From Promethearchaeia archaeon (GTDB lineage: Archaea > Asgardarchaeota > Lokiarchaeia > Sigyniarchaeales > SOKP01), in the NCBI GenBank assembly GCA_029856145.1, contig JAHQWK010000001.1, positions 288,001 to 352,000 on the forward strand: a stretch of 64,000 nucleotides of DNA. The letters run 5' to 3'. The notes under the pieces were generated by a model that was given only the letters and a program-made list of their open reading frames with translations, was not told the DNA's origin and made no database searches. A program made the position numbers and the translations under genes. Numbering within the stretch: the stretch's first letter is position 1; the number at the start of each line of letters is the position of its first letter. Shown here piece by piece: positions 1 through 64,000 of the stretch.

Positions 1-1
1 C

Positions 2-1999
2 ACTCCGATTCCAGATGTGAAAAGGTTAGCTATGGATATCGAAGTAAATATAGGATTAGAAGATTTTGTTATTCCAGATCCTCGGCAGGCAAAACAAGCA
101 ATTATCAGTATATCATTTGTGGCTTCGGATGGACTAAAATTAGTTTATGTACTAGAACGAGAAGGATTTGCTTTTCGTGGACTTCATAAAAAATTTCCAT
201 CTGATGCAGAAGTTATATTCTTTAAAAGCGAAAAGGAATTATTAACAGAATCCTTTCGTCTTTTATGGGAATATCCTGTAATTATCACATTCAATGGTGA
301 TAATTTTGATTTAAATTATATGTTTCATAGAGCAAATAAGTTAAAAATAAATAAAGATTTAAATCCCATCCATGTTAAGAGAGGTTTTGGTTTCTTATCA
401 AGATCTGACTGTGATCTAAGAAAAGGAATCCATCTTGATCTATTTAATTTCTTCTTTAATAGAAGTATTTCAGGATATGCATTTAGTGGAGCATATGAAA
501 GCAGTTCATTAAATGCAATAAGTGATGCGTTATTGGGAGAAAAGAAATATGAACATGAAGAAGAAATACACGAAATGGAATATGATATCCTTACTTGGTA
601 TAATCTAAAAGATTCAATCCTTACATTAGAATTAACAAAATTTAACAACTCCTTAGTATGGAATTTAATTCTATTATTATGTCGAATAACTAAGATGCCT
701 ATTCATGAAACTGTAAGGCGCCAAATTTCTACTTGGATACAAAATATATTTTATTTTGAACATAGAAGAAATAATTATCTTATTCCTCGCCGGTCTGAAA
801 TAGCTGAATTAAAAACAGGGGGATACTCAAAAGCTGTCATCGAAGGAAAAGCATTCGCTGGAGCATATGTCGTTCCACCTGTTCCAGGTATTCATTTCGA
901 TGTTGTTGTTATGGATTTTGCCTCACTATACCCTTCTATTATTAAGGAATATAATCTTTCATATGAAACAGTTTTATGTCCTCATAAGGATGATGAAGAT
1001 AATCTTGTTAAAGGTACTCCTTATCATATATGTACTCAAAAAATGGGAATCTTTGCGTATGTTGTAGGCTTTTTCCGAGATATAAGAGTTAAATATTTTA
1101 AACCAAAATCAAGTGATAAAAATCTAACAGAAAAACAGCGAAGTTATTATCAAACAATCCAACAAGCATTAAAAGTATTTATTAATGGAAGTTATGGTGT
1201 TTTTGGTTCCAAGAATTTTCCTCTTTTTTGCCTTCCGGTGGCTGAAAGTACAACTTCAATAGGACAATATTCAATAAAGCAAACTATTAAGAAATCAGAA
1301 GAAATTGGTGTAAAGGTTTTATATGGAGATACGGATTCTGTTTTTCTTTTAAATCCTACAATTGATCAGATGAAAGAGATATCAGATTGGAGTAAAAAAG
1401 AATTAGATCTTGATTTAGAAGAGGAAAAGACTTACCAATTTTTAGCACTCTCTGAAAGAAAGAAGAATTATGTCGGTATTTATAAGGATACTAAATATGT
1501 AGATATAAAAGGGCTTGTTGCTAAAAAGAAAAACACACCTGGGTTCATTAGAACTGTATTTAATGAAATGATTGAAATCTTGAAAAAAATTACAAATAAC
1601 GATCAATTTTTAAAAGCTAAAGATAATATCATAGAAATCGTGAGAGATAACTTAAAGAAAATAGGAAAGCCAAATACTTTTTCTTTAGAAGATTACATAA
1701 TTAACATTACCCTACAAAAGGATCTTAAAAGCTATATAAAAGTAGTTCCTCAACATGTTCGAGCTGCGTTAGAATTAAGAAATGTTACGGGAAGAGAATT
1801 TCAAAAAGGTGAAACAATAAGTTTTATCAAAAGTAAAGGGGCGATCGGAGTAAAAGCACTTGAACTTGCAAAACTTCAAGATGTCGATATTAAAAAGTAT
1901 AGAGAACTTTTAATCTCTGCCTTAGAGCAAGTGCTAGATGCCCTTGGTATTACATATGAAGAAATTAAGGGGATTAAAAAATTGGACGCATTTTTTTGA
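2..1999 (+). CDS. polB: Family B DNA polymerase (archaeal PolB1-like), 5'-truncated by the window edge
   Basis: ExoI DIE and ExoII FNGDNFD; Pol motifs DFASLYPSII, KVFINGSYG and YGDTDS; C-terminal PIP-box-like KKLDAFF. The frame is open from position 2. Confidence 0.96.
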   Translation, partial: TPIPDVKRLAMDIEVNIGLEDFVIPDPRQAKQAIISISFVASDGLKLVYVLEREGFAFRGLHKKFPSDAEVIFFKSEKELLTESFRLLWEYPVIITFNGDNFDLNYMFHRANKLKINKDLNPIHVKRGFGFLSRSDCDLRKGIHLDLFNFFFNRSISGYAFSGAYESSSLNAISDALLGEKKYEHEEEIHEMEYDILTWYNLKDSILTLELTKFNNSLVWNLILLLCRITKMPIHETVRRQISTWIQNIFYFEHRRNNYLIPRRSEIAELKTGGYSKAVIEGKAFAGAYVVPPVPGIHFDVVVMDFASLYPSIIKEYNLSYETVLCPHKDDEDNLVKGTPYHICTQKMGIFAYVVGFFRDIRVKYFKPKSSDKNLTEKQRSYYQTIQQALKVFINGSYGVFGSKNFPLFCLPVAESTTSIGQYSIKQTIKKSEEIGVKVLYGDTDSVFLLNPTIDQMKEISDWSKKELDLDLEEEKTYQFLALSERKKNYVGIYKDTKYVDIKGLVAKKKNTPGFIRTVFNEMIEILKKITNNDQFLKAKDNIIEIVRDNLKKIGKPNTFSLEDYIINITLQKDLKSYIKVVPQHVRAALELRNVTGREFQKGETISFIKSKGAIGVKALELAKLQDVDIKKYRELLISALEQVLDALGITYEEIKGIKKLDAFF

Positions 2000-2042
2000 A
2001 TTTTTTCAAAAACTTTTTTTAAAATGTCAAAAATAAAAGAAT

Positions 2043-2657
2043 ATGGAAAAACCAGTAAAAAAATCTAACAAGCTTCCCTATTTTGTAATTTTGGTATTCA
2101 TATTATTAGTTGGTTCTATTTTAATACCGTTTATATTAGTCAATGCAAACCAAACTGGAAGTTGTTTGCATCATTTAGAAGAAGATAATGGAATCCTTTG
2201 GGTGATAGGCAGAAGTTTTGGATTTACAACCTTCATTTGGTTCATAATAAGTACATTATTCGGTATTACCACAAAAAAGCTTGCACAATCTTTTAACTCA
2301 TATAAAAATGCTAGAGATCTTCACTGTTTAAATGCTGCAATAACCATTGTGGTTTTTCTAATTCATATTGGTACTCTCCTTGGATCTGAACCATGGGGAG
2401 ATTTAATATTCAATGGAGAATATAACCATATTCCTTACCCTTTATTTTTGACCAAATTATTAACAGGTGTTCTTTTTGGGATTATAATGGTTTCAGTGAC
2501 AGGAAGTGCTTTTTATTTTAGAGATATGAACAAAATGAAAAGGTTTGGATATAAAAGATTTATAAAATTACACTATGTTATGCTCTCCTTATCTGTAATT
2601 CTAGGGATTCATATTTTTCTGATAAATACTGAAATATTAATAATATTCTGGGGTTGA
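2043..2657 (+). CDS. Ferric reductase-like transmembrane (bis-heme cytochrome b) protein
   Basis: About 5 TM helices, with His pairs RDLH-x13-H and KLH-x12-H in two helices. Confidence 0.7.
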   Translation: MEKPVKKSNKLPYFVILVFILLVGSILIPFILVNANQTGSCLHHLEEDNGILWVIGRSFGFTTFIWFIISTLFGITTKKLAQSFNSYKNARDLHCLNAAITIVVFLIHIGTLLGSEPWGDLIFNGEYNHIPYPLFLTKLLTGVLFGIIMVSVTGSAFYFRDMNKMKRFGYKRFIKLHYVMLSLSVILGIHIFLINTEILIIFWG

Positions 2658-2661
2658 TTCC

Positions 2662-2943
2662 ATGAAAAAACTTTTATTAATTATTTTAATCGCTTTTATT
2701 ATCGTTTCAATATTTACAATTGTGTTTACCATTCAAAGAAGCAGCACATTCACTAATTTTACTGAGGATAATGGAGATAACGGGGATGATTATTTTAGTT
2801 TTAATAATCTGAATATACTTCAAGATGTAGCTGTTAATAAGATAGAAAATATTTTGCTAACAGATAATAAAAACGTAATTCCTCAAATTTATAACCTCAA
2901 ATTATCCTACGTGTTTTCATTATTTCTAAATGATATAATATAA
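2662..2943 (+). CDS. Small membrane-anchored hypothetical protein, possibly truncated
   Basis: Starts 4 nt after the previous gene; N-terminal TM followed by an acidic linker; 3' end overlaps the convergent gene by 18 nt. Confidence 0.5.
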   Translation: MKKLLLIILIAFIIVSIFTIVFTIQRSSTFTNFTEDNGDNGDDYFSFNNLNILQDVAVNKIENILLTDNKNVIPQIYNLKLSYVFSLFLNDII

Positions 2944-4023
2944 TAATCCCATAATTGAAGCACATAAAATTGGATTCAAAATATTATCGTCGATTTTGAG
3001 ATTTAGAATATCAATAATTAGAAATGCTAATGCTCCAATAAATCCTATTATTATTATTTTCGAAATATTTAAAGAATAATGCTCAAATAACCATAAAACT
3101 ATAAAGCTGATTCCAAAAGATACTAAGAATCCAGATATATATCCAATTAATGTTTTATTTGAAGATTTTGGAATATGAATTCTACCAAATCTTAATCCAA
3201 ATATAGACGCTGCACCATCTCCTAAGGTAGCTATTAATGCGACAGCAGTAAATACTCCGAAAGGAAGAAAAAGTGTAGGTATAAGTGATAAAACCAAGGC
3301 AACTGGTCTTGTAAATTCATAGATCTCGTTTTTCTTTAAAGTTTTGCCTAAAGTATTGGAAATACAAGTAGGAAGTAAATGATAAATACTACTTTTATTA
3401 AAAATATGAGATAGACGAATGTAATCTAAAGCAGCAAATATGATAATTCCTGTATAGCCAACTACCAATATTAAAAATATCCCATATTCTGTCCCTGAGA
3501 TTCCCCAAAATTGATCAGCATCCCACATAGCATCCCAAATATAGACAGCAAAAAGCCATAAAAAAATAATAATAACTGCAGGTAATAAATGGAATGCTTT
3601 TCTATGAAAATCAGTTCTTAAAGCATCTTTTCTATTATTGAGATTTTTTATATCCATTAAAGTAAAATGATCTATAAACTTCTCTATAGTTCGATTATCT
3701 CTTAAATGTGTTTTTTTCTTCAATACAAATTGATACTGGTAATATAAAATAAAAAAAATCAACAACGGAGCATATATACATATAATTTGTAGAGCTAATC
3801 CTTCAAACCATCTTACTTGACTTGTATCTCTTATAAAGAATAACGGATAAACTATACCAGCTACAATCCATAATATAAATATCAATAAAGAATTTATAAA
3901 ATTATGATCTGGATACTTCTTTCTCAACTTTAGAGCATAATAAAGGTGAATAAACCCATTACCTATATAAAAAATTGTAACTGATAAGGTGAGACAGTTA
4001 TAAACCATAGTATAACTAAACAA
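2926..4023 (-). CDS. CTP-dependent polyprenol/dolichol/diacylglycerol kinase family membrane protein
   Basis: RKAFH, GDGAASIFGLRFG, KTLIG and IDDNILNP motifs; multi-TM. Confidence 0.82.
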   Translation of the reverse strand: MFSYTMVYNCLTLSVTIFYIGNGFIHLYYALKLRKKYPDHNFINSLLIFILWIVAGIVYPLFFIRDTSQVRWFEGLALQIICIYAPLLIFFILYYQYQFVLKKKTHLRDNRTIEKFIDHFTLMDIKNLNNRKDALRTDFHRKAFHLLPAVIIIFLWLFAVYIWDAMWDADQFWGISGTEYGIFLILVVGYTGIIIFAALDYIRLSHIFNKSSIYHLLPTCISNTLGKTLKKNEIYEFTRPVALVLSLIPTLFLPFGVFTAVALIATLGDGAASIFGLRFGRIHIPKSSNKTLIGYISGFLVSFGISFIVLWLFEHYSLNISKIIIIGFIGALAFLIIDILNLKIDDNILNPILCASIMGLLYYII

Positions 4024-4094
4024 TGATTTTAAAAATACGTTATGAAAAAAATGAAAAGAAGAATTTAGAATAAAAAATTAAATAATAAATAAAA

Positions 4095-4382
4095 TTAGAG
4101 CCCTAGAAGTAAAAATTCATCAAGAGCTTTATGAAGTTTCTTTAAATTATCTTCTCCAAGGGCTTTATCTACTTGAATCTTTAAATCAAAAGCGGTACTA
4201 AACGCTTTAAAAAACGTGTTTTGAATGACATCGTTAAACTGAGACTTATCTTTCTTTTGTTCCTTAAATTCATCTACTCGCCTAATCATAGCTTCTTCAT
4301 AAGTTTTGTCAGTAACAGTTCTTAACTCTGCCAGTTTACGGATTTTCATTCCATCCCTATCTTCAACATATTCTTCAGGCAT
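4095..4382 (-). CDS. Hypothetical 95-aa protein abutting tes
   Basis: ATG directly follows the tes stop codon (TAA-ATG); GGAGG upstream. Confidence 0.75.
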   Translation of the reverse strand: MPEEYVEDRDGMKIRKLAELRTVTDKTYEEAMIRRVDEFKEQKKDKSQFNDVIQNTFFKAFSTAFDLKIQVDKALGEDNLKKLHKALDEFLLLGL

Positions 4383-6119
4383 TTATTCCTCCTCCTCCTT
4401 CTTAATCCCACCATTACGGGCGATTTCTTGTTCGATTTCTTCCACAGCTTGACCTGTAGTGGTGTCGAACTCATTTTTAATTTTTGGTGTTATCTGTTTT
4501 GCTATTTGTTTCTCAATAATAGGTCTATGAATTGTGTTCATTGTACAAAAGCTTATTTCCTTTACACTTCCATCTGGCATTGCGACGCCAAAATGTACTA
4601 TACATCTCTTTGTTCTCTCAATGTCCATGTTATAAGCGTCTTGAAAATGCATACTGGAAAGCAACAACGCACCATAACTAAAAGAGCTTACACTCTCCCA
4701 ATCCCCTCGCATTAAAAGTCTTGAAAACATTTCCATGAGTTTTCCTGGTTTTTTCATGTATTGTAACACACCTAAAAGGAATCTTGCTCGGAGTTGGGTT
4801 TTGTCCAGAAAATTCAAACCATTATCTAGAGTTTTACCAAAATCACCTAGTAAATCTTCAAAAATTCTAAGCTGTTTCTTTTCTTTATGTTTAATTTTAG
4901 CCCAAAAACGGTTAGCAAAGTCTATAACTTTTAAAGGGTCGAAATATTCCATTATTGGCATCATTTCGCCCGAATCAGGATCTACTACCATATAACTTGC
5001 AAAACCACAGTCGGGATGACAAGTAAATTCTATTGGTTCAACATCCGCCAAATAGGCTATAACTCTGCCAAATTCCACGATAGTGCTCAAAGGATACCAA
5101 GCATTCTCCATTCCGATCTTCCCACCTGTTTGTTCCTCAATAATTTTAAGTATATCTGCATTGGTTATTCGAAGATCTTGTCGTTCTTCATAAGCAATTC
5201 GGCCACATAGAGAAACCGGCTGAAAAGTTATACCACGAACAACATCCACATTGTCAATAGCATATTGAATGATGTTTCCAACCTCAATATCAGTAACTCC
5301 CTTAGCAATTGTAGCAACCAATACAATGGAATCAAGTCCAGCCTTACGACAATTATCGATAACCCTCTGTTTGTACGCCATGAGATTCTTAATCCCCCTT
5401 GTTTTTTCATATGTGATATCGTTGATGCCATCGAACTGGAAATAGAGTGTATCTAATCCCGCTTCTTTTACCCTTTTGGTCCATTCGAAGCCACCTTTTT
5501 TTCGAGACATCCCATAACCATTCGTAGCTACAATGACTTCCTTAAATCCATTATCTTTTGCCATTTTACAAATTTCAGGAAAATCTTTCCTAACTGTAGG
5601 TTCTCCACCAGTAAACATTATTGCAATTGCTGGAATAGGTTTGCTTCTGAAATGTTTCATAATTCTATCAATTTCTTCCAACGAGGGTTCGACTAAATAA
5701 CCAGATTTTTGTACATTTGCATAACAGAAATTACAATTAAAATTACAACGATTTGTCAAGTCGATTAACGCTAAAGAACAAGTTGATAGGTGCTCTGGAC
5801 ATAAACCACAGTTATAAGGACAACCTCTTGGATCTTCACCAACACAATCAGGAGGATTTGACTCACCATCTTTATCAAATTTCCAAATAACGTTTCCACC
5901 TTTATCTTTTACTGCCCAATGTGTCCATTTATAATATTTAGCAGAGCTACTAATCTTATCTTTGAATTGACCGTGCTCTTCGCAGGTTTTTCTCATCCAG
6001 ATTTCATCATTCTCTTCATAAACTTCGGCACCAATTGGTTCCAAACATTCTGGGCAAACGCTTCCCGTTTTTCGATAATATGGTGTATTTAAATATTCAT
6101 CATCGTCTAAATGATACAT
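4383..6119 (-). CDS. tes: Tetraether lipid synthase Tes / GDGT-MAS (MJ0619-like radical SAM)
   Basis: N-terminal SVCPEC...KTCEEHG; GCPYNCGLCPEH; radical SAM CNFNCNFC; TCHPDCG; HFQDAYNMDIERTKRCIVH; FCTMN. Confidence 0.88.
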   Translation of the reverse strand: MYHLDDDEYLNTPYYRKTGSVCPECLEPIGAEVYEENDEIWMRKTCEEHGQFKDKISSSAKYYKWTHWAVKDKGGNVIWKFDKDGESNPPDCVGEDPRGCPYNCGLCPEHLSTCSLALIDLTNRCNFNCNFCYANVQKSGYLVEPSLEEIDRIMKHFRSKPIPAIAIMFTGGEPTVRKDFPEICKMAKDNGFKEVIVATNGYGMSRKKGGFEWTKRVKEAGLDTLYFQFDGINDITYEKTRGIKNLMAYKQRVIDNCRKAGLDSIVLVATIAKGVTDIEVGNIIQYAIDNVDVVRGITFQPVSLCGRIAYEERQDLRITNADILKIIEEQTGGKIGMENAWYPLSTIVEFGRVIAYLADVEPIEFTCHPDCGFASYMVVDPDSGEMMPIMEYFDPLKVIDFANRFWAKIKHKEKKQLRIFEDLLGDFGKTLDNGLNFLDKTQLRARFLLGVLQYMKKPGKLMEMFSRLLMRGDWESVSSFSYGALLLSSMHFQDAYNMDIERTKRCIVHFGVAMPDGSVKEISFCTMNTIHRPIIEKQIAKQITPKIKNEFDTTTGQAVEEIEQEIARNGGIKKEEEE

Positions 6120-6370
6120 TTTTTGTGTACTCCAAATTTTAATGTTTTAATAAAACATACGTTTATACAAAATTATTTTCCTTTTTTAAAAACATTTTCT
6201 TACGTTTACTACTTTTGATAATATTATTTGTTAATAAACATAAAAACTAATCTTTCTCCCTTCTTACTATTAATTCACGAAGATTTTCAATTTTAGTTAG
6301 ATTAAAAATATAATGTTTATAATTAACAAAATAAAGTAAATACTTAGAGAAAATTTTTGGTGAGACAAAG

Positions 6371-7750
6371 ATGAATGATATGAACTCTGGTTTTGTAAAC
6401 GATTTAAACATGATTTTAGCCACTGATTTTTATCAATTGACAATGGGTGCTGCCTATTATCAATACAATCTCGAGAACAATATTACTGAAGAAAATGATA
6501 TTGCTACATTTGAATTGTTTATTAGAAAATTTCCAGAAAATCGCAATTATTTAATTTTTGCAGGATTAGAACAAGCAATTCAGTATTTACTAAATGCTAG
6601 ATTTACAGAACGAACAATCAAATTTTTAAGAGAGAAGGAAGTTTTCAAAAAAATTGATCCAAGCTTTTTCGATGAGTATTTACCAAATTTTAAATTCAAT
6701 TTGGATGTATGGACAATGAGAGAGGGAAATTTCTTCTTCCCAAATGAACCTATACTGAGAGTACAAGGTCCTATGTTTCATGCGCAAATTGTCGAAACAT
6801 ATCTACTTAATGTAATTAATTTTCAATCTCTAATTGCGTCCAAAGCCTCAAGAATTAAAAATATTGCTCCTAATAAAGTACTTCTTGAATTTGGTACGAG
6901 ACGATCTCATAGTCCTCTTGCGGGAGTCTATGCTGCCAGAGCAAGTTATATTGCGGGATTTAACGGTAGTAGCAATGTGGTTGCGGATCTTGAATTAGGA
7001 ATTAACTCCTCTGGCACTATGGCTCATAGTTTCGTACAGAAATTCGATGATGAGTTAGATAGTTTTGACTTATACTATAAAATCTATGGTAAGAATTCTA
7101 TATTTTTAATAGATACATATGATACTGAAAAAGGAGCTCAGAAATCTTGCAAATATGGGAATACTATATGGGGAGTAAGAATAGATTCTGGCGATCTCAT
7201 TGACCATGCTAAAAAAGTTCGAAAAATTCTTGATGATAATGGCTGTGAAAAAGTATTAATTGTAGCTAGTTCAGATTTGAATGAATATAAAATAAAAGAA
7301 ATTATTGATAAGAATGCTCCCATAGACGTTTTTGGAGTAGGAACTGAATTGGCAACTTCTCGAGATGATCCGACAATTGCGGGAGTATACAAATTAATAG
7401 AATATAATGGAGAGCCAAAAATAAAAATTAGTGAAGAAAAAGTAACTTATCCCGGAATAAAGCAAGTACATCGAATTTACGATAGAAATGGTATGTTTAA
7501 AGAAGATATATTATCACTTGCATATGAACCTGCCCCTTCTAATTCTGAAACACTATTAATTCCAATTATGAAAGATGGTGAATTAATCACGAAATTACCA
7601 AAATTGGATGACATTCAAAAGTTTTATTTAGATAATATTAAGAAATTACCTAAAACCTATAAGAAATTAGAGGAAGTTGATATCTTCGAATTAAAAATTT
7701 CAGAAAAATTAAGGCATCTTACAGATTCTTTAAAACTCAAATATACTTAA
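6371..7750 (+). CDS. pncB: Nicotinate phosphoribosyltransferase
   Basis: TDFYQLTM, EFGTRRSH, GTMAHSFV, LIDTYDT, GVRIDSGDL, FGVGT, VYKL. Confidence 0.95.
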   Translation: MNDMNSGFVNDLNMILATDFYQLTMGAAYYQYNLENNITEENDIATFELFIRKFPENRNYLIFAGLEQAIQYLLNARFTERTIKFLREKEVFKKIDPSFFDEYLPNFKFNLDVWTMREGNFFFPNEPILRVQGPMFHAQIVETYLLNVINFQSLIASKASRIKNIAPNKVLLEFGTRRSHSPLAGVYAARASYIAGFNGSSNVVADLELGINSSGTMAHSFVQKFDDELDSFDLYYKIYGKNSIFLIDTYDTEKGAQKSCKYGNTIWGVRIDSGDLIDHAKKVRKILDDNGCEKVLIVASSDLNEYKIKEIIDKNAPIDVFGVGTELATSRDDPTIAGVYKLIEYNGEPKIKISEEKVTYPGIKQVHRIYDRNGMFKEDILSLAYEPAPSNSETLLIPIMKDGELITKLPKLDDIQKFYLDNIKKLPKTYKKLEEVDIFELKISEKLRHLTDSLKLKYT

Positions 7751-8631
7751 TTTTTAAGATCTACATTTGTTAATTTAACGCTCACATCCCATAGCTGTTT
7801 AGCTACATTTTTATCATATGAGATTTTAACAGATTTCGCTTCTTTTCTCCTTTTAAAGTATTTTCCACTTGTACCATCTACTTCGGGAGAAGAAGCTAGG
7901 TATACTGAAGTTTTTGCCCCTCGCTTCGGTGTTAACATGAATAAGCCAATTAAATGGTAAAAATATTTAACAAATGGGCGAAATTTTCGTATCATATTTG
8001 TTTTTACAAATCCAGGGTGAAGACAATTCACTGAAACTCCTGTTCCCTCTATCTTTCTAGCAAACTCATAAGTAAAGAGTACAACTGCCAATTTTGATTG
8101 TGAGTATGCTTTTAATTGGCGATAATGATTATCTCCGTTTAAGTCATCAAAATCAAAAGATTTTGCTTGAATACTTGATGCTAGGTTTACAATACGCGCT
8201 GGAACGCTATTCTTTAATGTATCTAACAATAAATTACATAACATAAAATGGGCTAAATAGTTTAATGCAAATGTTGTTTCTACGCCATCTTTTGTTAAAG
8301 TCTGTTTGTGTAAATTTACCCCTGCGTTATTTATTAGAACGTGCAAGTTATTATATCTCTTTTTAAATTCTGATACAAGGTTATGAATTCCTTTCTGAGA
8401 AGATAAGTCAGCTAGTATTAAATCAATTGACTCATTTCCTGTTTTTTCTTTTATTTTTTTTATTGCCTTTTCAGCACGAGTTTGATCTCGGCATACCAAT
8501 ACTAATGAAGCCCCTAGTTTTGCTAAACTGATGGCAGTTGCTTTGCCAATACCAGAATTAGCGCCCGTAATCATACAAATTTTTCCATTCAGCATTTTAG
8601 ATTTATTATTCACCATTTTAGCCATTACCAA
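7747..8631 (-). CDS. SDR family oxidoreductase (retinol dehydrogenase/WWOX-like)
   Basis: TGANSGIG, NNAG, YSQSK, HPGFVKT. Confidence 0.93.
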   Translation of the reverse strand: MVMAKMVNNKSKMLNGKICMITGANSGIGKATAISLAKLGASLVLVCRDQTRAEKAIKKIKEKTGNESIDLILADLSSQKGIHNLVSEFKKRYNNLHVLINNAGVNLHKQTLTKDGVETTFALNYLAHFMLCNLLLDTLKNSVPARIVNLASSIQAKSFDFDDLNGDNHYRQLKAYSQSKLAVVLFTYEFARKIEGTGVSVNCLHPGFVKTNMIRKFRPFVKYFYHLIGLFMLTPKRGAKTSVYLASSPEVDGTSGKYFKRRKEAKSVKISYDKNVAKQLWDVSVKLTNVDLKN

Positions 8632-8709
8632 TATCTAATAGGTCACTTAATTTCCTAATCATAAGAACTAGAGTAAATAGGAAAATAATGTAATATTAAT
8701 AAAACCTAC

Positions 8710-8900
8710 TTATAGGCTGTTAAAATTCGTGAGATTAGTAAACACATCCCAAAGTCTTATTGCAATAGACTCATCATAAGTAATATTGTTTGATTTTCTT
8801 TCTTTTTTGTCAATAAAATATTTTCCAGATATATTTTTCACATCTGGAGATGATATGAGGGATATTGAGGTATCTGCTCCTTTTTCTGGGTTTTTAGTAA
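8710..8900 (-). pseudogene. 3'-terminal remnant of a paralogous SDR
   Basis: PEKGADTSISLISSPDV...SGKYF...YDESIAIRLWDV aligns with the C-terminus of 7747..8631 (PKRGAKTSVYLASSPEV...SGKYF...YDKNVAKQLWDV); no Rossmann or catalytic part. Confidence 0.85.
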
Positions 8901-8911
8901 AACAAAAAAAA

Positions 8912-9859
8912 TTATTTCCTTGTAACCTTTCTAACATTCTTAACTGTGTAACCCCAAAAATTATCTTTTACAAGTTTTCCACTTAAACTAATTTTATCTC
9001 CTTTTATGAAACTATTTTCATTTTGTAATTTTTCACTTATTCGTACTTTTAAATTTTCAACAGTATCGGTATCTTCTTCACGATAATCGCTTACTTTTTT
9101 TAATTTAGGCCCAAATTTGAGATTTTCAAGTGAAGTCATATAATATTTTGTTATATTTCCTTGAAATTCGGATTCCCTTTCAACAATTTCTGTAATAACC
9201 GCTTCATGTACAGTTATCGAAGAATTAAGATATTTCATTAGTTTCGCACCTGAAGATGACTCATCAATTAAAACTGCCATTCTTTGTTTCTCATCACTTT
9301 CCTCCCCCACTTGAGCTTCAGCAAGTTTGATTGTCTTAATTTTTTTTTCAAAATCATCAGGTAGAACTGTTAAAGTCCAATCATCAAGTTTAAACCAATT
9401 TTGCTTTAAAGAATAGATGAATCCAATCCAGAAATGACTACAAAACCCCATATTCGCCCCTATTCTGCAATCGCAGTCACGCTCAGGATTCCCTATATTT
9501 TTTGGATTAATCGATAAATAAGATTGTGCTTCCCAACTCCATCCTTTAAATTTTAACTCAATTTCATGCTTACTCGGATTTACAATCTTAATTTCAGCAA
9601 CACTCTCTCTATCTTCACCATTAATCTTCTTTATTGCTACTTCTATTCCATTAGATATTATTTCAATCTCTTTTTGCTGTAAGAGCTCTTTAAATTCTTC
9701 TTCTGCTAATGAATCAAGAATAAAATCGATTAACTCTGATTTCTTAAATTTTGAAAATCCTTTTATTTCAAAATCTCGACATATTTGTTTCAAATCATCA
9801 TTGTTTAAGTACTGCAAAAGATATTTCAAATAATTACTATCATCAATTTCTCTATTCAT
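8912..9859 (-). CDS. Hypothetical nucleic-acid-binding protein: HeH/Rho-N-like + SWIM Zn finger + probable OB fold
   Basis: DLKQICRDFEIKGFSKFKKSELIDFI; CDC-x8-CSH; beta-rich C-terminus with GDKISLSGKL. Confidence 0.7.
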   Translation of the reverse strand: MNREIDDSNYLKYLLQYLNNDDLKQICRDFEIKGFSKFKKSELIDFILDSLAEEEFKELLQQKEIEIISNGIEVAIKKINGEDRESVAEIKIVNPSKHEIELKFKGWSWEAQSYLSINPKNIGNPERDCDCRIGANMGFCSHFWIGFIYSLKQNWFKLDDWTLTVLPDDFEKKIKTIKLAEAQVGEESDEKQRMAVLIDESSSGAKLMKYLNSSITVHEAVITEIVERESEFQGNITKYYMTSLENLKFGPKLKKVSDYREEDTDTVENLKVRISEKLQNENSFIKGDKISLSGKLVKDNFWGYTVKNVRKVTRK

Positions 9860-10063
9860 TTTATGTCAAGCCCAATAAATTTAAAATGTGAATTCTCCAA
9901 GTATAATTTGAATTTATTGCTTATAATTATAACTGTTGAAAAAATTTTTTCATTCCATTATTATTAGAAAACCTAATTACAAAATAGCTGATATATAAAG
10001 AGAATCTTATAAAAAAGATAATTACACTAAATTCAAATTAAAATAAAGTAAAACTAAACGTTC

Positions 10064-10678
10064 CTATTTTGTCATTGTCCCCCTAGAAAGAAATGCGGTT
10101 AAATTATTAACAAGCTCCTCCTCTTCCGGTTCAAAATCACTCCGAATCCACCATGTAAAGACTCCAAGTACCGTAGATGTCCAAACTCTAGCTGAGATCT
10201 TAGGGTTTTGAGGTCGGGCTCCAAATTCTAATAACTTTATAATGATTTTTTCTACTTCTTTGGTAAAATTATCAATTATCTTATTTCTCTTCGCTCTATA
10301 TTTTGTGTTAATGCCTCCCATTTGCTCAAAAAAGATAAGAAACGTTTCCTTTTTTGCTTTAAATATTCTTGCATATCCTCGAAAAAGATTCTTAACGGCA
10401 TAGATTGGAGGAATTTTATTATCTTTAAAATAGACAAACAGTTCTTTAAATTTGCTTATCATGAGTTCAGCTATTCCGCTAATTATAACTTCGAATATTT
10501 CTTCTTTACTTTTAAAGTAATTATACAGGTTTCCCACGCTAGTATTAGCCCTTTTTGTTATATCTTTTATTCGGGTATTATTAAATCCTTTTTCTTCAAA
10601 AACAGAGAGAGCTGATATTATAAACAGATTTCTTTTTTCCTTCTTAATTATTTCAGACTTTTTTTTCCTTAGAGACAT
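10064..10678 (-). CDS. TetR/AcrR family transcriptional regulator
   Basis: ALSVFEEKGFNNTRIKDITKRANTSVGNLYNYFKSKEEIF HTH. Confidence 0.93.
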   Translation of the reverse strand: MSLRKKKSEIIKKEKRNLFIISALSVFEEKGFNNTRIKDITKRANTSVGNLYNYFKSKEEIFEVIISGIAELMISKFKELFVYFKDNKIPPIYAVKNLFRGYARIFKAKKETFLIFFEQMGGINTKYRAKRNKIIDNFTKEVEKIIIKLLEFGARPQNPKISARVWTSTVLGVFTWWIRSDFEPEEEELVNNLTAFLSRGTMTK

Positions 10679-10964
10679 TTAGAGTCAACTCAAAAAAAAT
10701 TATTTAAAATTTATCCATCAAACAATTCATTAAAAAAGACTATACATTTTAAGAAAATATGCTAAAATTTATTACTTTTTAATTTTCAAATACCAATAGA
10801 TTTATTAAATTTATTAGAAATCTGGAAGTAAGTAAAGAATTGCTATTTAAGGAGACTAATAAAAACAAATTATGAAAAGCGGGAAAATGATGGGAATTTT
10901 TAAAAAGTGTTATTTTTATATCTTTTCTTTATTATTTCCTTGAATAATAAAGATAACAACTTAA

Positions 10965-10990
10965 TAAATGAACGTTCATTCAGTGAATGA
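10965..10990. promoter_or_regulatory. Palindromic operator candidate (TetR/FadR-box-like)
   Basis: Perfect 14-bp palindrome AATGAACGTTCATT (10967-10980) inside TAAATGA-N4-TCATTCA, overlapping TCATTCA-G-TGAATGA. Confidence 0.55.
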
Positions 10991-11100
10991 GGATTCGGTA
11001 AAAAACAAGAAATTTTCACCATTGCAAGTGTAGGAAAAGATTTATATAGTAAATTATCTTCTCTTTATAAAAGCAATTATTTAATTAATTAAAAAAACAT

Positions 11101-11337
11101 TTGAATAAAACAAAACAAAATAATGGTGATTACTACTCTATGATTGAAATATTGAAATATTTTGGTGAAATTAAATTTGCAGAACATAATAGTCTAGCAA
11201 TTAATGATTTTGAACTTGCCTTAAAGAAATATTTTTCCGGGAAGTCAAAATTACCCCGTGGACGTTATAAATTCGGTGAAATTGACAATTCATCAGTAAA
11301 GGATTTTACAAAATCATTTATGAATTATTTCGAATAA
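11101..11337 (+). CDS. Hypothetical small protein
   Basis: ORF with coding-like composition; start uncertain (ATG at 11140 possible). Confidence 0.4.
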   Translation: MNKTKQNNGDYYSMIEILKYFGEIKFAEHNSLAINDFELALKKYFSGKSKLPRGRYKFGEIDNSSVKDFTKSFMNYFE

Positions 11338-11454
11338 ATAAATTAACGAATTATTGGTTATATATTTTCTAATTTTTATCCTATTTTTATGGTATTGTTC
11401 TTTTTATAATCAAATTTCATTAAATATTAAATAACTTTTTACATTCCAACAACT

Positions 11455-12294
11455 ATGGCAATCCTAAATAAAATAGAAGAAGTGTTTATTGAAACCAATG
11501 GGATAAAACTTCATACTATAATTGTTGGATCTGGAGAACCTTTGATTTTGTTACATGGCTTTCCAGAATTCTGGTATTGTTGGTCAAAAGTAATTCCACT
11601 ACTTAAGGATGATTTCAAATTAATAATCCCGGATATGAGAGGGTATAATTTATCTGACAAACCGAAGGGTGTGGAAAACTATAAAATAGAAATTCTTGTA
11701 GAAGATATTAAAGGATTAAGCGAAAAATTGGGACTAGGAAAGTTTAATCTTGCGGGACATGATTGGGGCGGAGCTGTAGCCTGGATTTTTGCCGAAAAAT
11801 ATCCGGAGCTATTAAATAAGTTGATTATATTAAATTCTCCTCATCATAAAGTTTTCTCTCAAAAATTAAGAACAGATAAAGAACAGCAAAAAGCAAGTTT
11901 CTATATTTTTGAGTTTTATAAACCTAATGGAGAGAAGTTTATAATTGAAAATAACTATGAACAATTGAGAAAATTTGTCTTTACAAAAAACTTTAGTGAT
12001 TTTGATAAGGAAAAATACATTGAAGCGTGGTCTCAACCTGGAGCAATAGAAGGAGAAGTGAATTATTATAGGGCAAATCGTAGTTTCAAAGAATGGACAG
12101 GAATCATTGAAGTTCCTACCTTAGTACTTTGGGGAATGAAAGATTTATTTTTAACTCCTCAATTATTAGATGGATTGTCCGACTATATTAAGGACTTACG
12201 AATAGAAAGGAACGAAGAATCTTCCCATTGGATAACTCATGATGTTCCGGAATTTGTATCTTCTAAAACTCGAGAATTCATTCAAAGTGAATAG
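11455..12294 (+). CDS. Alpha/beta hydrolase, epoxide hydrolase-like
   Basis: HGFPE, GHDWGG nucleophile Asp, NYYRA, C-terminal SHW. Confidence 0.93.
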   Translation: MAILNKIEEVFIETNGIKLHTIIVGSGEPLILLHGFPEFWYCWSKVIPLLKDDFKLIIPDMRGYNLSDKPKGVENYKIEILVEDIKGLSEKLGLGKFNLAGHDWGGAVAWIFAEKYPELLNKLIILNSPHHKVFSQKLRTDKEQQKASFYIFEFYKPNGEKFIIENNYEQLRKFVFTKNFSDFDKEKYIEAWSQPGAIEGEVNYYRANRSFKEWTGIIEVPTLVLWGMKDLFLTPQLLDGLSDYIKDLRIERNEESSHWITHDVPEFVSSKTREFIQSE

Positions 12295-12510
12295 TCTTAA
12301 AGGAAAACTTTTTATTTATACTTTAAATATCTTTTATGCAAGTTCTTCTTAAAATAGTAAAATATCTTGAAATAATATCTTATTTTGAATATTATGGATT
12401 AAAATCAATAAATTTATAAGGCTCATTGATTGGTTATAATATAATAATCTTTGAAAAAAGTTTATTTCTTACCTTGAATTTTATCAATTATAAAAACTAA
12501 CTTTTAAAAG

Positions 12511-12969
12511 ATGGAAGAAGACAACAAACAATTATCTTGGGCTGCAAAACTCGATTGGTTAAATATATTATCAATGCTAAATCTTGAGAGTATAAGTCAG
12601 ATTCCAAAATTCAAAAAGGAGAAGGCACTTAAAAGGATTACTAAGTTCTATAGTCCAGAAGCACTTTTAGAATTTGAACCAGACTATTTAGATAAGCTTG
12701 TAGTAAATGAATTACAGGAATTAATGAAAAAAGAATTACTTTTGAATGAAAGAAAACAAGAGAGAATGGAGAAAGAACTTCGCGATAAAATAATACCATT
12801 AAAAAGTGGTGGTATCATAAAAATAGATCCTCGAGATCTCAAAGATTTTAAGGGTAATCCAGAGGATATGTTAAAATATTTTTATAAGAAATTTCTCGGA
12901 AAAGATGACGATGACAAAGATGATGACAATGATAATTACAAGGAAGACAATACTCACTACTATATTTAA
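12511..12969 (+). CDS. Hypothetical protein with Asp-rich tail
   Basis: 152-aa ORF, helical, DDDDKDDDNDN tail. Confidence 0.75.
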   Translation: MEEDNKQLSWAAKLDWLNILSMLNLESISQIPKFKKEKALKRITKFYSPEALLEFEPDYLDKLVVNELQELMKKELLLNERKQERMEKELRDKIIPLKSGGIIKIDPRDLKDFKGNPEDMLKYFYKKFLGKDDDDKDDDNDNYKEDNTHYYI

Positions 12970-13049
12970 AATATTGTTTTAGATTTAACTCCTTACTTTA
13001 TATTGAATGTATAAAACTACTTATCATAAGGAATATGATCTTCGATTTT

Positions 13050-14663
13050 TTAAATGATTTTAGTTTTTAAAAACCGTAAATTTGTCTTTTTAACTTTTCG
13101 GTATATTAAAAATATTATAATATATCCCATAGTTGACCAAAGTATCCAAGATAAAGCTTGATAAGCATTTATATTTAAAATATAATTAATAAAATCCTCT
13201 AAAACGTAAAATCCAAAATCATTCAAATCACCTGGGAAATCTACTACTTTGGGATTAAGAACAATAGCAATTACTTGATGAGTATTTTTATTTAATGTTT
13301 CAAAAATATTTGTTATGGTTAAATTTGTTGGATCATCCAGCCTCATTTTAATGAAAGTATTTAAATCTTCATTTGTATGGATATCCGATCCTCCTATACA
13401 TGTTAGATTATTATCAAGACAAAACTGTCGTATTTGTAAATATTTCCCCAAATAACTTCCTCCGTTAACAATCTCAAATCCATCAACACCCCAATCTCTT
13501 AATTGAGTCAATGTATATGGAGCACCAAAACCACTTTTGGGATTAGGTTCATAATTATAATGATTGACCGTAATATATCCTCCATTTGCTTTTACATAGC
13601 TTATTGTATCTGAGGCGTTCAAGGCTATAGGTCCACCTGGAGTGTATGATTGAAGGGGTACAATTTCTTCAGCAAGGCCAAAATAATTCATATGGAGTTT
13701 AGGTTTTATTGCGTTATTAGTCCATTCTTCCGCTATTAGAACCACAAAATCTAAATTATTATCCTCAACATATTTTAGAGCCATTGTAGCACCTCTAATA
13801 TTGTCATGATCAGAAAAAGCAGCACCCGAAATTCCTTGCTTTATATACCAGTCAATTCTTTCTTCAACAGTTAACCAACCATCGCTAAAGGTAGTGTGAA
13901 CGTGGAAATCGAATAAAAACTCGTCATCTTCGAGTGGTATTGCCGGGATTATTTCATGAGTGGGAAAAGGAGTAGATATAAGCACAATATTGGCACTGAG
14001 TAGTATCACACCGATTCCAATATAATACACAGTTTCTCGCTTTATAGCTTGTTTTTTTGACTTTCTTTTTGGTTTTCGGTTTAATAATTTCCTAGATAAG
14101 TTAAGCGACAGTTTTGGATGAAAAAATTTGAGAATAGTGTACCCAATCTTGATGAAAATGAGAATCATACTTAAATGAACCGCTATTTGAACTGGTACCA
14201 TAAAATATCTACTCACAAAAAAATAGCCTTGAGCAATAAATCCAACAAGGATATAAATCCCAACTGTCAAAATAGAAAGACTCAACACTTTAAAAGAAAA
14301 ATAAATGATATCTGCTATTGGGTAAGTAATATATCTATATTTATCTGAACTAAACATCCCCCTTTTCTTTAAATACAAATAGATTCCTCTTAGAATTGGA
14401 TAAAATATTAAGAAAAGAAACATCCATGTGAATTCCATTTCTAAAATGTAAGCAAGTACATAAAAAGGCTCGACAAAATATCTCAGTAACGACAATTTAC
14501 TTGAGTATTCTGATGAAACATCAACTTGTCCAAGAGCATCATAGAATATTACCGTTCTTTGTCCAAAAATAGATAAAATTACAAGGAAAACAAGCCACAT
14601 TAGGAAAGCAATAGAAAGAATCGTGAAAAATTTATTTTTTTTTATTAAAGATTGAATCTTCAT
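13050..14663 (-). CDS. Membrane-bound PHP-domain phosphoesterase
   Basis: About 5 N-terminal TMs and 1 C-terminal TM; DFHVHTTFSDG, SDHD, NH and GGSDIH motifs. Confidence 0.87.
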   Translation of the reverse strand: MKIQSLIKKNKFFTILSIAFLMWLVFLVILSIFGQRTVIFYDALGQVDVSSEYSSKLSLLRYFVEPFYVLAYILEMEFTWMFLFLIFYPILRGIYLYLKKRGMFSSDKYRYITYPIADIIYFSFKVLSLSILTVGIYILVGFIAQGYFFVSRYFMVPVQIAVHLSMILIFIKIGYTILKFFHPKLSLNLSRKLLNRKPKRKSKKQAIKRETVYYIGIGVILLSANIVLISTPFPTHEIIPAIPLEDDEFLFDFHVHTTFSDGWLTVEERIDWYIKQGISGAAFSDHDNIRGATMALKYVEDNNLDFVVLIAEEWTNNAIKPKLHMNYFGLAEEIVPLQSYTPGGPIALNASDTISYVKANGGYITVNHYNYEPNPKSGFGAPYTLTQLRDWGVDGFEIVNGGSYLGKYLQIRQFCLDNNLTCIGGSDIHTNEDLNTFIKMRLDDPTNLTITNIFETLNKNTHQVIAIVLNPKVVDFPGDLNDFGFYVLEDFINYILNINAYQALSWILWSTMGYIIIFLIYRKVKKTNLRFLKTKII

Positions 14664-14732
14664 AATAGGTATTTTAATTGAATTTACTAATAAACTTTTT
14701 AAAAAAAGTAATTATAATCCAATCAAAAATTT

Positions 14733-15923
14733 TTAGGTTAATATATAATTATCTAAAGTTTTAAGTGATTTCACAAATTTTTGATAAATTCTGACATCTA
14801 CAATAGGCAATATTTCACAAATCTTTATTCTTAGGTCTTTTTCGTTAATTCGACATAATTTTGAGGGCTCTATCCCTTTTAAGATCAAGTATAATATTGG
14901 CATTTGAGGAGTAGATGGATGAAAATCATAATTTAGATATCTTACTGAGGATTTTAATTTATCAATTATGAATTTTTCAATTTCATGCTTATTTCTCATT
15001 TCAAAATTGATATAAATTGTTTCCCATAAATATTTTCGGTTTACTAATTGAATTATTTCGACTTTTTTTACAAATCTATCAAACCTTCTTGAAATTTCTA
15101 CTAAAAAAACACCTCGTTTATAGGAATTATCCATTGAACATACAGCTTCTGAAGAACCCGGGTTATAGATCCAATCTTCTAGTATAAATTGTTTATGAAA
15201 ATGACCTAAAGCTAAATAATCTATTCGATGTCGTAGGGGTTGAATATATTCTAATTTAATACCTGGAACATTATCCATCTGACCTTCAATGCCAAAATGC
15301 TGCAAAAGAATGTTAAATAGTTCACTTTTTTTAATTATCGCCTTTCTTATATTTGAAAGAAAAGAAATTGGTTGTTCCCCAAGGTAACGAGTACCATAAA
15401 TCACTATATTTTTGATTTGTATTTTTCCACCTTTATTAATATCAAAATTATAGGGTTCGAAGATTTCTTCTTGGGGTGCTTCTAAATCAGCATCAAGGAG
15501 GATTATCAATCCTAAGCTATTTAAAAGTTTTAACCATGACTGACCTCGTCGTTCGAATCTGATTCCCCTTGAAAATTTTCGGATATCATGATTACCCTCT
15601 ATTGCTATAATTAGAATTGATCCATTTGTAAATTCTTTGAAATCTCTCAATATGTCAACAATTTTAGTTAGATTTCCAGGGAGCATTTCTAGAGAGGTAA
15701 ATACATCACCACCCAGTATAATAAAATTAACATAATGCTTAATTGCTAATTCCAATATTTCTTGAAATGCTCGAATAAAATCATCTGACCGGAATTCATT
15801 TCTATACTGATGACTTCCCAAATGGATATCGCTTGCATGAATGAATCGGGTAACAATTTGAGTATTAGTAGATTTATTATGAAAATTCTCAAATTTAGCT
15901 TTAAATTGATTATTTGAAATCAT
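14733..15923 (-). CDS. Mre11/SbcD-like metallophosphoesterase nuclease
   Basis: SDIHLG, GGDVF, GNHD, LLQH, ALGHFH, YNPGS. Confidence 0.87.
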   Translation of the reverse strand: MISNNQFKAKFENFHNKSTNTQIVTRFIHASDIHLGSHQYRNEFRSDDFIRAFQEILELAIKHYVNFIILGGDVFTSLEMLPGNLTKIVDILRDFKEFTNGSILIIAIEGNHDIRKFSRGIRFERRGQSWLKLLNSLGLIILLDADLEAPQEEIFEPYNFDINKGGKIQIKNIVIYGTRYLGEQPISFLSNIRKAIIKKSELFNILLQHFGIEGQMDNVPGIKLEYIQPLRHRIDYLALGHFHKQFILEDWIYNPGSSEAVCSMDNSYKRGVFLVEISRRFDRFVKKVEIIQLVNRKYLWETIYINFEMRNKHEIEKFIIDKLKSSVRYLNYDFHPSTPQMPILYLILKGIEPSKLCRINEKDLRIKICEILPIVDVRIYQKFVKSLKTLDNYILT

Positions 15924-16075
15924 TTGTTTATAATATTAGATTTAAAATCGAAATAATATGTTATTTATTTTATTCAAATTTTTAAATGATAAAAGCCTGA
16001 AGATGTAGTGAAAAAAACACAATCTGATAAAATTAGTTAAAAATTTAATTATGTGAAAATAAACCTACTATAATA

Positions 16076-16645
16076 ATGCTAGAGAAAAATGTTAAATATG
16101 AACAAGGGGTAATTCATGGTAGATTCCAAGTATTGCATAATGATCATATCAAATATCTCTTAGCAGGTAAACAATTATGCAGGCATCTCGTAGTAGGTAT
16201 TACTAATCCTGATCCTTCCTTGACAAGAGATTCAGAAGCAAATCCCCATAGAAGCTCTCCAATAGCTAATCCATTAACTTACTACGAACGCTATTTAATG
16301 GTACAAGCAGCACTATTAGAGCAAGGCTTAAAATATTCGGAATTTTCTATTGTTCCTTTCCCTATCAACGTTCCAGAATTACTTAAATATTACATTCCGA
16401 TAGATGCTGTTTTCTTTCTAACAATTTATGATGACTGGGGTAGACAAAAAAAACAATATTTTGAATCTTTAGGATTAAAAATTCATGTCTTATGGGAAGT
16501 AACACTCGAGAATAAAGGACTTAGCTCAAATGATATTCGTGAAGATATGATTAAGGATAAACAATGGGAACAGTATGTACCTATAAGTGTGGCAAAACTC
16601 ATGAAAGATTGGGATATTATTAAGAGAATTAAAAAATTCAGTTGA
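16076..16645 (+). CDS. Nicotinamide/nicotinate-nucleotide adenylyltransferase (NadM-like)
   Basis: HGRFQVLHNDH (HxxH), NPLTYYER, SSNDIR...WEQYVP. Confidence 0.8.
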   Translation: MLEKNVKYEQGVIHGRFQVLHNDHIKYLLAGKQLCRHLVVGITNPDPSLTRDSEANPHRSSPIANPLTYYERYLMVQAALLEQGLKYSEFSIVPFPINVPELLKYYIPIDAVFFLTIYDDWGRQKKQYFESLGLKIHVLWEVTLENKGLSSNDIREDMIKDKQWEQYVPISVAKLMKDWDIIKRIKKFS

Positions 16646-16752
16646 GAAAATTGGAGAAAAAAAAACTATGAACTTTCGGCATATTTTAAGGCCAAATATA
16701 GGTAATAACAAATAATTATTAATATAACTCTGACTATATAACTATTTAATTA

Positions 16753-17520
16753 TTGGTTTTTGGTGGATACATAATCACTTTATTTATAATTAATCTTGAT
16801 AGAATTCTTGTAATTTACTTAACTCAAGGAATATTGGTAATCTTTTTTTCATTGCTAGCGTATCGAATATTAAAAAGAAAAAGACAACGATTAAACCTAA
16901 TTTTCAGTCTATTCTTTATATGTACAATTATCGGCACTATTTTTAATATGATTTATGCTCCTTTAGATCCAATACAACATGAACCAATTATCAAAATTCT
17001 TAATTTTTTCGCTAATTTCTTTGTTTTTTTTGCTCCAATCTTTATGGTCATTGTTAATTTTATTATATTAGAATCAACTCTAATATTCTCGGTAAAAAGG
17101 CAAAACAGGTATATTTTCTTTTATGGATTTTTAATTTTCTCCGGAATGTTAATATTAATCTTAATACCAGATCCACTAAACATTTTAGGAGTTGCAATTA
17201 CAGATGAGGGAAGACCAGAATGGGGTATAGTTTTTTTCATTTACATGGTTTCAATGCTTACGGGTTTTACATTCATCCCTATCTTTCGCACATCTTTAAA
17301 GATATACAATAGTTTAGAAACAAAAGAATTAAAGAAGAAATGGGTATACTATTTTATTGGTACTTTAGGAGTATTTAGTTGGGGTTATTTTATTTTTATA
17401 ACGAATTACTTTGGACATTATTTCGCCATCTTAAGGTCAATTTCATCAATATATGGAATTTCAATTATTATCTGGGTCTGTTTGATGTATTATGGAATTG
17501 GGTTTAAGTTAAAAAATTAA
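16753..17520 (+). CDS. Stand-alone 7TM receptor-like membrane protein (copy 1)
   Basis: Seven hydrophobic segments with basic loops after TM1, TM3 and TM5; paralog of 18963..19724. Confidence 0.8.
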   Translation: MVFGGYIITLFIINLDRILVIYLTQGILVIFFSLLAYRILKRKRQRLNLIFSLFFICTIIGTIFNMIYAPLDPIQHEPIIKILNFFANFFVFFAPIFMVIVNFIILESTLIFSVKRQNRYIFFYGFLIFSGMLILILIPDPLNILGVAITDEGRPEWGIVFFIYMVSMLTGFTFIPIFRTSLKIYNSLETKELKKKWVYYFIGTLGVFSWGYFIFITNYFGHYFAILRSISSIYGISIIIWVCLMYYGIGFKLKN

Positions 17521-17612
17521 TCGGATTCTATACAAGCTTGTCTTTTTGATATCAATAGTTTGCTTTTTAAATTCAGTTATTCTGAATATAAAATTTACTG
17601 ATAAGATTTCTA

Positions 17613-17649
17613 TTTTTTCACGGGACAAATTAGAAAAATATTAAATATG
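17613..17649 (+). promoter_or_regulatory. Conserved operator plus BRE/TATA-like element upstream of GNAT copy 1
   Basis: TTTTTTCACGGGACAAAT-TAGAAAAATATTAAATATG aligns ungapped with 19800..19836. Confidence 0.55.
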
Positions 17650-17695
17650 AAAAGAATTAAACAATAAATGAAAAACTGCTAACAATAGGGAAATT

Positions 17696-18799
17696 ATGCA
17701 AACAACTAGTGAAAATTATTTATTAGACCAAGAAAAACATACTTATTTTCATAGATTTATTGCAAAAAATGGAGAAGAATTTGGATTAAGATTTGGAACT
17801 CCTCGTGATGCAAAAGCTCTTTCTATGATTTTTAAAGAGGTATATGGCTATAAATATGCGTATCCTATCGTTTATGATATAAATCATCTAAAAAGGGAAC
17901 TATCAAACAAAAATAAATTTTGGATTGTAGGTGAATTAACAAATAATCATGAAATTGCTGGTTTTGGATTAATAGAAAAAAAAAGATATATTGCTCATGC
18001 TAGCCAAGCTGTTGCAAAGAAAAAATTTCATGGTTTAGGAATTTTAGCAAAACTTGGTGCGGCCGGTGTGATATATGTTATAAAGATGCCTCAATTCAAA
18101 GATGTGCTAAGACTTGATGGAGAAACTCGAGGATTGAAAATTGGCGCACAAAATCTTATTCGAAATGCAGGGGCGTTTCCTTATGGGTTAATTCCTGCAT
18201 ACATTAATTATGGAGACAAGAGGAAATTTAAAATTGATGAAACGACACCAGTCCCACCACTAAAAGAAGAAGCTGCGTTTCTTTATTCAATTATATTTAA
18301 TAAATTATGGCGTAAAAGAGATAAAAACGTCTATTTATTAAATAATGGGGATTTCATCTTTTTTTATAATTACGTTAAAAAAATGTCTAATAAAATGAAA
18401 AAAGACCGTCTGAATTTAGAAAGGGGTAAGAAAGATAAAGGGTATGAACTTTATGGGTTTTCCAAGGATCTCTATGAAGGGAGAGTGAGTTTGTATGGAT
18501 ATATTAAAGAAAAATCATTGAATAATTTGCTTAAAACTTATCACAATTGGAGAATTTTAGTATGGAGAATCCCTACCACTCAAAATGGGATACATTCAAT
18601 GTCCCTTGCTCTTGAAAAAGGATTTAATATAGTTGGATATGATATAGGTTTTAATAATATAAATTGGACTTTATTTGATTCAGTTATACTCGCATACTAT
18701 CCCAACGGGGGCTCTCACGTTTTAAAAGTAAAATGTATGGATGAGAATAGACCTCTTCTTAATAAGATTAGAGAAATATTTTTTTCTCGTGTCAATTGA
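17696..18799 (+). CDS. GNAT-fold acyltransferase, long form (copy 1)
   Basis: DA...FKEVYGYKYAY, AHASQAVAKKKFHGLG (motif A); paralog of 19885..20982. Confidence 0.78.
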   Translation: MQTTSENYLLDQEKHTYFHRFIAKNGEEFGLRFGTPRDAKALSMIFKEVYGYKYAYPIVYDINHLKRELSNKNKFWIVGELTNNHEIAGFGLIEKKRYIAHASQAVAKKKFHGLGILAKLGAAGVIYVIKMPQFKDVLRLDGETRGLKIGAQNLIRNAGAFPYGLIPAYINYGDKRKFKIDETTPVPPLKEEAAFLYSIIFNKLWRKRDKNVYLLNNGDFIFFYNYVKKMSNKMKKDRLNLERGKKDKGYELYGFSKDLYEGRVSLYGYIKEKSLNNLLKTYHNWRILVWRIPTTQNGIHSMSLALEKGFNIVGYDIGFNNINWTLFDSVILAYYPNGGSHVLKVKCMDENRPLLNKIREIFFSRVN

Positions 18800-18962
18800 T
18801 TACGCCTTTAATTTACTTAATCATTAAAATTTCTGTTATATATAATTATAGCGATTTTTTGAATTAAAATTTGGTTAAATATTTGTTATTAAAGCGATTA
18901 GAATATAGTTATATATTTATGAGCAAATATTATACTACCTATAAAAATTAATAATAATCTTA

Positions 18963-19724
18963 TTGGTGGAAAAAACGTCATATCAAGCTGAAATACCGAG
19001 AATTATAATGGTTTATGTGTTTTTGGGAATTTTAGTACTCTATTTTTCAATAATTACTTATAAAGTTTTAAAGAGAAAAAGGCAACGTTTAAATTTTGTT
19101 ATTAGTGGTTTTTTTGTCAGTATATCCATTGGGTTTATTTTAAATATGGCATATGCAGCCATGACTGATAGAATAACTATTCTAATTCTTAATTTCTTAA
19201 CTAATTACTTCATATTTTTTGGACCAGTCTTTCTACTTATTGTAAATATGATAATATTAGAATCAACTCTTATTTATTCTGTAAAAAGACAAAATAGGTA
19301 TATATTATTTTATGGAATCTTGCTCTTCGCAGGGATGTTAATATTAGTCTTATTAGGAGAAATATTTGATACTCCTAATGTACCATTTTTAGGAGTCCAA
19401 ATAATTAATAACGCACCAAAATGGGGGCCTTTATTTTTTGCCTATGTAGTTTCAATTATGTCTATTTTTACACTTATTCCAATAAATTATACAAATTTTA
19501 AAATCTACTTCCAGTTTGAAACAAAGGCATTGAAAAGAAAGTGGTTTTTCTATTTATTTGGCTTTTTAGGATTAACAGTGATTTTATATTTTAGTATTAT
19601 ATTTAATCTTTTGGATGCTATTATTTATGCTGATGTTAGATTAATAATAACTCTATCAATAAGTAGTGTAATAATCTGGGGTTATATGATGTATTATGGG
19701 ATTGGAATTGAATTAAAGAAGTAA
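18963..19724 (+). CDS. Stand-alone 7TM receptor-like membrane protein (copy 2)
   Basis: Seven TMs; shares LKRKRQRLN, IILESTLIxSVKRQNRYI and MYYGIG with copy 1. Confidence 0.8.
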   Translation: MVEKTSYQAEIPRIIMVYVFLGILVLYFSIITYKVLKRKRQRLNFVISGFFVSISIGFILNMAYAAMTDRITILILNFLTNYFIFFGPVFLLIVNMIILESTLIYSVKRQNRYILFYGILLFAGMLILVLLGEIFDTPNVPFLGVQIINNAPKWGPLFFAYVVSIMSIFTLIPINYTNFKIYFQFETKALKRKWFFYLFGFLGLTVILYFSIIFNLLDAIIYADVRLIITLSISSVIIWGYMMYYGIGIELKK

Positions 19725-19799
19725 TGCCTTAACCTTTTTTCTTGAATTTAATAATTCGCGTTATTTTTCAGAATCTTTATTCTGTAACTTATTTTTAAT

Positions 19800-19836
19800 T
19801 TTTTTCACGTGAAAAAATAGAAAATTTTATATTATG
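19800..19836 (+). promoter_or_regulatory. Perfect 18-bp palindrome plus BRE/TATA-like element upstream of GNAT copy 2
   Basis: TTTTTTCACGTGAAAAAA followed by TAGAAAATTTTATATTATG. Confidence 0.6.
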
Positions 19837-19884
19837 CTCCGAGAAGAATTAATTAACTAGTTAAAAATAGATCGGGATATTAGG

Positions 19885-20982
19885 ATGGCAACCATCATTA
19901 AAAAAGGATTAGATCTTCAAGAAGAGGATGCTTATTTTCAAAAATCTAAATTTAAAAATGGACAGGAATATGGATTAAGGTTTGCTATTCCAAAAGATGC
20001 TACAATTATCTCATCTCTGTTCAAAGAAAGCTATAATTATGAATATCCTTATCCTTATGTTTACGATATCGAACTTTTAAAAAAGGACATTTCAAAACCT
20101 AATAAATTTTGGGTCCTAAGCGATTTATTAGAAAATAAAGTGACTGTTGGCTGTGCCTTAGTCGATAAAGAAAGATACATCGCCCATGCTGGGTGTTTAA
20201 TTGTGAAGAAAGATTTTCGGAGGCAAGGAATTACAAAAAATTTGGCAGCAGCAGGGCTTTTAACAGTTACAAAAATGCCTCAATTTAAAGATGTTTTAAG
20301 ACTTAATGTTGAAGTTCGTGCTCCATTAACTCAAGTTCAAACTTCTGCTCAAAATGCGGGGGCAATACCTTATGGTATAATACCTAGTCACATTAAATTA
20401 ACAGATAACAGATATTTTGATATTAATGATAATAAGCCATGTTCCCCCCAAAATGAAGAATTCAGTACAGTACTTTATTCAATGATTTTTAGAAACCTAT
20501 GGAAGAAAAGAGACAAAAATGTGTTTCTATTAGATAATGAAGATTTAATCTTCTTATATGAATATATTAGAAGTCAAGCTAAAAAAATGAAAGACGATAC
20601 ATTAATCCTTAAAAACAAGAAAAGGAGTAAAGGATATGAACTTTATGGTGTTTCTAAAGATTATTATTTGGCACATGTGAAATTATTTGGCTATATTAAA
20701 GAAAAATCTCTTAATCATTTATTAAATACTTATAGGAATTGGCGAATGATCCTATGGAAAGTTCCGACTACTGAAAATGGAATATCTTCGATGTCTATAG
20801 CCTTAAAAAAAGGATTTAAAGTGGTGGGTTATGATATTGGGTTTAATAACATAAATTGGACCTTATTTGATTCAATTATACTAGCATACTATCCTAATGG
20901 AAATTACGTGTTGTCAGATATAAATTGTTCAGATACAATAAAACCTCTTTTTAACAGGATAAAGAAACAATTTAAGACTTAG
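19885..20982 (+). CDS. GNAT-fold acyltransferase, long form (copy 2)
   Basis: LIVKKDFRRQGIT (motif A); shares KMPQFKDVLRL, KGYELYG and VGYDIGFNNINWTLFDS with copy 1. Confidence 0.82.
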   Translation: MATIIKKGLDLQEEDAYFQKSKFKNGQEYGLRFAIPKDATIISSLFKESYNYEYPYPYVYDIELLKKDISKPNKFWVLSDLLENKVTVGCALVDKERYIAHAGCLIVKKDFRRQGITKNLAAAGLLTVTKMPQFKDVLRLNVEVRAPLTQVQTSAQNAGAIPYGIIPSHIKLTDNRYFDINDNKPCSPQNEEFSTVLYSMIFRNLWKKRDKNVFLLDNEDLIFLYEYIRSQAKKMKDDTLILKNKKRSKGYELYGVSKDYYLAHVKLFGYIKEKSLNHLLNTYRNWRMILWKVPTTENGISSMSIALKKGFKVVGYDIGFNNINWTLFDSIILAYYPNGNYVLSDINCSDTIKPLFNRIKKQFKT

Positions 20983-21087
20983 ATTTAACAATTACCAACT
21001 GTTAATTAAAATTCTCAAATGAACTTATTAAAAAATTATCAAAAAGTACTGAAAAATAGCTGATCTCGTTAAATTTTCATTCTTTAA

Positions 21088-21543
21088 TCATGATAATAGC
21101 GAAATCACTTTTTCTTCAAAAGTTTGAGTACCTGTTCCAAAAATTTTAGTGAGGGATTGTTTAAAAGGTTCAAATTGGCCAACTTTCGTAAGATTAGAGC
21201 CATCAAAATGAGAAATAAATCTTTTTAAAAACTTTTCCAATAAGGGTAAAATTGATTTTTTTAAATACTTCTCAAGTCTATAATCTTTATCCAAAACTAT
21301 GAAAGCAACAATTTCCTGAACATCTCTAAATAAATCTTTTATTGTACCTTTCTTAAAAATTATTGAATATTTATCACTTTCAAAATATTCTACTGGTTCC
21401 ATCAAACATTCGGCAAAACTCAAGAGCCCACTCATTAATCCACTTGAACAAACTAAATTAGTTTGACTTTTACTAGCTCTATGATAGCTGATGAATATAA
21501 TGGGAATTCCATGGAAGATTATACCGGCTTCTCGAATCAACAT
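21088..21543 (-). CDS. Free longin-like domain protein
   Basis: Beta-beta-alpha-beta-beta-beta-alpha pattern: IREAGIIFHGIPII, SGLMSGLLSFAE, YSIIFK, IVAFIVLD, QFEPFKQSLTKIF. Confidence 0.7.
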   Translation of the reverse strand: MLIREAGIIFHGIPIIFISYHRASKSQTNLVCSSGLMSGLLSFAECLMEPVEYFESDKYSIIFKKGTIKDLFRDVQEIVAFIVLDKDYRLEKYLKKSILPLLEKFLKRFISHFDGSNLTKVGQFEPFKQSLTKIFGTGTQTFEEKVISLLS

Positions 21544-21811
21544 AATGAATTCTGAAGTAAATTAAACCAAATCGCTGTTACGGATATTCTTATAAGAATA
21601 CTCCTAATATTCGACAAAATTCTCATATATAAATATAAGTCTTTTCGAACATATTTCGTCGCGATAGTACAATATTAATGCTAAACAGAAAATACGTCGA
21701 ATAAAAAAATTCTCTCAATAAAATATCTCTGAAAAGAATTTTATAGGATTTTAAAAAAAATTTTGTTTCAAATTATACTAAAATAGGGTTTTATTGCAAC
21801 TAATAGCACAT

Positions 21812-22942
21812 TTATGTTGAAAAAATCTCATCAATGATATTTTTAACTGGGTAAAATACAGTTAAATCTCCATTCCAATTAATCAAAATGTTATTATATA
21901 TTTCTTCAACCTTCAGAACTAATCTTTTTAGATTATATGTAAAATATTTCAATTCCTCTTTACTAATTAAAATTCCTGTAATATAATTGGCAGAAAAAAC
22001 ATTTACTATTTTTCTTTTTTTCTTTATAACAGAAATTTCATTAGGTTTGCCATGAATCAATTCATTAAGCATGATATTCATAGAAGCTAAAGCTCCAGAT
22101 ATAAATTGCTTTTCTAAAATTTCAGTATTCTCCATAAAGGAATAATTATATAAACAAATTCCATTTTTATTCAAGATATATATACTTTCAATTTTATCTT
22201 GCCAGTCATATTCAAAGAATGAAGGAATTTTTCTAAAAAAAATGAAGATAAAGCCAATAGCTATTAGTTGGAGGAGGATTCCTATAAATCGAACTAAAAG
22301 GTTTAAATTTTCAAGAAGTAGATCCATCGAAAGAATATATCCCACTAATATAAGTAGGATTGTAAGTGTCATTTTTAGGGCTCCCTTAGGGAGTATATTT
22401 TGTTTTTTCGATTTTTTACCAAAATCTATAACATAAATTATAAAAAACAAAATAAATAAAGGAAAAGACAGAAATGAAAGCACATTAATGATTTCTAAAT
22501 TAATGAAGAATATGACTATAAAAATTAATAATTGAATTAAAAAACAAGTGGTAAAAAAAAATCTTTTGAATAAGAATTTTTTATATTTTTCCATGAATAA
22601 CGTAAAAAATAAGGTACTTAACATTATTGATAGAAATCCAAAATTTAATAAAAGACTTCTAAAACTCCCAATGGTCCATAGAAAAAAAGGAGAAATGATA
22701 AGATCACTAGAGTAGTAGTCACCTAATAAAAAGAAGAACCTCATTAATGAAAATCCGCTAAATAATGCGAAAAATCCTAAATCTTGAGAATTTTTAAGTG
22801 GCTTTGGCTGTTTTTTATATTTGATTAAAAATAGTAGACCTAATTCAAAAGATAAGAATATGAAAATCCAATCCATTACTAAGGATAAAAATCTATGTGG
22901 ACCAATAATAGGAAATTCTGTAAATAAAATATTAATCATCAT
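21812..22942 (-). CDS. 7TM-longin fusion protein
   Basis: Seven TMs, linker PSFFEYDW, then IESIYILNKNGICLY...FISGALASMNIMLNE...WNGDLTVF (Asgard longin-like). Confidence 0.8.
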   Translation of the reverse strand: MMINILFTEFPIIGPHRFLSLVMDWIFIFLSFELGLLFLIKYKKQPKPLKNSQDLGFFALFSGFSLMRFFFLLGDYYSSDLIISPFFLWTIGSFRSLLLNFGFLSIMLSTLFFTLFMEKYKKFLFKRFFFTTCFLIQLLIFIVIFFINLEIINVLSFLSFPLFILFFIIYVIDFGKKSKKQNILPKGALKMTLTILLILVGYILSMDLLLENLNLLVRFIGILLQLIAIGFIFIFFRKIPSFFEYDWQDKIESIYILNKNGICLYNYSFMENTEILEKQFISGALASMNIMLNELIHGKPNEISVIKKKRKIVNVFSANYITGILISKEELKYFTYNLKRLVLKVEEIYNNILINWNGDLTVFYPVKNIIDEIFST

Positions 22943-22945
22943 CCA

Positions 22946-24091
22946 TTATTGTAAAATTCTATTAATAATAACTTCAAAACTCGAAAATAATTTTCCTTGA
23001 TCGCCCTTTAAATCCTCCAAATCTAATAAAATCTCTTTAAAAAAAGACTCAAATTTAATTCTTATAGATTTTAGAAGATGATGAGTACTACTTAAATCCC
23101 TTTTTACAACTAAAATATATGTTATATGAGAAGGATTCAATCCATATTCTAAGAACATATGAAAATCTCCTTTCTTTATTTTATTTATTTTTTCTTTTAT
23201 GGTACCTGTGATAATTGTAATAATACTTTCGATTCCCATTATTCCTTTAGAAAACAGTATCTCATTATTATATAAATGATTTTGACTTATTTTACTATTA
23301 TTTTCAAGTTTTTCAATAAAATTATAACTATAAATGCAACTTTTGTTGTGTTGATTAATTATAAATAATTTTAAGAGGTTGTTTCTCCATTCAAATTCAT
23401 AAAATGGAGGAAAGTCATAAACAGAAAAGAAGATAATAATGAAACCCGTCAATAATTCACCTACTCCTGTGAAATATATTATTTCATTAATAACTGGAGG
23501 TAAAACACCCAAACCAACCAATGAAGCAAAAACTAATGCAAATAAACTTACAATTGCTCCAATGAGAAATAATTTAAACTTTTTCCTGATACTACCTATT
23601 GATTTTTTAATCAAAATTAATTGAAATCTGATTATATATAATCCATTTAAAACAACAAATAAGATGCTTAAAATAAAAATTGGTGAACCTAGGTAAGGTA
23701 CTAATAAAATCATAACAATAGGTATGATATTAAAGATCATCAAGATTTTAGCAATATTTAGATTTATTATAATTGAAAAATCCTTTCTAATTATGAAAAT
23801 GGAGACGCTAAAAGTAGAAAAAAAAGCAAAAAACCAACCCATTCTTGAAAAGAGTTCATATAAAATTCTATCTTCAATGAAATTCCTTGATATTTGTATT
23901 AGTAATGGACCTAAAATTATGAACAAAACAAATGACCCAAATGCTAGTAATACTCTATTTAAGGGAAGAGTTATATCTTGAATTTTGCGATATTGGAAAA
24001 AAAAGTATAAGGCTAATTGAATACCTATAATTACCGGTACCAGATAAGCCAGAAATTGCAGTTCTTTACTAATTTCAATTTGAGAAAGCAT
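22946..24091 (-). CDS. 7TM-longin fusion protein
   Basis: Seven TMs, linker PPFYEFEW, then LLKLFII...LFSKGIMGIESII...ITYILVVK...FESFF. Confidence 0.78.
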   Translation of the reverse strand: MLSQIEISKELQFLAYLVPVIIGIQLALYFFFQYRKIQDITLPLNRVLLAFGSFVLFIILGPLLIQISRNFIEDRILYELFSRMGWFFAFFSTFSVSIFIIRKDFSIIINLNIAKILMIFNIIPIVMILLVPYLGSPIFILSILFVVLNGLYIIRFQLILIKKSIGSIRKKFKLFLIGAIVSLFALVFASLVGLGVLPPVINEIIYFTGVGELLTGFIIIFFSVYDFPPFYEFEWRNNLLKLFIINQHNKSCIYSYNFIEKLENNSKISQNHLYNNEILFSKGIMGIESIITIITGTIKEKINKIKKGDFHMFLEYGLNPSHITYILVVKRDLSSTHHLLKSIRIKFESFFKEILLDLEDLKGDQGKLFSSFEVIINRILQ

Positions 24092-24220
24092 TTTTTATAT
24101 TTACGTAAAAAAATTAAACTGAATTTGAATTTTTTAATATTATTTTCCTGAAAGCACTATAAATATTATTCTCTTTTTCTTAAATTCAATAATTAATATT
24201 TAAACAGAGTATTTAACCAT

Positions 24221-24754
24221 TTATATTAATTGAAAATCTTTTAAAATTCTTTTCAATAAAGATTCGAATATATCTTCCACGTTTTCCCCTGTTTTGGATG
24301 AACATTCTATATAATCAAAGAAATTATATTGATGTCTTATTTTTTCTGCTTCCTTCTTTGAAACTGCTATTTGATCCTTAAGATCTAACTTACCTCCAAC
24401 CAGTATGATTGGAGGATTTTGTTTTCCAGGAGATAAACCCTTTTTAAAAGTATCCAACCATTCTTTAACTCTAATTAATGTTCCATATCTAGTAAGATCA
24501 AACATAAAGATGCCACCAGAAGATCCCCTTGAGTATAATGGTAGTAAAAAATGAAACTCTTTTTCACCACCAAAATCCCACACTTGCAATACTATTCTTT
24601 TATCTTCAATTTTTAGAAATTTTATAAAAATTTCTGCTCCCATTGTAAGCTTAATGTCTTCATCAAAATACCCTTTAAGAAATCGCTGAGCTAATGTAGT
24701 TTTTCCTACACCACTTTCTCCAAAAATGCAAATTTTGTAAGCTAATTCTCCAAT
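24221..24754 (-). CDS. Rab-like small GTPase (Ras superfamily), about 177 aa, probable ATT start
   Basis: The frame extends upstream of the called ATG (24643) through YKICIFGESGVGKTT (G1) and LTMG (G2); also WDFGGE (G3), GGKLD (G4) and CSSKTG (G5). Confidence 0.92.
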   Translation of the reverse strand: MGELAYKICIFGESGVGKTTLAQRFLKGYFDEDIKLTMGAEIFIKFLKIEDKRIVLQVWDFGGEKEFHFLLPLYSRGSSGGIFMFDLTRYGTLIRVKEWLDTFKKGLSPGKQNPPIILVGGKLDLKDQIAVSKKEAEKIRHQYNFFDYIECSSKTGENVEDIFESLLKRILKDFQLI

Positions 24755-25021
24755 AATAGGCTCCCTCTTTTCTACATTTTATGATTAATAACTATCTGAA
24801 TTCGATTCTTTTAGAAATCGAAAACCTCAACCGAATTTATATTATTAAAGAGAAAAATGCTTGTTCTATTTGAAAACTCGAAAATAAAGCTAAGGCGAAT
24901 TTTCTTTTCTCTATTGTATTAAATAAAATCTTAAATATTTAAATCTATTTTAAAACCTTCTGATAAATCGAGAATTAGTTTTCCAAAATTGTTAAAATTA
25001 AAAAAAATTTTAAAAAAAAAT

Positions 25022-26458
25022 TTACTTCCTCTTTCGCTTAGGTTCAATTTTTTTAATAATTATTGATTCTGCATGGACTTTGCAATTCTTCAAAATTATT
25101 TTGAAGCCACCCGCTCCACCAACACCAGGGATAGTCATTCCTACAGTTCCCATTGGAACCATCGCACCTTCTTCTTCCCATTCCTCTTCCTCTTCTACGC
25201 CACCAGCAGCAGCTTTATATTCTTCAGTTTCTATAATTGGGTGGCCAACTTTTTCTAACCATGCCGGTAATTCACTTAGATCTGAAACCTCATCTTCAGT
25301 TGCAATTTTATCTCTTAGATCTTCTGGAAGGAATTCATAAACTCTATCTTTAACGGTTTTACCCATCCATACGATAGTGTAAATCCCTGCCTCCAATCCT
25401 GATTTTATACCATCATATTTTTGGTATTTAGGTGATATAATATATTGTATGCTTATGCCATTAAATCCTGGCATTTGTTTACCTCCACCCGTCTGATTTG
25501 CCATCGCACTAAAAGGTAGCCCATTGATAGCAACTCCATCGTGATTTCGATCGATTATTCCATGACCTGCTCCTGTCTCAGGAATAAAGAAATCTATTGC
25601 TTCAAAGCAGCCGCAACTAGTATGAGGGAACACCATTCCGCTGTAGAGATAAATTCTATCTATGTCTCCAAGTGAACGCTTTTTTATCATTTCATTAACT
25701 CCTTGGAACTCACCTGCTAATTCGTTTAAACACTCACCCATAGGTACCTCGAACAATGGCCCTTTCGGATCAACACGCGCAGCAGCTCTTGCATCAAACC
25801 ATGAGATAGAACCGCATAAACTCATTCGATTTGGTGTTATACAACATGCATGAGTAGGAGCAAAACTCTGGCATAAAACACAGCCATAAAACATATCTAC
25901 ATCTTCATCGTTTATACTACGAGCTCTTTCGTCTCGTTTATTGTATATTTCTAAGGCAAAATCATAGGTCTCTTTAATTTTATTTGGATCTGTATAGAAT
26001 GTAACTTGGGCTTTTTTAATGATTGGAAGTTCAGCTTTATACAGTCTAATTAAAATAGTTCCAAGCATCTGAAAATTATCAAATCCTTTTTCTACAGCAG
26101 CTTTAGAAATTCGCATCCAATTAGTATATCTTTGGTTCAAATGCATTATTCCATTTACAAAATTGCAAAATTCATGAACTCTACGTTCGAACACGGCCTC
26201 GAGGTCTTCTTCAAGCTCAGGGCCAGCTACTTCTACTAAAATTCCTATAGGGTGTCTTGATCCTACTTCCATGTCTTTTATATCGGGACCGATAAGAGTT
26301 ACTTTTCCATCTTCAATTTCCTTATCTTTTTTAACCCTCACGAGTTCATAATGTTTCTCAACTTTTGGACCACCAAGCTCTACATACATTTGGTTTCCTC
26401 GAATTCTTTCACCTTCATATACTGGTCCAACATCTACAGGCATATCTGCAAAACTCAT
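25022..26458 (-). CDS. cdhC: Acetyl-CoA decarbonylase/synthase complex subunit beta (ACS)
   Basis: YEGERIR, ERRVHEF, GCVLCQSFAPTH, LCGSISW, PHTSCGCFE. Confidence 0.96.
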   Translation of the reverse strand: MSFADMPVDVGPVYEGERIRGNQMYVELGGPKVEKHYELVRVKKDKEIEDGKVTLIGPDIKDMEVGSRHPIGILVEVAGPELEEDLEAVFERRVHEFCNFVNGIMHLNQRYTNWMRISKAAVEKGFDNFQMLGTILIRLYKAELPIIKKAQVTFYTDPNKIKETYDFALEIYNKRDERARSINDEDVDMFYGCVLCQSFAPTHACCITPNRMSLCGSISWFDARAAARVDPKGPLFEVPMGECLNELAGEFQGVNEMIKKRSLGDIDRIYLYSGMVFPHTSCGCFEAIDFFIPETGAGHGIIDRNHDGVAINGLPFSAMANQTGGGKQMPGFNGISIQYIISPKYQKYDGIKSGLEAGIYTIVWMGKTVKDRVYEFLPEDLRDKIATEDEVSDLSELPAWLEKVGHPIIETEEYKAAAGGVEEEEEWEEEGAMVPMGTVGMTIPGVGGAGGFKIILKNCKVHAESIIIKKIEPKRKRK

Positions 26459-26496
26459 ATTTAATTTCTCCTCTTATTTTTTTTTTCAATAATATT

Positions 26497-27036
26497 TTAT
26501 AATTTTTCAATCAAATTTTCTAAAAATGTTTTCCATTCTTCCTCGTTTAGATTTGGTAAACTAAATCTAGCATTTGGATGAGAATATTTATCTAGATCAA
26601 TTGTTCTTAACCAGTTTGTAAAGTTTTTGAGCCGTGATAATGCTTGAGAAACATAGAAAACTATGTGTCCTCCAAATATAGCCATTGAATATTGTCCTTC
26701 TCCATCTAAACCTGCCCAATCTTTATCAGATAAACGGTTTGTAATATTTATCAAAGACATATCATATAATTTATGATCTGCTATCTTATCTTTTAAATAA
26801 CTGTATGCGTGTCCTGTAGAAACTACATGACAATCAAATTTATTTGCTATTTCTATGAAGTAGTCCGCAACTTTTTTACCATCAAGCTCCCAATTTAAAG
26901 ATTCAGCACCAATAACGAAAACACTCTTCTTAGGAGTTTTAAGTAAATTCACCATCACCATTGGATCTGAAACAGAAGTACCCATCTCAGGGCCTGGGAT
27001 ATTAGCTTTTTGATATGGACGTGCCATTTCACTCAA
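26497..27036 (-). CDS. cdhB: ACDS/CODH complex subunit epsilon
   Basis: PYQKANIPGP, WAGLDGEGQY, LDKYSHPNARFSLPNL; directly upstream of cdhC. Confidence 0.9.
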   Translation of the reverse strand: MSEMARPYQKANIPGPEMGTSVSDPMVMVNLLKTPKKSVFVIGAESLNWELDGKKVADYFIEIANKFDCHVVSTGHAYSYLKDKIADHKLYDMSLINITNRLSDKDWAGLDGEGQYSMAIFGGHIVFYVSQALSRLKNFTNWLRTIDLDKYSHPNARFSLPNLNEEEWKTFLENLIEKL

Positions 27037-27180
27037 TTTCCTCTGTTTTTATTTTTAGCTAGAACTTTTAAAATAATTGTTATACTTAGAATTATTAAGG
27101 ACAATTTAAAAAAATTGTTTTTATTAAGTTTAACTTAAAATGAGTTGATTTATGAATTTTACAGAAGTGAAAAAGTAATT

Positions 27181-27480
27181 ATGTGTGAATTTAAAATAAT
27201 AAATGAAACTGATGGTTCTCAAATAGGAGAGGATGTTTTAATATTATTCTATACAGATGATAATGAATTAGTTTTTAAGGATGTATTAGGTATGGGTGAA
27301 AAATTGGAATCTGCGTTAATATTGGATGTAAATACCTTAAACCAAAAGTGTATAGTTCTACAACATCCATTAATTAAAGAATTTATTAGTTTAATAAAAA
27401 ATATCACTAATAATAAAGTAGAATCAGAGCAAATTGAAAATTTTCAGAGGAGCATTGAAAAAATAAAGCAAAACATTTAA
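27181..27480 (+). CDS. cooT: CooT family nickel-binding protein with C-terminal extension
   Basis: MCEF start, EDVL, KDVLG, ILDVNTLNQKCIVL; divergent from cdhBC. Confidence 0.75.
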   Translation: MCEFKIINETDGSQIGEDVLILFYTDDNELVFKDVLGMGEKLESALILDVNTLNQKCIVLQHPLIKEFISLIKNITNNKVESEQIENFQRSIEKIKQNI

Positions 27481-27495
27481 AATAAAAAAAAAGAT

Positions 27496-29265
27496 TTATT
27501 TGGTTTTTTTCTTTGAGAGAGAGCGTTTATAATAGATTGAAGTTATGCATATAAAGCTTAGAATAATAAAAGAAATTCCAAAGACATCATATCCGGCTAT
27601 TGAGTCCGAACCCTCATATGGTGGTAAGGTTACTTGATAGGGAAGAAATCCATTTTTGCTAGCAGTAAAAATCTTATTATCTATTTCTATTTGAGAGAAA
27701 GGTACTTCAATCGTTCCATTTTCGTTTGTTTCACCTTTCCAGAGAAGGGTATTATTATCAGTATATGTAATAATAGCTCCTTGAACTGGATTTTCATTAG
27801 CAGTTACATTAAGAGTCATTGTATTTGTATTGTTGTTAAATGGTTGATCAATGCTTACATTAAGTTGTTTAGGAATTGAGAGCCAAATTGGAACTTCAGG
27901 GTCACCAAGTAAATTATATTGCTTAAGAGTTTTATTTCCCCATTCTGGATATTCCCTGGGTTCAGGAGAACTAAGTCTGTCTGATGCGTAATCTGCTTTT
28001 GCCAATGCCAATGCTTTACCTGGTTGATTAGATTGGAAAAGTTGTTCCCAGAATCGAAATCCCAATCCTTCAATGAACCAACCTCCATGATCACGTTCAT
28101 ACCATTGATCTTCACCCCAAACCACATAACTTCCTGCTACACAACCAATTGCAGCATTTTTTAAGAAATTTTCAGCAACACAATCCTCTGTGTAATCAAA
28201 CGTACCTACGGAACAACTACCAAAAAAATATATTCCTAATTGATCCATTTTTATATCAAGTAAATTTGTTTCAAATAGAATATTCCAGATCATTTCATCA
28301 ATTGCAGTTCCTCCTCCTTCGAAAGGATTCGCAGTATAATCAAATCGCATATCTCCATCATAATCTGTAACCCATTCAGAAATACTCATTCTATATTCCC
28401 TACCATGAGCTAATATAGTGCCAATACTAACTCCTTGAGTAATAGCATCTCTAAGATTATTATATCCTATTTTTGCATCACTATAATAATCAGAGCCTTT
28501 AACACCTTGAGTCTGAGCAAGAAAGTAACTAGTCCAATTATCTGGTAATAAAGTATTGTTTATATAATTATTGACTCGATTTCCATCACATTCTCCGTAA
28601 TCTATTTCATCGCCACCACCATCATTGAAATCCATATCATATTGAAGTATATCAGCAGCAAATAATGCATGTGTCATCCACTCCCCAATCGGAGGATTTT
28701 TTTCATAATCCAATATTTTTTGGACTAACTTATGCATTTCAGCTCCGTTAAATGCTGTTAACCGTCCTACATAGACCTCTGCTTCATAATCGAAATTATT
28801 TTCAAGCCAATCATTATCCATATCTCCGTAAAAAGAATCACAACAAACCACATCACCATCACCGGGATAACCATCATCACATGTTATATATTTGGTAGGG
28901 ACGTGATTTTGATCTCCTGCTAAAAGAACCCATTTTGTATTGTTATTATTATAATAACTCATAATACAATTCTTAATTCTTCTGGGAAGACCAGTTCCTG
29001 GATAATTGTCGACTATATCACTTATAGTTTCTATTTTCGATACTACTCCTTTCTGTGTTTTCCATTCAGCTAAGGGTTCAAGAAGTGGCTTAAAATACTC
29101 AGTAGTAATAATTAAATAATCTATATCCCCATTAATAGCGGAGTTGTTAAGAGAATAAGATTTTATATCATGTAGTTGGTTTGTGGTATTAGTTATATTA
29201 AAATTTACAGTGCAACTCATAAAAAAAATAGTTAAAATTAATAGTGTGGGTTTTTTAACTGTCAT
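27496..29265 (-). CDS. Secreted C25 (gingipain-like) cysteine peptidase with Loki-CTERM-like anchor
   Basis: Signal peptide; YLIIT, WKTQKG, VLLAGD, VYVGRL; catalytic AHG and SC; YNLLGDP; tail IAGY-TM-basic. Confidence 0.9.
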   Translation of the reverse strand: MTVKKPTLLILTIFFMSCTVNFNITNTTNQLHDIKSYSLNNSAINGDIDYLIITTEYFKPLLEPLAEWKTQKGVVSKIETISDIVDNYPGTGLPRRIKNCIMSYYNNNNTKWVLLAGDQNHVPTKYITCDDGYPGDGDVVCCDSFYGDMDNDWLENNFDYEAEVYVGRLTAFNGAEMHKLVQKILDYEKNPPIGEWMTHALFAADILQYDMDFNDGGGDEIDYGECDGNRVNNYINNTLLPDNWTSYFLAQTQGVKGSDYYSDAKIGYNNLRDAITQGVSIGTILAHGREYRMSISEWVTDYDGDMRFDYTANPFEGGGTAIDEMIWNILFETNLLDIKMDQLGIYFFGSCSVGTFDYTEDCVAENFLKNAAIGCVAGSYVVWGEDQWYERDHGGWFIEGLGFRFWEQLFQSNQPGKALALAKADYASDRLSSPEPREYPEWGNKTLKQYNLLGDPEVPIWLSIPKQLNVSIDQPFNNNTNTMTLNVTANENPVQGAIITYTDNNTLLWKGETNENGTIEVPFSQIEIDNKIFTASKNGFLPYQVTLPPYEGSDSIAGYDVFGISFIILSFICITSIYYKRSLSKKKTK

Positions 29266-29359
29266 TTAATTTAAATTTACAATCAAATATTTATATATTT
29301 CCCAACTTTTTAATGAAATTCAATAAATTCGGATATTATTAAATATTTGAATTAAACAA

Positions 29360-29527
29360 TATGCAACTGAATGCGTGGCAAAATTAAGTAAACTCCTCTT
29401 AAAAGAGGGAAATAAATACTGTTTCCTATTTACAGATTTAAGCAATCCTACATCAAATAGTATTTATCAAAAAATAGGGTACCATCCTGTCATTGATGAA
29501 AATCATTATAGATTTATTTCAAAATAA
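29360..29527 (+). pseudogene. 3' remnant of a GNAT (FR47-like) acetyltransferase
   Basis: Translates YATECVAKLSKLLLKEGNKYCFLFTDLSNPTSNSIYQKIGY...*; in-frame stop at 29348 and no ATG start. Confidence 0.8.
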
Positions 29528-29601
29528 TAGGTTTTTCAAAAAATAAAAAAAAGAAGCGAGAAAGTCTCCTGATTTTCTCCTGATAATTTTTAGTAATTTC
29601 T

Positions 29602-29886
29602 TTATTTCTTTTTTGGCTGAAGGATTTCAATCTCAATAGATGAGACATTGCTATCAGTTCCATCTCTATTTGTAATCGTTTCAGTGCCAATCAGAATTTC
29701 GCCATAGCTACTTCCTGATACAAATTTATTCATTAAAATTTCAGCTACGTCTACAGCCCGAGAAATAGACTGACCTCGAGCTAATAATCTCACCGGCTTT
29801 TCGCTTAAAACAACCATAGCAGCCATCACATAGGCCATTGATCTCTTTTTGCCAATAAAAACTTTTGAATCATCATCTTTAGGCAA
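29602..29886 (-). CDS. albA: DNA/RNA-binding chromatin protein Alba
   Basis: VFIGKK, ARGQSISRAVDVAE, NVSSIEI; SD AGGTGA with TTG start. Confidence 0.93.
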   Translation of the reverse strand: MPKDDDSKVFIGKKRSMAYVMAAMVVLSEKPVRLLARGQSISRAVDVAEILMNKFVSGSSYGEILIGTETITNRDGTDSNVSSIEIEILQPKKK

Positions 29887-30140
29887 ATTCTATCACCTTA
29901 TTGCTAGTTAGATTAAATTTTTCTTTTTTATAGTTAGATTCTTTTGTTTTCCTTAATTACAGTTTATCTTAGGTCAATTATCTATAGATAATTAAGTTGA
30001 ATAAACTAAGTTTAGATTTTAATGTTATGCAATTTGATTTTATTTTTCTTAATTCATTGTTATAAGTAATGATTAAAAACTAAAATAAAAGAATAATTTA
30101 AATTGATTGAATAAAAATGATTGACTAAAAAAATGATATA

Positions 30141-30917
30141 TTAGCAGAATTTTTTTCTAAAGTTCTTAATATATTGTTCTTTATCCTCATACTCATACCA
30201 AGCTGAGCCAATTTTCTCTAGCTCATATGCAGCATTATAAGCTTTATCACCCAAGTGATTGCTACATAGCTTAATTGCATTCAATACTGTTTGATTTTTA
30301 GTAAACAGAAATTTTGCCTTATCCAACGCAACTTTCATTAATTCTTCTTGGTTTTCTACTATTTGGTCTATTAAGCCGATTTCTAATGCTTTTTCAGCAC
30401 TAATTTTTTCAGCAAACATAAGTATCTTTTTTGTCCAAGGGATTCCAATGACTCTTGTCATCAACACTATGATACCCGTACCCGGAAAAACTCCTAAATT
30501 TATCTCAGGCATCATAAAAAAACAATCTCTAACGGCTATTCGATAATCAGAACATAACGTATACGCTACACCATCACCCATTGCTTTACCGTTAATTGCA
30601 CAGATGACTGGTTTTCCATAATAGAACAATTCTTGGATAGACGCTGCTGTTTTTTCATAGTCTTTTACAGCGGTCTTATCACTCCCATCAATTTCATTAA
30701 TATCCATCCCTGTAGTAAAAGATACTCCATTTCCAGTTAATATTATCCCTCTTATTTTTTCTGAACTTTGGCAAAATTCGATAGCCTTTTTTAGATTCTT
30801 TGCCATTTCAGTCGTAATTGCGTTTCCTCTATGGACTCGATTCAAATTTATGATTCCAAACTTCTTTTTTATCGAAAATTCAATAAATTCTCCAAATTCT
30901 TTATTTTCTGATGACAT
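30141..30917 (-). CDS. Enoyl-CoA hydratase/isomerase family (tandem paralog B)
   Basis: LNRVHRGNA, KPVICAING, MPEINLGVFPG. Confidence 0.92.
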   Translation of the reverse strand: MSSENKEFGEFIEFSIKKKFGIINLNRVHRGNAITTEMAKNLKKAIEFCQSSEKIRGIILTGNGVSFTTGMDINEIDGSDKTAVKDYEKTAASIQELFYYGKPVICAINGKAMGDGVAYTLCSDYRIAVRDCFFMMPEINLGVFPGTGIIVLMTRVIGIPWTKKILMFAEKISAEKALEIGLIDQIVENQEELMKVALDKAKFLFTKNQTVLNAIKLCSNHLGDKAYNAAYELEKIGSAWYEYEDKEQYIKNFRKKFC

Positions 30918-30940
30918 TTTTTATTCCCATATAATTTTTC

Positions 30941-31717
30941 TTATTTCAATTTTTTTCTAAAATTTTCTATAAATTCAATTTTATCTGAATATTCATACCA
31001 AGATGAAGCTTCCTTTTCTATATGATATGCCACGTGGTATTTTTTATCTGCTAAGTGATTACTACATAACTTTATTGCATTTAGAACTGTTTGATTTTTA
31101 GTAAATAAAAACTTAGCTTTATTTAATGCAGCTTTCATTAAATCTTCTTTATTATTTACAATTTGATCTATTAATCCAATTTTTAGAGCTTTTTGTACTT
31201 TTATTTTTTCAGAAAACATACACATTTTCTTTGTGTATGGAATTCCAAGGATTTTCGAAAAGATAACTAAACAACCAGTACCAGTAAAAATTCCTGAAAA
31301 GATTTCCGGCATTTGAAAGAAGCTTTCTTTGGTAGCAATTCGATAATCACAACACGCTGAATAGACAACACCCTCACCCATAGCTCTTCCATTAATAGCG
31401 CAAATTGCTGGTTTTCCATTATATATTAATTTACAAATATCTGCTGCAGTTCCTTCCAAATATTTCACAGCTTCATGATCACTCCCATCAATAGCTCCTA
31501 AATCTACTCCGGTACTAAAAGAAGTTCCATTGTTAGTTAAAATTAAACCTCTAATTTTCTCGTCCTTCTGGCAATATTTTACAGCTTGTTTTAAATTTTC
31601 GAATTGTTTAATATCAAAAGCATTTGACCTATGAAGTCTATTAAGTGTAATAATTCCAAATCGCTTTTTTATTGTAAAATCAATATATTCTCCAAATTGC
31701 AAATTATTTGAAGACAT
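30941..31717 (-). CDS. Enoyl-CoA hydratase/isomerase family (tandem paralog A)
   Basis: LNRLHRSNA, KPAICAING, MPEIFSG. Confidence 0.92.
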   Translation of the reverse strand: MSSNNLQFGEYIDFTIKKRFGIITLNRLHRSNAFDIKQFENLKQAVKYCQKDEKIRGLILTNNGTSFSTGVDLGAIDGSDHEAVKYLEGTAADICKLIYNGKPAICAINGRAMGEGVVYSACCDYRIATKESFFQMPEIFSGIFTGTGCLVIFSKILGIPYTKKMCMFSEKIKVQKALKIGLIDQIVNNKEDLMKAALNKAKFLFTKNQTVLNAIKLCSNHLADKKYHVAYHIEKEASSWYEYSDKIEFIENFRKKLK

Positions 31718-31829
31718 AATTTACATTAATTTTCAATTAATAAAAAACAATAATAAATTGATTTATTATAAGTGAATTATAGAGAATTAAAAGTTGATAA
31801 AAAGCAAGAACTATTTTAATTAAAGATAA

Positions 31830-33914
31830 ATGCCCGTTCACATCACTGATTTTTTAGAGGAAAAATCTGGTGTTATAAAGAATAAAGACTTAAAGAAATC
31901 GCTAAACTTAAAGCAAGTTTTTACCTCAATTAATCAGCATTTATACGGAAAATTAAAATATACAGACACTGATACTAGGGCGCGTTCTAAGCAAATTATT
32001 AATCTCCTTCTATGTAAATTGGTCGATGAAATTAATAAAAAGCCCGAAGAAGAAGTAGATTTTTGTATTAGAAATGGTGAATCTGATAAAGAACTATATA
32101 CCCGAATTCAAGCCTTTTTCAATGAGAATGTACGAGAAAAATACAAAGATGTTATGGATGAGAATGAGCAAATCACATTGAATAAGGAACTTATTTCTTT
32201 AATTGTAAAAGAATTAGAATATATTTCACTTCTTCAATCATCTAAAGATATTTTAAGTGATGCTTTCGAAATTTTTGTTAGTAAGATTTTAAAAGATGAA
32301 GCAGGACAGTTCTTTACTCCACCTAATATAGTAAAATTTATGGTTAATTATTTAGATCCTAAGGTCGATTCAAGAATTTTGGATCCTGCCTGTGGTCATG
32401 GAGGATTTCTACTTGAAGCAAAAGAAGTCTTATGGTCAAAATTAGATTCAAAAAATAAAAGAGTTGAATCAATTTCAAATCTTTTCGGTATAGATAAGGA
32501 CTTATTCTTAGTAAAAATCAGTAAATTATATTTAGAAATATTAAGCAACGGAAAATCTAATATTTTTTGTGAAGATTCTTTAGATCCAAAGAGTTATAGG
32601 GCCCAAACCCAGGATATTATAAAAAACAACTCTTTTGACTATATTTTTACTAATCCTCCTTTTGGTGTTAAAATTCCTATAAATAATAAAGAAGTTCTAT
32701 CAAATTATCAACTAGGGCATATTTGGAAAAATATTGATGATAAATGGGAAATACAAAATAAATTAGTGAAACAACAAGCACCTCAAGTTTTGTTCATTGA
32801 ACGGTGTATTCAGTTACTTAATGATGGGGGGAAATTAGCTATAGTTTTACCGGAAGGAATTTTCGGAAATCCTACAGATCGCTATATATGGGAATATCTA
32901 ACATCTAATGGTAAAATTTTGACTATTGTCTCATTGGATCAAAACACCTTTCAGCCTTACACATGTAATAAAACAAGCATCTTATTTTTTGAAAAGTTAA
33001 ACACAATACCAAAAGATTATGTAATCAATTTTGCGATTGTAGAAAATGTTGGTCATGATAAAGACGGAAAAGTTTTATATAAACTGAATAAAGATGGAAG
33101 CCGAAAGTTAGACTCTGCTGGGGATCCAATAGTAAATGATGATCTAATAGGTTTGCATTTAAAAATTAGACAAGCTGAAGAATTCAATTATTTGAAGGAA
33201 CAAAAAATCTTTAAGATTAAATATAGTCAAATTAAAAATAAGGTTTTCATTCCAATTTATTATACCGGGGTAGAAAAGACTTTAAAAAAGCTTGCCAGTG
33301 ATAAAAATTTCACACTTCTCACTATTAAAGATCTCGCGAACAAGAAAATAATTTATACTAATAAAGGTGGGTATCTTCCTCGAGGAGATGAAATTGGTTC
33401 ACATGTCTATGGTTTAGGTGATATTCCATTTATACGAACTAGTGAAATTAACAATTGGGAAATAAATTTGGATTCTTATAAAAAAACTAGTGAAGAAGTG
33501 TATGAGCAATATAAACTTAAACAGAATATCGAGGAAGGTAATATTCTACTAGTCAAGGATGGTGGTCCAAATCTGATTGGGAAAACAGCTTACATAACAG
33601 ACTTAGATACCAAAATTATAATTCAAAGTCATATATTCCAAATTAAAGCCGTAGAAAATGATGAATTCATAGATTCTTACCTTCTATTGCACCTATTAAA
33701 TTTGGATATTGTTCAAAAACAAATACAAGCAATTACTTTTGTTCAAGGGACTATTGCAACCATTGGAAATCGAATAATGGAAGTCGTTTTACCAATTCCT
33801 TCTGATATGCATAAACGAAAAGAAATCTCGAGACAAATTAAAAATATTATAGAAGATAAAAAGAAAATTCGTAGACAAATCAGAAGTCTATCATTAAAAT
33901 ACTCATTAGATTAA
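31830..33914 (+). CDS. N6-adenine DNA methyltransferase (HsdM-like) fused to a single HsdS-like target recognition domain
   Basis: GQFFTP, ILDPACGHGGFL, NPPF, LAIVLPEG; C-terminal IPFIRTSEI...GNILLVKDG...IGKTA...VLPIP. Confidence 0.9.
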   Translation: MPVHITDFLEEKSGVIKNKDLKKSLNLKQVFTSINQHLYGKLKYTDTDTRARSKQIINLLLCKLVDEINKKPEEEVDFCIRNGESDKELYTRIQAFFNENVREKYKDVMDENEQITLNKELISLIVKELEYISLLQSSKDILSDAFEIFVSKILKDEAGQFFTPPNIVKFMVNYLDPKVDSRILDPACGHGGFLLEAKEVLWSKLDSKNKRVESISNLFGIDKDLFLVKISKLYLEILSNGKSNIFCEDSLDPKSYRAQTQDIIKNNSFDYIFTNPPFGVKIPINNKEVLSNYQLGHIWKNIDDKWEIQNKLVKQQAPQVLFIERCIQLLNDGGKLAIVLPEGIFGNPTDRYIWEYLTSNGKILTIVSLDQNTFQPYTCNKTSILFFEKLNTIPKDYVINFAIVENVGHDKDGKVLYKLNKDGSRKLDSAGDPIVNDDLIGLHLKIRQAEEFNYLKEQKIFKIKYSQIKNKVFIPIYYTGVEKTLKKLASDKNFTLLTIKDLANKKIIYTNKGGYLPRGDEIGSHVYGLGDIPFIRTSEINNWEINLDSYKKTSEEVYEQYKLKQNIEEGNILLVKDGGPNLIGKTAYITDLDTKIIIQSHIFQIKAVENDEFIDSYLLLHLLNLDIVQKQIQAITFVQGTIATIGNRIMEVVLPIPSDMHKRKEISRQIKNIIEDKKKIRRQIRSLSLKYSLD

Positions 33915-34024
33915 TTATTTAATCCTTTTTTAGTCTAAGTTCTGTTAAGCAAATTTTAGAAAATATTAGTATTTTAACCTAAAAATTACTAAAATTCAAA
34001 ATTCTTAAAAATTAACTATCTCCT

Positions 34025-34462
34025 ATGAAGATCGAAAAATTCTCTATGGAATCCTATGATGATATTATTACACTTTGGAGGAAAGCGGGAATTAATGTAG
34101 GATCTACAGACACGAAAGAAGAAATCGAAATAATGGTTAAACGAAATCCTCAGCTTTTCTTAGTAGGAATTTTAGATCAAAAGTTGATAAGTGTAGTTAT
34201 GGGTGGATTCGATGGGAGAAGAGGGTATGTCCATCATCTTGCCGTTGATCCGGATTATCAGAAAAAAGGATATGGGAAAATGATGATGGATGAGTTATTA
34301 GTTAGTTTTCGTAAAATGGGAGTACATAAAGTTCATTTATTTATAGAAAAATATAATAAAGAAGTCGTTAAGTTTTACCACAATTTGGGTTGGGAGATCA
34401 GAGATGACTTAATTATGATGAGTTATATTCCAGATAAAAATTTATATAAAATGAGGATTTAA
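34025..34462 (+). CDS. GNAT acetyltransferase (YpeA-like)
   Basis: GFDGRRGYVHHLAVDPDYQKKGYG. Confidence 0.92.
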   Translation: MKIEKFSMESYDDIITLWRKAGINVGSTDTKEEIEIMVKRNPQLFLVGILDQKLISVVMGGFDGRRGYVHHLAVDPDYQKKGYGKMMMDELLVSFRKMGVHKVHLFIEKYNKEVVKFYHNLGWEIRDDLIMMSYIPDKNLYKMRI

Positions 34463-34583
34463 CATAAATTTCAATTCTGAAATATAATTAAAATTATATC
34501 TTTCTATACCAATTTATTAAAAGTTTTAAATAATATTGAAATGAATAATATTACATATTTCTAAAAAACATAATTGATAGGAA

Positions 34584-36383
34584 ATGAATATTGAAATGAG
34601 TCAAGAAGATCTAATAAAATTTTATGGAATAAATAAGAAATGGCCAAAAGAAACGCCAAGACATATTGAATATGATACGATTCCTTTAGGAGAACTTTTA
34701 AGTATGACGGCTCTAAAATATCCTGATTCCGAAGCCATATATTTTGAGGGTTTTCGTATGACATATTTAGAATTAGATACTCTTGTAGATCAATTTGCTA
34801 CCGCATTATCTAAATTAGGAGTAAAAAAAGGAGATGTTGTATGCATTGATTTACCAAATATGCCCCAATACGTTATTGCTCATTGGGCAACTGTCCGAAT
34901 TGGTGCAACTTCTAATCCAATACTTCCTGTAAATCGATATGTTGAGATTGTCCATCAAGTAAATGATTCAAAATCTAATACCTTGTTAATATTAGATTAT
35001 TTGTATAAAGAATACCTCCTTGGTAAGGATCTAAGTAAAATGCCTACATTAAAACAAATAATTTTAACTGGATCAGCAGAATACTTACCACCAATGAAAG
35101 CTAAACTAGGGACCGCATTAGGTAAAGTTCCTAGAATGAAAGAATGGCCAGAAAAAGTAGGAACTATCACATTTCATAAATTTCAAGAAGTATTAAAAGA
35201 TGGACTTCCAATAAACGTTCCAAAAGTAGATATAAATCTTAAAGAAGATATTTCTGTTTTAATATATACGGGAGGTACTACTGGTGTTCCAAAAGGAGTA
35301 ATGACGTCTCACTATTCGATGGTAATCAACGCCCTTCAGGTAGATATCTGGGCTTCTACACAATTACCAAAAATGAATGAGCTAAAAGGTAAAGGGGGAA
35401 TGATGTTAGTAGTACCACTTGCTCATTCTTTTGGTAACATTGGTATGACAGTTTCTGTATTAGAAGGCTGGAAAATGATCTTATTACCACGACCTCCAGA
35501 AAAAATATCAAACATACTAAAAATAATGATGAAGGAGAAAGCTACATACATGCCGGGAGTCCCTACGCTTTATATAAAAATAAACGAAGATCCTAATTCC
35601 AGTAAATATAAAGGCAAATTAGACACACTTATAGCATGTATAAGCGCAGCTTCAGCAATACCTGAGGAGGTTAAAAATGAGTTTGAAAAACTAACTGGTG
35701 TGAGTATTGTAGAGGGGTATGGAATGTCAGAATGTTCTCCAGTAGTTTCTTTAAACCCATTTAAAAAATCACTTCAAAAAGTAAATACTGTTGGTTTACC
35801 TCTCTCTGATACAATACTTAAAATAGTAGATGCTGAGACTGGTACAAAAATACTATCTCCCTGTCCAAATGAAAGTTGTGAAAATTGTGGCGAAGATGAG
35901 CTACAATATATTGGAGAAATATGTTGTACAGGTCCGCAAATTATGACCGGATATTTAGGAAGAAAAGATGATACAGAGTATGCAATAAGAAAAGACTCTA
36001 AAGGGATAAAATGGTATTATACTTCTGATATAGGATGCATTGATAATGATGGTTATTTACGTATTAAAGATAGAAAGAGAGATATGATCAAAAGAAAGGG
36101 TCATGCTGTGTTTCCAAGAGAAGTCGAAGACTTTATTTATATGCACGAAGCAGTAAGTGAAGTAGGCGTTATCGGGGTACCCGATCCAGAAACGGGACAA
36201 GAAATTAAAGCATTTGTTTCACTTAAACCTGAGTACAAAGGAAAAGTAACCAAAGAAGAACTCATAGAATGGTGTCAAAATAATATTAGTCCTTATAAGT
36301 ATCCGAGAATGATTGAGATTGTTCCTGAATTACCAAAATCTGTCATAGGAAAAATTTTAAGACGTGAATTACGTAAAGAATAA
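34584..36383 (+). CDS. Long-chain acyl-CoA synthetase
   Basis: YTGGTTGVPKG, EGYGMSE, DRKRDMI, LPKSVIGK. Confidence 0.93.
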   Translation: MNIEMSQEDLIKFYGINKKWPKETPRHIEYDTIPLGELLSMTALKYPDSEAIYFEGFRMTYLELDTLVDQFATALSKLGVKKGDVVCIDLPNMPQYVIAHWATVRIGATSNPILPVNRYVEIVHQVNDSKSNTLLILDYLYKEYLLGKDLSKMPTLKQIILTGSAEYLPPMKAKLGTALGKVPRMKEWPEKVGTITFHKFQEVLKDGLPINVPKVDINLKEDISVLIYTGGTTGVPKGVMTSHYSMVINALQVDIWASTQLPKMNELKGKGGMMLVVPLAHSFGNIGMTVSVLEGWKMILLPRPPEKISNILKIMMKEKATYMPGVPTLYIKINEDPNSSKYKGKLDTLIACISAASAIPEEVKNEFEKLTGVSIVEGYGMSECSPVVSLNPFKKSLQKVNTVGLPLSDTILKIVDAETGTKILSPCPNESCENCGEDELQYIGEICCTGPQIMTGYLGRKDDTEYAIRKDSKGIKWYYTSDIGCIDNDGYLRIKDRKRDMIKRKGHAVFPREVEDFIYMHEAVSEVGVIGVPDPETGQEIKAFVSLKPEYKGKVTKEELIEWCQNNISPYKYPRMIEIVPELPKSVIGKILRRELRKE

Positions 36384-36476
36384 GATTAAATATTTTTAAT
36401 TTTCTTTTTAATTTTATAATTTAATCATAAACTATTCTTTTAATGAAAAAATAAAAAAATGAAAATTAGTATTTGT

Positions 36477-37499
36477 TCATGAGATATTTGAACATAACTT
36501 CTTTAACATTTTTTCAGCTTTGTTTGTAAAACCTGAAACTATATCGCTGACGTCTAATATGGAATCGATTAAACCACACGTTTGTCCTACTGGAACAGCT
36601 CCATCAACGGTATCACCTTTTGTATAGACTATTTCATAAGCAATAAGATCTTTTAAATAAGTATCCATATCATAAGCTAATTCTTGAGAAATTTTATCTT
36701 CTTTAGTCATTGTTTCACCATGTTCTAGGCAATACTTATTTTTCAATAGTCTAATCGGTCCAAAACCTCCGGTAGTAAGCATAGTATCCCGTGCTGTAGC
36801 AGGAGGAATAAGGTCTTTATATTTTTGATGAAATTCGCTCTCATTACAAGCAATAAATCGTGTTCCCATAGCTATAGCGTCTGCTCCCATAGCCAATCCT
36901 GCAGCAACACCCTCTGGGGTGGCAAAACCTCCACATCCTATTAGTAATTTATCAGGATATTTTTGGGCAACTTGTTGTAACAATACTAATGTTGTTACCT
37001 CTTCGTAACTTTGATGACCACCGCCTTCGGTACCTGTTGCTACAATCCCATCACAACCGGATTCTACTATTTTATCAACAAGCCATAAAGCTGGCCCAAC
37101 ATGAAAATGATACATATCAGGTGCTTTTGCTTTCCACATTTTTCCTGCAACTCGAGGCCCTCCAGCACTAGTTAATGCATAAATTAATTGTTCTCTTAAT
37201 TTAGGGTTTTCTTTACGCCATTGGGGGATTTTTCTTAACAATACCTTATGATCAGTTTGGATTCGAGCAACACGCACATTTATGCCAAAGGGTTTATCAG
37301 TATGTTCTACAACATAATCTAATTGCTCTTTAAAATCCTTAACTGAATTCTTCCCTCGTAATGTAGCATGACTTACAACGCCTAATCCACCTGCTTCTGA
37401 AACTGCAATTGCTAATTTAGTTGTATAGAATGGACCCATAGGAGCACTAATAATAGGATACTTTATCCCAAATTTTTCAGTTATTCTTGTTTTAATCAA
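36477..37499 (-). CDS. Nitronate monooxygenase / FabK-like flavoenzyme
   Basis: YPIISAPM, AVSEAGGLG, EGGGH, MGTRF, GQTCGLI. Confidence 0.88.
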   Translation of the reverse strand: MIKTRITEKFGIKYPIISAPMGPFYTTKLAIAVSEAGGLGVVSHATLRGKNSVKDFKEQLDYVVEHTDKPFGINVRVARIQTDHKVLLRKIPQWRKENPKLREQLIYALTSAGGPRVAGKMWKAKAPDMYHFHVGPALWLVDKIVESGCDGIVATGTEGGGHQSYEEVTTLVLLQQVAQKYPDKLLIGCGGFATPEGVAAGLAMGADAIAMGTRFIACNESEFHQKYKDLIPPATARDTMLTTGGFGPIRLLKNKYCLEHGETMTKEDKISQELAYDMDTYLKDLIAYEIVYTKGDTVDGAVPVGQTCGLIDSILDVSDIVSGFTNKAEKMLKKLCSNIS

Positions 37500-37629
37500 T
37501 TTTTATTTCACTTAAAAAACTAAAATTATGATAGTTTAATCTTGCTTTTTAGAAGTAAAAAAGTTATCTAAATTGAATCTATTGGAAAAATAGACTAATT
37601 AAAATTTTTCTTCACATTTTTTACAAACT

Positions 37630-37756
37630 GTTTATGGGGCTAATGCTCCTGACTATAATATTGGAATATAGGGATCCTTGACACGGTCTGGTATACGTTA
37701 GATAATGGAATAACAATATAATAATAAATACATTGAAAGGTACAATTGATTTCTAA
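37630..37756 (+). pseudogene. Decayed fragment of an Ig-like repeat from a Loki-type surface protein
   Basis: VYGANAPDYNIGI*, then frameshifted LDTVWYTLDNGIT and TLKGTID. Confidence 0.5.
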
Positions 37757-38052
37757 CATTAAAAATTAAAAGAAAGGAAGCAAAAAATTCATGGGTTTTC
37801 GCAAATACTTCTAACAATTGGAACTCTTTATCAGTCAATTCATTCATTTGAATTTTTGAAATCCTTCAGCATCTAATCGGTCATTACACAATTTATCGCA
37901 TTTTTGCTTTTGGGGGGGCCATATAACAGAATTTTGACGTGTTTTTTTCATAATATCAAGGTTTATTAAATTTAAAGATATTTCTTATATACTTGAAATG
38001 AGAAATTCAAAAGTCTCAAGTATAGAATTAAAAATTAAAATTTGGTGAAAGT

Positions 38053-38193
38053 ATGTCTAATAGAAGGTATGGTAATAGAACGATGCATAAAGCCACATGT
38101 GCCGACTGTGGAAACGAGTGCGAAGTTCCATTTGAGCCTAAGGAAGGCAGACCTGTTTATTGTAGAGATTGTTATCGAAAGCATAGAAGATAA
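38053..38193 (+). CDS. 46-aa CxxC-x17-CxxC zinc-finger microprotein
   Basis: MSNRRYGNRTMHKATCADCGNECEVPFEPKEGRPVYCRDCYRKHRR*; GGTGA SD; below the ORF-track size cutoff. Confidence 0.92.
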   Translation: MSNRRYGNRTMHKATCADCGNECEVPFEPKEGRPVYCRDCYRKHRR

Positions 38194-38490
38194 TTAAGTT
38201 TATTTTTTCTAAGTTTTGGTTACGACTAATAACTTACTTTATTATAATTTAAGAAGAATCTCTATTCAAACACGATTTTAACAATAAATGCATATTTGGA
38301 TATATTAGCAGAAAAAAGGTCAGTAACCAATAAGATTACTTATTCAAAAAATTTTTTTTTTATAGTAAAAAAGCTTTCTAAATTAAATTTATTAAAGAAC
38401 CAATTTTCAAGTAAGTAATTAATTCAGATGATTCTGGAATTGTCTAATTTTAATCTAAATATAATAAAAATAATAAAAATATAAAATTAA

Positions 38491-39072
38491 TTAAAACGTT
38501 GTACCACACTTTTTACACACATTGCTCTTTCGGTACATAGGTGAATGGCCAATATAGCCAAGGACTTTGCTTTTATCTTCTTCAACTTTTAGATCCTTCC
38601 CTCTCGCACCACATTTTGGACAAACCAAGCGTTCTTCACTAGTGTATTCTGTTGGTTCGGTCTGTATTAATGCTGATAATTCTGTTTCAGTTTTTTCTAA
38701 CTTGCTTTTTTGTTCTTCAATAATTTTTTCTTTTCCAGCTAAAATTTCATTAAGATCTGTTATTTTATTTTCTTTTTTGGCAAGTTCGTCACTTAATTCT
38801 TCAGTTTTTTGTTTTAATTCATCTACTTCTGCCTTTAATCCGTTAGCTTGATTTTCTGTTATAGTAACTGTTTTTTTTAAATCATACACTTCAGAATCTA
38901 TTTTTTCTACTTTAGAACTTAATTCCTTGTTAGATTTTGTTAAATTTTCCAATTCTTCATCCTTCTTTGCGATTAATTGTTCCAACTCATTGATTTTAGC
39001 AGAATATTCCTCAACTTTATTTTGTAATCCTTTTACAATTTTATTGTCCAACCCTTCAGTTAGGTCTTTCAT
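38491..39072 (-). CDS. Coiled-coil protein with C-terminal Zn ribbon
   Basis: About 130-aa heptad region, then CPKCG...EDKSKVLGY...CKKCG. Confidence 0.85.
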   Translation of the reverse strand: MKDLTEGLDNKIVKGLQNKVEEYSAKINELEQLIAKKDEELENLTKSNKELSSKVEKIDSEVYDLKKTVTITENQANGLKAEVDELKQKTEELSDELAKKENKITDLNEILAGKEKIIEEQKSKLEKTETELSALIQTEPTEYTSEERLVCPKCGARGKDLKVEEDKSKVLGYIGHSPMYRKSNVCKKCGTTF

Positions 39073-39323
39073 CTCATCTTGAGAAACGACTTATACACCT
39101 CTTTCTTATCTCAAATAGTAAATATAATTATAGTAAAAACTCAGAATTTGAATAATTGAAATTATTAGCAATATAGAACGATTTTTTACATAAATTTTAT
39201 AATAGAATTTATATTTAAGCTTTTATTTTATGATATTTTGAGTTTAAAAAAAGGAAAATTTGATTTTAATATCAAGAACTTATAATAAATATGTTTTAAA
39301 AAGATATATCAGAAATTAAAAAT

Positions 39324-40490
39324 TTATAATTTTTTTATTAAATCTCTAAAACCTTTTAATTCAATTTCATGCGAAAAGTTATTAAAGACATATTTTTTAG
39401 CTAAATTTTGTAATCTTGACAATTTTTGATGATCCTTTTCCCAGAATCTATAAATTTCAAGTATCTTTTCTTTGATTTCTGTAGGCCTTAATTCATTAAA
39501 AAAGAACGCAAATTCTTTTCCTTTTAATAATTCAATAGAACCAATTGTTTTACTACATATTATAACTAAATTTCCCGCTAAAGCCTCCATAAGCACTCTA
39601 GGAAAAGGTTCTCTACGGGAAGAAAATAAAAATACATCATTTCTTTTATAAATTTCAGGAATTACATCATTGCTCACATATCCATGATATTTTACGTAAT
39701 TAGGAAATTTTTTTTCTAATTCTTTTAATTTTGATTCAAGAGGGCCAAGTCCGCAAAATTCAAAATATACTTTTAAATTTTTATTTTCCTCTAAAAATTG
39801 GTTAATACCGTTTATAAGAACACCAAATCCCTTAGGTATTTCTATTAATTCACCTACATAAAGAAAATTTAATACATCTTTTTGTTTCTTTGTCAGTTCA
39901 TCATCAACAAAATCGTCAAGTCTAATACCATGAGTAATATGAATAACTTTTTCTTGAGGATAAAAATTTTTTAAAAACTTTTTCGCATGAAGAGAAAGAG
40001 CATGATGGTATACTCTCTTTTTAAAAAGTGAAAGTAAAAGGAGGGAACCCCTGTATTTTAGATTATAAAGTGAAATTTTTTTTTTACTATATAAAGGTTT
40101 TCGATATCCTATTATTAATTTTGTTTTTCTATAAATTAAATTACTTAATATAAACATTAAACTGGTTTTTAAGTCTGAATAAGAAATATAGATAATATTA
40201 TTCTTCTTTATTTTTCTAAATAGTCTTAAAACTTCCCAAGGGTAAGGAAAACTAAAAGTCCAATGACCTAAATGAAGTGTTGCATACTTCATTTGACTGC
40301 GATTTTTTATACCGTGTAGCTTTTTATCTATTGCTTCTTTTGATAATAACTTTTCACCCGGAGAGATATTTGTATCCATAAAGCTTACGTTATAATATTT
40401 ATTTAACCCTGAAGCTAATTCCATTGAAGAAATCTCCCCACCTCTTCCAAATCCTACTATATTTGGAGAAAAGACTAATAACTTTAACAT
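39324..40490 (-). CDS. Glycosyltransferase family 4
   Basis: GGE N-terminal motif; PKGF; FSSRREPFPRVLMEALA (Ex7E). Confidence 0.9.
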   Translation of the reverse strand: MLKLLVFSPNIVGFGRGGEISSMELASGLNKYYNVSFMDTNISPGEKLLSKEAIDKKLHGIKNRSQMKYATLHLGHWTFSFPYPWEVLRLFRKIKKNNIIYISYSDLKTSLMFILSNLIYRKTKLIIGYRKPLYSKKKISLYNLKYRGSLLLLSLFKKRVYHHALSLHAKKFLKNFYPQEKVIHITHGIRLDDFVDDELTKKQKDVLNFLYVGELIEIPKGFGVLINGINQFLEENKNLKVYFEFCGLGPLESKLKELEKKFPNYVKYHGYVSNDVIPEIYKRNDVFLFSSRREPFPRVLMEALAGNLVIICSKTIGSIELLKGKEFAFFFNELRPTEIKEKILEIYRFWEKDHQKLSRLQNLAKKYVFNNFSHEIELKGFRDLIKKL

Positions 40491-40776
40491 ATTAACTCTT
40501 CTCTATCAATTTTTAAATTTTTTATCTTGAAACCTCTTTTATGCAAATAATTTTTTATTTGACTTTCTCCATATCCAAAATTAAGATTATATACATTATT
40601 ATGACCTAAGAATTTAAAGATATTAAGAATTTCATCGGTTATCAATGCTTTCGTGAAAGATATATTGATTAAAAATCATCTATTTAGTATAAATTTTTTT
40701 AAAAAATTAATTAAAATAAAAACAAATTAATAATTATCCAAAAAAAAAGAAAAGAAAATTATAAAAGTAGGGAATT

Positions 40777-42033
40777 ATGCAAAAAGTCGCAATAATAGGA
40801 ATAGGAATAACCCCCTTTAGGGCAAGATATCTTGATAAAACTTATTTTGAATTAGCCTTTGATGCTACAAAATTAGCATTAGAAGATGCTAATAAAAATG
40901 GGGCAGAGATCACACATAAAGATCTCCAATCAACAGTTTATGGAATTTATAATGAACTTTTTGAACGTCAATTTATGCCAGATATTTTTACTAATTCATA
41001 TCTAGGTATGAATAATAAGCCAGGAACCAGAGTTGCCACAGGTGGTGCTACAGGCGGATATACAGTTCGAATGGCATTTGCGGAGGTCGCGTCAGGGTTA
41101 TCAGATTTATGCCTTTGTATAGGTCTTGAAAAATGTAATGATTGTTATGATGAACAGACGGGAACTACCACTCCAGAGGTTCTAAATGCCATTGCTTATT
41201 CGGCGGATATGACTTATGAGTATCCAATGGGGATGATGGCTGCAAGTTCTTATGTATCAATGGTAAATGCACATTATGAAGAATTTGGAAACCCAACTGA
41301 GGAACAAATGGCTTACGTAAGCGTTAAAAACCATGGAAATGCTATTAATAATCCAAAAGCACAATCTCCAATGAAATTAACTGTTGAGGATGTTATGAAT
41401 TCAAGAATAATATGCTATCCATTCAAAATGTTAGATTGCTGTTTATATTCAGAAGCATCTGCAGCGTTAATTCTAGCAAGTGAGGAAAAAGTAAAAGAAT
41501 TAAAGATTGAAAAGCCAATTTGGATTACTGGCGTAGCAGCAGCAAATACAGATTGCTTCATAGGAAATAGAGAAGATATGGGACGCTTATACTCAAATAT
41601 TTATGCGGCAAAAGCAGCTTATAAGATGGCAGGATTAGATTATAATAAAATAAAAAGTCAAATAGATTTAGCGGAATTACACGATGCTTTTAGTGGACAG
41701 GAAGTTATTAGTTATGAAGAACTTGGATTTGTTCCATTTGGAGAAGGGGGTCCTTGGATTGAAAAATCTTTTGAAAAACAAGGAGAAGGCCCATGGATAG
41801 AAGGGGAATTGCCATGTTGTCCTTCCGGAGGGTTAATAGGTTGTGGACATGCCGTTGGTGCAACGGGAATTATGAGTACGGGAGAAGCTGCTCTTCAATT
41901 AAGAGGAGAAGCAGGAAAACATCAAGTCACAATAGAAAAGGGGCGAGCAATTTCGCATTCTATAGGAGGACCTGGAGCAGCATATGCTGCTGTTATTGTA
42001 ATGGCAAATAAGGAGGGTTTGATGAAATCATGA
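40777..42033 (+). CDS. SCP2-type thiolase-family protein lacking the N-terminal catalytic Cys
   Basis: RVATGGATGG, KNHGNA, ELHDAF, SGGLIGCGHAVGATG. Confidence 0.9.
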   Translation: MQKVAIIGIGITPFRARYLDKTYFELAFDATKLALEDANKNGAEITHKDLQSTVYGIYNELFERQFMPDIFTNSYLGMNNKPGTRVATGGATGGYTVRMAFAEVASGLSDLCLCIGLEKCNDCYDEQTGTTTPEVLNAIAYSADMTYEYPMGMMAASSYVSMVNAHYEEFGNPTEEQMAYVSVKNHGNAINNPKAQSPMKLTVEDVMNSRIICYPFKMLDCCLYSEASAALILASEEKVKELKIEKPIWITGVAAANTDCFIGNREDMGRLYSNIYAAKAAYKMAGLDYNKIKSQIDLAELHDAFSGQEVISYEELGFVPFGEGGPWIEKSFEKQGEGPWIEGELPCCPSGGLIGCGHAVGATGIMSTGEAALQLRGEAGKHQVTIEKGRAISHSIGGPGAAYAAVIVMANKEGLMKS

Positions 42034-42524
42034 GTAAAGAATTTCAAGATCATCAAATAAGAGATGTAATAAGGATTAACTACAAATACACAATGGGAGG
42101 ACATTCAAAATTTTTTATTGAATTAATGAATAACAAGAAGTTATTAGGTACAAAATGCAATAAATGTGGAAAGACTTGGATGCCTCCTAGGATAAATTGC
42201 TCTGATTGCTATGCACCAGCAGATTGGGTTGAGCTTAAACAAACTGGAACAATAGAGGTCAGCACAATAGTGTGGTATACCACTTCCGCTTTTATTAAAG
42301 CAATACCTTATGGAATTGGGTTTATAAAACTTGATGGCGCGGAAACAGCTTTACTTCAAGGTATTTTCTCTGAGAATTTAGTTCCTTCAAAAATAAAAAA
42401 GGGGAAAAAAGTAAAAGCGGTCTTTAACAAGAAGAGAGAGGGTAAAATGACTGACTTTTTCTTTGTTCCCGAGGACGAGTATGAAAATTGGATATCAAAA
42501 CCAGAATATGAAGGAGGAGAATAA
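42030..42524 (+). CDS. DUF35 Zn-ribbon/OB-fold protein
   Basis: GTKCNKCG...PPRINCSDC; ATGA overlap with the thiolase gene. Confidence 0.92.
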   Translation: MSKEFQDHQIRDVIRINYKYTMGGHSKFFIELMNNKKLLGTKCNKCGKTWMPPRINCSDCYAPADWVELKQTGTIEVSTIVWYTTSAFIKAIPYGIGFIKLDGAETALLQGIFSENLVPSKIKKGKKVKAVFNKKREGKMTDFFFVPEDEYENWISKPEYEGGE

Positions 42525-42526
42525 TA

Positions 42527-42898
42527 ATGGGACAAGCAAAAGAAAGTTTAAGAAAGATAGTAAAGAAATTAAACACGATTCCAAAAGCTCAAGCAGTATT
42601 TATCACAAACATCGCTGGAAAAGATGTTGATTGGGAGATGTCCTTTCAGTTTAACCTTGATAATGAAGATCTATTCTTTTTAGAAATCAAGAATCGTAAA
42701 GCTATTATATCTGAAGGTACTAAATCGGGTGCAATCATCGTGATGTCGGGAAATTCTGATGTAATCGTGAAGATTTGTGAAGGAAAAGGAGATTTTACTC
42801 ATGCAATCTCACGAGAGCAAATAACCGTGGAAAAAGGAAAAGTAATGGATGTCATACGTCTTACGAGAGCAATAACAATTGTTTTAAAAAATAAATAA
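42527..42898 (+). CDS. SCP2 sterol/lipid-binding domain protein
   Basis: FQFNL...FFLEIKN...GDFTHAISREQITVEKG pattern; in the thiolase operon. Confidence 0.75.
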   Translation: MGQAKESLRKIVKKLNTIPKAQAVFITNIAGKDVDWEMSFQFNLDNEDLFFLEIKNRKAIISEGTKSGAIIVMSGNSDVIVKICEGKGDFTHAISREQITVEKGKVMDVIRLTRAITIVLKNK

Positions 42899-42922
42899 TT
42901 ATTTTTCTATTATTTTTTCAGT

Positions 42923-43051
42923 ATCATAGGATACGGAGTTAATAAAGTGAAATATTTGAAATACGGAGAACAAAAACAGCTTGGTACAGCAAATTTAGAT
43001 GAAATTGAAATAATAGGAAACTCAAATGATGAAGTTTTTCCTAAATTTTGA
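42923..43051 (+). pseudogene. 3' remnant resembling the C-terminus of a DUF362-family protein
   Basis: IIGYGVNKVKYLKYGEQKQLGTANLDEIEIIGNSNDEVFPKF*. Confidence 0.55.
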
Positions 43052-43148
43052 TTTTTCCTATTCATTTTTCTTATCCTTTTTTTGTCAAACTTTTTTATTT
43101 TTATGAAACATTATAGAGATTTAATAACTGATAAAATCTTGATTAATC

Positions 43149-44207
43149 TTGAGAATTGTTGATTTACGTTCTGATACCGTAACCAAGCCATCTCCAGAAA
43201 TGTGGGAAACACTAAGATCATTAGAAAACTCTGATCTTGGAGATGATGTTGAAGGAGAAGATCCAACAGTAAATAAGTTGGAAGAAAAAGCAGCTAAATT
43301 GATTGGAAAAGAAGCAGCGTTGTTTGTGACTTCTGGAACACAAGGTAATTTAGTTTCACTCCTCTCACTAACTAATCCTGGTGATGAGATTCTTTTAGAA
43401 GAATTAAGTCATATCTACAAAAACGAAGTAGGGAGTGCGGCTCGGATTGGAGGATTAATGATTAGAACTTATCCCTCAATAAAAGGTGTTCCTTTATTTG
43501 ATCAGCTCCAAACATTAATTCGTGATAAAGAGGATATACATGAACCACCAACGACTCTTTTTTCTGTAGAAAATACTCATAATTATCATGGAGGTGTGAT
43601 TGTTCAACCAGAAGTACTTAAGGACATGAGGGATTTTTCAGAAAAGAATAGTTTAAAATTACATTTGGACGGCGCAAGGATATTCAACGCAGCAGTAGGT
43701 TTAGGAGTTCCTGTTACAGAATTTACTAAACATGTTGATAGTGTTATGTTTTGCTTATCCAAAGGTTTATCATGTCCAGTCGGTTCAATTGTTGCGGGTT
43801 CAAAAGAATTTATTAAAAGTGCCAGGAGATACCGAAAAATGCTTGGTGGAGGTATGCGCCAAGCAGCAATAATTGCTTCTTTTGGTTTAATTGCGCTTGA
43901 ACCAAAATGGATTAAAAGACTTGAGGAGGATCATAAAAATGCTAAGTTACTTGCTGAAGGGATTGAATCTTACGATTTGCCCATAAATATAGATAAACCA
44001 GAAACTAACATTGTAATTGTTAAACTTTTGCAAAAAACCCGTATAGTTAAAATATTAAATCAACTTGGAAAAGAAGGCATATTATCATTCAATATTAGTA
44101 AAGAAAAAATAAGATTTGTAACACACTACGGAATAAATGAAGATGACATTCAGTTTTCTGTTCAAAAAATAGGCAATACTCTAAGTAAATTTTTAATTTA
44201 TAAATGA
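43149..44207 (+). CDS. ltaE: Low-specificity L-threonine aldolase
   Basis: DLRSDTVTKP, SGTQGN, ENTHN, HLDGARIFNA, CLSKGL (PLP Lys). Confidence 0.94.
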   Translation: MRIVDLRSDTVTKPSPEMWETLRSLENSDLGDDVEGEDPTVNKLEEKAAKLIGKEAALFVTSGTQGNLVSLLSLTNPGDEILLEELSHIYKNEVGSAARIGGLMIRTYPSIKGVPLFDQLQTLIRDKEDIHEPPTTLFSVENTHNYHGGVIVQPEVLKDMRDFSEKNSLKLHLDGARIFNAAVGLGVPVTEFTKHVDSVMFCLSKGLSCPVGSIVAGSKEFIKSARRYRKMLGGGMRQAAIIASFGLIALEPKWIKRLEEDHKNAKLLAEGIESYDLPINIDKPETNIVIVKLLQKTRIVKILNQLGKEGILSFNISKEKIRFVTHYGINEDDIQFSVQKIGNTLSKFLIYK

Positions 44208-44273
44208 AATATAACCAGAAAATAGCTTAAATATATTCTTTTAATTAGAGGAATAAAAAAATAAAAAAAATTA

Positions 44274-44804
44274 TTAATCCTTACGTAATTCTAAATCTTT
44301 TGAGTCATCTTCAATTGCATCGTAGTATTCAAGATCCATTAATCCACCCTGTACATCTTCTGCCCAATGAACTTTTATAGGCATACCTATGTAAGTATCC
44401 CTAAATTCGATATCAGGATCTAACTGTGCAGGATATGATGTGTCTGCTCCATCTAATTGTACACAAACTATAGGTCGTTCTAAAACTTCGCCAGTTTCAG
44501 GATCTTTTAAATAAGTAACAGTATATGAAACTACTTTCCCAGTTTCACGTAAATCCACCCACCTATCAGGTTTAACGAGACATTTACCGCATATAAGTCT
44601 AGGTGGAAAAAATATTCTATTACAACTTGAACATTGGAGTCCTACCAGCTTTTTCTGCTTTAATTTTTCTAAAAAGGGTTTCATATGAGTAATATTAAAT
44701 TTGAATTTATAACTGGACAAATACCAATTTGTTGGCATAGTTCTTGTTCTGATATATTCTTTTTTAATATATTCCATAGATTTTCTTAATGTTCTTTTAG
44801 ACAT
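44274..44804 (-). CDS. DUF35 Zn-ribbon/OB-fold protein
   Basis: GLQCSSCNRIFFPPRLICGKC; IGMPIKVHW. Confidence 0.9.
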   Translation of the reverse strand: MSKRTLRKSMEYIKKEYIRTRTMPTNWYLSSYKFKFNITHMKPFLEKLKQKKLVGLQCSSCNRIFFPPRLICGKCLVKPDRWVDLRETGKVVSYTVTYLKDPETGEVLERPIVCVQLDGADTSYPAQLDPDIEFRDTYIGMPIKVHWAEDVQGGLMDLEYYDAIEDDSKDLELRKD

Positions 44805-44823
44805 ATTATATTACCTCAATATT

Positions 44824-46071
44824 TTATTTAAGTTTTCTAGCTGGTTCATCAGCCATAACCATCATGGTTATCAAATTAACATATCCTCCCCAACCATGTC
44901 CCAATGCTGTGTGTACAGTCTTAGGAACTTGATTACTAGCCTTTCCCATAATCTGTAAAGCTGCAACAGCAGGTCTTTCCATTGCTGATGCTCCTATAGC
45001 ATTTGTGGAATTAACCCCTCCTGAACAATTAATAGGTAATTCACCATTTAAGGCAGTTATTCCAGTTTTATACATTTCTGGTGATGTGTTTTCTTCGAAT
45101 AAACCCAATTTTTCCACCCACATAAGTTCTTGGTTAGGAAATGGTGAATATACCTCAGCATAATCTACTTCTTTCCTTGGAAAAGAAATACCCGCTTGTT
45201 TAAACGCCAAATCAGAAGTTATTTGCGCGCCAAGTTGCTCAGAAAGATCTAACTGCGCTGAACCACTACCATCGTAACCAATTAGTGCAGTTTCATTTGC
45301 TATGCTACCTACTCCGTTAACATATACAGGAATATCACATATATCTTTTGCCTTTTCCTCAGTTGTAAATAACATTGCACATGCTCCATCAGACGCGGGG
45401 CACACCATTCCATATCTTAGTGGATATGAAATGTAAGGTGTATCTAAAACATCTTCAATAGTAAGATCAGGCATCTTAAGGTGAGCCCACCATGTTTTTG
45501 CTGCATTATGCCTATTCTGGACGACAACTCTAGCTAAATCTTCTTCTGTAATTTTACTTTTTCGCATATAATTAACCGCTTGATAAGACGCAATTCCTAT
45601 TGCAGCACCACCAGATAAAAGGAGTGTTAATTGATCATAAGGGATTCCTAATGAATTCATCACAGAAATTTCTCCATATGCTACACTGGCAAGTCCTACA
45701 CTTGTATCACCTTGGCTTTGCTGTTCAAAAGCTATAGCTAGAACAGTATCTACCTCTGGTAAACCTGCAGCTACAGAATAATAACCTGATATAGCCACAG
45801 AACCACCAGTTGTACCTCCTGTAGTAACTCTCATTAAGGGTTTATTTCTAGCACCCATCCAATCTGTCATCCATAATTCTGGGATATTTGAGCCTTCAAA
45901 TGCAGGCATATTCCCGTTTACAAAAGCATCAATATCTTTAATTTCAAGACTAGGAACTCTTTTCAAACAATCTTCTATTGCTTCACTTACTAATTCAGGC
46001 ATATTTACATCAGAGCGCTTTGAAGCATGCTCACTAAAACCAGCACTTGCAATACATACTTGTCTTCCCAT
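44824..46071 (-). CDS. Thiolase-fold protein, Ltp3-like (putative retro-aldolase subunit)
   Basis: FEGSNIPELWMTDWMGARNKPLMRVTTGGTTGG, EVYSPF, SGGVNSTNAIGAS, ALGHGWGG; no catalytic Cys. Confidence 0.85.
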   Translation of the reverse strand: MGRQVCIASAGFSEHASKRSDVNMPELVSEAIEDCLKRVPSLEIKDIDAFVNGNMPAFEGSNIPELWMTDWMGARNKPLMRVTTGGTTGGSVAISGYYSVAAGLPEVDTVLAIAFEQQSQGDTSVGLASVAYGEISVMNSLGIPYDQLTLLLSGGAAIGIASYQAVNYMRKSKITEEDLARVVVQNRHNAAKTWWAHLKMPDLTIEDVLDTPYISYPLRYGMVCPASDGACAMLFTTEEKAKDICDIPVYVNGVGSIANETALIGYDGSGSAQLDLSEQLGAQITSDLAFKQAGISFPRKEVDYAEVYSPFPNQELMWVEKLGLFEENTSPEMYKTGITALNGELPINCSGGVNSTNAIGASAMERPAVAALQIMGKASNQVPKTVHTALGHGWGGYVNLITMMVMADEPARKLK

Positions 46072-46073
46072 TT

Positions 46074-47216
46074 TTAATTACCTCCTTCTAATACATAGAG
46101 AATATTGTTTTGTGCACACATACCTATTTGCCCCGAGGCAATAGCTTTTTTAACATCCTTAACTTGATGACCTTTTGCCTCTCCTCTAATTTGCTTTGCA
46201 GCTTCAATAATCCTAATTAAACCGGTAGCGCAAGGAGGATTCCCGCCAAGAGCACCTCCAGAAGGATTGATAGGGAGATCACCGCCGATTACAGAATTTA
46301 AGCTTGCTCCTTGACCTCTCTCTGTAAATCCTAAAGCTTCTGTAAAAATTAATTCTTCATGCGCGTACCCTTCAAAAATCTCCGCCACATCGATTTCATG
46401 TTTAGGATCTTTGACTCCAGCAGCATTAAATGCCATTTTCCCAGCTAATTCCATAGATTTACTCGCTGATAAATCTCGATCTCCAAGATAATATGTTTCT
46501 TGATTATATCCTACTCCAGTAATCCAAACTGGATTATCTGTTATTTTCAATGCCTGTTTTTCTGGAGCTAATAATAAAGCTGCTACACCATCACAAGGTT
46601 GAGCTACCATTAATTCTGTAACTGGATCAGCATAAATCTCAGAATTTAAGACATCTTGAACTGATAAATTTGGATTTTGAGCTTCTGCTAAAGTTAATGC
46701 ATTTTTTGCGGCATTTTTTCTATTTTTAACAGTAACATGAGCAATATCTTCAGCACTCACTTTAAATTTTTCCATATATGCTCTCATCTGGAAACCTGCC
46801 GAAGTAACATCATTCACATACGCAACTGGTCGCTCCCAGGTAGGATCTGTCTCGTACAACCGAGCAGAATGGTACGGAAAACATGATGCCATACTTCCTC
46901 CCCATACCACAGCTAATTTATGATTACCAGATAAAATTCGCATTAATCCATATAAAACAGCATGAGCTCCATCCATTTCTACTTTTGATTCGTCTGCTAA
47001 GTATCCCCCTCCGACTTCTACAGTTAAAGCATTTGAAATCGTACGTCCATCATAATAATCATTTGTAGCTGAAATGACTGTAGTTATATCTTTCTTTTTT
47101 AACCCTGCATGATCTAAAGCACTACGCACGGCTTCATAAATCATTTCATAACGACCATAATCTGCATCTGAATAAAGCTTTACTTGATTATATCCTACAA
47201 TACCTAATCTCTGCAT
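46074..47216 (-). CDS. Thiolase-fold protein, Ltp4-like
   Basis: DYYDGRTIS, ESKVEMDGAHA, NPSGGALGGNP; probable start MQRLGIVG at 47216. Confidence 0.85.
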   Translation of the reverse strand: MQRLGIVGYNQVKLYSDADYGRYEMIYEAVRSALDHAGLKKKDITTVISATNDYYDGRTISNALTVEVGGGYLADESKVEMDGAHAVLYGLMRILSGNHKLAVVWGGSMASCFPYHSARLYETDPTWERPVAYVNDVTSAGFQMRAYMEKFKVSAEDIAHVTVKNRKNAAKNALTLAEAQNPNLSVQDVLNSEIYADPVTELMVAQPCDGVAALLLAPEKQALKITDNPVWITGVGYNQETYYLGDRDLSASKSMELAGKMAFNAAGVKDPKHEIDVAEIFEGYAHEELIFTEALGFTERGQGASLNSVIGGDLPINPSGGALGGNPPCATGLIRIIEAAKQIRGEAKGHQVKDVKKAIASGQIGMCAQNNILYVLEGGN

Positions 47217-47230
47217 ACTTTGAGCCCACC

Positions 47231-47695
47231 TCACACTCTTATGAATCCCTTTATATCTGAAGGGTCTCCCTTTGTTTTCTCTTCCCATTGGACTTTAACT
47301 TTCATACCTATCTTCACTTTTTCAGGTTCAATATCTAATAAACGGTAAACTATTGCTGTATTGCTTCCATCAATTTGTACCATACCAATAATTTGTGGTT
47401 TTTTCACTTTTCGGCTAGCTCTATCATTTATTTTATAATAAGTTATTGTATAATTTTTCAGAACTCCTGCATCTGGTAAATCTACCCAGTTTTGGTCTAA
47501 AGGAATCGTTTTATTACATTTTCCACATATTTTCCTTGGTGGAACAAAGACATCTCCGCATTTAGGGCATTTATTTCCAATAATTTTCTTATTTTCAAGA
47601 GCATCATAGAATTTATCCATATATTGACCAACCCAAAATGCAAATTCTGCTCTTACAAGCCCCTTATTAGCAACAACTATTTTCTCTTCACTCAT
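47231..47695 (-). CDS. DUF35 Zn-ribbon/OB-fold protein
   Basis: GNKCPKCGDVFVPPRKICGKC; VKIGMKVKVQW. Confidence 0.92.
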   Translation of the reverse strand: MSEEKIVVANKGLVRAEFAFWVGQYMDKFYDALENKKIIGNKCPKCGDVFVPPRKICGKCNKTIPLDQNWVDLPDAGVLKNYTITYYKINDRASRKVKKPQIIGMVQIDGSNTAIVYRLLDIEPEKVKIGMKVKVQWEEKTKGDPSDIKGFIRV

Positions 47696-47934
47696 ATTTA
47701 TTTTCTTTTATATTAATTTTAATATGATTATTAATATGATTTAACCATATAAATAATTTTGAAAACATGGAATCCTCTTTATTTCTGACATATTAGCTAA
47801 TTTATCTTATCCATTCAATTGTTAGAGAAATAAATTGCCAAAATTGGTTTATTAAATAGATAAGTCAATTTTTTTCTAAGAATATTTAAAAAATTCAATA
47901 TTACCATTCAAAGAATTAATTTAAATTTTAAGAG

Positions 47935-49224
47935 TTGATTGAATTGGTTAATAAAAAAGGTCAAGTGCAATGTATTAATGATGAGATACTTGAAAAACTT
48001 TCTTTAAAAAATCGGTATAAGTTCTTGAATTACAACTTAATGTCTTATTTACCGAAAGAACAATTAGATTTTCTTAAGAAAGCTCAGAAGTTTTTCATAG
48101 GGTTTGAAAAAAATAATAATATCACCCATAACGAAGATTTTTATGAGTGGATTCCCGAGATTGGTAAAGAAGGTATGGTCACTCGGTTAAATAAATTCGA
48201 ATTTCTTGATTTAAATTATGAACCATATGGATTAACAACTGAATTTATGAGAACATTAGCTTCTGATTTTTTTGATCCCCAATTTACAATGGGAATGGGA
48301 GCTAACATTTTAGCAATTAATCCACTGTTGGCACATCATGAGGATATTGAGATTCGTCTCAAAGTATTGAAAGAATTAGTTACTGGGCAAAAAAATGGGT
48401 GTATATGTATCACAGAACCCGAAAGAGGGTCTGATGCAGTTCATATGTTAACCACTTGTGAGGAACAAGAGGATGGAAGCTTTATTCTTAACGGGGAGAA
48501 AATCTACCAAACAAATGGACCTAAAGCAGATTGGGCAATAATTTATGCTGTTAGTGAAAAAAATACTGGTAACACAATGGCTCAATTCTTGGTTAACACA
48601 TCTTGGGACGGCTGGGAAGTAGAGAGGATCAATATTCCTTGGACTCCAAGAATTTTCATAGGTAAAGAAACTTTTACAAATTTAAAAATCCCTCCAGATT
48701 ATGTTATAGGTAAACCAGGAAAAGGGAGAGAGTATTTATTTGAAGGACTAAATTTAGAACGATTAGGAATTGTGCTTCTTAACGCAGCAGAAGCTTGGAA
48801 TGCAATATCTCATGCTGTTATTTATGCTAATATGAGAAAGCAATTTGATCAAGAAATTTTAAAATATCAAGGTGTTGGATTTCCTTTATCAGATTTATGG
48901 GCTGAAACTATGAACCTTACATTATCAACTTTAAATGTATGCCAAATGGTTGATAAAAAAATAGAACAGTTTGGAACCCTCCCTAAACAATTTAGTCTAG
49001 CTTTAATGGCTACAGCATCCCAATTAAAGTCTATAAGTGCCAAATTGAGTGAAAGAACAGCTTATGAATGTGCTAATCTGATGGGTGGTGCAGGGGTCTG
49101 TGATAATACATTAATGCAAGATTTATTAGGGATAACTAGAATACAAGAAATAGGAGGCGGTACAAGACAAATTCAGCAATATATTATGAGTTTAACTTTA
49201 AGACAATTATTTAAATTGCTCTAA
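47935..49224 (+). CDS. Acyl-CoA dehydrogenase
   Basis: ITEPERGSDA, LNGEKIYQTNG, RKQF, MGGAG, IGGGT; start uncertain. Confidence 0.92.
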   Translation: MIELVNKKGQVQCINDEILEKLSLKNRYKFLNYNLMSYLPKEQLDFLKKAQKFFIGFEKNNNITHNEDFYEWIPEIGKEGMVTRLNKFEFLDLNYEPYGLTTEFMRTLASDFFDPQFTMGMGANILAINPLLAHHEDIEIRLKVLKELVTGQKNGCICITEPERGSDAVHMLTTCEEQEDGSFILNGEKIYQTNGPKADWAIIYAVSEKNTGNTMAQFLVNTSWDGWEVERINIPWTPRIFIGKETFTNLKIPPDYVIGKPGKGREYLFEGLNLERLGIVLLNAAEAWNAISHAVIYANMRKQFDQEILKYQGVGFPLSDLWAETMNLTLSTLNVCQMVDKKIEQFGTLPKQFSLALMATASQLKSISAKLSERTAYECANLMGGAGVCDNTLMQDLLGITRIQEIGGGTRQIQQYIMSLTLRQLFKLL

Positions 49225-49472
49225 TATACTTTCTTCTATTTCTTTTTTTATTTTTAATTTTAAATTTTATAATTTATTACATTTTCTGAAATAGAAATAC
49301 AAATTTAATAATAGTATTAAGATTCTTTTAACTTTGTTTTAAGAAGAGACATAAATCAATAATCCTCCAAAAAAATGTCAATTTTTATAAACTTTCAAGA
49401 AGATAGTAAATAATTACTCAATATAATTTAAAAAAAAATTACTCAAAAGTAATAATTTGGATGAGTTAACAA

Positions 49473-51182
49473 ATGAATAATGAAAAAATTTGGTTAAAAT
49501 CCTATGATGATCATGTTCCTCCAACTTTAACGTATTCAACAGAAGATATTGGGACTATTTTAACACAAAATATGACCAAATTTGCTGATAAAGTAGGTTT
49601 ACACTTTATGGATAGCACCTTTCTTTATAAGGAGATATTAGAACATTCACAAAAATTTGCTACATTCTTGCAGAAAAATGGTTTCGAAAAAGGTGATGTA
49701 TTAGCAATTTGTCTGCCTAATACTCCTCAATATCTGTTCTCTGCTTATGCTACATATATAGCAGGAGGTGTTGTTACTGGATGTTCAGCACTGTTGAGTC
49801 CAGAAGAAATGGCATATCAAATGAAAGATTCGGGGGCTAAATTCTTAGTTACTATGGATATTCTTCATGAAAAGGTTTTTTCAAAAATTTATGATCGCTT
49901 AGATAATTTAAAAGTAATAGTTCCAACAAATATAGCGGAATTTATGGGTTTCGGGGGATTTAAAGTATTTATGGGAAAATTAATAAAAAAGATCCCGAAA
50001 GGTAAAATGATACCTTGGCCAGGAAAAACAGTAATTCCATTTCTAGAGGCATTAGAAACTGAAATTGATTTGAAAAAAGTTGATATTGATCCTAAAAAGG
50101 ATTTAGCGCTAATACAATATACTGGAGGCACAACAGGGCTTCCTAAAGGAACAGATATTGTTCACTCGAATTTGGTATCAAATATGCATCAATTTGATGT
50201 TTGGCTTAAGAGAGAGAAAGGAAAAGAGATACTTCTTTCTGCATTTCCTTTCTTTCATATTGCGGGATACTTCATTGGCCTTTTCTTAAATTACATAGGA
50301 GGTGCACAAATCTTAATAGCAAATCCAAGAGATACTGATCATATCATAAAAGAAATTATTGATAAGAAACCTACCAGCTTTGGAAATGTACCTACTCTGT
50401 TTTTAATGGTTCAAAATAATCCACTGTCTAAAACGATTCCGTCAGAGGTATTAAACAACATATCATTATATGTAAGTGGTGCTGCTCCTTTTCCTCCTGA
50501 AGCAATAAAGGAATTTGAAAAACAATTCCACAGTGAAAATAAATTTGTAGAAGTATATGGAATGACTGAAACAGCTGTACTTGCAACTGTTAACCCTATG
50601 TATGGGGAGAAAAAAATCGGAACTGTCGGATTAGCATTGCCAAACACTGATATTAAGTTAATCGATACAGAAACTGGGGCAGAAGTAAAAGAGATTGGAC
50701 AACCAGGTGAAATTTTAATAAAAGGACCTCAAGTAGTAAAACAATATCATAACAAACCCGAAGCTACAAAAGCTACGTTCGATAACGAGGGATATGTGCA
50801 CACAGGTGATGTTGGTATTTTTGATGAAGATGGTTATCTAAAAATCGTAGATCGTACTAAAGACATGCTTATAGTAAGTGGTTTCAAGGTGTATAGTGTT
50901 CATGTTGAAGAAGTGATGACTAAACATCCTGATATTCAAATTCTTGCGATAATAGGAATTCCTAATCCCGATAGGCCTGGAGCTGAAATTGTAAAGGCAG
51001 TTATTCAATTAAAAGAAGAAGTTGAAGCTACTGATGAAGTCAAGGAGAGTATTAAAAATTATGCAGAAAAAAATCTCTCGAAATACGAGGTTCCAAAGAT
51101 CTGGGAATTCAAGGCAGAACTTCCTTTAACTACTATTGGTAAAGTATTAAAAAGAGCACTTAGAGAAGAAGATTCAAAATAA
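49473..51182 (+). CDS. Long-chain acyl-CoA synthetase
   Basis: YTGGTTGLPKG, YGMTE, TGD, DRTKDM. Confidence 0.94.
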   Translation: MNNEKIWLKSYDDHVPPTLTYSTEDIGTILTQNMTKFADKVGLHFMDSTFLYKEILEHSQKFATFLQKNGFEKGDVLAICLPNTPQYLFSAYATYIAGGVVTGCSALLSPEEMAYQMKDSGAKFLVTMDILHEKVFSKIYDRLDNLKVIVPTNIAEFMGFGGFKVFMGKLIKKIPKGKMIPWPGKTVIPFLEALETEIDLKKVDIDPKKDLALIQYTGGTTGLPKGTDIVHSNLVSNMHQFDVWLKREKGKEILLSAFPFFHIAGYFIGLFLNYIGGAQILIANPRDTDHIIKEIIDKKPTSFGNVPTLFLMVQNNPLSKTIPSEVLNNISLYVSGAAPFPPEAIKEFEKQFHSENKFVEVYGMTETAVLATVNPMYGEKKIGTVGLALPNTDIKLIDTETGAEVKEIGQPGEILIKGPQVVKQYHNKPEATKATFDNEGYVHTGDVGIFDEDGYLKIVDRTKDMLIVSGFKVYSVHVEEVMTKHPDIQILAIIGIPNPDRPGAEIVKAVIQLKEEVEATDEVKESIKNYAEKNLSKYEVPKIWEFKAELPLTTIGKVLKRALREEDSK

Positions 51183-51299
51183 TCAACAAATAATTTAGTC
51201 TTTTTTTTATTTTTTTCTTTCAATCAATAATAAACTTAGATTTAAATATTCTAAAATTCAAAAATTATTCAATATTAAAAATTTAATTTAATTTCAATT

Positions 51300-52115
51300 A
51301 TGCGAATAGAAGATTTTGAAGATACTATTTATAAAAAGGAAGATAATGGTATATATACTGCTACAATTTCAAGACCTGAAGCAAGAAACGCCGTAACTTA
51401 TATAAGTTTCTTGGAATTATATACTGTTTTAGAGGATATGGAACAAGATAGAAATGCTAAGGTGCTCATCCTCACAGGAGATCCTAAGGGAAATGCTTTT
51501 ACATCTGGAGGTTATTTTAAACCAGAAATGATGGAACAAATGAAAAAATATCCAGAAATTGACCTTATGGATATCGCTCAAAAAAAAGTATGTATGAAAT
51601 TTTGGAATTTCAGTAAACCTGTCATAGCCGCTATTAATGGAATGGCTATAGGAGGTGGAATTACTATGCCCCTAGCTTGTGCTGATTTAATATATATGGC
51701 AGAAGATGCTTGGTTAGGATTTTTCTTCTCAAAACGGGGAATTATTCCGGAATTTGCTTGTTCATTTCTTTTACCATTACTAATTGGTTTTCAAAAAGCA
51801 AAAGAAATTTTGTATTTTGGTAAAAAAGTAACTGCGCAGAAAGCATATGAACTTGGGCTTATAAATAAAGTTCTACCAATAGAAGATTTAATTCCATATG
51901 CTAGAAAACAAGCATTAAAATTAATCCCACCAAAAGGTCCAAGTTTATCATTAAAATTGATGAAAAAAACTATGCATTCGTATTTTAAAGATATATTAGA
52001 TAGAACCTTAGATTTAGAAAATAGGGGATTAAGAAAAGCTCTTACTTCTAAAGATTTTAATGAATCGATGAAAGCTATTAAAGAAAAAAGAGATCCTGTG
52101 TTTATTGGACGTTAA
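51300..52115 (+). CDS. Enoyl-CoA hydratase/isomerase family
   Basis: RPEARNA, KPVIAAINGMAIGGG, KRDPVFIGR. Confidence 0.92.
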   Translation: MRIEDFEDTIYKKEDNGIYTATISRPEARNAVTYISFLELYTVLEDMEQDRNAKVLILTGDPKGNAFTSGGYFKPEMMEQMKKYPEIDLMDIAQKKVCMKFWNFSKPVIAAINGMAIGGGITMPLACADLIYMAEDAWLGFFFSKRGIIPEFACSFLLPLLIGFQKAKEILYFGKKVTAQKAYELGLINKVLPIEDLIPYARKQALKLIPPKGPSLSLKLMKKTMHSYFKDILDRTLDLENRGLRKALTSKDFNESMKAIKEKRDPVFIGR

Positions 52116-52260
52116 TTAAATTTTTCAATGAACTCCATAGATTTAAAATTTTCATTTATCCAAATACAAATATTTATTTTCTTTTCTCTTATTTGCTAAA
52201 AATGGAATTTTGTAAATTAAAATCTATACTTTTAAAAGTTATCTAATAGAATTATTTTTT

Positions 52261-53814
52261 ATGAATGATAGTATTTATGATGAAAGTAGGGTAATAGACA
52301 CTTATCCTGTCATTGTTATTGGAGCGGGACTCGGAGGTCTTGGTGCTGCATGTCAACTTGCCGCAGTAGGAAAAAAAGTATTACTACTCGAAAAACATAA
52401 CGTTCCTGGCGGTTTTGCTTCTTCATTTGTAAGAGGTAGATTTGAATTTGATAGCGCTTTACATGAATTGAGTGATATTGGGACAGAAGACAATAAGGGT
52501 AGCTTATATCGATTTTTAGAAAGAATTGGGGCGATTCCTGATAAAATCCAATTCAAGCAAATTCCAGAATTTTATAGAAGTGTATTTTTGGATGGATATG
52601 ATGTTACGATACCTCTTGGTTTAGAGAAATATACTGAGAAATTAATTGAATTATTTCCTTCGGAGAAAAAGGGAATTGAAGAATTTATAGATATGTGCCA
52701 AAAAGTATTAGAAGGAATTGAATTTATGGTAAAAAGAAGGGGTCAATATTCACCTGCAGAAATCCTTAAAGAACATCCATGGCTTATAAGAGTTTCTGGT
52801 ATTACATTATCAGAACTTTTTAAGAAATTCTTTACTAATAAGCGATTGATTTCAGTAATAGCACATTTATGGGGATATCTCGGGGTACCTCCTTCTAGGG
52901 TAAATGCATATGCCTATATAGCAATGATAATTACATTTTTAAAATGGGGTGCCGCTTATCCAGTTGGGCGATCGCATGCATTAACAACGGCCATGGTTAA
53001 AACCCTTGAAGAATTAGGTAGTGATATAAGATATAATGCCTTAGTAAATAGAATAATTGTTGAAGAAGGGAGAGTTAATGGTGTTGAACTTCTTAACGGC
53101 GAGATTTATCAATGTAAGACTGTAATTTCAAACGTCAATCCAATATGTACGAATATGAAAATGCTTCCTAAAGATATTGTTCCAGATAGTTATAAAAAAC
53201 AAATATATGCTCCTGAGATAGGACCATCAGCATTTTCAGTGTATTTAGGTCTAAATGCTTCGTATAAAGAATTAGGATTGCATGCTCATGAGATGACTAT
53301 AAGTGAAACAGATGATATGGATAAAGCATATGAAACATTTGCAAAAATAGAAACACCAAAATATATGGTAGCTGGTTGTTATAATCATATATATGAAGAT
53401 ATATCTCCTCCGGGAACGACACAACTTTGTGTTACAACATTACAAATGGGCAAATTATGGCAAACAATTTCACCTGATCAATATTTTAAAATTAAAGATT
53501 ATCTTACTGATAAAGTAATTGAGTTAATTGAAAAGACAATTTGCCCAAATATTCGTGATCATATAGAAATAGTAGAGGCCGCAACACCTTTAACTTATTA
53601 TCGATATTCAAAAAATTTAGAAGGAGCAATATATGGTTATACCCAAGATCTATTAGATGGCCCCAATCTTAGATTAAAAAGTCGAGGATCGATTCCAGGA
53701 TTATATCAGTGTGGAGCTTGGACAAATATAGGTGGTGGATTTTCAGCGAGTATCCTTAGTGGTAGAATTGCTGCAGGAATGTATTTAAGAGATCTTAAAG
53801 AAGGGAGGTGGTAG
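52261..53814 (+). CDS. Phytoene desaturase/RetSat-like FAD-dependent oxidoreductase
   Basis: IGAGLGGL, EKHNVPGG, ATPLTYYRY...GAIYG, GLYQCG...GGG. Confidence 0.9.
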   Translation: MNDSIYDESRVIDTYPVIVIGAGLGGLGAACQLAAVGKKVLLLEKHNVPGGFASSFVRGRFEFDSALHELSDIGTEDNKGSLYRFLERIGAIPDKIQFKQIPEFYRSVFLDGYDVTIPLGLEKYTEKLIELFPSEKKGIEEFIDMCQKVLEGIEFMVKRRGQYSPAEILKEHPWLIRVSGITLSELFKKFFTNKRLISVIAHLWGYLGVPPSRVNAYAYIAMIITFLKWGAAYPVGRSHALTTAMVKTLEELGSDIRYNALVNRIIVEEGRVNGVELLNGEIYQCKTVISNVNPICTNMKMLPKDIVPDSYKKQIYAPEIGPSAFSVYLGLNASYKELGLHAHEMTISETDDMDKAYETFAKIETPKYMVAGCYNHIYEDISPPGTTQLCVTTLQMGKLWQTISPDQYFKIKDYLTDKVIELIEKTICPNIRDHIEIVEAATPLTYYRYSKNLEGAIYGYTQDLLDGPNLRLKSRGSIPGLYQCGAWTNIGGGFSASILSGRIAAGMYLRDLKEGRW

Positions 53815-55013
53815 AAATGGAAAAAGAGATAATGAGTGATGTTAAAAAATATCAAAAGCTTGAAAAGCTGAAAAAATGGCGAGATGAGGTTCAACCAATA
53901 CCCTGGTACTTTGATGGATTAGAAAATCTTTGTGATCGAATTCATCCAGAAAAGCAGTTTCTTCAAGTTACAGATATAAAAGAACTATCTAAGGATACTA
54001 AATTATTTCGCTTCACCTCAGCAAAATTTAATAAGCCTTTAGCACCATTTCGAGCAGGTCAATATATCGGACTTATAGTTGATATTAATGGTGTTAGAAC
54101 ATCCCGACCCTTTTCACTTGTGTCATCTCCAAACCAACTTGCATATTATGAATTAGGAGTAAAAAGAAAAGAAATTGGTTTTGTTAGTATTTATCTTCTT
54201 GATAAATTAAAAGTTGGAGATATCTTAGAAGCAACTGAACCATTAGGAGATTTATATTACAATCGAGTATTTCATGGAAAAGATTTAGTTTTTATTGCAG
54301 GGGGTTCTGGGATTACTCCATTTATTTCAATGTTGAGAGATATCACTGAGCAAAACCTGAAATTAAATGTTTGGTTGTTTTTTGGGTGTTTAACTGAAGA
54401 TGATATCTTATTTAGAGAAGAACTTGAAGATATACAAAGACGACGTCCTAATATCAAAATTCATTATATACTTTCAGAACCAGGATTAGGTTGGGATGGT
54501 GCCTGTGGATTTATTACAAAAGAGAAGATCTTAGATGAGATAAAATCAACTGAAAAAAAATTCTTCTATATAGTTGGAAATAGGGCAATGTATTCCTTTA
54601 TACAAGAGCAATTAGAAGAGTTAAACATTTCTAAGTCTCGGATTATTTTTGAATTATTTGGAGTTCCTGATGATGTTACTGAAATAATAGGTTGGCCAAA
54701 AGATATAACAGCTTCAAAAAAGGTAAAGATCACCCTAGATCTTATACAACAAGGAAAAAAGGTCCAAGAAACTATAGAAGCTCCATGTGTTGAGCCATTG
54801 TTAAATAGCCTTGAAAAAGAAATGAATTTAGGAATAATAATCAATAGTGGATGTCGCTCAGGAGCTTGTGCTTTGTGCAGAACTAAACTAAAATCAGGTA
54901 AAATTTTTATGCTTCCAGAAGTAAAAATGAGAGAAATAGACCACGAATTTGGCTTTATTCATCCCTGCGTATCATATCCTTTAACAGATATTGAAATCGA
55001 AATCTTAAATTGA
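53808..55013 (+). CDS. Ferredoxin-NAD(P) reductase with C-terminal [2Fe-2S] domain
   Basis: FRAGQY, RPFSL, GFVS, AGGSGITPF, CRSGACALC...PC; start may be ATG 53817. Confidence 0.9.
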   Translation: MVEMEKEIMSDVKKYQKLEKLKKWRDEVQPIPWYFDGLENLCDRIHPEKQFLQVTDIKELSKDTKLFRFTSAKFNKPLAPFRAGQYIGLIVDINGVRTSRPFSLVSSPNQLAYYELGVKRKEIGFVSIYLLDKLKVGDILEATEPLGDLYYNRVFHGKDLVFIAGGSGITPFISMLRDITEQNLKLNVWLFFGCLTEDDILFREELEDIQRRRPNIKIHYILSEPGLGWDGACGFITKEKILDEIKSTEKKFFYIVGNRAMYSFIQEQLEELNISKSRIIFELFGVPDDVTEIIGWPKDITASKKVKITLDLIQQGKKVQETIEAPCVEPLLNSLEKEMNLGIIINSGCRSGACALCRTKLKSGKIFMLPEVKMREIDHEFGFIHPCVSYPLTDIEIEILN

Positions 55014-55027
55014 AATTGAAATCTTAA
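54990..55027. repeat. 19-bp tandem duplication spanning a stop codon
   Basis: ATTGAAATCGAAATCTTAA followed by ATTGAAATTGAAATCTTAA. Confidence 0.6.
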
Positions 55028-55098
55028 ATTCCTTTTTAACAAATTATATATTTAGAAATATAATTTGAATAAAATAAATTTAAATTGTAAAAAATAAA

Positions 55099-55509
55099 GT
55101 GAAAAAAATGAGAATTTTAACAGAAGAATGGGTTGAAGCATTTGGTAAAGCTATTAATGAAAATCCAAACTATAAACCATCAGCATTAACATGGGAAGGG
55201 GATATGCTTCTTCTTATTGAACCTAGTGGTAATTTAGATCACGAAGTTAGAGTATTTATCGGATTACATCATGGAGAATGTACGGGAACTAAATTGGTAC
55301 CAGAAGGTGAAGAAATAGAGACAGAATACATCATGGCTGGGCCTTATGATAATTTTGTAGCAGTTACGAAGAAAGAAATTGATCCAATAAGGGCTATAAT
55401 GGCGGGTAAATTAAGGCTTGAAGGGGACATGGCAAAATTAATGCGTCATACTAAGGCAGCTCTAGAAATTGTGAACAGTCTTGGACGCTTTGAATTTGAT
55501 TTTTTATAA
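55099..55509 (+). CDS. SCP2 sterol-binding domain protein
   Basis: IDPIRAIMAGKLRLEGDMAKLMR. Confidence 0.9.
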   Translation: MKKMRILTEEWVEAFGKAINENPNYKPSALTWEGDMLLLIEPSGNLDHEVRVFIGLHHGECTGTKLVPEGEEIETEYIMAGPYDNFVAVTKKEIDPIRAIMAGKLRLEGDMAKLMRHTKAALEIVNSLGRFEFDFL

Positions 55510-55625
55510 AAAAATTCTAATTTGATTTTTTTTATTAGAATGGTTTTTTCAAAGAAAGTTAAGTATTATTAATAGTCTAAGGAATTTACTCAAAATAATT
55601 ATACTAATTTTATAGGAGAAAAAAT

Positions 55626-56825
55626 ATGTGGTATTTCTATAGTCCAAATATAATTTATGGAGAAGATAGCTTAGATTTTATAGAAAATATTAAGGGAAAT
55701 AAATGTTATATAGTCACTGATAAAAATATTGAAGAACTAGGTTATCTTAAAATATTAACGGATAAACTAGAAAAATTTGGTAAGAATTTTCAAGTTTTTA
55801 ATGAGGTTATTCCAGATCCTAGAGAAGATGGTGTATTAAAGGCGAGAGAACAGTGTAAAGGGTATACTCCCGATATAATTATTGCATTGGGTGGAGGATC
55901 TGTAATAGATACTGCGAAAACAGCCTGGGTTCTTTATGAATTTCCAGAATTAAACATTGGTGATATTCATCTATTTAGATCTGATTTGTATGAGACAGGT
56001 AAAAAGGCTAAATTTGTAGCAATACCAACAACTTCGGGAACTGGTTCAGAAGCATCAAATGGAACTATTGTCTCTAAGTTTGAAGATGAGATATGGAAAA
56101 AATTTATATATGCTCATCGGGGAATAACTCCTACGTATGCTATAGTGGATCCTATATTTCCAAAAGGGATGCCTCCAAACTTAACAGTTGATACTGCTTT
56201 TGATGCATTATCACATGCTATCGAAGGTATGGTTTCTAATTGGAAGAATGAATTTTCCAATGGAATGGGTTTAAAAGCTATAGAACTAATTTTTCAATAT
56301 TTACCAATTGCTTATAAAAATGGAAAAGATATAGAAGCTAGGGATTATCTGCATCAGGCAGCAACAATGGCTGGTTTAGCATTTAGTAATTCTCAAGTTC
56401 ATATTGGCCATGGTATGGGTCATAGTTGGGGTGCTGTTTTCCATACACCCCATGGAAGAGTAGTTGGAATTTTACTTCCATACATCTCACAATTTTGCTT
56501 AAATAATCCTGATAAAGATGATGATACTTTAGAAATTTATGCTAAAATTGCTAAACAACTAGGATGGGCAAAATGGGACGATGATGCTAAAAAAGCAGCA
56601 TTTGATGCTATTGATAAAATCAAAGAACTTCAAAAGGTAGTAGGCTTTCCTTCTAAATTACAGGATTTAGGCGTTTCAAAAAAAGAGTTAGAGGAAAATA
56701 TGGATATATTAGTTGCTTGTTGTTTTCAGGATGCTACTAGTGTAATGACCCCAAGATCAATTACAGATGAATATTACAGAAAATTATTTTATTATGCATA
56801 TGAAGGTAAAGATATCGATTTCTAA
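55626..56825 (+). CDS. Iron-containing alcohol dehydrogenase
   Basis: GGGSVID, PTTSGTGSE, DALSHAIE, HGMGH, PHG. Confidence 0.94.
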   Translation: MWYFYSPNIIYGEDSLDFIENIKGNKCYIVTDKNIEELGYLKILTDKLEKFGKNFQVFNEVIPDPREDGVLKAREQCKGYTPDIIIALGGGSVIDTAKTAWVLYEFPELNIGDIHLFRSDLYETGKKAKFVAIPTTSGTGSEASNGTIVSKFEDEIWKKFIYAHRGITPTYAIVDPIFPKGMPPNLTVDTAFDALSHAIEGMVSNWKNEFSNGMGLKAIELIFQYLPIAYKNGKDIEARDYLHQAATMAGLAFSNSQVHIGHGMGHSWGAVFHTPHGRVVGILLPYISQFCLNNPDKDDDTLEIYAKIAKQLGWAKWDDDAKKAAFDAIDKIKELQKVVGFPSKLQDLGVSKKELEENMDILVACCFQDATSVMTPRSITDEYYRKLFYYAYEGKDIDF

Positions 56826-56862
56826 AACCAAAAATGAAATTTAAAAAAAAGGGATTTTAATT

Positions 56863-58710
56863 ATGGGTACTTTAAAAGGATTTGTAGGCAAAATTCTAAC
56901 AGTAAATCTTAGTAACAGTGAAATTTCCGAAGAATTACTTAATGAAGAACTCGCAAAAGACTTTCTTGGAGGTGCTGGATATTGTTGTAGGTATCTCTAT
57001 GATTATATCGATAAGGATACCGATCCATTATCTCCAGATAATATTCTAATGTTTATGACTGGCCCGTTCTGCGGTTCTACTATTCCAACAAGCGGTAGAT
57101 TTGTTGTATGTGCGAAATCACCATATACAGGAATTTGGGGCGAGTCTAATTGTGGAGGATATTTTGGCCCAGAGCTTAAGAAAGCAGGGTATGATGGGAT
57201 CATTATAAAAGGGGCTTCAGAAAATCCTGTCTATCTTGATATTAAAGAAAATAGTGTTGAAATTAAAGATGCATCATTTTTAAGGGGAAAAGGGATATTA
57301 GAAACTTCAAAAATTTTAAAGGAACAATCGGGCTCATCATTAACAAGAGTAGCTTGTATAGGTCAAGCAGGCGAAAATTTAGTTAAATATGCTATAATTG
57401 CTTCTGAAGAAAAAGCAGCAGGAAGAACAGGAATGGGCGCTGTAATGGGATCAAAGAAATTAAAAGCGATAACTGTACGAGGGAAAAAAAGACAATTTGA
57501 AGTGGTAGACTCAGAAAACTTTAAAAAATCAGTTCAGAGAGCTTTAAATGATGTAAATAAAGCTTTTACCTCTAGAATGTATGGTGATATTGGTACATCT
57601 GCAGGGATTGACTTATGGAACATGACCGGTGAATTACCAAAAAAATATTGGACTCTTGGTGAAGAATGGGAAGGTGCCTATAATATCTCTGGAATGACCG
57701 CTTTAGAGAAAACTATTACACGTAAATACCCATGTTTTTCTTGCCCAATTGGTTGTGCCAAAAAAGCAATTGTAAGAGAAGGAGAATATAAAACTGAAGG
57801 TGAAGTAGAAGCTCCAGAAGTCGAAGCACTTGAGGGTTTTGGTTCAATGATTTTAAATGATAATCTTGAATCAATCGTAAGAGCAAATGTCTTATGTAAT
57901 GATTATGGAATTGATACTATAAGTAGTAGCAGTGTAATTGCATTTTTATACTATTTGTATAACAATGATAGAATTAATTCTAAAAATCTTGATGGTCTCA
58001 ATCCTAAATGGGGAGATATTAAACCTGCTTTAGAATTCATCAAAAAAATCTCATTAAGAGAAGGAATAGGTGATTTGTTAGCTGAAGGATCGGATGCTGT
58101 GGGAAAAGAATTTAATATCCCTCAAGATGAAATAGCAACTGTTTATGGAATGGAAGTTCCATATCATGATTTACGGGCTAATTTTGGAATGACAATAGCA
58201 TATGCAATCGCTGCTCCTAGAGGGCCTTGCCATAATTCTTGTGATATGTATACAATTTCATTAGGTATTCCACTAGACCAATTTGGAATAAAAACTGTAG
58301 AAAGACACAAGGATGATTCAGAAATGGCTATAATGTGTGCGAGATTGCAAGATTATCGGGCTCTCTATAGTTCTCTACTTATGTGTAATTTTGCAAATCC
58401 TTTACCATCAATAATTACCGAATTAATTCAAACATGTTTAGGGTTAAATTGTGATATAGAAAAGCTCAAAATTATTGGTGAAAGAATCTTCATGATAAAA
58501 CGACTATTTAATCTAAAAATGGGTATTACTCCGCAAGATGATAAATTACCTAAAATATTGCTTAAACCATTAGAAGGAACTGAGAGCGCTGGCAAATCAC
58601 CTAACTTTCAGCATTTAAAAAAGGAATATTATAAATATAGACAATGGGATCTTGAAACTGGAAATCTCAATCAAGAAATATTAAATAGATTGGGTTTAGG
58701 AAACCTTTAA
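56863..58710 (+). CDS. aor: Aldehyde:ferredoxin oxidoreductase (tungstopterin AOR family)
   Basis: KSPYTG, AAGRTGMGAVMGSKKLKA, CFSCPIGC, GIDTIS. Confidence 0.92.
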   Translation: MGTLKGFVGKILTVNLSNSEISEELLNEELAKDFLGGAGYCCRYLYDYIDKDTDPLSPDNILMFMTGPFCGSTIPTSGRFVVCAKSPYTGIWGESNCGGYFGPELKKAGYDGIIIKGASENPVYLDIKENSVEIKDASFLRGKGILETSKILKEQSGSSLTRVACIGQAGENLVKYAIIASEEKAAGRTGMGAVMGSKKLKAITVRGKKRQFEVVDSENFKKSVQRALNDVNKAFTSRMYGDIGTSAGIDLWNMTGELPKKYWTLGEEWEGAYNISGMTALEKTITRKYPCFSCPIGCAKKAIVREGEYKTEGEVEAPEVEALEGFGSMILNDNLESIVRANVLCNDYGIDTISSSSVIAFLYYLYNNDRINSKNLDGLNPKWGDIKPALEFIKKISLREGIGDLLAEGSDAVGKEFNIPQDEIATVYGMEVPYHDLRANFGMTIAYAIAAPRGPCHNSCDMYTISLGIPLDQFGIKTVERHKDDSEMAIMCARLQDYRALYSSLLMCNFANPLPSIITELIQTCLGLNCDIEKLKIIGERIFMIKRLFNLKMGITPQDDKLPKILLKPLEGTESAGKSPNFQHLKKEYYKYRQWDLETGNLNQEILNRLGLGNL

Positions 58711-58736
58711 AAAATAATAAAAATATAAAAAAATAT

Positions 58737-59561
58737 TTATTTCCATCGCCATTTAGGCTTTGTTTTTTGTAAACGGGCAAGTGCTCCTGCTGTAGCATCT
58801 TTAGTTTGAAGTAATTGTGAACTTACAAGTGTTTCTAATTCTAACCCAAAAGCGGTATCCTTACCGTAACAATCATCTATTAACTTTTTTGCAAGTCCCA
58901 CTGCTAAAGGTCCACTGGTCATAAGTTCATCAGTATACATTTTAATAATTGAATCTAATTCTTCATGAGATTTTGCAACCCGGTTCACCACACCTAATCT
59001 ATAAGCTTCAGTTCCATCAAGCTTACGTCCAGTTAAAATGATATCTTTTGTATTTTGGATGCCCACAAGCCTTGTTAACCTAATTGTACCACCAACGTCT
59101 GGGTTCATAGAAATCTTGCTTTCCAACATATGGAATTCTGCTGAATCTGTACAAAATCGAAAATCACAGGCTAATGCTAATTCAAATGCCATTCCATAAC
59201 AATAACCATTTATTTTAGCAATCACAGGTTTCTCCATCTTTTCAATTTTTGTGAATATAGGATGGATCCAAGTATTTGCAAAATATCTAAAATTCCGTGG
59301 GATTCGCAAATCAGGAATGACTCCTTCAGGATCTTTTTCTTGACCGGTTAAAAAGTTTAAATCTATACCTGAACTAAAAAAATCATCTCCTCCAGTAATA
59401 ATAACAACTCTTGCATTAGTTCGTTCAACTTTATCTATAGCTTTCTGAAGACCAACCATTAAATCATAATTCATTGCATTCTTTTTATCTAAACGATTCA
59501 TTTTTATAGTTGTAATTGTTTTATCTTCGTTTTCTTCTATTAATACAGCGTTTTCAGACAT
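58737..59561 (-). CDS. Enoyl-CoA hydratase/isomerase family
   Basis: FSSGIDL, GMAFELALACDFR, LESKISMNPDVGG. Confidence 0.92.
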   Translation of the reverse strand: MSENAVLIEENEDKTITTIKMNRLDKKNAMNYDLMVGLQKAIDKVERTNARVVIITGGDDFFSSGIDLNFLTGQEKDPEGVIPDLRIPRNFRYFANTWIHPIFTKIEKMEKPVIAKINGYCYGMAFELALACDFRFCTDSAEFHMLESKISMNPDVGGTIRLTRLVGIQNTKDIILTGRKLDGTEAYRLGVVNRVAKSHEELDSIIKMYTDELMTSGPLAVGLAKKLIDDCYGKDTAFGLELETLVSSQLLQTKDATAGALARLQKTKPKWRWK

Positions 59562-59794
59562 TTTTTTTCACTTATTAAATTTAATTTTTGTATATTATAA
59601 TTTTATTAGGATAAAAAAATTATTTCTTTCCTAGATTTAAACTGAAGCTAATAATTTCATTTATTTTGTAATTTAAATTGCTGTCCTTTTTACTAAAACG
59701 TATAATAAGTAGCTTCCTTTTTTTTAGTCTAATTAGATTTTAATAAATTACCATGTTATTCTTATTAATAACAAAACTATGTTGAGGATTTGAA

Positions 59795-61807
59795 TTGAAG
59801 TTCTTTAAATTGTTTACACCTTTTAAAATTAGAAATATGACGGTCTCCAACCGCATTATTATGCCTGCTTTAAATCTTAATCTTGCCGATAAAGGCTTTA
59901 TAACTAAAAGACTAATTGATTTTTATGTTGAAAGGGCAATGGGTGGTGCTGGTATGTTAATTGTTGGAGGTTGCGCTATAGATCTCTATGCTAGTGGATT
60001 TCCACTCATGATCTCTATTGAAAGCGATGAATATTTACCGAAATTAACGGAGTTTACTGAGGCTATACATAAAGCACGTGATGATGTGAAAGTTGTTTGT
60101 CAATTATACCATAGTGGAGCTTATACATACCCTATCTTTATTGGTAAGCCATCTATCGCACCTTCAGCTGTTTATAGTAAATTCAGTAAAACTACTCCGA
60201 GAGAAATGACTCTTGAAGATATTAAAAGAGAGCAACAAGCTTTTGCTGATGCTACTTTTCGAGCAAAAAAAGCAGGATTTGATGCAGTAGAAATATGTGC
60301 TAATGCGGGTTATTTGTTTTCTCAATTTACATCTCCGAAAACAAATATTCGGACTGATGAATATGGTGGGGATCTTGAGAATCGCTTAAGATTTCCTATT
60401 GAAACTCTTGAATTGATGAGATCAAGTGTAGATGATTTTCCCATTGGATACCGAATTTCTGGGGACGATTTTGTTCCAGAAAGTAATACATATAAAGAAA
60501 AAGCCATTATTGCTGAAAAGTTAAGTAAATATTTAGATTATCTCAATGTTACTGGGGGTTGGCATGAAACTAAAATCCCCCAAACAACCATGGATGTTCC
60601 TGAAGGGAATTATACATATTTAGCTGAAAATATTAAGAATCATGTATCAATTCCGGTCTTTGCTTCTAATAGGATTAATACTCCTAAATTAGCCGAACAA
60701 ATATTAATGGCTGGAAAAGCAGATGCCATTTGTATGGGGAGATCATTAGTAGCTGATCCTTATTTGCCATCAAAAGCAAGAAAAGGCGATTTTCGAGACA
60801 TAATGGCATGCATTGGTTGCAATCAAGGATGTTTTGATGCTATTTTTAAAATGGTACCTGTATCTTGTTTAAGAAACGCTAGGGCTGCAAATGAAGCTAA
60901 AACAGAATTAAAACCTCTTAAAGAGAAAAAGAAAATAATGGTCATCGGTGCTGGTCCTGGAGGATTAGAAGCTGCCAGAGTTGCTGGAATGAGAGGCCAT
61001 GAAGTTCATATTTTTGAAAAAGATGATAAAATAGGAGGATTATTAAATATAATTTGGATACCTCCTGGAAGAAATGAGTTCAAGAGAATAATTGATAACT
61101 ATTCATATTGGATTCAAAAATATGGAATCCAACTACATCTCGACCAGGAAGTTACGATTGATACAGTTAAAAAATTTAATCCCGATATAGTTTTTATAGC
61201 AACTGGTTCAAAACCAATAATCCCATCTATTCCCGGAATAGAGAGAGATAATGTTTATTGGGCTAATGATGTATTTAGTATGGATGCTCCCGTTGGTAAA
61301 AATGACGTCATCATCGGTGGAGGTGCAACAGGTATCGAATTAGCTATATATATAGCTAAATATGGGGCTTTAAATCTTGAGGCGTTTGATTTTCTTACAT
61401 TATATAAAGCTTTAGAACCTGAAGTTGCATTGAAAATGTTACATCGTGGAAGAAATGCAGTAACTGTTTTGGAGCAACTACCGAAGTTGGGTTCAGCTCT
61501 AGGAAAAACAACTAAATGGGTACTTCTTGATAAATGTGATGCATTAGGAGTCAAATTTCATACTAGTGTCATAGTGAAAGAAATTGGAGAGAATTATGTA
61601 AGCTATCTTGATGCAAAAGATAAAGAGCAAATTATTAATAATGTAGATATGGTGTATTATGCTACTGGTGTAGAATCGAATAATCTTCTTTATAAGGAAA
61701 TAAAACAGCTTGAAAGTATTAAAGTAGAGAAGATTGGAGATGCAAGAAGACCAGAAACAGTTCTAGAAGCAGTTCATAGAGCTTACAAATTAGCAAATAG
61801 AATATAG
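59795..61807 (+). CDS. FadH-like Fe-S flavoenzyme (2,4-dienoyl-CoA reductase / OYE-FAD family)
   Basis: TIM-barrel NIRTDEYGG, CIGCNQGC-x11-C, IGAGPGG, IGGGATG. Confidence 0.9.
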   Translation: MKFFKLFTPFKIRNMTVSNRIIMPALNLNLADKGFITKRLIDFYVERAMGGAGMLIVGGCAIDLYASGFPLMISIESDEYLPKLTEFTEAIHKARDDVKVVCQLYHSGAYTYPIFIGKPSIAPSAVYSKFSKTTPREMTLEDIKREQQAFADATFRAKKAGFDAVEICANAGYLFSQFTSPKTNIRTDEYGGDLENRLRFPIETLELMRSSVDDFPIGYRISGDDFVPESNTYKEKAIIAEKLSKYLDYLNVTGGWHETKIPQTTMDVPEGNYTYLAENIKNHVSIPVFASNRINTPKLAEQILMAGKADAICMGRSLVADPYLPSKARKGDFRDIMACIGCNQGCFDAIFKMVPVSCLRNARAANEAKTELKPLKEKKKIMVIGAGPGGLEAARVAGMRGHEVHIFEKDDKIGGLLNIIWIPPGRNEFKRIIDNYSYWIQKYGIQLHLDQEVTIDTVKKFNPDIVFIATGSKPIIPSIPGIERDNVYWANDVFSMDAPVGKNDVIIGGGATGIELAIYIAKYGALNLEAFDFLTLYKALEPEVALKMLHRGRNAVTVLEQLPKLGSALGKTTKWVLLDKCDALGVKFHTSVIVKEIGENYVSYLDAKDKEQIINNVDMVYYATGVESNNLLYKEIKQLESIKVEKIGDARRPETVLEAVHRAYKLANRI

Positions 61808-61938
61808 AATAATCCGATTTCTCTTCTTAATAGATTTTAAATATAAAATTATAAAAAAATATAAGTTAAAAATTTTTAATAATCTAAATTCTTTTTATTA
61901 TATTTTCTTCAAATAAAACTTCAATCTGTAATTCTCTA

Positions 61939-63489
61939 TTAAGAATTAAAAATTTTACCAGTTTTAGCTTCTTCTTCTTCACGTAGTGGTTGCTTCATTA
62001 TCTTTCCTGTAGGAGTTTTAGGTAAATCGTCCCTAAATTCCACATATTTCGGAACTTTAAAATCAGCCAGATGTTTTTTACAATATTCGATAATCTCTTC
62101 TTCAGTAATAGTTTCTCCTTCTTTCAATACAATAAAAGCTTTAGGAAGTTCTCCATAAATCTTGTCCCGTACTCCAATAACTGTTCCTAATGAAACAACT
62201 GGATGAGAGTAAAGTACTTCCTCAATTTCACGTGGATAAATGTTTTCTCCACCTCGTATTATCATATCCTTTTTTCGATCCGTTATGTAGAAAAATCCAT
62301 CTTCATCCATATATCCAATATCTCCGGTAAATAGCCAACCTTCTTTAAGAGTTTCAGCGTTTGCCTCTGGATTTTTGAAATATTCTTTCATAATATTATC
62401 TCCTTTAACAAGAATTTCACCTTTTATATTTGGAGGAACATCTTTTCCATCCTCATCAACAATTTTCATTTCATTTCCAGGTAAAGGTATGCCAATACTA
62501 CCTACTTTTCGTCTATCTTCCGTTTCGGTGGGCAAAGGATTAACTGAAGAGGCACATGTACCCTCTGTAAGACCATACCCTTCCACAACTTTACATTTAA
62601 AGGTTTTTTCAAATTCTTTAAATACCTCCACAGGTAAAGGAGCAGCTCCACAAACAACATATTCTAATGAAGAAAGATCCAAATTTTCGTGCGGCATTCT
62701 AAGTAAGATAGAGAGTACTGTTGGAACACAACTAAAAGTAGACGCTTTATAATTGGCTACAGTTTGCCAATGTGTCTGAGCCGAAAATCCAGGTGTTAAA
62801 ATACAGCTCGCTCCTATTGTAAGTGGTGCCATAACTGTAACTATTTGAGCATTAACATGGAATAAGGGTAAAATTAGCATATATCGAAAATGTTCCTTAG
62901 CATCCGTGAAATCTCGTATCATTTCAGCATTTCTCCTAATATTAAAATGAGTCTGTAATACACCTTTTGGAAATCCAGTAGTCCCTGATGTATATAATAT
63001 AGCAGCAGGATCTTCTTTTTCGTCAATCTTCACCTCAGGAGGGGATTCAACTGAAGCATTTTCCATCAATTCCCCAAAATTTAAGGTTCCTTCAATAGAT
63101 TCTCCGATCACAATTATATGTTCTAAATTGGGAAGACCAGATTTAATTTGATTAATTAAATCCATAAATTTTGGAATTGTAACAATAATTTTAGCTTCTG
63201 AATGTCCGACTACAAATTTTACTTCTCTCGGTTTAAACAACGCATTTACAGGACCAGTAACAGCTCCTATTTTAGGGATACCTAAATATAAATACACGTA
63301 TTCAGGCATATTTGGTAAATAAACACTAACTTTATCACCTTTTCTGATACCTAAATCGTATAAAAAATTCCCTACTTTATTTGTAAGCTCATTCAATTGA
63401 GAATAAGAAATTGTTTTATCTTTCCAATATAAAAACACTTTATCCTTATACTTTTTTGCTTGATTTTCGACTAATTCTCTAAGATTCAT
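61939..63489 (-). CDS. Long-chain acyl-CoA synthetase
   Basis: YTSGTTGFPKG, EGYGLTE, TGDIG, DRKKDMIIRGGENIYPREIE. Confidence 0.95.
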   Translation of the reverse strand: MNLRELVENQAKKYKDKVFLYWKDKTISYSQLNELTNKVGNFLYDLGIRKGDKVSVYLPNMPEYVYLYLGIPKIGAVTGPVNALFKPREVKFVVGHSEAKIIVTIPKFMDLINQIKSGLPNLEHIIVIGESIEGTLNFGELMENASVESPPEVKIDEKEDPAAILYTSGTTGFPKGVLQTHFNIRRNAEMIRDFTDAKEHFRYMLILPLFHVNAQIVTVMAPLTIGASCILTPGFSAQTHWQTVANYKASTFSCVPTVLSILLRMPHENLDLSSLEYVVCGAAPLPVEVFKEFEKTFKCKVVEGYGLTEGTCASSVNPLPTETEDRRKVGSIGIPLPGNEMKIVDEDGKDVPPNIKGEILVKGDNIMKEYFKNPEANAETLKEGWLFTGDIGYMDEDGFFYITDRKKDMIIRGGENIYPREIEEVLYSHPVVSLGTVIGVRDKIYGELPKAFIVLKEGETITEEEIIEYCKKHLADFKVPKYVEFRDDLPKTPTGKIMKQPLREEEEAKTGKIFNS

Positions 63490-63719
63490 ATTTTATTTCC
63501 TCATTTATTTTAAAAATATCATATGAGAATTTAAACAAGCAAAAAATATTTTCTCTATTATATAAATTTTATAATATTTATCGAATTTCATTTAGGATTT
63601 ATTCAACGCTACTGAATAAATTTCAATGTGAATATGTAACATATTAATATGAAAAAAATCTAATTTCCATAGTAATCTAAATTTAAAACTCATAAAACAA
63701 ATTTTATAATGTGATAAAA

Positions 63720-64000
63720 ATGTCAGAAGAAGATTTATCAAACAAATTGGTTATAAGTGCTGCTCTTACTGGAGCTGTAACTAATAGAGCTCAGAATCCG
63801 AATGTCCCATTTACAGCAGAAGAATTCGGGGATGAAGCAAAAAAATGTTATGAAGCTGGAGCAGCAATAGTCCATATACATGCAAGAGATCCCGAAAAAG
63901 GCAATCCTACACACGAACTAGATATAATTGGAGCCATAATTGACAATATAAAAGAAAAAGCTCCAGGTCTACTAATTAATCTTAGTACTGCAATAAGCAC
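63720..64000 (+). CDS. Beta-keto acid cleavage enzyme (BKACE/DUF849, Kce-like), runs off the window
   Basis: Manual translation MSEEDLSNKLVISAALTGAV...NPNVPFTAEE...CYEAGAAIVHIHARD. Confidence 0.9.
   Translation, partial: MSEEDLSNKLVISAALTGAVTNRAQNPNVPFTAEEFGDEAKKCYEAGAAIVHIHARDPEKGNPTHELDIIGAIIDNIKEKAPGLLINLSTAIS

Follow-up and report, generated by a model that had tools for sequence, protein, structure and literature searches.

Introduction

The comQXP system of Bacillus and the agrBDCA system of Staphylococcus each occupy a fixed locus and occur as discrete, old specificity classes that are exchanged across strains and species. In both, the membrane-sensing region of the receptor co-varies with a modifying enzyme, whereas the signalling part of the receptor and the flanks of the locus remain constant. 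The idea of a synthase encoded beside its receptor is also familiar from LuxI-type and N-acyl amino acid synthases, which have a GNAT-related fold, and seven-helix sensor modules are known from HisKA_7TM (PF16927) and 7TMR-DISM proteins. In a further related arrangement, acetyltransferases are themselves regulated by sensor modules, as in the cAMP-regulated protein acetyltransferases, for example mycobacterial PatA.

Asgard archaea are being searched for the forerunners of eukaryotic signalling, and clusters of GPCR-like seven-transmembrane (7TM) proteins have already been catalogued in them (preprint 10.64898/2026.10.28.762692), without partners or function. The literature that combines Asgard archaea with 7TM, GPCR, quorum sensing or GNAT holds only catalogue-level mentions of such clusters. 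Here we analyse a Lokiarchaeial DNA stretch of 64,000 nucleotides (the window), which carries two allele classes of one two-gene cassette, each consisting of a 7TM protein and a cytoplasmic GNAT. As in comQXP and agrBDCA, the cassette has discrete old classes, a single locus, conserved flanks and exchange across species; in contrast to these systems, it combines a GNAT with a GPCR-fold protein rather than an isoprenyl transferase or peptidase with a histidine kinase. The original prediction, made from the DNA alone, had read the locus as a duplicated acyl-signal synthase and receptor pair, or as a receptor with its modifying acetyltransferase, and this interpretation is partly supported by the results below.

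Results

Two 7TM–GNAT cassettes in series

Four genes without internal stops follow one another on the forward strand in the order 7TM, GNAT, 7TM, GNAT, and the open reading frames thereby confirm the arrangement of intact genes described in the original prediction. The first cassette comprises 7TM-A (16753..17520; 255 aa, TTG start), a membrane protein of seven helices that stands alone and is predicted to have a GPCR-type fold, and GNAT-A (17696..18799; 367 aa), in which a catalytic GNAT domain (residues ~19-200) is followed by a second GNAT-like domain (residues ~211-334) and a C-terminal helix. The second comprises 7TM-B (18963..19724; 253 aa), for which one public record uses a possible ATG start at 19008, and GNAT-B (19885..20982; 365 aa). 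In a public sequencing run, a GNAT identical to copy A was recovered on a contig of 3.5 kb, preceded by the nucleotidyltransferase gene and a 7TM gene and followed by a further forward-strand gene, which speaks against an assembly artefact.

The cassette site is fixed between two genes. Upstream lies the NMN adenylyltransferase-like nucleotidyltransferase gene (16076..16645, forward strand), the anchor of the exchange site. Downstream lies a longin-like gene (21088..21543, reverse strand; 151 aa), a constant neighbour that converges on the cassette and is a candidate for a shared partner; its orthologue occurs in the genomes of the genus that bear a GNAT and is absent from all 12 that lack one. 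A conserved element, TTTTTTCACG[GT]G followed by an A/T-rich TATA-like stretch, lies on the forward strand upstream of GNAT-A (17613..17649) and again upstream of GNAT-B (19800..19836), and this element (repeat family D6) is present in 21 of 42 7TM–GNAT spacers in the genus. The spacers contain no plausible peptide or precursor gene, their open reading frames spanning only 4-6 codons, and in this the cassette differs from comQXP and agrBDCA; neither a ligand gene nor an exporter gene was found. A block of Rab-like GTPases adjoins the cassette in this genome. Profile comparison gave no relationship between the 7TM family and two neighbouring 7TM–longin fusions.

Allele classes exchanged between species

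The two 7TM proteins share 50% identity and the two GNATs 55%. The original prediction held that both genes had been duplicated together, whereas each cassette proved closer to the single copies of other species than to its neighbour, and a recent duplication in place was rejected. 7TM-B and GNAT-B group with single-copy genes of four other species (genomes G181, G219, G186 and G221) at 87-92% identity, the G181 proteins being 92% (7TM) and 87% (GNAT) identical to those of the window, while copy A groups with two other species (G182 and G225) at 67-77% identity. A tree in which A and B were forced to be sisters was rejected by the AU test (delta lnL 290, p-AU 3e-42), for a grouping named after the tree had been seen.

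Most genomes of the genus carry one class, whereas this genome carries two in series, and a deep-branching class occupies the same site in inverted orientation in G199. In the DNA of G185 and G224, the flanks are 95-99% identical whereas the GNAT plus 7TM segment falls to 50-70%, with the minimum over the 7TM gene; at the protein level, GNAT and 7TM are 56% and 56% identical and the flanking proteins 97-99%. Near-identical flanks around a divergent gene pair in two species imply old, discrete and swapped allele classes, and the comparison of sequences thus indicates that the cassette exists as such classes at one fixed site and is swapped between species by recombination.

Sharply bounded, laterally exchanged hypervariable cassettes are also typical of defence and immunity loci, and the interval from the nucleotidyltransferase gene to cdhC varies in content among genomes. 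The locus might therefore be a conflict or resistance island and not a signalling locus, in which the membrane protein serves as an exposed target or lets a toxic compound pass, the GNAT inactivates this compound by acetylating it, and an arms race with viruses or competitors has produced the classes; the fold neighbours of the GNAT do include the resistance enzymes BAR/PAT, ArsN, the tabtoxin resistance protein, MccE and BlmB. We consider this quite improbable, given that there was no useful PADLOC or PHROGs match, that the site has no integrase and no nearby tRNA, that no transporter is known to have the GPCR-type fold, and that the outer face of the 7TM protein is under purifying selection within classes (dN/dS 0.26) rather than continuing change.

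Linkage of the 7TM and GNAT genes

A co-directional 7TM gene lies just upstream of every full GNAT gene in the genus (39/39), between constant flanking genes. In other genera a 7TM gene is adjacent in 6 of 16 GNAT loci and within 3 kb in 8 of 16, three cases being convergent, and the well-supported clades of the GNAT tree coincide with those of the 7TM tree. Linkage across Asgard genomes and congruence of the two trees had been named as checks on the original prediction, and both are supported. GNAT paralogues without a nearby 7TM gene exist in other genera, as do 7TM paralogues without a GNAT, including in GNAT-less genomes. These orphan 7TM paralogues show the general inner-loop pattern too, so that the constancy of these loops need not mean that they bind the GNAT.

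The adjacency data come mostly from one genus in which gene order is conserved anyway, and a housekeeping GNAT could simply sit beside an unrelated membrane protein in an inherited gene order. Such a lack of any functional link is already disfavoured, and we regard it as extremely unlikely: the adjacency recurs in other genera in differing orientations, the pair is swapped as a unit whereas its flanks are not, and, with 2-6 copies of the 7TM family per genome, chance proximity within 3 kb should fall below ~1%.

A stand-alone 7TM protein with a predicted GPCR-type fold

The AlphaFold2 model of the 7TM protein (pLDDT 88) consists of seven helices without a soluble domain, in agreement with the earlier claim that these proteins carry no output domain. 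When it was compared with 48,161 solved chains, the best 50 were GPCRs throughout (Z 17.9-15.0, 215-244 residues aligned), among them CD97 (Z 17.9, rmsd 3.5 over 228 residues) and ADGRL3 (Z 17.7), and the best Foldseek match had an E-value of 7.8e-4 and a TM-score of 0.57. Both proteins satisfy the positive-inside rule, with a predicted outer N-terminus and inner C-terminus. In its number of helices, their packing and its N-out/C-in topology, the predicted structure thus matches the GPCR fold as found in adhesion (class B2), class C and class A receptors. A designed soluble GPCR-like fold scored nearly as well (Z 16.9), so that the match shows topology and not ancestry.

Unlike eukaryotic GPCRs, the 7TM proteins are only ~250 residues long, have a GNAT and no heterotrimeric G protein as partner, and lack similarity to GPCR Pfam families: none of the 43 members matched 7tm_1, 7tm_2, 7tm_3, Frizzled or Dicty_CAR at E-values up to 1. 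Pfam and NCBIfam gave nothing significant. PF16927 matched 0 of 43 members and PF07695 (7TMR-DISM) one (E 0.002); two members bear UniRef names after HisKA_7TM, and the nearest family-assigned Atlas cluster has PF16927 in 10% of its members. In contrast to those sensor proteins, the 7TM family has no fused kinase or other output, and a search for longer or fused forms gave none, which is weak evidence.

A two-domain GNAT acetyltransferase

The original prediction was right to assign the second gene of each pair to the GNATs. GNAT-B matches Pfam Acetyltransf_1 at 22.4 bits against a cut-off of 20.7, the profile hits 19 of the 44 family members, and the model of GNAT-A (pLDDT 88) has the GNAT fold, a mixed beta-sheet with a beta4/beta5 splay, with Foldseek E-values of 2.6e-9 and below to many GNATs. 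The acetyl-CoA-binding motif A, defined as Q/R-x-x-G-x-G/A after beta4, is present with the family consensus KKKFQGxG and an invariant G115. By fold and by motif A, the protein is a member of the GNAT acetyltransferase superfamily. The second GNAT domain lacks motif A and, taken alone, has no sequence relative in the PDB.

Identification of the enzyme as an acyl-signal synthase of the LuxI or N-acyl amino acid type is not supported. None of the 44 members matched the Autoind_synth (LuxI) profile at E-values up to 0.1 or an N-acyl amino acid synthase profile, the only Pfam matches being to Acetyltransf_1, _7, _10 and _4. Structures of the LuxI/EsaI/TofI type were absent from the best 50 of either fold search, although a family may be related and yet lie outside these lists, and the nearest GNAT folds are short-chain acetyltransferases. 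Unlike those synthases, moreover, the cassette GNAT has a second domain.

The top fold matches of the catalytic domain include RimJ (Z 13.2, rmsd 2.7 over 167 residues), RimI, Naa60 and Ard1 (Z 13.2 to 11.9), and the profile matches archaeal Ard1 in the PDB weakly (E 0.004), about as weakly as SpeG and AAC enzymes. These matches, together with the lysine-rich, invariant inner loops of the 7TM protein, would suit a GNAT whose substrate is its own receptor, with acetyl groups placed on lysines in the K/R-rich loops or on the N-terminus to desensitise or mature the receptor. All GNAT fold matches lie within ~2 Z units, however, so that the likeness to N-terminal acetyltransferases lacks specificity; the loops that would be the target are constant whereas the catalytic domain varies with class, and the predicted N-terminus faces outward and varies. 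We hold this reading to be very unlikely.

Over its whole length, the two-domain model resembles uncharacterised bacterial GNAT families of the ESM Atlas (TM-score 0.74-0.79, rmsd 2.2-3.2, 309-326 residues aligned), with sequence similarity in the N-domain only (E ~1e-9 or weaker). Several of these relatives are fused to cNMP-binding or HATPase_c_2 sensor domains. They thus share the architecture and the combination with a sensor module, although in the cassette the sensor would be encoded apart, as a membrane protein, and not fused as a soluble domain. In a profile search against 1.8 billion representatives, no GNAT was of sufficient length to contain a 7TM part.

Variation concentrated on the outer face and in the catalytic domain

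The inner loops of the two 7TM proteins are near-identical (LKRKRQRLN in both, ILESTLI[FY]SVKRQNRY and ETK[EA]LK[KR]KW) and their outer loops differ (APLDPIQHEP against AAMTDRIT), as had been noted from the translations; a long C-terminal block, VGYDIGFNNINWTLFDS, is likewise found in both GNATs. Loop entropy is 2.1-2.7 bits outside and 0.5-0.75 inside, mean entropy is 1.68 in the outer half against 0.97 in the inner half (Mann-Whitney p 2e-10), and the outer loops fall into discrete types, each with its own indels. Between copies A and B, identity is 38% in the outer and 62% in the inner half of the 7TM protein. As GPCRs do, the 7TM proteins combine a variable outside with a conserved cytoplasmic face and carry a conserved acidic/polar motif at the inner end of helix 3; as in comQXP and agrBDCA, a variable sensing part is joined to a constant signalling part. 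The suggestion that the two cassettes are specificity-type variants with a shared downstream partner fits this variable outer and constant inner face.

In the GNAT, A and B are 49% identical in the catalytic domain and 67% in the second domain, and nine of ten class-defining sites are in the catalytic domain, several of them in the alpha1-alpha2 loop and the beta2-beta3 region. Within classes, dN/dS is 0.26 for the outer and 0.13 for the inner half of the 7TM protein and 0.16 and 0.14 for the N- and C-domains of the GNAT; both genes are functional and under purifying selection within classes.

It is possible, if on balance doubtful, that the 7TM protein senses an outside cue and switches the GNAT as its output enzyme, which would acetylate a conserved cytoplasmic protein, with selection acting on the outer face alone, through ligands or attaching viruses, and the GNAT diverging by linkage. 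The whole-length bacterial relatives (TM-score 0.74-0.79 over 310-326 residues) lend weight to this, since their fusions to sensor domains suggest that the module is a regulated output there. So do the pairing of other 7TM paralogues with a longin-like gene (in nine genomes) and with a helix-hairpin-helix protein, the Sir2 deacetylase gene that adjoins the GNAT pair in G155, and the dip of DNA identity over the 7TM gene between G185 and G224. Divergence by linkage sits less well with the longin-like gene, which is as near to the GNAT as the 7TM gene is and keeps 78-96% identity, against 56-72% for the GNAT, and with the clustering of class-defining sites in the catalytic domain, although within-class constraint is equal in both GNAT domains.

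Discussion

The exchanged versions of the gene pair point to a receptor system with discrete specificities. We tentatively favour, at somewhat less than an even chance, the reading that receptor and enzyme are matched within each cassette and tuned to a single class-specific compound. The variable outward half of the receptor would bind this compound, and its constant cytoplasmic loops would signal to a partner common to all classes, for which the longin-like neighbour is a candidate. The GNAT would use acetyl-CoA or a short acyl-CoA on the compound or its precursor, and may either make the ligand, as a self-signal in line with the original prediction, or acetylate it after reception; two cassettes would then provide two independent channels per cell.

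Linkage, coinciding trees, allele classes, the receptor-like pattern, purifying selection on both genes, co-variation and the GPCR-type fold all speak for matched pairs. Against them, the divergence of the catalytic domain is counted on 10 sites and could reflect looser constraint, or mere linkage of the GNAT to a receptor under diversifying selection; the cassette offers no ligand, exporter or precursor gene and no sequence match to LuxI or N-acyl amino acid synthases; GNAT and 7TM paralogues are found apart; and the structures are all predictions.

A bolder form of the matched-pair reading, which we think unlikely, is an archaeal self-signalling or kin-recognition system with a GPCR-fold receptor, in which the GNAT of each class would make its own acetylated amine or peptide, the cognate 7TM protein would sense it outside, and the constant inner loops would pass the signal on to regulators of the longin type and a small GTPase. 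If true, receptor-to-GTPase signalling with a pheromone-type polymorphism would have a prokaryotic counterpart, in the closest archaeal relatives of eukaryotes.

Natural ‘specificity swap’ pairs are available, two of them in one genome, and can be expressed in the search for the ligand, the acetylation product and the cytoplasmic partner. One Asgard 7TM family can now be assigned an enzyme partner of its own and a fixed place in the genome, and its discrete, exchanged classes, variable outside and constant inside, bear the signature that normally marks recognition systems in which specificity is determined.

Two intact cassettes in tandem

The tandem lies in AT-rich DNA (GC ~28% around 16753-20982) on contig 9 of the genome (3.55 Mb, 97% complete), and homologues of its products are labelled Promethearchaeota or Lokiarchaeia by public sources. 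Four open reading frames, all on the plus strand, fill 16753-20982 in the order 7TM-A (255 aa), GNAT-A (367 aa), 7TM-B (253 aa) and GNAT-B (365 aa), giving two copies, A and B, of a cassette composed of a 7TM gene followed by a GNAT gene. The 7TM proteins are 50% and the GNATs 55% identical between copies, and the sequence motifs quoted in the original prediction were all found in these proteins as stated. At the DNA level, the copies repeat only in conserved blocks of 73-78% identity, with a period of ~2190 nt. One 3.5-kb contig of a public sequencing run has, in this order, the upstream nucleotidyltransferase gene (16076-16645, plus strand, in the window), a 7TM gene, the gene for a GNAT identical to GNAT-A and a further plus-strand gene. 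Because single-cassette genomes have a minus-strand gene at this position after the GNAT, the tandem is unlikely to be an assembly artefact.

Copies A and B are different allele classes

It had been proposed that both genes were duplicated together in tandem, yet A and B cluster with the genes of different species. In the GNAT tree, copy B groups with genomes G181, G219, G186 and G221 (87% identity to G181) and copy A with G182 and G225 (77%). The 7TM tree recovers the same partners (copy B 92%, copy A 67-69%), and all well-supported clades of the two trees coincide. Forcing A and B together was 290 log-likelihood units worse (p-AU 3e-42, for a grouping named after the tree had been seen), and the trees and this test reject a simple local duplication of the cassette. 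All other genomes of the genus carry one intact cassette. Since the window's genome joins G219, G201 and G209 in a tree of the concatenated sequences of five flanking proteins, class B looks like the resident form and class A like an addition from a lineage of the G182/G225 type. The cassette clearly exists in discrete allele classes that are exchanged at one fixed locus, and the window's genome has two of them.

The site is an exchange hotspot

Across the genus, the histories of cassette and flanks conflict. Genomes G185 and G224 share flanking proteins that are 97-99% identical, whereas their 7TM proteins and GNATs are each 56% identical; the corresponding DNA alignment runs at 95-99% on both sides, 50-70% over the GNAT and 7TM genes and 85-95% over the longin-like gene downstream. 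Between G178 and G195, three flanking proteins are 87-95% identical, the two nearest the cassette 79-84% and the cassette itself 55-57%. For copy B of the window's genome and G181, the cassette proteins are 92% and 87% identical and the flanks lower, at 69-84%. At the same site, G199 carries an inverted cassette of a deep-branching class that is 31-35% identical to the one in G188, its relative by flanks. In three genomes of the genus that lack the GNAT, the flanks are retained and the stretch from the nucleotidyltransferase gene to cdhC is occupied by other genes. This conflict, together with the differing gene content, identifies the site as an exchange hotspot, in which the conserved genes on either side are the recombination arms. 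The region might also be read as a defence or resistance island, which we consider unlikely.

The interval from the nucleotidyltransferase gene to cdhC (16646-25021) forms a variable island in the genus, containing, depending on the genome, the cassette with one or two longin-like genes, an LRR protein, a ferredoxin-type gene, or unrelated genes and no cassette; in the window's genome, two 7TM-longin fusions are also present, along with a Ras/Rab-like GTPase. The inverted cassette of G199 (L106, 3843-7224) sits between the same flanks and its class, also present in G198, groups with cassettes of two other genera (G273 and G164). G185 and G224 differ in a second, non-homologous stretch beside the cassette (13600-15200 of the G185 locus, 35-43% identity), which replaces the region of an Mre11-like metallophosphoesterase gene in one of these two otherwise 97-99% identical genomes.

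Both 7TM-GNAT spacers of the window contain the element TTTTTTCACG[GT]G with a TATA-like stretch after it (17613-17649 and 19800-19836), ~45-85 nt upstream of the GNAT start codons. Its T-run and CACG[ACGT]G core recur in 21 of the 42 7TM-GNAT spacers of the genus, spanning different classes. Just upstream of the two elements lie short inverted repeats, ATTCAG..CTGAAT (~17572-17588) and CAGAAT..ATTCTG (~19770-19785), respectively.

Linkage of 7TM and GNAT genes across the phylum

We scanned 400 genomes of the phylum for both families. The GNAT family was found in 67, all of one order, including 62 of the 134 genomes of the window's family, and the 7TM family in 144 (126/134 in the window's family), with 2-6 copies each. 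The genus has a constant gene order: hydrolase, 152-aa gene, PHP, metallophosphoesterase, nucleotidyltransferase, the cassette and a convergent 151-aa gene. Co-occurrence and tree congruence, proposed as a check in the original prediction, were confirmed within the genus, where the trees agree and a co-directional 7TM gene lies 60-250 bp upstream of all 39 retrievable GNATs; among 16 loci of other genera, however, the 7TM gene is within 3 kb in 8, adjoining the GNAT in 6 (three convergent). At the remaining loci the GNAT is solitary or in a GNAT-GNAT tandem, next to genes for MetRS, a vWA-RING protein, M20 peptidase or Sir2. As there are only a few 7TM copies per ~4-Mb genome, the two genes lie together far more often than chance would allow. 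The two families are genuinely linked, though not obligatorily, and mere neighbourhood is a very improbable account of this link.

At three loci from three genera (L013, L021 and L025), GNATs without a 7TM gene share a conserved setting of their own: upstream lie MetRS and a vWA plus RING/PHD-finger (Ssl1-like) protein; in the latter two, an M20 peptidase gene is convergent downstream. In G155, of another genus, two GNAT paralogues in tandem (69% identical) have a Sir2-family gene divergent to them (L012, 2841-7136), and each GNAT is followed by a small paralogous gene (107-115 aa) that has no Pfam match. G273, of another genus again, has a 7TM-GNAT-7TM-GNAT tandem (L014, 3399-8176), whose copies are 66-67% identical and near each other in the tree, with a third 7TM gene on the other strand. 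Four further loci have tandem GNAT pairs (48-69% identity).

The 151-aa neighbour (21088-21543, minus strand) is longin-like, with an Atlas feature match (score 0.90) to a cluster in which 34% of members have Fuz_longin_1. GNAT-bearing genomes of the genus have its ortholog (best E 1e-62 to 1e-88), which is found in none of the 12 GNAT-less genomes of the genus; 11 of these have only a paralogue at ~40% identity and one has no match. In nine genomes of the genus (loci L081, L083, L077, L079, L096, L098, L099, L051 and L042), a second 7TM paralogue lies directly upstream of the longin-like gene and convergent to the cassette, so that [7TM, GNAT] faces [longin, 7TM]; in the window, a 7TM-longin fusion occupies this position. 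Elsewhere in the window's genome (contig 19; L006, 1042-2226, minus strand), a 115-aa helix-hairpin-helix protein (HHH_5, E 1.8e-14) is encoded after an orphan 7TM paralogue that shares 40% identity with 7TM-A, and G155 again has a 7TM gene with a small 115-aa gene (L012, 1550-2827), the N-terminus being similar by eye. The 7TM and helix-hairpin-helix genes may represent a third kind of pair between a 7TM protein and a soluble partner.

Predicted structures

Neither 7TM-A nor 7TM-B has a match in Pfam. An AlphaFold2 model of the 7TM protein (43 relatives, pLDDT 88) shows seven helices, with a short beta-hairpin formed by the second outer loop, and from the positions of the Lys/Arg-rich loops the N-terminus is predicted to lie outside. 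The GPCR matches from Foldseek were weak (best E 7.8e-4). Exhaustive alignment against 48,161 solved chains returned only GPCRs in the top 50, with Z from 17.9 (CD97, rmsd 3.5 over 228 residues) to 15.0, which exceeds the range quoted by the tool for generic helical bundles. The predicted fold is thus firmly of GPCR type; because a designed soluble GPCR-like fold scores Z 16.9, we do not claim common descent with GPCRs.

The GNAT is clearly a two-domain protein, modelled (pLDDT 88) as an N-terminal domain, a second domain and a C-terminal helix. The N-terminal domain is a standard GNAT with motif A KKKFQGxG; it scores Z 13.2 against RimJ, and many other acetyltransferases come within 2 Z units of this value. 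The second domain has a predicted GNAT-like order of strands and helices without the CoA motif, and no sequence relative of it was found in the PDB. Compared over its full length with the ESM Atlas, the model resembles bacterial clusters of two-domain GNATs (TM-score 0.74-0.79, 309-326 residues), and several of these clusters carry a fused cNMP-binding or HATPase_c_2 domain. Searching 1.8 billion representatives with a profile showed the family proper to be small (34 proteins at E < 1e-30), with no form long enough for a 7TM part; the next tier consists of ~400-aa GNATs aligned over the N-domain only. Nothing was found to link LuxI-type or N-acyl amino acid synthases, which the original prediction had cited for their GNAT fold, with this protein, whose fold neighbours are short-chain acetyltransferases.

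Variable and constant parts of the cassette

Over 40 cassettes of the genus, entropy is 2.1-2.7 bits in the three outer loops of the 7TM protein and 0.5-0.75 bits in the three inner loops (means 1.68 bits for the outer and 0.97 bits for the inner half; Mann-Whitney p 2e-10). The outer loops fall into discrete types with their own insertions, conserved within a clade and different between clades. Copies A and B share 38% identity in the outer and 62% in the inner 7TM half, and 49% in the catalytic and 67% in the second GNAT domain. Within classes, dN/dS over 12 close pairs is 0.26 in the outer and 0.13 in the inner 7TM half, and for the GNAT 0.16 in the catalytic and 0.14 in the second domain. 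All parts of the cassette are functional and, within a class, the outer face is constrained rather than racing. Ten GNAT sites are class-determining, that is, conserved within seven classes with at least 4 different residues between them. Nine lie in the catalytic domain; two of the set adjoin the proline that is invariant in the alpha1-alpha2 loop, and the beta2-beta3 region has three. With so small a count, this clustering is only suggestive.

A variable outside combined with a constant inside is, we infer, the pattern of a receptor. As orphan 7TM paralogues have the same general inner-loop pattern (a basic first loop ending RLN, LK[KR]KW and MY.G.G) with different details, the inner face probably binds a partner common to the whole 7TM family, which need not be the GNAT. 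Modification of the receptor by the GNAT itself seems improbable.

A conserved cassette of a putative receptor and an enzyme

The cassette is conserved and functional. Our best explanation, put forward tentatively, is that the GNAT catalytic domain tracks the receptor class through a shared class-specific compound on which both would act. The synthase-receptor pair originally proposed survives as one option within this explanation. The main rival, in our view somewhat less likely, makes the GNAT the output enzyme of the receptor, diverged through linkage. Sensor domains fused to its bacterial structural relatives, the parallel 7TM-longin and 7TM-HhH pairings and the Sir2 gene adjoining the GNAT in one genus all speak for such a role, but the longin-like gene, just as near, did not diverge along with the cassette.

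A recent structural catalogue lists GPCR-like 7TM clusters in Asgard archaea (10.64898/2026.10.28.762692). Our literature search found no paper on the pairing of this 7TM protein with a GNAT or on its allelic behaviour. In behaviour, the cassette most resembles the polymorphic pheromone loci of Firmicutes; in its parts, it is closest to GPCR folds and sensor-fused bacterial GNATs. The locus presents a polymorphic cassette of a putative receptor and an enzyme, made of new parts.

What the first reader, a model, noticed from the sequence alone, without database searches (positions are those of the whole stretch)
16753..24778. Whole 8-kb block may be one signalling island (four 7TM proteins, two GNATs, three longin domains, one GTPase)
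Seen: eight consecutive genes in two convergent arms with no metabolic gene between them, flanked by unrelated genes (NadM-like, cdhC). Inference: the output-less 7TM proteins could pair in trans with the free longin, making a split version of the neighbouring 7TM-longin fusions. That would give several inputs converging on one GTPase.
Basis: inference. Interest (0 to 1): 0.75.

Follow-up and report, generated by a model that had tools for sequence, protein, structure and literature searches.

The report
Two Asgard 7TM-longin modules, adjacent
This stretch of an Asgard archaeon's genome is not one signalling island but two separately inherited gene sets that sit side by side, each joining GPCR-shaped membrane proteins to longin domains (the fold eukaryotes use to switch Rab GTPases), which gives two testable candidates for membrane-receptor signalling in our closest prokaryotic relatives.

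Summary
The eight genes are real (contigs from three studies), but they are two modules, not one island. Module 1 (solo 7TM + tandem GNAT + solo longin) fills the NadM-cdhC slot in most genomes of the genus, is lost as a unit, and recurs in shuffled order in three other genera. Module 2 (Rab-like GTPase + two 7TM-longin fusions) is class-wide: the fusions are paired in 71/71 loci, a GTPase is adjacent in 33/71 (background 2.9%), and module 1 is beside them in only 4 other genomes. In the genus they co-occur at the rate independence predicts (12 versus 12.1), and this GTPase's orthologue was found in only 9/54 genomes, so convergence on one GTPase is unlikely. The first 7TM-GNAT pair is an extra copy from another lineage. 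The 'split fusion' idea survives: the solo 7TM has a GPCR-like fold and is remotely similar to one fused 7TM, and the solo longin resembles the fused longin. No binding or activity is shown. The scan noted module 2 and 7TM-longin pairs on other genomes before; I found no paper on either module.

The parts
16753..17520 (+). A: stand-alone 7TM protein (255 aa), extra copy, sister to the G017 orthologue
   Evidence: 50% to C; 67% to G017, about 50% to G008/G016; tree 100/99 with G017
17613..17630 (+). Imperfect copy of a palindromic motif (TTTCACGTGAAA core) about 80 nt upstream of the GNAT start; candidate operator
   Evidence: same motif at -77 to -90 in about 20 of 37 genus loci
17696..18799 (+). 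B: GNAT-family protein, 367 aa (N-terminal GNAT domain plus C-terminal region of unassigned fold), extra copy
   Evidence: 54.5% to D; 77% to G017
18963..19724 (+). C: stand-alone 7TM protein (253 aa), native copy of module 1; GPCR-like/HisKA_7TM-like fold, no TM7 lysine
   Evidence: 88% to G008; ADGRL3 Z 17.3, rmsd 3.4, 215 aligned; HisKA_7TM clusters TM 0.68-0.72
19800..19817 (.). Perfect 18-bp palindrome about 80 nt upstream of GNAT D; candidate operator
19885..20982 (+). D: GNAT-family protein, 365 aa, native copy of module 1; acetyl-CoA-binding motif A largely kept in the family
   Evidence: PF00583 22.4 bits, cut-off 20.7; 83-84% to G008/G016
21088..21543 (-). E: solo longin-like protein (151 aa), third gene of module 1
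   Evidence: HHalign 64-74% to F longin; reversed control 0.3%; Fuz_longin_1 cluster 0.90, 34% of members; iterated F-longin HMM hits 100/101 E sequences in overlapping loci; weak, E 0.6, to Loki longin 8YQG
21812..22942 (-). F: 7TM-longin fusion (376 aa), downstream partner of module 2
   Evidence: (99.7% to G)
22946..24091 (-). G: 7TM-longin fusion (381 aa), 3 nt from F; 7TM residues 7-224, longin 237-381
   Evidence: (ADGRL3 Z 13.4; TRAPP 3CUE_C Z 13.1; Mon1-Ccz1 9RS6_B Z 12.5)
24221..24754 (-). H: Rab-like small GTPase (about 177 aa), probable ATT start, G1 intact, G3 DFGGE, G4 GKxD, no C-terminal cysteine motif
   Evidence: (Ras 3e-39)

Best explanation
The block is two independently inherited signalling modules that share a variable slot between the NadM-like gene and cdhC. 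Module 2 (H-G-F): the two paralogous 7TM-longin proteins most likely form a membrane heterodimer whose longin pair is a Mon1-Ccz1/TRAPP-like platform that binds the lipid-less Rab-like GTPase and changes its nucleotide state, gated by whatever the 7TM bundles sense (pairing and GTPase linkage shown genomically; binding, GEF or GAP activity and ligand gating inferred, about 55%). Module 1 (C-D-E, plus the extra A-B): a receptor-shaped 7TM without an output domain works with a solo longin as a split version of a 7TM-longin, and the GNAT adds an acyl-CoA-dependent step, acetylating a module protein or making a small acylated ligand (three-gene linkage shown; physical coupling inferred, about 40%). 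Its target GTPase, if any, is encoded elsewhere among about 54 paralogues. A-B is an extra cassette gained from a G017-like lineage.
For: Module 1 as a unit: GNAT and E-type longin co-occur in 37/37 and are both missing in 12/12 genus genomes; in G074, G085 and G109 NadM and cdhC stay syntenic while all three genes are replaced by unrelated ones; outside the genus the trio recurs with other flanks and orders in G150 (E>7TM>GNAT), G147 (E>7TM><GNAT) and G144 (7TM>GNAT><E), and 7TM-GNAT in G056, G075, G073, G117; a second solo 7TM lies directly upstream of E on the same strand in G023, G107, G015, G024, G100, G153. Module 2 as a unit: G paired with F in 71/71 loci, small GTPase adjacent in 33/71 against 2.9% for random gene pairs here; 21 of 27 adjacent GTPases in the tree form one clade with only one other paralogue of this genome (support 92); the longin of G matches Rab-GEF longins best. 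Independence: of 49 genus genomes 37 have the GNAT, 16 a G match, 12 both (12.1 expected); only 4 have them adjacent; H orthologue in 9/54. A-B origin; G131 has the same locus without A-B.
Against: All function is inferred from neighbourhood and predicted folds. The modules are adjacent in five genomes, and in G023, G107 (and broken in G017) H>G>F>7TM>E is one co-directional run, which could reflect selection for cross-talk. Genomes of one genus are kin, so co-occurrence counts overstate; 38/71 G-F loci have no adjacent GTPase; one GNAT clade of 16 rows lacks an adjacent 7TM. Solo 7TM versus F 7TM gives no direct profile match (1-3%). E has no structural model. Most genomes are incomplete MAGs.
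Confidence: 0.72

Rival explanations
1. One reading: the whole 8-kb block is one signalling island; the solo 7TMs pair with the free longin and all four receptors converge on the one GTPase H.
For: Both modules adjacent in five genomes of the genus; H>G>F>7TM>E co-directional in G023 and G107; solo 7TM remotely like G 7TM and E like F longin.
Against: 25/37 module-1 genomes have no G match and H orthologues were found in 9/54; 67/71 G-F loci lack module 1; co-occurrence equals independence (12 vs 12.1); the slot also takes unrelated genes such as CooF-CooS-oxidoreductase; genome has about 54 small GTPases and 39 longin-like ORFs.
Confidence: 0.12
2. Module 1 is a synthase-receptor pair: the GNAT makes an acylated small molecule (amine or amino acid) that its own 7TM senses, and the longin is the receptor's output adaptor or incidental. 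Compatible with the two-module view, differing in the role of the GNAT.
For: 7TM and GNAT were gained together as the A-B cassette without E; 7TM-GNAT adjacency is commoner than the full trio outside the genus; weak matches to small-molecule N-acetyltransferases AblB, SpeG, DpA; candidate operator upstream of the GNAT.
Against: The same searches also hit protein N-acetyltransferases (RimI, Ard1); all matches are weak; a 16-member GNAT clade has no adjacent 7TM; no substrate evidence.
Confidence: 0.25
3. No functional linkage in module 1: the three genes hitch-hike in a syntenic block and an insertion hot spot.
For: Unrelated neighbours (PHP, Mre11-like, NadM, cdhBC) are just as syntenic in the genus; solo 7TMs (138/151 genomes) and E-family longins (130/151) are common and mostly lie elsewhere without each other.
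Against: The trio is lost together while the flanks stay and recurs in three other genera with different order, orientation and flanks; with 4-5 solo 7TMs among 3,226 genes chance adjacency is about 0.3%.
Confidence: 0.08
4. The doubled cassette or the junction of the two modules is a chimeric assembly of two strains.
For: A-B and C-D group with different lineages; genome contamination 5.4%.
Against: Single contigs span A to F in X1 and A to E in X3 (another study), overlapping contigs tile the rest at even depth, no joint skips a cassette.
Confidence: 0.02

Closest known systems
Longin-heterodimer Rab GEFs: Mon1-Ccz1, BLOC-3 (Hps1-Hps4), TRAPP core, CPLANE
   Same: G longin is structurally closest to these (Z 13.1 TRAPP 3CUE_C, 12.5 Mon1-Ccz1, 12.3 BLOC-3, 12.0 CPLANE); two paralogous longins always encoded as a pair beside a Rab-like GTPase.
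   Different: One longin per chain, fused to a 7TM bundle; the GTPase has no prenylation motif and has GKxD in G4; no activity shown; Z scores of GEF and non-GEF longins (adaptins, VAMP7, SRX; Z 10-11.6) are close.
Prokaryotic 7TM sensor domains: HisKA_7TM (PF16927) and 7TMR-DISM_7TM (PF07695)
   Same: The solo 7TM model matches HisKA_7TM-bearing clusters at TM 0.68-0.72 over about 220 residues; one archaeal cluster of its own family is auto-named after it.
   Different: Those domains are fused to kinases, GGDEF, HD or PAS outputs; this family is stand-alone (149 of the best 150 representatives at most 261 aa); only 1/148 and 2/148 members hit the Pfam models at E<=0.01.
Eukaryotic GPCRs (adhesion and class C closest)
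   Same: Seven-helix bundle: ADGRL3 Z 17.3, GPR156 16.7, CD97 16.6 for C; ADGRL3 13.4 for G.
   Different: 5-16% identity, Foldseek E>0.001; linked genes are longins, a Rab-like GTPase and a GNAT, not a heterotrimeric G protein. Fold likeness only.
Actinobacterial G protein systems (conservons; PMC13621833)
   Same: Operon logic of membrane sensor + roadblock/longin-superfamily regulator + small Ras-like GTPase.
   Different: Conservons use a histidine kinase, MglB roadblock and a CvnC protein; none is in this block; here the sensor is a 7TM and the regulator a longin.
Asgard longin, 7TM and small GTPase repertoire (10.1101/2020.10.19.343400; PMC10933270; 10.64898/2026.10.28.762692)
   Same: Longins fused to signalling domains, Rab-like GTPases and '7TM proteins' are catalogued Asgard features.
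   Different: None of the passages found describes 7TM-longin fusions paired with a GTPase or a 7TM-GNAT-longin set; Tran et al. state that MK-D1 GTPase genes are generally not in operons with longins, which makes matching difficult; module 2 offers such a match.

Membership tests
   G017, G023, G107, G131, 4 of about 35 genus loci where the slot can be seen
   12 genomes with both vs 12.1 expected; 67/71 G-F loci without module 1; H orthologue 9/54
   Solo vs G 65-95% HHalign, above reversed, shuffled and unrelated-family controls; solo vs F 1-3%; same top fold match. Likely remote homology, not proven
   Needs transcriptome reads
Longin-heterodimer Rab GEF (Mon1-Ccz1/TRAPP type) | Longin fold in both partners | tested here: met
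   G by structure; F by profile to G longin 99.4%
Longin-heterodimer Rab GEF (Mon1-Ccz1/TRAPP type) | Heterodimer of the two longins | not tested
   Only genomic pairing 71/71
Longin-heterodimer Rab GEF (Mon1-Ccz1/TRAPP type) | Catalyses nucleotide exchange on a Rab | not testable with these tools
   Needs assay
Longin-heterodimer Rab GEF (Mon1-Ccz1/TRAPP type) | Tri-longin chains or multi-subunit TRAPP assembly | tested here: not met
   Single longin after a 7TM in each chain
GPCR | Seven-helix bundle of GPCR-like geometry | tested here: met
GPCR | Sequence homology to a GPCR class | tested here: not met
   No GPCR Pfam hit among 148, 74 and 71 members; 5-16% identity in fold matches
GPCR | Acts as GEF on a heterotrimeric G protein | not testable with these tools
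   No such gene in the block; the linked GTPase is Ras/Rab-like
HisKA_7TM (PF16927) | Pfam gathering-level match | tested here: not met
   1/148 members at E 0.005 only
HisKA_7TM (PF16927) | Same fold | tested here: met
   TM 0.68-0.72 between predicted models
Microbial rhodopsin | Retinal-binding lysine in helix 7 | tested here: not met
   0% lysine at positions 227-244 across 148 solo 7TMs; none in F/G helix 7 consensus
GNAT superfamily (B, D) | Acetyltransf_1 domain with acetyl-CoA motif A | tested here: met
   PF00583 above cut-off for D; G at motif positions in 33/43 and 41/43
AblB beta-lysine acetyltransferase (TIGR03827) | Equivalog cut-off 205 bits | tested here: not met
   14 bits
Rab GTPase (eukaryotic) | Ras-family G domain | tested here: met
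   PF00071 3e-39
Rab GTPase (eukaryotic) | C-terminal prenylation cysteines, NKxD, catalytic Gln | tested here: not met
   No C-terminal Cys; GKxD; DFGGE
Conservon/AGPS | Histidine kinase + MglB roadblock + CvnC + GTPase | tested here: not met
   Only the GTPase is present

The most novel reading that the evidence does not exclude
Lokiarchaeia use a family of GPCR-fold 7TM receptors that signal to lipid-less Rab-like GTPases through longin domains, either fused as an obligate heterodimer (F-G on H) or split into a solo 7TM plus solo longin tuned by a dedicated acetyltransferase (C-E-D): a receptor-gated longin GEF system joining the GPCR fold to Rab regulation in Asgard archaea.
Probability: 0.3. 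Interest if true: 0.88.

Novelty: new variant of a known kind. Interest (0 to 1): 0.56.

Why it matters
How Asgard small GTPases reach membranes without prenylation and which regulator serves which GTPase is open; a published study notes that operons rarely give the match (PMC10933270). Module 2 gives a named GTPase with named membrane-bound longin partners, directly testable by exchange assays. Module 1 adds a second, separately conserved set in which a receptor-shaped 7TM, a solo longin and an acetyltransferase stay together through rearrangement, a combination I found in no paper. If true, GPCR-shaped receptors and Rab-GEF longins were already wired together in an Asgard lineage. The specific finding (one island feeding one GTPase) is the weaker reading, and the exact eight-gene layout is a one-species mosaic.

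Tried and rejected
Complex prediction of C + D + E with E as partner: verdict 'no answer' (score 0.60, but the control with D replaced scored 0.52); not used as evidence either way; the single job should have been the pair C + E. Search for longer fused forms of the solo 7TM (477-2000 aa) found none, which the tool calls weak evidence; among the best 150 representatives one 329-aa protein has a short extra tail. Shallow-profile comparisons of solo and fused 7TM gave 2-3%; only deeper alignments gave a signal. Pfam/NCBIfam name none of A, C, E, F, G. No RNA holder listed, so co-expression was not examined. Promoter scan equals shuffles (62 vs 62.2) and uses a bacterial model. No remnant of the second solo 7TM in the F-E spacer. 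Chimera hypothesis tested and rejected. Rhodopsin, AblB and conservon membership rejected. The search for related loci with A8 failed for lack of conserved stretches; with A5 it returned no bacterial titles. Liu et al. supplements are not held, so a table entry for 7TM-longin asCOGs cannot be excluded.
Full report
Observation. The eight ORFs are present as described between a NadM-like gene and cdhC. I call them A (7TM), B (GNAT), C (7TM), D (GNAT) on the plus strand and E (solo longin), F, G (7TM-longin), H (GTPase) on the minus strand. Spacers are 107, 175, 163, 160, 105, 268, 3, 129 and 267 nt. A/C are 50% and B/D 54.5% identical. H has no common start codon before its P-loop; orthologues carry ATG in the register of an ATT at 24754, and contigs of three studies have the same letters. 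The block is no chimera: single contigs span 15000-22208 (X1) and 17043-21099 (X3) at even depth. Related loci carry Promethearchaeota/Lokiarchaeia labels.

Folds. C is modelled at pLDDT 93.8 with seven helices and an extracellular hairpin. Its best solved matches are GPCRs (ADGRL3 Z 17.3, rmsd 3.4, 215 residues; Foldseek E only 0.002) and its nearest predicted neighbours outside its family are HisKA_7TM sensor domains at TM about 0.7. There is no helix-7 lysine. The family is stand-alone: 417 representatives, the best 150 nearly all 261 aa or less. G has a 7TM (ADGRL3 Z 13.4) and a longin whose best matches are TRAPP, Mon1-Ccz1, BLOC-3 and CPLANE subunits (Z 12-13). F and G are paralogues over their whole length (99.7%). 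With deep alignments the solo 7TM aligns to the 7TM of G over about 190 columns (65-95%, E 6e-5 to 4e-8) while reversed, block-shuffled and unrelated membrane families give at most 8%; it does not align directly to F. E aligns to the F longin at 64-74% against 0.3% reversed, with weak independent hints. B and D have an N-terminal GNAT domain with motif A largely kept; their nearest named look-alikes are bacterial 320-400 aa GNATs; the substrate is unknown. H is Ras/Rab-like with GKxD, DFGGE and no prenylation motif.

Neighbourhoods, module 1. In the genus the order NadM > 7TM > GNAT >< E is nearly constant, followed by a variable slot and cdhC. Unrelated genes are equally syntenic, so this alone proves little. 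Three tests go further. GNAT and the E-type longin are both found in 37 and both missed in 12 of 49 genus genomes. In G074, G085 and G109 NadM and cdhC remain neighbours while 7TM, GNAT and E are all replaced, in G085 by CooF-CooS-oxidoreductase. Outside the genus the trio reappears with new flanks and orders in G150, G147 and G144 (three genera), and 7TM-GNAT alone in G056, G075, G073 and G117. A second solo 7TM sits directly upstream of E on its strand in six genus genomes. One GNAT clade lacks the adjacent 7TM, so the link is not universal.

Neighbourhoods, module 2. A G-profile match is found in 82/151 genomes of the class. In 71 fetched loci G always has an F partner, a small GTPase is adjacent in 33 (2.9% expected from this genome), and solo 7TM/GNAT are near in only 4. 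Of 27 adjacent GTPases in a tree, 21 form one clade with a single other paralogue of this genome (support 92, FastTree).

Independence. Among 49 genus genomes 37 have the GNAT, 16 a G match and 12 both, against 12.1 expected if unlinked (descriptive only, kin are not independent). The modules are adjacent in G017, G023, G107, G131 and here, and unlinked in for example G004, G007, G024, G100, G153. Orthologues of H were found in 9/54 genus genomes, all but one (at a contig edge) next to G. Module 1 therefore usually exists without H. The genome has about 54 small GTPases and 39 longin-like ORFs, so proximity does not single out H as target of E.

The doubled cassette. Only this genome of 38 with the GNAT in the genus sample has two copies. 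C and D group with G008/G131/G016 like the flanking genes (83-88%), A and B group with G017 (67%, 77%). G131 has the same locus without A-B. A-B is best read as a cassette gained from another lineage (inference; old paralogy with losses is not excluded, no rooted test was run).

Mechanism. Shown: gene sets, folds, remote similarity, separate inheritance. Inferred: F-G heterodimer acting on H as a membrane-anchored longin GEF or GAP (about 55%), from the established role of longin heterodimers; C-E as a split 7TM-longin with the GNAT modifying a component or making a ligand (about 40%). The rival of one circuit gets 12%.

Prior knowledge. Searches of the paper library found Asgard longins, Rab-like GTPases and 7TM proteins catalogued, but no description of these modules; supplements of Liu et al. 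were not available. The scan itself noted module 2 and 7TM-longin pairs on other genomes, with follow-ups, and first readers noted 7TM-GNAT-longin cassettes; these are unchecked notes, not support.

Verdict. Observation confirmed; interpretation partly supported. Two modules, new variant of membrane sensor + longin + small GTPase signalling; interest 0.56; novel case 30% at 0.88.

Noticed in passing
window 24754-24752 (-): The GTPase appears to start at ATT where G023, G107 and G153 have ATG; the next ATG (24643) would give a protein without the P-loop. Could lower expression or mark early decay.
   Followed up: partly
window 17613-17630 and 19800-19817: Palindrome with core TTTCACGTGAAA about 80-87 nt upstream of the GNAT start, kept in about 20 of 37 genus loci; not a large regulon elsewhere in the genome.
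   Followed up: partly
window 25022-27036: cdhB-cdhC stand without adjacent cdhA/D/E; in G085 (L307:5689-9451) the slot beside cdhC holds CooF-CooS-oxidoreductase instead of the signalling genes.
   Followed up: partly
L276-L305; L095:9224-10408: The other solo 7TM paralogues usually come as tandem pairs followed by a 115-aa helix-hairpin-helix protein (25 cases), without a longin.
   Followed up: partly
L061:11205-11630 and upstream: In G017 the second solo 7TM between F and E is broken by several stops.
   Followed up: no
L168, L169, L171: In genus g14 the H-G-F run is flanked on both sides by about 520-aa proteins containing a small GTPase domain.
   Followed up: no
L184, L189, L190, L191, L219: Arrays of three to six 7TM-longin genes (G-F-G-F, G-F-F), suggesting receptor-like expansion.
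   Followed up: no
L067:10523-11915; L325: The solo longin E is tandemly duplicated in G002 and G139.
   Followed up: no
L205:4271-4750; L208:4266-4724: In genus g12 a different E-family longin follows a G-F pair on the same strand, a second case of G-F plus solo longin.
   Followed up: no
G000 C3:216873-219321 (outside the window): A second tandem pair of 366 and 380 aa proteins with weak hits to the F longin profile.
   Followed up: no
window 13050-15923: Membrane-anchored PHP-domain protein and Mre11-like phosphoesterase, syntenic across the genus and unrelated to the modules.
   Followed up: no
window 30141-31717: Two tandem enoyl-CoA hydratase-like paralogues of 258 aa.
   Followed up: no

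Follow-up and report, generated by a model that had tools for sequence, protein, structure and literature searches.

A Rab-like GTPase gene linked to a pair of seven-helix longin fusion proteins in Asgard archaea

Results

Gene layout at the locus

The window, a stretch of 64,000 nucleotides from the genome of a Promethearchaeia archaeon, carries on its minus strand ORFs for a Rab-like small GTPase (177 aa, 24221 to 24754), for two fusion proteins that we call A (381 aa, 22946 to 24091) and B (376 aa, 21812 to 22942), and for a free longin-fold protein (151 aa, 21088 to 21543), and so contains the four co-oriented genes described in an earlier note on this DNA. An AT-rich spacer of 129 nt (24092 to 24220), which may hold a promoter of its own for A-B, separates the GTPase gene from A. 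Only 3 nt separate the last base of the A stop codon (22946) from the first base of the B start codon, an ATG at 22942. In relatives, 27 to 134 nt lie between the GTPase gene and A, whereas most gaps between A and B do not exceed 15 nt. The samples that contain this strain are marine sediments, and no RNA run is listed among the public sequencing runs that hold it.

Upstream of the P-loop codon of the GTPase there is no ATG, GTG or TTG. The reading frame opens instead with an ATT codon (24754 to 24752), which aligns with the ATG of the orthologues and lies six nt past GAGGGAG. Contigs from four DNA runs in three studies show no variant at this site, and the gene end previously placed at 24778 is therefore about 24 nt too far out.

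The Rab-like GTPase

The GTPase matches Pfam Ras (3e-39), and its nearest solved relatives by sequence are a Thorarchaeota Rab (PDB ID: 7ezb, 8e-33), then Ypt6 and Rab5, with Rab14 also among the top PDB matches. Its Ras-superfamily G domain with motifs G1 to G5 (G1 GESGVGKT, G3 DFGGE, G4 GKLD, G5 SSK) and its proximity to Rabs assign it by sequence to the Rab family, in line with its earlier description as Rab-like. It nonetheless departs from canonical Rabs in two respects. The protein ends in KDFQLI, with no C-terminal Cys for prenylation or geranylgeranylation, and the orthologue alignment places a Glu in G3 of the window-clade GTPase where the DxxGQ of Ras and Rab has its catalytic Gln.

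Proteins A and B are paralogous fusions of seven helices and a longin domain

The AF2 model of A (pLDDT 82) comprises seven long helices (residues ∼7–224), a linker (227–235) and a β-β-α-β-β-β-α-α domain (238–381). The DSSP order of residues 239 to 380 in this model is that of a longin domain, a five-stranded sheet between helices, a fold that eukaryotes use to control Rab-like GTP switches. Structural comparison of this domain using VIA gave Z scores of 13.1 to Fuzzy longin 1 (9rs9_A, 2.6 rmsd, 122 aligned residues), 12.3 to Sec22b and 11.7 to AP sigma (2.6–2.8 rmsd over 115–122 residues, Fuzzy included), the scores to Fuzzy, Sec22b and TRAPP longins being summarized as 12 to 13. By BLASTP, A and B are similar only in their C-terminal parts (26% identity, E 2e-9). 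With hhalign the similarity extends over 330 columns, membrane part included (99.6% probability, E 9e-24), and the two are therefore full-length paralogs. A has one longin domain after its membrane part, and B aligns to it end to end. These data bear out the earlier description of two paralogous proteins 3 nt apart, each with seven transmembrane helices and a C-terminal longin domain.

In A the common PxFxExxW linker has the sequence PPFYEFEW, and in B it is PSFFEYDW. In the A family, F227, P228, F230, E232 and F233 of the segment FPPFYEFEW (227–235) are invariant; the motif is less conserved in the B family, where G261, W356 and G358 are invariant. Across the A family, the loops on the C-terminal side carry a mean of 12.2 Lys and Arg residues versus 2.9 on the N-terminal side, which indicates an N-out, C-in topology and agrees with the proposed cytoplasmic location of the longin domains.

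All 102 homologs of A are hypothetical Asgard proteins. Among representatives of 50%-identity clusters, the B profile matched 597 at E ≤1e-10, and 1842 when the cut-off was relaxed to 1e-3; the nearest members of this family are all without a name. Pfam contains no family for A, B or the free longin protein of the window, A and B having been searched to E 1. Weak matches to Sybindin / TRAPPC1-C4 occur in four of 29 B family members (best E 5.7e-4), and the B of the window has none.

The free longin protein is a neighbor of the cassette

The free protein is a strongly conserved Asgard protein (67–99% identical among the 120 homologs listed). Its AF2 model (pLDDT 74) has the same longin strand order as A, its best Foldseek matches are AP sigma subunits (3e-4), and its profile gave a single match among PDB sequences, a weak one to the Lokiarchaeota longin 8yqg (E 0.15). 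The stand-alone longin fold is thus as described, but the proposal that this protein belongs to a module with A and B does not hold. It resembles B weakly at the profile level (39% probability in hhalign), and locus tags place it away from A-B in several genomes. Where A-B lies elsewhere or is absent from the site, the free longin gene keeps CdhC upstream and genes for a GNAT-like protein and a 253-aa 7TM protein downstream. This backbone without A-B rules out the free longin as a fourth subunit; it is a neighbor only, next to whose conserved surroundings the cassette is inserted. Kinship of the stand-alone 253-aa 7TM proteins with the A and B membrane domains was also considered and rejected, at hhalign probabilities of 1% or less.

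A and B are a conserved pair with recurrent GTPase neighbors

A and B are adjacent and in the same order in 34 of 34 related Asgard loci, which come from MAGs labelled Loki, Hel, Odin, Hod, Hermod and Sigyn. We regard the two fusions as an obligate-looking pair and take their constant adjacency as indirect support for a physical pairing of the longin domains. A small GTPase gene lies directly upstream and co-oriented in 17 of the 34 loci, and three further loci have one no more than two genes away; the loci with an adjoining GTPase represent four deep clades of the A tree. With 66 GTPase ORFs across the 3.55 Mb of the window genome, chance adjacency would be well under 2% per locus, and a Rab-like GTPase is linked to A-B far more often than by chance. 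The linkage on which the earlier note relied stands for these loci, but it is not universal. About a third of the A-B loci (∼12, from two clades plus L002, L026 and L010) lack a GTPase within 5 kb, and 16 of 18 loci of distant 7TM-longin paralogs lack an adjoining one; many of these paralogs are single genes. At least five distinct clades of the GTPase paralogs of the genome are represented among the GTPases that adjoin A-B, so there is no single ancestral pairing of GTPase and A-B, and one orthologous partner for all A-B clades was ruled out by reciprocal best hits and the tree.

Within the genus of the window, the three genomes with a window-type A have a GTPase 69 to 72% identical to that of the window right beside it. 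Five genomes that lack A (95–100% complete) contain no GTPase match above 53%, and five distinct genomes in which A-B occurs solely in other arrangements contain none above 54%; a sixth such genome (G403) has no match at the E cut-off. As the GTPase ortholog occurs in the genus only where window-type A-B occurs, and always adjoining it, GTPase-A-B behaves as one cassette. The L010 genome retains A-B and has no ortholog of the window GTPase, so the pair can persist without this partner.

A predicted complex places the GTPase switches on the longin pair

We modeled the longin parts of A (224–381) and B (236–376) together with the GTPase, using shallow alignments and scoring only the GTPase. The complex reached an ipSAE of 0.82 (0.79–0.82 in three runs) versus 0.38 for the best control, with at least 91% of contacts in agreement between runs and a partner pLDDT of at least 83. 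Among 80 solved complexes 58 attained the ipSAE mark, as did two of 110 mismatched pairs. Similar longin-Rab complexes have already been solved, and the high score may reflect likeness to them. In the predicted complex, the switch regions of the GTPase rest on the longin α1 helices of A and B, with contacts from GTPase residues 35–52, 63–67 and 74–87 to A 276–293 and to B 259–263, 276–294 and 357–361. The family-invariant G261, W356 and G358 of B fall in this predicted interface. Replacing A lowered the ipSAE from 0.82 to 0.38, which suggests that both longin domains contribute to the predicted docking.

Discussion

We propose that GTPase-A-B is a three-gene cassette in which a longin pair at the membrane docks the GTPase and fixes its site and nucleotide state, and we put the probability of this reading at roughly 55%. 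A and B would both span the cytoplasmic membrane, N-terminus outward, and would pair, so that their two cytoplasmic longin domains form one membrane-held platform. The Rab-like GTPase, which lacks a lipid anchor, would dock on this platform via switch I, the interswitch and switch II. The A-B pair would then set the position and nucleotide state of the GTPase, most likely by promoting exchange, as do the longin heterodimers of TRAPP and Mon1-Ccz1, and less likely as an MglB-type GAP or a state-specific docking site. The conserved seven-helix bundles could couple control of the GTPase to an external or membrane cue.

The loci without a nearby GTPase invite another explanation, namely that A-B is a membrane complex (a sensor, transporter or scaffold) whose longins dimerize or bind something other than a GTPase, and that the GTPase is a lineage-specific passenger. 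The one-third of A-B loci and most distant paralogs that lack the gene fit this explanation, as do the genome that retains A-B after loss of the GTPase lineage, the non-orthologous GTPases of different clades, and the metabolic genes that neighbor A-B in a GTPase-less clade. A passenger would, however, hardly account for different Rab-like GTPases beside A-B in four or five independent clades when chance predicts less than 2%, for the strictly joint gain and loss of GTPase and pair within the genus, or for a predicted interface made of switch regions and invariant residues of B. These residues are invariant even in GTPase-less clades, as would fit a partner encoded elsewhere. We consider the passenger explanation unlikely, though the most probable of the rivals. 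Also unlikely is a more ambitious form of the cassette proposal, a one-step receptor-GEF in which a ligand or membrane state would act on a two-subunit seven-helix receptor and be relayed through the FPPFYEFEW linker to the longin platform and thence to exchange on the Rab-like GTPase.

Two further possibilities concern what the platform would do to a docked GTPase. It might serve as a docking site or effector for one nucleotide state, tethering the lipid-free GTPase while catalyzing neither exchange nor hydrolysis, much as the SRX domain of the SRP receptor binds SRβ-GTP. SRX (5ck3) is among the best structural matches of the longin domain (Z 11.2, 2.4 rmsd, 103 aligned; Z 11.1, 3.0 rmsd, 118 aligned), the predicted contacts involve the switch regions that also define effector binding, and the GTPase has no prenylation site. 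Sequence offers nothing to tell such a site from a GEF, but most longin or roadblock pairs that contact switches alter the nucleotide state (Levine 2013, via PMC10933270), and we judge non-catalytic docking unlikely. Very unlikely is a longin-type GAP that supplies an arginine finger, as in FLCN, NPRL2 and SMCR8, which are defined by this finger and a GP motif in the β1-β2 region (PMC12290439). The Glu at the catalytic Gln position means that the window-clade GTPase might need help in hydrolyzing GTP. Against this, the family alignments of the A and B longin domains contain no invariant or 90%-conserved Arg and the β1-β2 loop of B reads NKNG, without a GP motif, so that A and B appear to lie outside this class; the absent Arg bears on finger-type GAPs, and a GAP of the finger-free MglB-like kind would be compatible with it.

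Rab-, Arf- and Rag-like GTPases number in the dozens in Asgard archaea, as do longin and roadblock proteins. In one study of MK-D1, GTPases are described as generally not in operons with roadblock or longin genes, and gene order as almost no help in assigning GTPase regulators (Tran et al. 2024, PMC10933270). The cassette described here singles out one GTPase and two candidate regulator subunits, along with a predicted interface whose residues can be targeted by mutation, and so provides a testable candidate membrane partner for an archaeal small GTPase. It also suggests a way of keeping a Rab-like protein that lacks a lipid tail at the membrane, the longin partner being itself an integral membrane protein. 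Were the receptor-GEF reading true, it would represent an archaeal way to place lipid-free Rab-like switches on the membrane, older than GPCR-G protein coupling and GEF-driven Rab targeting. The 7TM-longin family is large. It had been suggested that such Asgard fusions may already be catalogued, but the searchable literature (outside subscription papers) contains no description of an Asgard 7TM-longin fusion or pair, and a 2026 preprint that catalogs 7TM and GPCR-like clusters of Asgard archaea makes no mention of longin fusions.

Comparison with known systems

In its seven-helix bundle and N-out, C-in topology, A resembles eukaryotic 7TM receptors (adhesion and class C GPCRs), OST-α and microbial rhodopsins. 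An exhaustive structure search with residues 1 to 230 ranked only 7TM receptors, OST-α and rhodopsins, the match to the ADGRL3 7TM (Z 13.8, 3.7 rmsd, 201 aligned) having VIA Z scores of 13.3 to 13.8, a range that unrelated helical bundles can reach. Unlike GPCRs, A and B have no match to a Pfam 7TM family (E to 1) and no heterotrimeric G protein, and their output domain is fused to the putative receptor; the likeness is one of fold, in the shape of the bundle.

Prokaryotic precedents for a Ras-like GTPase gene next to that of a regulator from the roadblock or longin superfamily are MglA-MglB and the actinobacterial conservon (CvnA-D). The conservon includes a gene for a membrane sensor as well and has been likened to receptor-G protein systems. 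These employ roadblock domains, an MglA-like GTPase and a separate histidine-kinase-like sensor, whereas A and B unite membrane domain and longin in one chain, in two paralogous copies. An Asgard operon that joins a LAMTOR1-like roadblock protein, a Rab-like GTPase and a DENN protein (Liu et al., bioRxiv 10.1101/2020.10.19.343400) is, like GTPase-A-B, a conserved Asgard neighborhood of a Rab-like GTPase and candidate roadblock/longin-superfamily regulators, but its components are all soluble, belong to families other than A and B, and include no seven-helix membrane protein.

The longin domain of A has its best structural match, Fuzzy longin 1, among the tri-longin Rab GEFs, which also include BLOC-3 (Z 10.5) and Mon1-Ccz1 (Z ∼10). 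Mon1-Ccz1, Fuzzy-Inturned/CPLANE and HPS1-HPS4/BLOC-3 are heterodimeric longin platforms that act on Rabs at membranes. Their subunits contain three tandem longin domains each and reach the membrane via lipids or partner proteins; A and B, with one longin domain and seven helices of their own, fall outside this class. The TRAPP core Bet5/TRAPPC1-Trs23/TRAPPC4 (Pfam Sybindin), the GEF for Ypt1/Rab1, resembles the arrangement we propose, in that two different single-longin subunits dock a Rab via its switches (VIA Z of the A longin domain 11.1 to Synbindin and 10.8 to Trs23). A search of the 97%-complete window genome for Bet3 (PF04051) gave no match, a control search being equally empty. TRAPP is soluble and requires Bet3-family subunits for catalysis, whereas in A and B each longin domain is fused to a seven-helix membrane domain.

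Architecture and distribution of the A-B pair

Four ORFs, all on the minus strand, are present in the region, as the earlier note had described: a Rab-like GTPase (24221-24754), two seven-helix (7TM) proteins with C-terminal longin domains, A (22946-24091) and B (21812-22942), and a free-standing 151-aa protein (21088-21543). A and B lie 3 nt apart and are indeed paralogs: BLASTP detected similarity at the C-terminal part only, and profile comparison extended the alignment through the membrane part, to 330 columns (probability 99.6%, E 9e-24). Modeled with AF2 from a 48-sequence alignment (pLDDT 82), A comprises seven long helices followed by a β-β-α-β-β-β-α-α domain, which matches longin structures as had been proposed: Fuzzy (Z score of 13.1, 2.6 Å rmsd, 122 aligned), Sec22b (Z 12.3, 2.6 Å rmsd, 121 aligned), AP sigma (Z 11.7, 2.8 Å rmsd, 117 aligned), Synbindin, Sedlin and SRX (Z 11.1), BLOC-3 (Z 10.5), and Mon1-Ccz1 (Z about 10). 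Exhaustive comparison of the membrane part with 48,161 chains identified solely seven-helix receptors, OST-alpha and rhodopsins, the top match being ADGRL3 (Z 13.8, 3.7 Å rmsd, 201 aligned), a level that unrelated helical bundles can reach. Loop Lys + Arg content (12.2 versus 2.9) agrees with the proposed N-out, C-in topology and thus places the longin domains on the cytoplasmic side. The linker motif, described previously as shared, is invariant across the A family and looser in B. Within the membrane part of B, contigs from several sediment metagenomes fall into two haplotypes that differ by 7-8 linked substitutions at positions 22179-22427, a short stretch in which strain-level diversity is concentrated.

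Homologs of A number 102, every one unnamed and from Asgard MAGs. B directly follows A on the same strand in all 34 A-B loci retrieved (species representatives and assemblies), mostly with a gap of 15 nt or less. In one relative (L009, 9085-10285) the B gene appears as two overlapping ORFs, reflecting a frameshift or an assembly error. With the B profile, the number of matching cluster representatives is 1842 at E up to 1e-3, falling to 597 at 1e-10 and to 173 at 1e-30; most have 355-375 aa and align end to end. Atlas neighbors are also unnamed Asgard clusters. Matches at E up to 1e-10 occur in 128 of 400 genomes of the phylum, strong ones only in the window's class. The window's own genome holds a single A-B pair of the window type, a second, diverged 7TM-longin pair (C3:216870-219318) and about 25 ORFs matching the B longin profile. 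Further membrane proteins ending in a longin domain are encoded there at C22:70027-71340, C4:2510-4744 and C24:31888-36561, and its membrane-longin proteins include one of 745 aa with about 13 helices and one of 1558 aa. One contig (L013), assigned by its label to Candidatus Nanopelagicaceae bacterium (Actinomycetota), is nearly identical to a cassette-bearing Asgard contig (L011) and is probably mis-binned.

The GTPase and its linkage to A-B

The GTPase belongs to the Ras superfamily (Pfam Ras, 3e-39), and among proteins of solved structure its sequence is closest to a Thorarchaeota Rab (7ezb, 8e-33) and to the eukaryotic proteins Ypt6, Rab5 and Rab14. Its G3 motif, DFGGE, carries Glu at the site of the catalytic Gln in Ras and Rab, and a C-terminal Cys is absent. 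No canonical start codon was found upstream of the P-loop; an ATT at 24754-24752, preceded six nt away by GAGGGAG, aligns with the ATG of orthologs. This ATT is invariant in contigs from four DNA runs of three independent studies (2016, 2017, 2024), so the codon is genuine rather than an assembly error. Immediately upstream, at 24777-24772 (within 24752-24778), is an ATG-TAG start-stop in another frame.

In 17 of the 34 loci the gene immediately upstream, in the same orientation, encodes a small GTPase; in 3 more a small GTPase lies within one or two genes. Given 66 GTPase ORFs per 3.55 Mb in the window's own genome, such adjacency would seldom arise by chance. GTPase-linked loci occupy four deep clades of the A tree; two clades and a few single rows without a neighboring GTPase were read as losses. 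The L010 genome, within a linked clade, has kept A-B and lost the GTPase, so the pair can outlive its partner. Descent of the adjacent GTPases as one lineage is ruled out, since they take at least five well-supported positions among 53 own-genome paralogs. Three genomes of the window's genus carry window-type A, each with a 69-72% identical GTPase immediately adjoining. Five nearly complete genomes of the genus that lack A contain no GTPase above 53% identity, and five distinct genomes with only other A-B arrangements (G216 and G400 are one genome, counted once) contain none above 54%; in a sixth of the latter kind (G403) a GTPase match was absent at the E cut-off. The L010 genome is one of this latter group. 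Within the genus, GTPase, A and B thus come and go together as a cassette. The linkage is seen in these 17 loci and within the genus, and is missing in two clades and in most distant paralogs from other Asgard classes (18 loci), which are mostly single genes with no GTPase. In one genome, six tandem 7TM-longin genes (A-like/B-like, A-like/B-like, B-like, B-like) face two convergent Rab-like GTPase genes (L043, G128:C5:1278000-1295000), and elsewhere in that genome (L044) one GTPase gene has a lone 7TM-longin gene after it. In one sub-clade (L011, L013; 5581-7170, 10429-12006) the cassette has on either side a gene of about 530 aa with a small-GTPase domain; the closest relatives of these flanking genes in the window's own genome are a tandem pair (C1:30720-34077).

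The free longin protein

In the 151-aa protein the strands follow the longin order, and AP sigma subunits match it; its similarity to the B longin domain is marginal. It is much more conserved than A or B: the at least 120 homologs listed show 67-99% identity, and nearly all of them are 151 aa long. Its assignment to the module was not borne out: in three genomes the backbone CdhB, CdhC, free longin, convergent GNAT-like gene and 253-aa 7TM gene is uninterrupted by A-B or the GTPase, one of the three carrying A-B at another place. Hence, in the window's clade, the cassette inserted next to the free longin. Across this backbone (16753-21543 in the window; L054, L055 and L056 in relatives) the GNAT-like gene encodes about 367 aa, the 7TM gene stands alone and is followed by CTP_transf_like, then Metallophos, and the 7TM-GNAT unit is tandemly duplicated in the window. 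Together, the free longin, the GNAT-like gene and the 7TM gene could constitute a separate unit.

Predicted docking of the GTPase

Complex prediction using the longin domains of A and B, with the GTPase as scored partner, gave 0.82 (runs 0.79, 0.82, 0.82) against 0.38 for the best control, with contact agreement between runs of at least 91% and partner pLDDT of at least 83, in line with the interaction proposed in the earlier note. Among solved complexes 58 of 80 attain this mark, and among mismatched pairs 2 of 110, figures obtained with alignments unlike the shallow ones used here. With A replaced, the score fell to 0.38. The predicted contacts involve switch I (35-52), the interswitch (63-67), switch II (74-87) and the N-terminal strand of the GTPase, and α1 of A (276-293), α1 of B (276-294), and the β1-β2 loop (259-263) and residues 357-361 of B. 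The few invariant residues of B (G261, W356, G358) fall in this interface and are invariant even in clades without an adjacent GTPase. The geometry is that described for MglB, TRAPP and Mon1-Ccz1 (PMC10933270), and the docking result may thus reflect memory of solved complexes.

Discussion

We favor a model in which a membrane-fixed A-B longin heterodimer would bind the switch regions of the co-encoded GTPase and thereby set both its location and its nucleotide state. By analogy, nucleotide exchange is the likeliest activity, because the closest relatives, by structure and more weakly by sequence, belong to GEFs as subunits (TRAPP, Fuzzy, Mon1-Ccz1) and because no conserved arginine fit to act as a finger was found in family alignments of either longin domain. 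Ras Q61E hydrolyzes GTP faster than wild type, and if this holds here the Glu of DFGGE need not demand a GAP. An MglB-type GAP or an SRX-like docking role for the longin platform is less likely. For the favored membrane-fixed heterodimer, we infer that the seven-helix domains sense something, from their size, the conserved residues on both membrane faces (A E10, Q12, N45, R69; B R17, E33) and the invariant linker, and from nothing else.

That longin and roadblock proteins serve as platforms for small GTPases is well established, and the conservon is a prokaryotic operon type combining a sensor, a roadblock protein and a GTPase. An Asgard roadblock-Rab-DENN operon has been published (bioRxiv 10.1101/2020.10.19.343400). 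We found no prior description of a 7TM-longin fusion pair with a GTPase cassette in the searchable literature, whose coverage excludes most subscription papers. Unlike the known systems, A and B each combine, in one chain, a longin domain with a membrane domain shaped like a receptor, occur as an obligate-looking paralogous pair, and share a cassette with a Rab-like GTPase; it is in these three features that the present system differs.
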